From the NCBI RefSeq assembly GCF_030077865.1, contig NZ_JASDDP010000015.1: a stretch of DNA of 24,000 bases; one strand, written 5' to 3'. The position numbers and the translations under genes are program-made. The DNA is from Mycoplasma phocimorsus. GTDB lineage: Bacteria > Bacillota_I > Bacilli_A > Mycoplasmatales > Metamycoplasmataceae. Under the pieces are notes generated by a model. That model did no database searches. It saw nothing but the letters and a program-made list of their open reading frames with translations, and was not told the DNA's origin. Positions 1 through 24,000 of the stretch are shown here, piece after piece (the first letter of the stretch is position 1; the number at the start of each line of letters is the position of its first letter).

Positions 1-1
1 A

Positions 2-391
2 AGCTTTTATCTTCATAAATATCTTCAACTTTTAATGAATAAAGACATTAAACTTTTAGAAGAAAAATGGGATTTATCTCAAGAAGAATCAAAATTTTTA
101 GCAGCATGAAAAGCCGAACTAAATAGCGAAGAAAAAAATCTAATAAAAAATGCTATAAAAGAAAATAAAAAAATAACAAAAGCAAATTTCTTTTTTAATC
201 CATTTTCTAATGGGAAAGAAATTGTAAATATGGGAATGTTGGAATTTGAATATGATGGCTTTTCATATAAAAGAAAATATAATAATTTAAAAAATATTAC
301 TTTCATTCAAAAAGAAAACGGCATTTTAATTAAATGTCCAATTGATGAAAATGAATTTTTAGATGTATTACAACAGGAGGAGGTGATTTAA
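2..391 (+). CDS. 3' end of a hypothetical protein gene; the 5' part lies outside the window
   Basis: Frame 2 is open from the window edge to TAA at 389-391 when TGA at 107-109 is read as Trp. The stop overlaps the next ATG in a TAATG junction, so it is probably co-transcribed with the ABC transporter. No recognisable motif. Confidence 0.5.
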
Positions 392-3336
392 TGAGTTTGA
401 TTTCTGTATTACAACAAAATGATAATAAAACTACTAAGGCTGTTAAAGATATAAAAATAAAAGAAAAGATAATTTCTTTAACAAATCATTATAAATCTGT
501 TAAAAAAAGAATTAAAACTGATTTAAAAGAAAAAAATAGAATAGCTTCAACAGAATATAAAAATGAAATTTTGGTTTTAAAATCATTAAAAAGACTTTAT
601 TGAAATGAAGTTAAAAAACAAAAAGCTAAGCTTGAATATAAAATAGCTCAAGAAAAAGCTTTAGTAAAAATTATTGATGGTAAAAATGTTGAATTAGAGC
701 TTAAAAATGCAATTGAAAAAAATCAACTAGAAACATTAATATTTTCTCAATCAAATGAACAAGAGAATATTAATTCCTTAAAAGAATTAAGCTCAAAAGC
801 ACTTTTAAATACTCAAAATAAAGATCGTATTAAAAAATACAAACAAGAATTTCAAATGGAAATAAAAAATTTAAAAGAAAAGTATTTTTATGCGGAAGAA
901 TCAAGAAAAAATAAAACCATTAAATTAATCAAAAAATTAAAAGAAAAATTAAATTTAGAATTAAAACAAATTAAAAAAGAAAATAAATTATCATTAATAG
1001 AAAATGAAACAAAATATAAAAATGCTATTTTAAATGCAAAAAAAGATTACATATCAGCACTTCATTTTATTAGAAATAATGATATTTATTTAAATTCTTA
1101 TGGTGATCCTGTTTCAGAAATTTTGGGTTTAAAAGAAATAATATCTTTAGTCAAATCTAAAAAATTTAACGATATTTTAAATATATCTGAAATAAAAAAT
1201 ACTAAAAGAAATGCAATAGTTAAAAAATTTAATATAACAAAAAGTCAAATTAATAATATTGTTGAAAGATTTCAAGTAAATGAAGAAAAATATACTAATG
1301 ACTTAATATTGGCTCATAATTCTTTCTTTATTTATAAAAAAATACTAATTGAAAATTTAACAGAAGAGCGTATTATACTTTTATTAAATGATCTAAAAAA
1401 AGCTAATTCACAATTTATATCATTAAATAACTTTAGTGGATTAGATTCAATTAAAACTCAGTATGAAAATGGTGATTTTGATATTGAATTTATTGAAATT
1501 ACAACAAAAAATAAAAAATTCTTTAAAGAATTAAAATCAGCTGCTTTAAAAATTAAAAAATGTATTAAAACAATTAATTTTACCCAAGCAGAAAAATTAA
1601 TTGAGTTAACTCTTAATTATGATACTTATTTAGAAAAAGTAAAAATTATGGATCGTTTTGCTCAAAATAGAGAAATAATTAAATCAAAACTTGAAGCAAA
1701 AGTACCTAATAAAGATAAAATTAAAAATCAGCAACACATACTTTTAAATGATTATCGTGAAAAAGTATTATGAGTTAAAAACTCTGATTGAACAAAAGAA
1801 GCTAAAAAAAATAAATTAGAAGAACTAAAATTCAAATTTAAAACATCATTTAGAGCTGTAATTTTAAATGATGAATACTATTCACTTAAAGATCGTTTAA
1901 GATTTTCTTATTTAGAAGAAAAAAGAGAATTAGACAAAGTCCAAAAAATTAATGAAACAACTATAGATGACGAAATTAAGAAAATTCCAACTAAAGCTAA
2001 AAAGGGGAGTGCTTCTTTAGCAACTATTGCAAGTTTCTTATTTCCTGGGATAGGACAAATAATAAATAAAGAATGATTAAAAGGTGGAATTTTCTTAATA
2101 ATTTCATTAATTCTTTACATAATTTTAGTGCCATATATTTTTGGTGCTTACCCTCTTCCTCAAACTGTAGAAATTTCTGGAGTATTAAATGGTATATTCG
2201 GATTTTGAAATTTATCGCCTTCTATTGATATTGGTGGTGGTTTTGGTATTAACTATCACGATCCAAGAATTAGAATTATTGAGGGCATTATTTCAATTAT
2301 ATTTATTGTATTTTGAATTCTAATTGCTATTAGTGCTAGTGCAGATGCATATAGAAGTGGCAAGCTCAGAGAATTAGGATATAGACAAAAAAATAATAGA
2401 GATACTATTAAATTCTTAAAAGGACAAGGGTTGCCTTTACTATTTTCATTACCAGCATTTATTATGATTATGTTTATTGTTATTCTTCCATTAATAGCAA
2501 CAATCTTAATTGCATTTACAAATTATGGAGCTAAAGGTCACCAACCTCCATCAAATCCACTTAATTGAATAGGTTTTGATAACTTTAAGGATTTATTTAC
2601 AGGTTCATCAGGTAGATCATTTAGTTATGTAACTTCATGAACTTTAATATGAACATTTTCAGTAACAATTATTACTATTGTTGTAGGAACATTATTAGCT
2701 CTTATTGTTGATAACCCAAGAATGAAAGCTAAAAAACTTTGATCATTAATATTTATCTTGCCTTGAAGTGTTCCAGCTTTTGCTACAATTTTATTTTTTA
2801 AAGCAGCATTTGTTGGTGCTGGTACACAAACATACTATAATGAATTTTTTCATTCAAATGTAGCTTTTGCTTCTAACTATCATATTATGAGAATTCTTTT
2901 AATTTCAATTCAAGTATGATTAGGTCATTCATATGTTTTCTTATTAGTTAGTGGTATTAAAAAGGGGATTCCTGAAGATCTTTATGAAGCTTCTTCAATT
3001 GATGGATCTTCACAACAACAAAAATTTTCAAAAATTACAGCTCCACTTATTCTTCAACAAATTGCTCCATTATTAATTGGACAATTCTTATTTAACTTTA
3101 ATAACTTTGGATTAATCTTCATGTTTTCAGGTGGAGATCCACAGCCAAGTGAATTTATTGGAGAAGGTTCACCAGGAGCAACAGATATTATTATTTCATT
3201 AATATTTAAAATAACAACAGCAGAAAACGCGAAAATTGGTTTAGCTTCAGCATTTACAATGATTATGTCAGTATTTATTGTTGGATTAAGTTTAATTATG
3301 TTCTTAAGAACAAAAGCATTTAAGAAAGAGGAATAA
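391..3336 (+). CDS. Carbohydrate ABC transporter permease, MalF/MdxF-like (CUT1), 981 aa, with a ~540-aa Lys/Glu-rich N-terminal extension
   Basis: A codon-by-codon read of frame 1 from 391 to 3336 shows no TAA or TAG, only TGA, joining ORF-track pieces 391-603, 856-1773 and 3121-3336. A strong SD (GGAGGAGGTG) lies just upstream of ATG 391. The C-terminal ~440 aa has several hydrophobic segments, the motif 'FPGIGQIINKEWLKGGIF' and the EAA loop 'EASSIDGSSQQQKFSKITAPL'. Confidence 0.85.
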
Positions 3337-3337
3337 T

Positions 3338-5044
3338 ATGGAAAGTAAAATGACTAAAAATAATAAATTATCTTTTTTATCTCGTTTAATAAGAAAACTT
3401 AATCCTCTTGCCAATTCATATGCTAAAGCTTACCAAATAAAATTAAAAAATAAATATCAAGAATATATTAATAACTTTTTAGAAAATCAAGAACATAATA
3501 AAGTAATTTCAAGAAATGATTTAAGAGCAATTAAAGTATTTAATGCTAAAAATGATACTAAAAATGCTTTAAGTATTTATACACAAGAAATATTAGCTAC
3601 CAATAGTAATAATGAACCTATCATTCTAATGGTAAAACTTTTATCCTTATACTCAAGCTATTTACCGCTTTCTTCAAATGCTCGCTATAAAACACTTAAA
3701 TTAAATAATATATTTGAAAAATTAATTTTGGCCCATGTTTCAACAATGTCAAATGAATGACAGGAAGATATAAAAAAATTAATTGAAACAAAAAAAGAAT
3801 TAATGTTACAAAAACAAAATGTAGTTGATTTTGAAGTAGATGTTCAAAGAAATTTTTACTGAAATTTAACACAAAAAGTAGTTGACATAATTCAAAAACA
3901 TGTAGAACAAATTGTCGAAATTCCTCATAATATTTACTGACTAATTGCGAAATCACAAATTTTATTAAATGAATCTTTATTTTATTTAAAACAAAAAAAT
4001 CAGTATTCATTAGCAAAAATTATTGATTATGAACATGTAAGTTTTATTAATGCAAATACATATCTTGAATTAAAAGAAACTATTATTAATTCTCCAATAA
4101 TAAATTGTAATAGTTATTTAACTCACTTAAGTGAAACAAGTAAATACATAAGATTATCTGACTTGCCACCAATTACATTATTTGACATAATTAAATTAGT
4201 TATCTCATATGCACTTTTAATTATGTGATCGGTAATAATTATTACGCCATTAGTGCAAATGATTATTAAATCATTTGATAGTAATTCTATTCAATACTTG
4301 ACAGCAGTACCTAATAATGGATTAAATAATCCATGATATTTCCATTATGAAAATTTATTTATAGGTACACAATTTAGATATTGACTAACTAATTCAATAA
4401 TAATTGCTACTTCTACAATGACTCTTACTGTTGGATTTACATTATTACTTGCTTATGCATTTAGTAGGTTTAGATTTCCAGGAAGAAAAAAATCTATTAT
4501 GGCAATAATGATTATTCAAATGGTACCATCAGTAGCAGCGCTTGCAGCTATCTTAGTGCTTTGAAAAATCTTTGTTCAAGTATCACCATCATCATCTAAT
4601 AAACAAATATTATCAATTATTTTCTTAACGATAATTTATACAGGCGGCGGGTTAACTGGTAATACATTTATATTAAAAGGTTATATTGATTCAATTCCTG
4701 TTGACCTTGATGAAGCAGCAAAAATTGATGGCGCTTCAACTATTAAAGTATTTACAACGGTTATAATACCACTTGCAAAACCAATGATTGCAATTGTAGC
4801 ATTATGATCATTTATTGGTCCATTTGGAGACATTATCTTACCTAAATTATTATTTGGTTCAGATTCTGATGCTCTTAAACAATATACAATGGCTGCTGGA
4901 TTATTTTCTTTAATTACAGGTAGAACTGTTTTACAACATGAATTTTTAGCTGGAGCTATAATTACAGCAGTTCCTCTAACAATCTTATTTATACTAACGC
5001 AAAAATTTTTAGTATCAGGTTTAACTAAAGGAGCAGTGAAATAA
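3338..5044 (+). CDS. Carbohydrate ABC transporter permease, MalG-like, 568 aa, with a ~285-aa N-terminal extension
   Basis: Frame 2 is open from ATG 3338 (SD AAGAAAGAGGA) to TAA 5042-5044 with only TGA interruptions, checked line by line. EAA motif 'DEAAKIDGASTIKVFTTVIIPLAKP' is present. The first TM segment starts near residue 285. The stop overlaps the ATPase ATG (TAATG). Confidence 0.85.
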
Positions 5045-6129
5045 TGAAAATAGAATTTAGAAATATTGCCAAAAAATATGCAGGACGTGAAAATTACACA
5101 CTTCAAGATATTAACTTTAAGATAGATGATCAAGAATTCATCGCTCTTTTAGGACCTTCTGGTTGTGGAAAATCTACGCTTTTAAGAATGTTGGCAGGAT
5201 TAAACTCAATTACTAAAGGAGATTTACTATTCGATAATATTCGTGTTAATGGTCTTTCTCCCAAAGATCGTGATATTGCTATGGTTTTTCAATCATATGC
5301 TTTATATCCACATTACAATGTTTATGATAATATTGCTTTTGGCTTAAAAATCAGACATGAACCAAAAGACTTAATTGACAAAAGAGTTAATTATGTCGCT
5401 AAAACTTTAAAAATTGAAGAATATCTTTCAAATAAGCCGGGAGATATTTCTGGAGGGCAAAGACAACGTGTGGCTTTAGGTAGAGCGATAGCTAGAAAGC
5501 CTAAGCTATTCTTAATGGATGAGCCATTATCAAATTTAGATGCAAAACTACGTGAAAACATGCGTAGTGAAATTGTTAAAATTCATAAACTACTTAAAAC
5601 CACAACTGTTTATGTTACACATGATCAACTTGAAGCGATGACAATGGCTGACAGAGTTATTTTAATGAATGCTTCAGTAATTCAGCAAATTGGAAAACCA
5701 AGAGAATTATATGAAAGACCAGCCAATATTTTTGTTGCTAAATTTATTGGTACACCAACAATGAATATTTTGAAAGTTAAAAAATCAGGCGATACACTTT
5801 CACTTGATGGTCGTTTAATAATTAAATTAAGTTTAGAACAACAAAAGTTACTTGAAAACTATGAAAATAACCAATTATATATTGGTATTCGCTCAGAAAA
5901 TATTAGCCTAACTTCAAAAACTGAAGAATCAAATGTAGAAGTTGAATTAATATTACATGAAATACTAGGTAAAGAGGAGCAGGGACAATTCATATTTGAA
6001 GTAGATAACAATATCGTCGTTACTATGGCGCCTGGTCAAGATTTAACAGTTGGAAATAAATATTTATTAAAATTTGACACCTCTAAACTCCATTTCTTTG
6101 ATGCGGAAAGTGAAAAACGTATTAACTAA
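5044..6129 (+). CDS. Sugar ABC transporter ATP-binding protein (MalK/MsmX/UgpC family), 361 aa
   Basis: Intact ORF with Walker A 'GPSGCGKST', signature 'ISGGQRQRV', Walker B 'LFLMDEPLSNLD' and H-loop 'VYVTHD'. It also has a C-terminal MalK-type regulatory tail. Confidence 0.95.
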   Translation: MKIEFRNIAKKYAGRENYTLQDINFKIDDQEFIALLGPSGCGKSTLLRMLAGLNSITKGDLLFDNIRVNGLSPKDRDIAMVFQSYALYPHYNVYDNIAFGLKIRHEPKDLIDKRVNYVAKTLKIEEYLSNKPGDISGGQRQRVALGRAIARKPKLFLMDEPLSNLDAKLRENMRSEIVKIHKLLKTTTVYVTHDQLEAMTMADRVILMNASVIQQIGKPRELYERPANIFVAKFIGTPTMNILKVKKSGDTLSLDGRLIIKLSLEQQKLLENYENNQLYIGIRSENISLTSKTEESNVEVELILHEILGKEEQGQFIFEVDNNIVVTMAPGQDLTVGNKYLLKFDTSKLHFFDAESEKRIN

Positions 6130-6153
6130 TTGTAAATTATTATTAATATAGCG

Positions 6154-6200
6154 GCAATGTTTAACATTTATATATAAATGTTAAACATTGCATTTTATTT
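6154..6200 (+). terminator. Rho-independent terminator of the ABC transporter operon
   Basis: Perfect 17-bp inverted repeat, gcaatgtttaacattta (6154-6170) and taaatgttaaacattgc (6175-6191), followed by attttattt. Confidence 0.7.
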
Positions 6201-6276
6201 ATAAGTAAAAATATTAAAAATTATTTAAAAATATATTTATATTTTAAAAATTAAAAAAATAAAATATATTATATTT

Positions 6277-6282
6277 ATATAA
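6277..6282 (+). promoter_or_regulatory. Candidate -10 box (TATAAT) for the lipoprotein gene
   Basis: TATAAT lies about 40 nt upstream of ATG 6324. The AT-rich context makes chance matches likely. Confidence 0.3.
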
Positions 6283-6323
6283 TATTTAAATATAAAAAAA
6301 TGTTAAATTATGAAAGAAGACTT

Positions 6324-7525
6324 ATGATCAGAAGAAATAAATTAATAACAACTTTTCTTGCGTTATCTAGTTGTGCAATTATTACTATTCCGTTAATTTC
6401 GACACAAAATAATGAACAACAATTTAATATTTCGTATATTAATATAGATAATATTTATACTAATAACTTAACAAAAAGCTACACACCAAATAAAAATACA
6501 ATTCTTAACATTCCTAAAACCAAAAAAGGTTATATTTTTCTTAATTGAGTAGATTCAAAATATAACTTTCCTTTAGACTATATCCCTGCTCTAGAAACAG
6601 GTAATATTATTTTAAAACCTATTTTAATCAAAGAATATATTGGTTTTAGTGAAGCAGAAAGGGACTTTTTACTTTCTAAAAAACAAAATCCAATTTTAAA
6701 ACAATTATTAACTAATATTTCATTAGCTAATGGATATGATAAGTTTAAACTTCAAGAAGAGTTTGTATATCAATTTAAAAATAAGATTGAAGCAGGCGTT
6801 GAACAATTAATTGAAAATTTAGAATTGCAATCATATTATATAAATCAAAACCCTAAAAATTATAGGGGGGGGGGGGCTTTGTTTCAAGTGCTGAAACAAT
6901 GCCAAATTCAAGTCTATGATTATTAAAAACACCAAAATCAAAAAAAACTGGAATTTCATCTAATATTTTTTCTGGTTGAGGTCTTAAAGAATATTTATTT
7001 GGGGGATTTCTTTCTTTATTTGGGTTAGGAGCTCTTACTGGAATTGGTTATGGTATTTATAAGGGTGCTGAAGAAATTAAAAAAAGAATTACCGAAAATT
7101 ATCAAAAAAGATTAGAAAAGTCAAAAAATTATGAACTAACTCTTAAGATAAAAAAAGAAGAATATAAAAGTAAAAGTTGATCAATTTATGCACTTGGAAC
7201 AGGTCTTGAGGGGGGTGTAATAGGAACATTTGATAAAAATGTTCCAAATGATAAAAAAAATGCTAATTTTTCAAATAAAGGTGATGGAAATTTTACTATT
7301 AAAATTGAAAATATAATAAATCTTGAAAAAGTATTAATTACTTTAAAAGTAGATAATGTTGGAGCCGAAAACCAAACTCTTCCATTTTATTTTAATAATT
7401 CTAATAATGAAAAAGAAATATATTTATTAAGCGATTATTATGAAATAGATGCGAAAACTAATCCTCCTACAAAAAAAAGAAACCCAATACCTTTAGGAAC
7501 AGTGACTTTTACTAAAGTAATTTAA
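6324..7525 (+). pseudogene. Surface lipoprotein gene frameshifted at an internal G12 tract. As sequenced it encodes a ~200-aa truncated lipoprotein ending at TAA 6924-6926. The downstream reading frame runs to 7525.
   Basis: The N-terminus 'MIRRNKLITTFLALSSC' gives a basic n-region, a hydrophobic core and the lipobox L-S-S-C (an alternative ATG lies at 6300). Frame 3 runs into the G tract and stops 16 codons later. Frame 2 is open from the tract to TAA 7523-7525 (~215 codons) and includes the hydrophobic segment 'FGGFLSLFGLGALTGIGYGIY'. All of this was verified codon by codon. Confidence 0.7.
6865..6876 (+). repeat. Homopolymeric G12 tract inside the lipoprotein coding sequence
   Basis: Direct count gives G at 6865-6876, flanked by tata and cttt. 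Confidence 0.95.
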
Positions 7526-7528
7526 AAA

Positions 7529-7554
7529 GTTACAAAAAATTTGTGACTTTTATT
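7529..7554 (+). terminator. Candidate rho-independent terminator downstream of the lipoprotein gene
   Basis: gttacaaa (7529-7536) pairs with tttgtgac (7540-7547), including one G-U pair, with loop aaa, followed by ttttatt. Confidence 0.5.
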
Positions 7555-7592
7555 CCCGACTTTTTAAATTAAAGGCAAAAAAACTCAAATGT

Positions 7593-8863
7593 AAACATGG
7601 ACAAAAAAATGTCACCATAAAATTTATTTTACACCGCTGCAACTTGCTGTGGTGTTTTTCATCCCAAATTACTTTGAATTCTCTCATTGTTGTATCAATT
7701 TACGAAATTTCTTATAACTTTTTTAAGTTCTTTTAATGTCATCTTGCTTATTTCAATTCTGTTTAAATATTCTGATTTTAGAATTGAGAATCAATATTCA
7801 TTCTCATGATTATCAAGTGAATTACCCACTCTTGAAGGTGATATTTCACCATTATTATTTCTTATTTTATCAATATACACTTTGTTTGTATATTGAAACC
7901 TATGATCAGAATGGATGATGAATTTTTTACTTTTTGTTATTTTTAATAAATCGTTAACATTATCTAAAACAAAATTTAAATTATTATTAGTTTTATAACT
8001 TATAATCGCAGACAAGAAAACATGATTTTATTTAGAATCCCTTGTTCCTTCAATATAAGTTACATCAGTTGCATAAATGTTTCGATTTTGATTATCGTTG
8101 TAATCTTTGTTTACAATGTTCTCAAATTTAGCAGTTGTATCTTTATTTTCGCGTTCTTTGCGTTTTCGTTTAATCTCGAATTTTAAACATAAACGGTTCA
8201 TATCACGACCTAAAGTACGTAAATTTATATAAATATTGTGCTTTTTAGCAATAAATTGACTTAAACGCACTCTTTTATAAACTTTTTTGTGTGAAGCAAA
8301 TGCATTTATGAGAATGTTGTCATATTCTTTAGTTTTTACAACATTTTCTAACTTTTTTCATCTAAATAGTGTTTTTTTAGAAACATTAAATAGCCTTGCT
8401 AATTCATTTATTGATAGTTTGCCTTTATATTCTCTTACTATTAACTTCTTTTGTTCTTTAGTAAGAGTGACATTTTCTTCAAGGATTGAAAGCAACCTAT
8501 CAACTTTAGTAGAGTTCATTTCTTTCAATGTATTCTTAATTCTCAATTTCTTCTTTTCACGTGCTTTATTACCTGGCCTTCTATTTATGCCCCGCTTATC
8601 TTCAACTAATAAATCTTGCATTCCTTTATTATAATATGAAACAATCCTTATAATCCTTCTGATAATGTGGCGTTTTTTGATAAAAGCTAATTTGTGCGAG
8701 ATGTTAATAACTACCTTTATAGCTCTCGCCATCCCTAATCGCTCATGCTCTTTAAAAATTATTTCAATTTTTTTAGTAAAGTGTCTAGACATTTTTCTCC
8801 TATAACATACAGGCGACATAAAAAGACACTCTATAAAAGAGTGCCATTTTTTTGTCCTAGTTT
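7593..8863 (-). mobile_element. IS3-family (IS150-like) insertion sequence, ~1.27 kb; boundaries are approximate
   Basis: Terminal inverted repeats match 20/23: aaacatggacaaaaaaatgtcac (7593-7615) against the reverse complement of 8841-8863, aaactaggacaaaaaaatggcac. They enclose a DDE transposase reading frame. Confidence 0.7.
7629..8792 (-). pseudogene. IS3-family transposase (single fused frame) interrupted by an in-frame TAA
   Basis: One reading frame runs from ATG 8792 (GGAG 4 nt upstream) to TAA 7629-7631 with TGA read as Trp, broken by a true TAA at 8028-8030. Motifs include HTH 'LSINELARLFNVSKKTLFRW' and the DDE elements 'YATDVTYI', 'IIHSDHRFQY' and 'DNHENEYWFSILKSE'. The C-terminus is 'NWYNNERIQSNLGWKTPQQ'. 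Confidence 0.75.
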
Positions 8864-8883
8864 GATTGTGCTTGTTTATTATA

Positions 8884-9762
8884 TTATGCTTTATTCATTT
8901 GTGCAGCAACTTCAGCAGCAAAGTCTGTTTCAACTTTTTCAATACCTTCAGCTAATTCTAAACGTACAAAATTTAAAATTTTTGTTGAATGTTGTTCTAA
9001 GTATTGAGAAACTGTTAATGAAGATTCCATAACAAATGATTGTTTTTCAAGAACAAATTCACTTAATTCTTTATCTACTTTACCGTTAATAATCATTTGT
9101 TGAATTTTTTCTGGTTTTTCAGCTAATGATTCATCAGCTGAAAATTCATCTTTAAGTGCTTGAACAGTTTCAGCAGGAACTTGATCTAAAGTAGCAAATT
9201 TAGGATTCATTGCAGCAACATGCATTGCAACATTACGTAAAGCATTTGCGTCTTTACCTTCACCAGTTACAAGAACAGCAATTTTACTATTGTTATGTGT
9301 ATAACCTGTAACCAAATTTGCTTTTTCTACTTGAATAGCACGACGTAAGGCAATTTTTTCGCCAATAACACCTGTTGCTTCTTCACATAATGTCATTAAA
9401 GATTTACCATCTTTATTTACAAGAGCTGATAATTCATTTTCATTAGTGAATTTTTTACTTAATAATACTTCTTCAATTTCTGATGCTAATTTAAGAAATT
9501 TTTCATTTTGAATTACAAAGTCTGTTTCTGAATTTAATTCATAAACAACTGCAAACATGTCATTTTCAACATATTTAACAATACCTTCAGCAGCTATTCT
9601 TCCTGATTTTTTAGCAGCTTTTTTAAGAATGTTATCATTCAATCATTGAATAGCAGCTTCTAAATCATAATTAGTTTCTTCTAAAGCTCTTTTACAATCA
9701 ATCATTGGAGCATCTGTAATTGCTCTAATTTCTTTAATTAATTCCATTTTTGTTTTTGCCAT
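8884..9762 (-). CDS. tsf: Translation elongation factor Ts
   Basis: N-terminal UBA-like '[40 protein letters not shown]' joins through one TGA to ORF-track piece 8884-9642. The ATG overlaps the rpsB stop (TAATG). The rpsB-tsf order is conserved. Confidence 0.95.
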
Positions 9763-10562
9763 TATTTATCTCCTTTTTCTGCTTCATTTGAGCCTAAATC
9801 AATTTCTTCATCATTTTTGTAAGCATATTGAACTGGTAATTTTTTAGCAGCTGAGATGGCATCAGCTAAAATTGTAATAATTAATTTAATTGTTTTTGTT
9901 GAATCATCATTTGCTGGAATGGCAATATCTAATAAATCTGGATCAAAGTTTGTATCTGCAATACCGATTATTTTAATTCCTTTTTGTCTTGCTTCATGAA
10001 TAGCATTCATGTTGTTGAGTGGATCAGCAACAATCATGATATGTGGAAGGTATTTCATTTTTCTAATACCTTTAAAGTTTGCTTGTAATTTAGCTAATTT
10101 TTTAGCTTTATCAAGCCCTTCTTTTTTAGTATATCCTTCAAAGTTTTTCTTTGCTTGCGCTTCAAGTGTTTCTAAAACACTAACTCTTTTAAAGATTTCT
10201 GAGTGATTTGTAAATGTTCCACCTAATCATCTTTCTGAAACAAAGTATGATCCTGTTTTGATTGCTTGTTCTTCAATTACATCCTTAGCAATTTTTTTTG
10301 TACCTACAAAAATAAATGAAGCTTTTTTTTGTGCTGATTTATTTATATATTGATAAGCATATTCTAAAATTTTAGCTGTTTTTGCTAAATTGATAATGTG
10401 TGTTCCAAACTTTTTCATGTGAATGTATAAAGCCATTTTTGGATTTCACATATCTGATTTATGCCCGAAATAAGCACCTGCCTCTAATAATTTTTCTTTA
10501 GAAACAATATCTTTAACTTTAGCAACTTTTGCTACTTCTTTTTGTTCTTTTTTATTTTCCAT
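9762..10562 (-). CDS. rpsB: 30S ribosomal protein S2
   Basis: Pieces 9762-10058 and 10227-10436, plus an N-terminal part, join through TGA codons; 10059-10229 was checked triplet by triplet. Motifs include '[19 protein letters not shown]', 'SERWLGGTFTN' and '[31 protein letters not shown]'. SD AAAGGA precedes ATG 10562. Confidence 0.95.
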
Positions 10563-10763
10563 TTTAAATTTCCTTTTGTTTGTTGTTCTACCTAATGCTT
10601 CTAAATATAGAACTTTTTCTTAAAAAAGCACATCCATACAATTCACATTAGTGGTTGATTTATATAATCTATATTATTTTAATATAAAATATAAATTTTA
10701 TATAAATTTTTTATACAAGTGGTAATGCAAAATTATAAAAACTGAATTCATATTTAAATTTAG

Positions 10764-11489
10764 TTAAATAAATTTTTCAATATTTTTTCAAAGATAAGCA
10801 ACATTTTCTCTCGATAATTTTATATTATTAAAAAATGTTTTATCAAAATCATTTATGATTCAAAAATATATCATATTTTCTTTTTCTTTGTAATGTACAT
10901 TGCTATTTAAAAATTTAAGTAATCTAGTATTATAAATTTTTTCCAGTGTAGGAAATTCTACTATGCCTTCAAGCTTAATAAATTCAATTATTTTTATTTG
11001 ATAATTTTCATTAATTTCTTTGAGTTTAATTTTTCCTTTATTTTTAAAATTTTTAATTGCTTTATTTGCTAATTTAAATATCTTGAAATATGTTATAAGT
11101 GTAAAAAAACTAATAATCATATAAAAAAGAAATGGAACTATATTTAGTGATAAAAAAAGCGACTTATAATCAGCAAAATTATTAAAATTATTTCAATTTA
11201 AAGAAATTATAAAAATACTAGCAAAAAATAATAAAAATAAAATTAAAATAAAAAACATCTTATAAATTAAAAAATTTTTTAAAGTTTTTAAAAATTTATT
11301 ATAAATCTTAAAAAATCCTTTTTCAATAAAAATATCATATTTCTCATTAAATTCATTTAAAATAATAGCTTTTTGCTTAATAAAATGTTTTACAAAAATA
11401 ATATATTTACTAAAAAGTAAATAAAATAGCGGTTCAAATAATGCTAAAAAAATTAAAATAAATAATAATATTAAATAAAAATTAATCAT
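10764..11489 (-). CDS. Hypothetical membrane protein, 241 aa, about 3 predicted TM segments plus a charged C-terminal region
   Basis: ORF-track pieces 11193-11519 and 10860-11120 are in one frame, joined by two TGA codons and ending at TAA 10764-10766 (verified by index). ATG 11489 lies 1 nt after the pepC stop. Hydrophobic runs include 'MINFYLILLFILIFLALF', 'MFFILILFLLFFASIFIISL' and 'IVPFLFYMIISFFTLITYF'. No recognisable family. Confidence 0.6.
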
Positions 11490-11490
11490 T

Positions 11491-12795
11491 TTACATAGGA
11501 TCAAATAAATCGGCTTCAACTGGGTCTTTTTCTAGCGCTTCAAGAATATTACTTGAAACATATTTAGGATTAATAATCGCTCCAAAACAATACTCATCAA
11601 ATCATTGATCACTCATTGAAAAGTATCCTTTTTCACCAATTTTTTCTCCCCATGAATTTTCCACTTCTCATTTAATTACATTATTATTTTCATCTAAATC
11701 AACCCCTACAAATGTCATTGCGTGTGTTGGAGAAGAAAGTGAAAAATTAACACGGTCAGCTTTTGTTAAAATATTAAAAGGGCTTAAAGAATTGTTAATA
11801 TCAAAAACATCTAAATCCATAATTCCTGCTTTTTTATCAATATATGGACTCATATCGCAATCAAATCAAACTGGTTGTCCATCTTTTAATGAATTTATAA
11901 TGCTAATTTTCAAATCATTTAACTCAACATTAATATATTCTAAAGCTTTTTTATCATTAACAGTTTTAAATAGACTTGATTTTACAAGTGTATTTTTTGG
12001 ATATCTATTACGAGGATCAGCTGTTAAATTAACAAAGTTTTTATAATCTGGACTACAGAATTTTTCTAAAAATGTTAATGGAGTTAAATTAGTGTGTCTA
12101 ATAAATTTATCATCTTTATCACGATATTCATAATCAAAAACATTTATAGGTTGACCTAAACATTTTGATAAAATTTCATAAACTTTTTCTAAAGATGCAA
12201 TTCTTATATCTTGTATTTCTTTTTCACTTTTTGCTTCTCTTAAAAGCTTTGCACTTGAAATTAAATGTCACTTTAATACTTCATTCATTTGTGTTGTTGA
12301 AGAAGAAGATACAGTCTCTTGCATTATACTTTTAGGAACGACACCATACTTACTTATAAGTGATTCTACTCACTCTCAATATCCTCCATCAGCTGCTCCA
12401 AATTCAAGTATTCTATTAAATAAACGATCTTGAAATTCTAATTTTGGAAATTTTAAAATTAAGTCCATAAAAGTATTAGCCTTTTCCATTTTTTCTCAAA
12501 ACATTGTATATGCTTGTGAAAATTCAAATTTATCAGTATTAAGAATTTTCATTGTATCTACTTTAAGAGTATTTAAAGCAGCAAAAATTCAACATCTACC
12601 AGTATTTTTTTGATCTGTCATTCCTCCTTTTTTAACTTGAGTTGAAAAGACATTATTATGTTTTACTCTAACATTATTATTATAAATAGAATTATAAACA
12701 CCATTTTTAGTAATTGCATTTTCTACTATCTTATTAATAGGGTTGCTATTGTAATTTTCTATAAATTTTTGTATTAAATTATTTGTTATTTTCAT
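11491..12795 (-). CDS. pepC: Aminopeptidase C (bleomycin hydrolase-type cysteine peptidase, family C1B), 434 aa
   Basis: The whole gene was translated triplet by triplet, with many TGA but no TAA or TAG. Active-site Cys 'DQKNTGRCWIFAALN', His 'SPTHAMTFVGVD' and 'WEVENSWGEKIGEKGYF' are present. The ATG overlaps the smc stop (TAATG). Confidence 0.9.
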
Positions 12796-15716
12796 TATTT
12801 CTCCTGACTGATTATATTTTGAGCTTGATCTAAACTCACACTAAAAAAGGTTGTAATACCACGATTTTGCATTGTTGCTCCAATAAGATTATCAACATTA
12901 GCCATTGTTCCGTGACGATGGGTAATAACTAAAAACTGCGTATCTTTTTTAAGTTTTTGTAAATAATTTACATAACGTATCACATTAGTTTCATCAAGTG
13001 CAGCTTCAACTTCATCTAAAATGCAAAGAGGCATTGGTTTCCATTTAATTATTGCAAATAATAATGAAATTGCAATAATTGATTTTTCCCCTCCTGAAAA
13101 TAATCTTAAATTTTTCACTGTTTTTCCTGGGGGTTGAGCCTCAATATCAATTCCTGATTCTAAAATATTATTTGGATCGGAAAATTTAACTCTAGCACTT
13201 CCTCCACCAAACATGGAACTAAAAACTTCATTAATTTCTTTATCAACTTTTTCGACTACTTGTGATAATTTATTGATAATGATACTATCTAAATTTGCTT
13301 TCGCTTCTTCAAGCTTTGCTTTTGTTGAACTAATTTCTTCATATTGTTGTAATAATAAAGAATATTCATTTTGAACTGTTTCAAATTCATTAATAGAATC
13401 TAAATTAACATTCCCTAAATCATTTATTTCAGATTTTAATGATTTAGTAATTTTTCTAGCCAATTCTATTTCCATACTTAAGCTAAATTGCTCTCTAGCT
13501 AATTCATATGTTATTTTATAATATGAGTTTAATCTCTCATTTGAAATTTTAAGAATATTATTTGCACGATCTTTTAAAGTTGTTTTACTATAAAATTGTT
13601 TTTCAATATTTCTTAATTTTGCCTCATCTTGAGTTTTAATTATAAATTCATCATTTATGGAAGTTGAATTTAAAGAAACTTGTTTTACAAATGAATCAAT
13701 TTGGGCTTCAAAATCTTCTTTAAGAATACGTAATTCGTCAATATTTTCTAATTTTACTCCATCAATTTTTAACTCTTCGCTAGTAATTTGTGAAAATTTA
13801 CTTTTTGCTGATGCAATAGCATTATCAATTAATTCATTCTGAATTTTTGAAGTGCTTATTTTTTCTTTATAAGAAAAAATATCTGTCACAAGTGATTCAA
13901 TTTCAATTTTTACATCATTTAATTGTTCATTAAGTAATTGAATTTTTTTATTAGCAATATTAATATATGAATTTAATTTTTCCAATTCCTCTTCGTGTCC
14001 AAAAATTTTATTAATAAATTTTTCTCCACCTTGAATAACTCCTCGAGCTCTTACAATATCTCCATCAAGAGTAACAATTGTATATCTTTTATCAAGAATA
14101 TCAGATATTTTAGTAGCATTTTCAATAGTATCTGCTACTAAAATATCACCAAGTAATGATTTAGGAAGGGGAGAAAATTCTGGTGAAACTTTAGCAAGAT
14201 TTGATGCAATATCAACAAAACCTTCAAGACCATCAATTATATATTCATGTTCTTTTCTAATAAATTTAGGAGAAATAGAACTAAGGGGAATAAATGTTGC
14301 TCTACCTGCATTATTTTTCTTTAAAAAATTCACACATGCAACAGCCGTTTGTGAATTATCTACAACTATATTTTGGTATGAACCCTGAAGAATTACTGCC
14401 ATAGCATCTTGATATTTGCTTTCGAAACTCATTAAATCTTTAACTAAGCCTTTAATACCTTTAAAGATATATTTACTATCAATAATAGCTTTTGTCCCTC
14501 TTGAAAGATTTGTTCTATTTTTTACATCTTCTTGAAGAGATAAAATTTTACTATTTGCAATTGTTTTTTTATTATTTAATTCATTAATAGAATGCAAAAT
14601 ATTATTTTCAGTTTCCTGTTTAGATTTAAGTAATTCTTTTAATTCTTTTTCTTTTTCTTCAAATGCAGAAATTTGAGAAACTTTTATCTCTTTTTCTTTG
14701 CTTTTAAAGGCAATTTCTTCTTTTAAAGCCTTAATTATATCTTGAATATTAGCACCAGAATGTCCTTCAAGAATCATTTTTCTATTTTCTTGCATGCTAG
14801 CTTCAGTTATTTCTACTTGTCTTATTCTTTTATCTATTTGCTTTAATTCTTCTCTTAAATGTTCTATTTTTTGATTAAGTTGTGAATTAATACTATTTTT
14901 TTTATAAATAATATCTTCACTGTTTAAAATTTTTGTTCTTAATTGCTCTTTAGATTTTTCAACGGCATCTAACTCGTCAGAAACTAACTCAATTGTTTTT
15001 AAACTTGAAGTAATATCCTCAACTAAAAGTGCTATTTCTATTTGTTTTAATTCTTCAGCTTTTTCCACATAAATCTTTGCTTTTGAAGATTGTTTTTCCA
15101 ATTTTTCAAGTTGTTTCTTACTATTGTTAAGCTTTAGCTCAATTTTATCTATATCAATTTGAATACGATCTAAACTAGCTTGTGCTTCAATTTTTCTAGC
15201 TTTATGAAGCGATACACCAGCCGCTTCTTCAAAAATAGCTCTTCTTTCAATTGGACTATTTTCTGCTATTTTAGATACTGTTCCTTGTGAAATTATTGCT
15301 AAAGAAGATTTACCTATACCTGAACGCATAGCAATTTCTTTTATATCTTTTGCTTTAGCAATTTCATTATTAATATAATACTCATTTCCATCTTTATTTC
15401 GATCAATAACTCTTGAAATAGTAAATTCTTTACCTAAATGTTCTATTTCATTATCAGAATTATCAAAAGTAAGACTAACTTGAGCACGTTCCATTTCTTT
15501 AGCAGTTTTAGAACCAGAAAAAATAACATCAAGCATTTTACTTCCTCTTAATTGTTTGCTTGATGCTTCACCTAAAACTCACTTAACGGCATCATTAATA
15601 TTTGATTTACCCGACCCATTAGGTCCAACAATTGCTGTTAACCCTCCATCAAAACTTAAGGTTATTGGATCAGCAAATGATTTAAAACCATGAGCGTATA
15701 TTTTAATTAATTTCAT
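12795..15716 (-). CDS. smc: Chromosome partition protein Smc, 973 aa
   Basis: N-terminal Walker A '[25 protein letters not shown]' joins through TGA to ORF-track piece 12795-15536. Long coiled coils are present, with hinge '[10 protein letters not shown]...VVDN...A' and C-terminal signature '[18 protein letters not shown]' plus Walker B '[12 protein letters not shown]'. SD GGAG precedes ATG 15716. Confidence 0.95.
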
Positions 15717-15729
15717 TATTCTCCATTCA

Positions 15730-16461
15730 TTAATTAGTATTTTGAGTGTACTTTTTAAGTCCTAAAATTGCTGCCTGAGTTTCAGCATCTCTTTTTGTTT
15801 TACCTATACCAACACCAAAAATCATTCCTGAAACACTTAATGTTGATTCAAACATTACTTTTTTGTCAATTATTACCTCATGAGTGAAATATTTGATTAT
15901 TCCTATTTTTTTATTACTTTGTACCAATGTTTGAAACATGCTTTTTGGATGAGATTTATTATTATTTATCTCTAAAAATTCTTGTTTTATAGTTGGCTTT
16001 AAAATAATATTTAAATAATTATATACTTCTTCAGAACCTTGATCATAATAAATAGCGCCCACTAATGCTTCAAAAATATCGCCAAAAATTTTGTTTTTAT
16101 TAGATATTTCTAGATCGCTTATTTCATGACGCAAAAGATCTTGCATATTATTATTTAACGCAAGATCAGCTAAAGTTTGATTTTTAACAATATTACTTCT
16201 TAATTCAGTAGCTATACCTGGATTATAATTTTTGTTTTTCATTAAATAATTAAAAATTAATTTAGAAGAATAAAGATTTATTATTGAATCACCAATAAAT
16301 TCAAGTAATTCATAACTTTTAACTTTCTTATGATTATTTATATAAGAACCATGAGTAAAGGCAGTTATATATAAAGTTATATTTTTAGGTTTTATTTTAA
16401 ATTTATCAAGAAAAGCAAGCAATCTTGGAATGTAAAGTTTTTCTGAATTATTCAAGTTCAC
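15730..16461 (-). CDS. rnc: Ribonuclease III
   Basis: RNase III signature '[12 protein letters not shown]' and '[14 protein letters not shown]' are present, with a C-terminal dsRBD ending '[16 protein letters not shown]'. The start is uncertain because there is no ATG. GTG 16461 follows GAGGAAG at suitable spacing. TTG codons at 16497 and 16455 are alternatives. Confidence 0.85.
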
Positions 16462-17431
16462 GTTTAACTTCCTCAAGTATATTTTTTTCAAGAGCAATTT
16501 TAACTTGATTTAAAGCTCCTAAAAATGATTTTTTATCACTTGATCCATGTGTTTTAATCACAATTTTATTTAAACCAATTACTCAAGCGGCTCCAACATT
16601 ACGATAATCAAATTTTTCACCTACTTCTTTAAAAGCCGGTTTTAAAAGTAAAGCTAAAAATTTTCTTCAACCTGTTTTTAAAATTGATTCTTTTAAAAGT
16701 GATTTAAAAACAAGAATAGCCCCTTCCATTGATTTAAGAATTAAGTTGCCTGAAAATCCATCAATAATTGCAATATCAGTTTCATTATTAAGTAAAATTC
16801 TAGGTTCTATAAAACCTTGATAATTAATAGTAAATTCTTGTTGAAGTAAGCTGGCAGTTTCTCTTACTAAAGTAGTCCCCTTATATTCTTCTTCTCCAAT
16901 ATTAATAAGTTTAACAATAGGATTTTCTTTATTAAACATGTGTTTATAAAAACTAGAAGATAATTTTGCTCACTCAAGTAATTGTTGAGCCGTATTTTCA
17001 CGATTAGCACCAACATCAAGTAATAAAAATTGTTTATCTTTTTTTATAGTCGGAATAAAAGGCATAAATGCAGGTCTTGAAATATTTGGCATTCTACCAA
17101 TTAAAAATGTACTAGAAGCAAGATACATTCCGCTATCACCACAACTAAGAACGGCATCTGCTTCATCATTTTTTACCATTTTAATTGCATCAATCATTGA
17201 AGAAGATTGATTTAATACTGAACGAAATTGTTGAGTAAATTTAAGAGTAATTTTCGAATCTTTAATTTTAATATTATTTAACTTTTTTTTATAATGTTTA
17301 TTAATTTCATCTTCATTACCAACAAGAATAATTTCAAAAGTAGGATTTTGCTCCACAAATTGAACGCTAGCTTGTATTGCTGGTAAGATTCCTTTATCAT
17401 TACCCATAATATCAAAAGCAATTTTTTTCAT
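16448..17431 (-). CDS. plsX: Phosphate acyltransferase PlsX, 327 aa
   Basis: Pieces 16970-17431 and 16667-16939, plus a tail to TAA 16448-16450, join through TGA codons; the tail was verified triplet by triplet. Motifs include 'IAFDIMGND', 'AVLSCGDSGMYLASS', 'DVGAN' and 'IKTHGSSD'. The ATG overlaps the fakA stop (TAATG). Confidence 0.92.
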
Positions 17432-19056
17432 TATTCAACTCCTATTAAAAAATGATAATTTGGTTGTGCGCCATTATAAATTTCAACTTCAACCTCATAG
17501 TTATTTTTAATAAATTCAGCTAGCTCTTCAGCATCATTTTCTGAAGCATTATCACCATAGAATAATGTTACAATTTCACTATCCTTATTAATTGAAGCTT
17601 CTAAAACTTTTTTTGCTGCATCTATATATGTTTTTGAACAAGCTATTATTTTATTATTTAAAATTGAAAGAAATGAGCCTTCAACAATTTTGATTCCTTC
17701 TATTGTAGTAGTTCTAACTGCTGTAGTTACTTGACCAGATTTTACATTTTGATATGCTTCACTCATAAGTTCTTTATTTTCAGCAGCTGATGCGTCTTTA
17801 TTAAAATAAAGAAGGGCAGATAATCCTTGAATTTGTGTTTTTGTAGGAATAATTATTATTTTCTTATCCATAATTGTTTGAGCAGCTTGTTGGGCTGTCA
17901 AAATAATATTTGAATTATTAGGAAGAATAAAAACAGTTTCAGCATTGCATTTATTAATAGCTTCAATAATTTGAGCACTCGAAGGATTTTGTGTCTGTCC
18001 TGATTCAATAATATTGTCACAGCCATTTTGTTTAACTTGTTCAATAATACCTTGACCTAGATTACATGAAATTACGGCACATTTATCGGGAGCCTCATCC
18101 TCATTATTAACTGATTTAATATTATTTTTTGTTTCATTAGCTTGTAATGACATATTATCTATTTTTATTTTTCTAAATTCGCCATATTTTTGAGCTATAT
18201 TAAGTAATTTTCCAGGAAAAAGAGTATGACCATGAACTTTTAAAAGTTCCACATCATTAATAACAACTAAACTATTTGCTAAATTAGAAATAACTTTAAT
18301 AAGTTCATCTTTTTTAAAGTTTTCTGGTTCATTTAAAGTTAGAATAAATTCTGTGCAATATCCAAACTCTCCTTCATATATTTCAGTGTTTGAAATAAAT
18401 GAATTAATTTCTCCTTCTTTATCAAGAAGTTCAACTGGTTCATTATTTAAAGATTTCGCAATACCTTCTATAATCAAAAATAAACCTTCTCCACCCGAAT
18501 CATTAACACCAACTTCTCTTAAAACTTTAAGTTTGTTTGGTGTATTATTACAAGCTATTCTTGTAAATACAACAGCTTCATTCATAAATTGCGCTGGTGA
18601 AAGTTTTGAAATATTTAAAGTCTTAAGTGCTTCATAAGTTTCGCGAATAACAGTTAAAATAGTTCCTTCAACAGGTTTTAAAACTGAAGCATATGCTTTT
18701 TTAGTAGCTTCTTCAAAACCAATTAATAATTCATTAACATCAATTTCTTTTTTTCCTTGAAATGCATTTGAAAAACCTTTAAAAATTTGCGAAAGAATAA
18801 CACCTGAATTTCCTCTAGCACCCATTAACATACTTCTATCTGTAACATTTGCTACATCGTAAAGATTGATAAATTCTGTTTTTTGTAAATCTTTTTTAGC
18901 CTCTTCTATAGTTGAAGACATATTAGTTCCTGTATCACCATCAGGAACTGGAAAAACATTTAAACTATCAATTTTATTCTTATTGTTAATTAAATTATTT
19001 GCTCCAGAAATAATTGCATCTTTTCATTGACTAGCTGTTATTTTACTGTTATTCAT
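17431..19056 (-). CDS. fakA: DAK2-domain fatty acid kinase subunit FakA (YloV family), 541 aa
   Basis: The N-terminus 'MNNSKITASQWKDAIISGANNL...LNVFPVPDGDTGTNM' was verified by index and joins ORF-track piece 17431-18921. 'MGARGNSGVILSQ' is typical of the Dak2 domain. The yloU-yloV gene order is conserved. Confidence 0.85.
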
Positions 19057-19357
19057 AGATAACTCCTTTTATGAAAATCGAAATATTTGCAATTTTGATT
19101 TGTTCCTGTTTTGCTTGATACTTAATTGTTGTTGTTAATTTTTTAATAATGTTTTCAATATTTAAATAGTCTTTAACTAAAATAGAAAATTCTATCGCAT
19201 AACCTTTGCTAGTTCCTTGAATATTAACATAGTTAAATCATTGATCTCTTTCTATAACAAGAATTTCTTGTTTATCTTTATTGCAATCAACCACTGAAAC
19301 AATACCTGGTGTTATTTCAATAGATTCACTGATTATTTCTTTTATTTTATCAATCAT
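19049..19357 (-). CDS. Asp23/Gls24-family (YloU-like) small protein, 102 aa
   Basis: The ORF runs from ATG 19357 (SD GAAGGA) to TAA 19049-19051 with one TGA, translated by index. The end 'IKIANISIFIKGV' resembles the Asp23 family C-terminus. Its position directly upstream of fakA, with an 8-nt overlap, matches yloU-yloV in Firmicutes. Confidence 0.65.
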
Positions 19358-19390
19358 GTGTACATCCTTCTTAAATTTAGTTTTATATAT

Positions 19391-19420
19391 ATTTTAATAT
19401 ATATATTACTTTTTGTTCAA
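19391..19420 (-). promoter_or_regulatory. Candidate promoter of the Asp23-fakA-plsX-rnc-smc-pepC operon
   Basis: On the minus strand, TTGAAC (19415-19420) is followed by an 18-nt spacer and TAAAAT (19391-19396), about 35 nt upstream of ATG 19357. The AT-rich context makes this weak. Confidence 0.3.
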
Positions 19421-19431
19421 TTATTTAAGAT

Positions 19432-19459
19432 AAATAAAAAAGTCAGCCTTATGCTGACA
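19432..19459 (-). terminator. Rho-independent terminator after the tRNA pair
   Basis: On the minus strand, gtcagc/gctgac forms a 6-bp stem (19442-19447 with 19453-19458) with a 5-nt loop, followed by ttttttattt. Confidence 0.6.
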
Positions 19460-19461
19460 TT

Positions 19462-19536
19462 TGGCTGCCCCAGTTAGATTCGAACTAACGCATGTCGGTA
19501 CCAAAAACCGATGCCTTACCGCTTGGCTATGGGGCA
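19462..19536 (-). tRNA. tRNA-Gln (anticodon UUG), CCA encoded
   Basis: The cloverleaf was folded by hand: a 7-bp acceptor stem (U1-A72), D loop AAGCGGUAA, anticodon stem UCGGU/ACCGA with loop UUUUGGU, and T arm GUUAG-UUCGAAU-CUAAC. The discriminator is G followed by CCA. Confidence 0.9.
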
Positions 19537-19537
19537 A

Positions 19538-19621
19538 TGGTGGGGGGGGAGGGATTCGAACCCCCGAATCCTAAGAAAGTGGGTTACAGCCACCCGCATT
19601 TGGCCGCTTTGCTACCCCCCC
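19538..19621 (-). tRNA. tRNA-Tyr (anticodon GUA), class II with a long variable arm, CCA encoded
   Basis: The acceptor stem is G7/C7, the D loop is AGCGGCCAAA and the anticodon loop is CUGUAAC. There is a long variable arm, the T loop is UUCGAAU and the 3' end is ACCA. Only 1 nt separates it from tRNA-Gln. Confidence 0.9.
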
Positions 19622-19641
19622 GAATATTTCAAAGCAAAAAT

Positions 19642-19670
19642 ATTATATACTAAAAAATATTGCTCGTAAA
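19642..19670 (-). promoter_or_regulatory. Candidate promoter of the tRNA-Tyr/tRNA-Gln unit
   Basis: On the minus strand, TTTACG (19665-19670) is followed by a 17-nt spacer and TATAAT (19642-19647), about 20 nt upstream of the mature tRNA-Tyr 5' end. Confidence 0.45.
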
Positions 19671-19702
19671 GAAAAATTTTAATTTTTTCTAACATTTTAG
19701 AA

Positions 19703-19729
19703 ATAAAAAAAACGGCTAGCTAGGCCGTT
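19703..19729 (-). terminator. Rho-independent terminator closing the mraZ-rsmH unit
   Basis: On the minus strand, aacggc/gccgtt forms a GC-rich stem (19711-19716 with 19724-19729) with loop ctagcta, followed by a run of 8 T. Confidence 0.7.
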
Positions 19730-19888
19730 ATGTTGTAATATTACAATTTTTGTAAAATATTATCTAAATTTGCTGATTGTTTTTTAATAGAATATTGATA
19801 TCTTACTATCAATAATTTATTTTTCTAATATGAACAACTTAAAATTGAGAATAGCATTTATATTTAAAATATCCCTTTTATTTATAAA

Positions 19889-20803
19889 TTAATCATCAAT
19901 TTTTTCTAGTATACGAAGTTTAGCGCTTCGTGCTCTTTTGTTGAAAAATATTTCTTCATGAGAAGGATTAATAGTTTTTGTTTTATAAATTTGTTTAATC
20001 ATAATTGGTAATTTAGGATCACTAGTTTTAATTAAAGATTTATAAAACTGTTTTACTATTTTATCTTCAAGTGAATGAAAGGTAATTATTAATAGTTTGC
20101 TACCTTTTTTTAAAAATTCTAATGCTTTATTAAGCATAATTTTAATTGAATCAAATTCATTATTCACTTCAATTCTTATAGCTTGAAATATGGGTTTAGC
20201 CATATTTTTTTGTCTATTAAGAGCTGCTGGATAACCTGATTTTATTACTTCAACTAATTGTAATGTACTATTGATTGGACGATTTTTTATAATATGTTGA
20301 GCAATGCGTTTGGATAACTTTACCTGACCATACATATCAAAAATGCGTATTAAATCTTCTAGTGCATATTCATTAATTACTTTTCATGCATCAAGCGTTT
20401 GATTTTGATCCATTCTCATATCAAGGCGAGAATCCTTATTATAGGAAAAGCCTCTTTCTGGTGTGTCAATTTGGACAGAACTAATACCTAGATCTACTAG
20501 AATTCCATCAACTTTAAAAATTTCATTTTCTTTTAAATAGACATCAAAATTTGAAAAATCTGATTTAAATAATTTGAAATTTTGTGAGATTTGAGAAAGA
20601 CGTTCGCTACTTTTTTTTATAGCATAAGAGTCTTTGTCAAATCCGACCAAGCGACCTGAAGACTTTAGTGTAGATAGAATTACTGAAGAATGACCTCCAT
20701 AGCCAATTGTTAAATCAACTATAGTATCATTTTCATTAATATTAAGATTAGAGATTACTTCTTGCAACATTACGGGAATGTGTTTTTGTTTGTTTGTTTC
20801 CAT
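19889..20803 (-). CDS. rsmH: 16S rRNA (cytosine1402-N4)-methyltransferase RsmH (MraW), 304 aa
   Basis: Pieces 20384-20803 and 19889-20335 are in one frame, joined through TGA codons. Motifs include 'HIPVMLQEVI', 'IVDLTIGYGGHS', 'DGILVDLGISSVQID' and 'ITFHSLEDKIVK'. Confidence 0.93.
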
Positions 20804-20810
20804 AATATTA

Positions 20811-21245
20811 CTAACCTCTATCTGCTATTTCCTGAGCTAAAGTCCCAAGTTTTTCACCTGGATTTGTGCCGATTAAATTATCAAAATTAACTTTTTCTCA
20901 GATTTCGACTTTATCGCCTACTCCAATAAAGACAATATTTTTTGTTTTGATAGCAGCTACTGATAAAAATTTATCAGGAATGATAATTCTTCCCGCTGAA
21001 TCAATTACTAACTCTTCAGAAAGTAAAGTAATCATTCTTTTAAGTTGACGCAATTTAGCGTCAAAAGGATCATCAAACTTTTTGTCATTAATTAGTTTTA
21101 TAAAACTTTCAACAGTTTGAAGCGTAATAATGTTATCAAAATCAATTCTAATAACTACACTTTTGCCAAAATCTTTACGAAATTTTGAAGGTATCACTAT
21201 ACGATTTTTTTCATCTAGAGTACGCTCAAATTGACTAAAGAACAT
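20811..21245 (-). CDS. mraZ: Transcriptional regulator MraZ, 144 aa
   Basis: 'MFFSQFERTLDEKNRIVIPSKFR' matches the canonical MraZ N-terminus, and a second SpoVT/AbrB-like half contains 'DSAGRIIIPDKF'. The frame continues through TGA 20898-20900 to TAG 20811-20813, verified by index. The ORF-track GTG at 21254 is an alternative start. Confidence 0.9.
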
Positions 21246-21250
21246 TTCTC

Positions 21251-21281
21251 CCACTTTCTACCACTATCTACCTTATTATAA
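21251..21281 (-). promoter_or_regulatory. mraZ promoter/operator: an extended -10 box (TGtTATAAT) overlapping three tandem 10-bp units
   Basis: The minus strand reads TATAATAAGG-TAGATAGTGG-TAGAAAGTGG, followed by GAGAA and the ATG. The forward-strand decamers are ccactttcta (21251-21260), ccactatcta (21261-21270) and ccttattata (21271-21280). TATAAT lies at 21276-21281. Confidence 0.5.
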
Positions 21282-21379
21282 CAATTTGTGACGCCATATA
21301 TTTTTTTTCTTAAAATATATTAAAAATATATAATTTTTTATTTATAAATTTAAATAAGCAATTTATTTATAATATGAAT

Positions 21380-22627
21380 ATGAAATTTATAGATAGTACA
21401 AAAATTAAAGTTGCAGCTGGAAAAGGCGGTGATGGTTTTATTTCATTTCGTCGTGAAGCCCACGTTGATAAAGGGGGTCCTGATGGCGGAGATGGAGGAG
21501 ATGGCGGGAGTGTTTATTTTATTGGCGACAGCGGAATGAATACACTTTTAAGTTTACATTTCCAAAAAACAATTAAAGGTGAAGATGGTGTTAAGGGTGG
21601 AAGAAAAAATCTTTATGGAGCTAGAGGTAAAGATATTTTTGTTAAAGTTCCATTTGGTACACAAGTTATTAATGATGGAAAAATTATTGCCGATGTCATT
21701 GACGAAAAACCTTACTTAATTTGTAAAGGTGGTAAAGGTGGTCGGGGAAATGCTAAGTTTAAAACTGCTAAAAATAGTGCTCCAAGATTAAATGAAAATG
21801 GAATGCCTGGTGAAATGAAAATTGTAGATTTAGAACTTAAAGTATTAGCCGACGTTGGATTTGTAGGTGTTCCTAATGCTGGCAAAAGTTCTCTTTTAAG
21901 TGCCATGTCAAATGCAAAACCTAAAATTGCTAACTATCAATTTACTACAATTGATCCACAATTAGGTCTTTCTAAATATTATGATAAATCATTTGTTGTT
22001 GCTGATTTACCTGGATTAATCGAAGGAGCAGCACAAGGAAAAGGGATGGGTCATGAATTTTTAAAACATATTGAAAGATGTAAAATAATTGCTCATATTA
22101 TTGATTTTTCTCTTTCTTATGAAGAAATTAAAAATAATTATAATGTAATTAGAAAAGAATTAAAAAGTTATAAAATTGATTTAAGTAATAAAAAGCAAAT
22201 TCTTGTAGCAAATAAAAATGATAAAGAAGGTTTTTGAGAAAATATTGAAGAATTTGAGAAAGAATTTAATGTTAAATTAATTAAAATTTCAGCACTTAAT
22301 TCAGAAAATATTAATGAATTAAAGGCTGCTATTGTTAAAGATCTTGAAGCTGAAACATTACAACAAAAAAATAATAATTATGAAGAGGAAGTATATATTA
22401 ATTTCGATGCTCCATATTATGTTAAAAAAGAAGAAGGAGTTTTTGTTATTTCAGGAAGCAAAGTTGAATACTGATATAATAGAATTCCATTAACCACAAA
22501 TGATAATTGATTAAGATTTAATAAAATTCTTCAAAATCTTGGTGTATATCAAAAACTACATGAATTAGGCATTAAACAAGGTGATCAAGTTAGAATTTAT
22601 AACTTCACATTTGAATGAAATGATTAA
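21380..22627 (+). CDS. obg: GTPase Obg/CgtA
   Basis: 'MKFIDSTKIKVAAGKGGDGFISFRRE...GGPDGGDGGDGGSVYF' is the Obg fold, with G1 'GVPNAGKSSLL', G3 'DLPGLIEGA' and G4 'NKND'. The frame continues through four TGA codons to TAA 22625-22627, checked line by line. An upstream in-frame ATG at 21374 would add 'MN'. Confidence 0.95.
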
Positions 22628-22658
22628 ATAATGAGTTATTATTCATTATTTTTTTATT
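22627..22658 (+). terminator. Candidate rho-independent terminator after obg (AT-only stem)
   Basis: aataatga (22627-22634) pairs with tcattatt (22643-22650) around an 8-nt loop, followed by tttttatt. Confidence 0.4.
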
Positions 22659-22686
22659 ACTTAAATTAAATTGTTATTATTTAAAT

Positions 22687-24000
22687 ATGAAAAAAAATAA
22701 AAGTAAAAGTAAAAGTATTATAGGAACAATTATTAGTTTGATTGTAATTTCAGCAACTGGTATTAGTTCTTATTTTGCTTATCAAAATGGTTTTTTCTCT
22801 TCTTTAACTAAAAAACAAGAAAATACTTCTAACTTAGTTAAAGAAAATTTAAAAATTCCGACCAATCTTAAGAAAAAATTTTTTAAACCTGCTGAATTAA
22901 CAAGAATTGGACATTGAAATATTTTAAATTTTGGCGGAGAAAGATCATTTAAAAATAGCTTTAAAGTAAATTCAATTGCAAAAATTATATTAGAAACAAA
23001 TTTAGATTTAATTGGATTAACAGAAATTAATTATGATCAAGGTAAGAAAGTTGAAAATATTGTCAAAACATTAAATGAAATAGATGAAGATAAAAGCTGA
23101 AAAGTTATTACACAGCCAGTAGAAGATATGGCTTATGAAACTAATAAAGATATATCAGAACAAGTTTCTATTTTATATAAAGAAAGTAAATTTAAACCTG
23201 AAGCATTTAGTAACGGAAGAATAGGATCATCATATGGTGAAACATTTTTTAAAGATGAATTTAATAGAGATACTAGATTTAAAAGACCTTTATTTGGAGT
23301 ATTATTCAAAGAATTAAAATCAAATAAAAATTTAGTTGCATTTTATGGTCATTTAGATTCGCCGCGCGCTAAAAAAAGTAGAACAAAAACTCAATTTATT
23401 GAATTAAATTCAAAACTATTTTCACAACAAGGATCACAAGAAGTTGCTGAAGCAAAACAGATTGATGATGCTTTTATTTATTTTAAAAATTTATCGCCTA
23501 ATAATACATCATTATTTTTTGGTGGCGATACAAATATCATGACTAAAAATAATAAATTATTTACTAGTGAAGAATTTACATCAAAAAATATTCAAAATTA
23601 TTATGAAAATATGACTATAAATAAAAACTTGCTAAAAGAAGAGTATGAATATTATAAAACTTCTTTAGGCGAATCAAAAGGATATGCTAATGCATATGAT
23701 AAATTATTATTTATTGAAAATGGTCTTGACTTTATTAATGAATATGAAAAAGTAAATAAATTTAAAACTATGAGTTCTCCTGAAGGATATAGCTATTCTT
23801 CAGTATGATTTAGAGGAGATATTGCTAATGCATTTGAAACGCAACTGCTTGGCGAAAACTTTAAAAAAATGTGAAAAGATGAAGTTAATAAAGTTATAAA
23901 TGATTCAAAGAAAAAAGATAAATATATTAATTACTCTAACCACTCAATTGTAAAAAATGGAATTAGCGATCATGATATCACATGAATCGACTATAAGTAA
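22687..24000 (+). CDS. Membrane-anchored endonuclease/exonuclease/phosphatase (EEP) family nuclease, 437 aa
   Basis: Frame 1 is open from ATG 22687 to TAA 23998-24000 with TGA read as Trp, checked line by line. The N-terminal anchor is 'KSKSKSIIGTIISLIVISATGISSYFAY', with no lipobox Cys. EEP motifs include 'IGHWNILNFGG', 'IGLTEIN', 'FYGHLDSP', 'FFGGDTNI' and 'ISDHDITW'. Confidence 0.8.

What the first reader, a model, noticed from the sequence alone, without database searches (positions are those of the whole stretch)
6865..6876. G12 homopolymer splits a lipoprotein gene: candidate slipped-strand phase or size switch
A run of 12 G is highly unexpected in such an AT-rich sequence. It sits inside an ORF with a clean lipoprotein signal ('MIRRNKLITTFLALSSC'). 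With 12 G, the upstream frame ends 16 codons later at TAA 6924-6926. A second frame is open from the tract to TAA 7523-7525 (~215 codons). That frame includes a hydrophobic segment and a Gly/Asn-rich C-terminal domain. Adding one G (13) or removing two (10) fuses the halves into a ~400-aa protein. The short form keeps the signal peptide and lipobox. The switch would therefore toggle between a ~200-aa lipoprotein and a ~400-aa form, rather than simply on and off. By eye, this is the only long G/C homopolymer in coding sequence in the window.
Basis: partly seen in the sequence, partly recalled or inferred. Interest (0 to 1): 0.75.

Follow-up and report, generated by a model that had tools for sequence, protein, structure and literature searches.

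The report
Poly-G frameshift switch in Mycoplasma membrane-protein gene
A run of 12 G's in this very AT-rich seal-finger Mycoplasma splits one ~400-residue membrane-protein gene into two annotated "genes"; its length differs between strains (12 vs 9), so it is most likely an ordinary slipped-strand phase-variation switch, though no in-frame version has yet been seen.

Summary
G12 at 6865-6876 is the longest homopolymer of any base in a 25.7% GC window, and shuffles give none. The organism is Mycoplasma phocimorsus type strain M5725 (code 4). G12 gives a 200-aa product; G13 or G10 give 400 or 399 aa. GenBank annotates the halves as two hypothetical proteins (QLQ80_01515 and QLQ80_01520). Six intact 391-393-aa paralogues align across the junction over 99% of the length, so it is one gene. 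They carry only CAAGGT at the tract site, so the tract is derived. A second strain has the same gene with G9, so the tract moved by 3 nt while 768 flanking bp collected 5 substitutions. Both alleles are out of frame in the same phase, and no in-frame allele is public. The out-of-frame C-halves stay open and as conserved as the N-half. Best reading (about 0.55): a slipped-strand contingency locus toggling a short N-domain form and a full-length bitopic form. Rivals are a decaying pseudogene, -1 recoding, a homopolymer under-call, and two independent genes. The "clean lipoprotein" label is doubtful. This is a new member of a known kind, with poly-G/C precedents in M. agalactiae. Interest is moderate.

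The parts
6154..6191 (+). 17-bp perfect hairpin followed by a T-rich tail. It is the terminator-like end of the upstream ABC-transporter operon and separates that operon from the switch gene.
   Evidence: (terminator scan) and the sequence. The hairpin belongs to the strain-variable module: homology to strains lacking the gene ends at window 6136.
6214..6272 (+). AT-rich region with several overlapping sigma-70-like hexamer pairs; the candidate promoter of the gene itself (consensus matches only).
   Evidence: There were 23 promoter-like sites against 11 expected in shuffles, so this is weak evidence.
6324..6926 (+). N-terminal ORF as it stands with G12: 200 aa, identical to QLQ80_01515 / MDJ1645766.1. 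It has an N-terminal hydrophobic segment with a formal lipobox (LSSC, Cys17, codon 6372-6374), then an N-domain with a sub-threshold Listeria-Bacteroides repeat signal, then a 16-residue out-of-frame tail.
   Evidence: exact match in M. phocimorsus M5725; Flg_new E 0.02-0.1, below the Pfam cut-off, seen in all members; lipobox pattern.
6865..6876 (+). G12 homopolymer, the frameshift point. In the in-frame versions it encodes Arg-Gly3-4 in a poorly conserved linker. The paralogues have only CAAGGT at this position.
   Evidence: The tract is G9 in strain GCA_030077715.1 (L003 5822-5830).
6879..6899 (+). 8-bp stem, 5-nt loop RNA hairpin starting 2 nt after the tract and ending at the ATG of the annotated second ORF. 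Its significance is unproven.
   Evidence: It is present in both strains but lies within the identical stretch, and the region folds no better than shuffles (z about 0).
6875..7525 (+). C-terminal half in the -1 frame relative to the N-half (216 sense codons plus TAA). GenBank annotates it from ATG 6899 as QLQ80_01520 (208 aa). It contains the central TM helix (about 6992-7060, residues about 224-246 of the fused protein) and an all-beta C-terminal domain (about 7085-7522).
   Evidence: hydropathy; AlphaFold2 model of paralogue P0002: C-domain pLDDT 74-88, beta strands; 76% of paralogue-invariant residues kept; 0 of 20000 shuffles stay open.
6909..6910 (.). Allelic breakpoint. Upstream of it, M5725 and strain GCA_030077715.1 are at least 99% identical. 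Downstream, identity drops to about 66% nt and 49% aa, apart from a near-identical island across the TM-helix codons (about 7036-7083).
7593..8863 (-). IS3-like insertion sequence (1271 bp, 23-nt terminal inverted repeats at 7593-7615 and 8841-8863). Its transposase frame is interrupted by an in-frame TAA at 8028-8030. In M5725 it occupies the position where other strains carry a 454-aa lipoprotein gene, and it marks the right edge of the variable region.
   Evidence: HTH_Tnp_1 and rve_2/rve_3; inverted repeats; homology resumes at 8864; in-frame stop.

Best explanation
The G12 run is a hypermutable homopolymer inside the coding sequence of a single, strain-variable membrane-protein gene of Mycoplasma phocimorsus M5725. 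Slipped-strand mispairing during replication changes the number of G's. Lengths of 10, 13, 16 and so on give a ~400-aa bitopic protein: an N-terminal signal or anchor, an exposed N-domain, a Gly-rich linker, a TM helix and a beta-rich C-domain. All other lengths, including the G12 seen here and the G9 in a second strain, stop translation 13-28 codons after the tract. That leaves a ~200-aa form with only the N-terminal anchor and the N-domain. The tract lies in the least conserved linker, so in-frame length changes only add or remove glycines.

Shown: the tract, the frames, the unity of the gene, tract-length polymorphism between strains, and the intactness of the out-of-frame half. Inferred: that switching is frequent, reversible and adaptive (immune or host-interaction variation), and that the protein is surface exposed.
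For: 1. The tract is far beyond chance and is the longest homopolymer in the window.
2. The fused product aligns end to end with six intact 391-393-aa paralogues at 47-52% identity and 99% coverage. An exhaustive HMM search shows that the full-length relatives with the C-part also have their own N-terminal hydrophobic segment.
3. The paralogues have CAAGGT at the site, so the tract is a derived feature of this one gene.
4. A second strain carries G9 instead of G12. The 768 flanking bp (6130-6864 plus 6877-6909) differ at only 5 positions, so the tract has changed by 3 nt over a very short divergence.
5. The two out-of-frame C-halves are only 49% identical to each other, yet both are free of stops and frameshifts over about 210 codons; 0 of 20000 composition-matched shuffles stay open. 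They keep 76% and 69% of the residues invariant in the intact paralogues, against 73% for the always-translated N-half. Their pN/pS of 0.60-0.77 lies within the range of intact family members, 0.54-1.0.
6. There is precedent in a related Mycoplasma. Poly-G/C tracts of 8-13 nt that differ by +/-1 between strains accompany presence or absence of lipoproteins in M. agalactiae (PMC2824730; PMC12103780).
Against: Both known alleles (G12 and G9) are out of frame in the same phase, and no in-frame allele or product is present in public collections. The gene is missing from this locus in two other strains. The locus carries IS debris. The family also contains ordinary pseudogenes made by a nonsense codon, multi-frame decay or deletion. 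No read-level data were available to show within-culture heterogeneity. Surface exposure and function are unknown: there is no Pfam or NCBIfam family and no significant structural match.
Confidence: 0.55

Rival explanations
1. Decaying accessory pseudogene. The tract is mutable, but the gene has already been lost functionally. The frameshift is simply the inactivating lesion of a dispensable paralogue in an IS-ridden variable region, with no adaptive or reversible switching.
For: Both alleles are out of frame. The gene is absent from this locus in two strains, and it is seen in only 2 of the 6 assemblies sampled. Other family members are plain pseudogenes. An IS3-like copy and an IS-end remnant border the module. 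No ON allele is on record.
Against: A perfect, uninterrupted G9-G12 run has persisted in two strains of a 26% GC genome. Two highly divergent C-halves are both intact and as conserved as the translated N-half. A single +1 slip restores the frame in both strains.
Confidence: 0.2
2. Recoding. The out-of-frame arrangement is the functional state. Either -1 ribosomal frameshifting on the G-run (a perfect X XXY YYZ site) or RNA-polymerase slippage adding one G produces a set fraction of full-length protein alongside the short form. Tract changes in multiples of three (9 and 12) would then be the ones tolerated.
For: Both alleles need exactly the same -1 shift at the RNA or ribosome level, and their tracts differ by exactly one codon. 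An 8-bp hairpin begins 2 nt after the tract. Nouvel et al. also raised 'ribosomal shifting' for M. agalactiae poly-G tracts (PMC2824730).
Against: There are only two alleles, so a shared phase has about a 1/3 chance of arising randomly. The downstream region folds no better than shuffles (z -0.01 and -0.20), and the hairpin lies in the stretch that is identical for other reasons. All six close paralogues encode the protein in one frame without any tract.
Confidence: 0.1
3. Homopolymer miscall. The true tracts are G13 (M5725) and G10 (second strain), each under-called by one base, and the gene is simply intact.
For: Both assemblies are exactly one G short of the in-frame length. Long G runs are error-prone on most platforms (general knowledge). 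The sequencing platform could not be established from the papers held.
Against: Two independent draft assemblies would need the same -1 error. In the window, 38 A/T runs of 7-8 nt inside 16 intact genes show no frameshift, although no other run longer than 8 exists to test the assembly at this length.
Confidence: 0.1
4. Two independent genes, as annotated in GenBank: a short secreted or anchored N-domain protein, and a separately initiated TM plus C-domain protein starting at ATG 6899.
For: GenBank annotates them separately. ATG 6899 lies 25 nt upstream of the first ORF's stop codon, so translational coupling is conceivable. Some family members have different or shorter N-parts (P0013, P0014, P0016).
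Against: The second frame is open right up to the tract, and the residues between the tract and ATG 6899 (GFVSSAET) align with conserved paralogue residues (QGFVSNTET). No Shine-Dalgarno-like sequence precedes ATG 6899. No full-length relative starts at the TM helix; the full-length relatives begin with their own N-terminal hydrophobic segment, apart from fragments and possibly P0016.
Confidence: 0.05

Closest known systems
Poly-G / poly-C tracts in Mycoplasma agalactiae surface-lipoprotein genes (P48-like MAGa1620, MAG1570, MAG3460, MAGa3330/3340, spma loci; Nouvel et al. 2010, PMC2824730)
   Same: G/C homopolymers of 8-13 nt in a very AT-rich Mycoplasma genome sit in or next to genes for membrane or surface proteins. 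Tract length differs between strains, and a frameshift decides whether a complete product is made. As here, most of that evidence is comparative and proteomic rather than from switching assays.
   Different: Most of those tracts lie at the 5' end, where they decide whether the signal peptide and lipobox are in frame, or in 5' UTRs. They differ by +/-1 between strains, giving ON versus OFF. Here the tract is mid-gene, so the OFF state keeps an anchored N-domain. The two strains differ by 3 nt and share the OFF phase. The protein family is unrelated.
Coding-region homopolymer switches Vaa (M. hominis) and P78 (M. fermentans), both poly-A; gsmA glucan synthase of M. agalactiae (from my own knowledge of that literature; gsmA phase variation is mentioned in PMC12103780)
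   Same: Slipped-strand insertion or deletion in a homopolymer inside the ORF truncates a surface component, and switching is reversible at high frequency.
   Different: Those cases are experimentally proven with ON and OFF clones; this one is not. P78 is the substrate-binding lipoprotein of an ABC-transporter operon. The gene here merely lies downstream of an ABC operon, behind a terminator hairpin, and it is absent from strains that keep the operon intact.
Simple-sequence contingency loci of Neisseria, Haemophilus and Campylobacter (poly-G/C in surface and LOS genes)
   Same: An intragenic poly-G tract of 9-13 nt gives three-phase translational switching in genes for surface structures, and the gene belongs to a multigene family.
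   Different: Those genomes carry dozens of such tracts. In about 160 kb of M. phocimorsus and related DNA examined here, this is the only one.
Programmed -1 frameshifting or transcriptional slippage (dnaX, IS3 transposases)
   Same: A homopolymeric slippery run is present and the required shift is -1. A short product and a long product would share an N-terminus.
   Different: There is no supported stimulatory structure, and homologues do not conserve the arrangement.

Membership tests
Simple-sequence-repeat contingency locus (homopolymer-mediated phase variation) | Uninterrupted homopolymer long enough to slip (about 8 nt or more for G/C) in a coding region or promoter | tested here: met
   G12 at 6865-6876 inside the ORF; none in shuffles.
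Simple-sequence-repeat contingency locus (homopolymer-mediated phase variation) | Changing the repeat number moves the gene between a full-length and a truncated reading frame | tested here: met
   G10 and G13 give 399 and 400 aa. G9, G12 and G15 give 199-201 aa. G8, G11 and G14 give 211-213 aa. The full-length form is collinear with intact paralogues.
Simple-sequence-repeat contingency locus (homopolymer-mediated phase variation) | Repeat number is polymorphic between closely related strains | tested here: met
   G12 in M5725 against G9 in GCA_030077715.1, with flanks at least 99% identical.
Simple-sequence-repeat contingency locus (homopolymer-mediated phase variation) | Both ON and OFF repeat numbers are observed in nature | tested here: not met
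   Only two alleles exist publicly and both are 0 mod 3 (OFF). Exact look-ups of the products expected for G7-G15 found only the two known ones. The sample is too small to count as a real failure.
Simple-sequence-repeat contingency locus (homopolymer-mediated phase variation) | High-frequency, reversible switching within a clonal population | not testable with these tools
   This needs raw reads, amplicon sequencing or colony immunoblots.
Simple-sequence-repeat contingency locus (homopolymer-mediated phase variation) | The product is a surface or host-interaction component | tested here: inconclusive
   There is an N-terminal hydrophobic segment and a central TM helix. A consistent but sub-threshold Listeria-Bacteroides repeat signal appears in all members. 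The C-domain evolves fast, with pN/pS up to about 1. There is no experimental or structural confirmation.
Bacterial lipoprotein (signal peptidase II substrate) | Lipobox pattern with Cys at position 15-35 after a basic n-region and an h-region | tested here: met
   LITTFLALSSC with Cys17 matches a PROSITE PS51257-like pattern in both alleles.
Bacterial lipoprotein (signal peptidase II substrate) | The lipobox Cys is conserved in homologues and is followed by a polar mature N-terminus | tested here: not met
   None of the six close paralogues has a Cys there. Here the Cys is followed by AIITIPLIS, so it sits in the middle of a 20-residue hydrophobic helix. By contrast, the neighbouring 454-aa lipoprotein of other strains has C-NSNINK and the distant paralogue P0019 has C-KKNT.
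Bacterial lipoprotein (signal peptidase II substrate) | Acylation and Triton X-114 partitioning | not testable with these tools
   An experiment is required.
Programmed -1 ribosomal frameshift site | Slippery heptamer X XXY YYZ in the 0 frame, with the downstream frame at -1 | tested here: met
   G GGG GGG lies within the tract, and the C-half frame starts at 6875 against the 0-frame codon at 6876.
Programmed -1 ribosomal frameshift site | Stimulatory RNA structure 5-9 nt downstream, more stable than background and conserved | tested here: inconclusive
   An 8-bp hairpin at 6879-6899 lies 2 nt from the tract end. The region has z about 0 against shuffles, and its presence in both strains carries no information because that stretch is identical anyway.
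Pfam PF09479 Flg_new (Listeria-Bacteroides repeat) | Score at or above the gathering threshold of 27 bits | tested here: not met
   13-19 bits in the window protein, all six paralogues and P0017. UniProt nevertheless names the N-half 'Bacterial repeat domain-containing protein'.
ABC-transporter substrate-binding lipoprotein switch (P78-like) | The gene is part of the transporter operon and is retained wherever the operon is | tested here: not met
   A 17-bp terminator hairpin separates it from the ATPase. Strains GCA_030077825.1 and GCA_030077805.1 keep the operon at 99.5-99.6% identity but lack the gene.

The most novel reading that the evidence does not exclude
The out-of-frame configuration is itself the selected state. 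On the G-run, -1 ribosomal frameshifting or RNA-polymerase slippage would make a fixed ratio of a short anchored N-domain and the full-length bitopic protein. That would explain why the tract differs by exactly one codon (G9 versus G12) and why two very different C-terminal cassettes both stay intact behind it. A variant of the idea: in the split state the C-half is initiated at ATG 6899 and inserts on its own, so its fast-evolving beta-domain would face the opposite side of the membrane from where it sits in the fused protein.
Probability: 0.1. Interest if true: 0.65.

Novelty: new member of a known kind. Interest (0 to 1): 0.4.

Why it matters
M. phocimorsus was named in 2023. It is a zoonotic agent of seal finger and septic arthritis, and no antigenic- or phase-variation system has been described for it in the papers I could search. 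This locus is a concrete, testable candidate for such a system. It also corrects an annotation, because two 'hypothetical proteins' are really one gene. It points to a species-restricted, IS-associated family of membrane proteins with rapidly exchanging C-terminal cassettes, which is probably part of the organism's variable surface. For vaccine or serology work that mines the M5725 proteome, it matters that this antigen may be switchable and strain-variable. For the field in general it adds one more example of a well-known mechanism.

Tried and rejected
1. Both genome-contig scans (protein patterns; a DNA pattern allowing any tract length) returned nothing. Strain comparisons therefore came from exact-protein look-ups of the neighbouring ABC ATPase.
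2. No Pfam or NCBIfam family reached threshold.
3. The AlphaFold2 model of paralogue P0002 had low confidence (mean pLDDT 52.8), and only the C-domain was usable. Foldseek against the PDB gave no hit at E <= 0.001, only generic Ig-like sandwiches. No function could be assigned.
4. I considered that the gene is the substrate-binding lipoprotein of the upstream ABC transporter, as with M. fermentans P78. I rejected this because of the terminator hairpin and the gene's absence from strains that keep the operon.
5. I considered that the G-run is a recombination hotspot, perhaps G-quadruplex-like, driving C-terminal cassette exchange, because the allelic breakpoint lies 33 nt after it. This is not supported. 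The intact allele pair P0005/P0006 shows the same conserved-N, swapped-C pattern with no tract, and its breakpoint lies after the TM helix.
6. I checked whether other truncated family members are tract-mediated. They are not: the causes are a nonsense codon, multi-frame decay and deletion.
7. I checked whether the G8 and C7 runs at about 19.5 kb are a second switch. They are the tRNA-Tyr acceptor stem.
8. Exact look-ups for products of tract lengths G7-G15 in both allele backgrounds found none beyond the two known ones.
9. The sequencing platform of the assemblies could not be established from the papers held. Gaurivaud et al. 2016 was not available.

Full report
OBSERVATION

The window is Mollicute DNA: 25.7% GC, with TGA used as a sense codon. 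Table-11 ORFs break at TGA, and table 4 restores long genes. G12 lies exactly at 6865-6876. A run of 9 or more G is found nowhere else and never arose in 100 dinucleotide-preserving shuffles. It is the longest homopolymer of any base in the window, because A and T runs stop at 8. The only other G/C runs of 7 or more (G8 and C7 at 19542-19621) are the two acceptor-stem strands of tRNA-Tyr.

- From ATG 6324, G12 gives 200 aa ending at TAA 6924-6926.
- The other frame is closed by TAG 6863-6865, which overlaps the first G, and is then open to TAA 7523-7525.
- G13 gives 400 aa and G10 gives 399 aa.
- G11 and G14 give 212 and 213 aa.

SOURCE AND ANNOTATION

The two as-is products are exact matches to QLQ80_01515 (200 aa) and QLQ80_01520 (208 aa) of Mycoplasma phocimorsus M5725, the type strain. 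They are annotated as two separate hypothetical proteins. The species was described in 2023 from seal-finger patients (PMC11845139 and PMC12205455).

ONE GENE, NOT TWO

The fused 400-aa product matches six intact 391-393-aa M. phocimorsus proteins at 47-52% identity over 99% of its length. The alignment runs straight through the junction: KNYRGGGGFVSS in the window against KNHL--QGFVSN in the paralogues. The residues between the tract and the annotated ATG 6899 are part of that conserved block.

An exhaustive HMM search of 1.84 billion representatives found only 15 relatives. Almost all are from M. phocimorsus, plus a few from an unnamed ~27% GC mollicute in metagenomes. The full-length relatives that contain the C-part also have their own N-terminal hydrophobic segment. 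At the DNA level the paralogues have CAAGGT where this gene has A(G)12C, so the tract is a derived feature of this one paralogue. No G/C run of 7 or more occurs anywhere else in about 137 kb of related loci, other than this same site in L003.

WHAT THE PROTEIN LOOKS LIKE

The fused protein has these parts:
- A basic N-terminus followed by a 20-residue hydrophobic segment.
- An N-domain of about 160 residues with a consistent but sub-threshold Listeria-Bacteroides repeat signal (13-19 bits against a cut-off of 27, in every member).
- A poorly conserved linker, which holds the tract.
- A Gly-rich TM helix at residues about 224-246.
- A C-domain of about 145 residues, modelled as all-beta with pLDDT 74-88 in paralogue P0002. 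The rest of that model is unreliable.

Foldseek against the PDB gave nothing significant. The lipobox pattern is formally met (LSSC, Cys17). However, the Cys is absent from all six close paralogues and is followed by AIITIPLIS, which is unlike genuine lipoproteins nearby. I therefore regard 'lipoprotein' as unproven.

STRAIN COMPARISON

The neighbouring ABC ATPase is identical in four other assemblies.
- Strain GCA_030077715.1 (L003) has the same gene with G9. The 768 bp flanking the tract (intergenic region, N-half and 33 nt after the tract) differ at only 5 positions, and the 5,086 bp of ABC operon compared are 99.69% identical. The tract has therefore moved by three nucleotides over a very short divergence, which is the signature of a hypermutable site.
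- G9 and G12 are in the same phase, so both alleles need +1 G in the DNA, or a -1 shift on the RNA or ribosome.
- Two further strains lack the gene at this locus through a clean 1,866-bp presence/absence difference.
- One contig ends at the junction.
- The N-half occurs in no other public protein. No product expected for any other tract length from G7 to G15 is on record.

IS THE C-HALF DECAYING?

It is not. Thirty-three nucleotides after the tract, the two alleles drop from 100% to about 66% nt and 49% aa identity, with a near-identical island over the TM helix. Despite this divergence:
- Both C-halves are open for about 210 codons. None of 20,000 composition-matched shuffles stayed open.
- They keep 76% and 69% of the residues invariant among the six intact paralogues. 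The N-half, which is always translated, keeps 73%.
- Their pN/pS is 0.77 between the two alleles and 0.60-0.73 against intact paralogues. That is within the range for intact members: 0.54-0.68 between paralogues, and about 1.0 between the P0005 and P0006 alleles.

Either the C-half is translated often enough to remain under selection, or both inactivations are very recent. Replacement of the C-terminal cassette is a property of the whole family and does not depend on the tract. P0005 and P0006 are alleles of another locus and show the same pattern without any tract.

CONTEXT

A 17-bp terminator hairpin separates the gene from the upstream ABC operon. In M5725 the gene is followed by an IS3-like element at 7593-8863. 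This element has 23-nt inverted repeats and a transposase frame broken by an in-frame TAA, and it occupies the place of a 454-aa lipoprotein gene present in the other strains. In L003 a ~56-bp remnant of both IS ends marks the right border of the module. Other family members also lie beside IS30 or IS3 remnants. Several are ordinary pseudogenes, made by a nonsense codon, multi-frame decay or deletion, with no homopolymer involved.

INTERPRETATION

The best-supported reading is a slipped-strand contingency locus (confidence about 0.55). The steps that are shown are the tract, the frames, the unity of the gene, the inter-strain length change and the intact C-half. The steps that are inferred are reversibility, frequency and adaptive value.

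The rivals are:
- A hypermutable tract in a gene that is already dispensable and decaying (0.2).
- Recoding by -1 frameshifting or transcriptional slippage, with the out-of-frame state being the functional one (0.1). The shared phase and the one-codon difference are suggestive, but there are only two alleles, and the 8-bp hairpin after the tract is no better than background.
- A one-base under-call in both assemblies (0.1). In the window, 38 A/T runs of 7-8 nt in 16 intact genes show no frameshifts, but nothing longer is available to test.
- Two truly separate genes (0.05).

COMPARISON WITH WHAT IS KNOWN

Functionally and anatomically, this matches the poly-G/C tracts described in M. agalactiae lipoprotein genes and spma loci. 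Those include G8 against G9, C9 against C8, G10 and up to G13 (PMC2824730; PMC12103780). More generally it matches coding-region homopolymer switches in Mycoplasma and Neisseria, which I cite from my own knowledge. It differs in three ways:
- The tract is mid-gene, so the OFF state retains an anchored N-domain.
- The protein belongs to an unrelated, species-restricted family.
- No ON allele has been documented.

VERDICT

It is a new member of a known kind, of moderate interest (0.4).

Noticed in passing
window 19462-19621 (-): tRNA-Gln(ttg) and tRNA-Tyr(gta) lie in tandem. The G8 (19542-19549) and C7 (19615-19621) runs are the two strands of the tRNA-Tyr acceptor stem and are not a second switch.
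   Followed up: yes
window 7593-8863 (-): IS3-like element with 23-nt terminal inverted repeats. Its ~396-codon transposase frame is one ORF broken by an in-frame TAA at 8028-8030, so it is probably an inactive copy. It replaces the 454-aa lipoprotein gene found at this position in other strains.
   Followed up: partly
L003 6903-6958: A ~56-bp palindromic remnant made of both ends of the same IS (MITE-like). It sits exactly at the right border of the 1,866-bp gene module that is absent from strains L004 and L005.
   Followed up: partly
L010 3001-4182 vs L011 3001-4182: P0005 and P0006 are alleles of one locus in two strains. The first ~260 codons are 95-100% identical, and the last ~133 codons are 62-83% identical with pN/pS about 1.0. 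C-terminal cassette replacement or diversifying selection is therefore a general property of this family.
   Followed up: partly
L001 6001-10040; L003 5281-8707: Family members tend to be followed by a paralogous ~445-454-aa lipoprotein gene (72% nt identity between the two loci), which suggests a two-gene module. IS30 (HTH_38) or IS3 (rve) remnants lie next to most of the copies examined.
   Followed up: no
whole fused protein (window 6324-7525): Simple topology logic (basic N-terminus, then TM1, exposed N-domain, TM2) places the fastest-evolving C-terminal beta-domain in the cytoplasm. That is odd for a hypervariable domain, and the topology is unresolved.
   Followed up: no
window, whole: In a window that is 74% AT, the longest A or T homopolymer is only 8 nt. 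Long A/T runs appear to be avoided, which makes the G12 stand out further.
   Followed up: partly
L013 691-6927 (ENA ERZ27257960 contig k141_24320): In an unnamed ~27% GC mollicute from metagenomes, the short family relative P0013 (308 aa) follows two proteins of 831 and 849 aa with faint Flg_new hits. This may be a larger surface-protein cluster.
   Followed up: no
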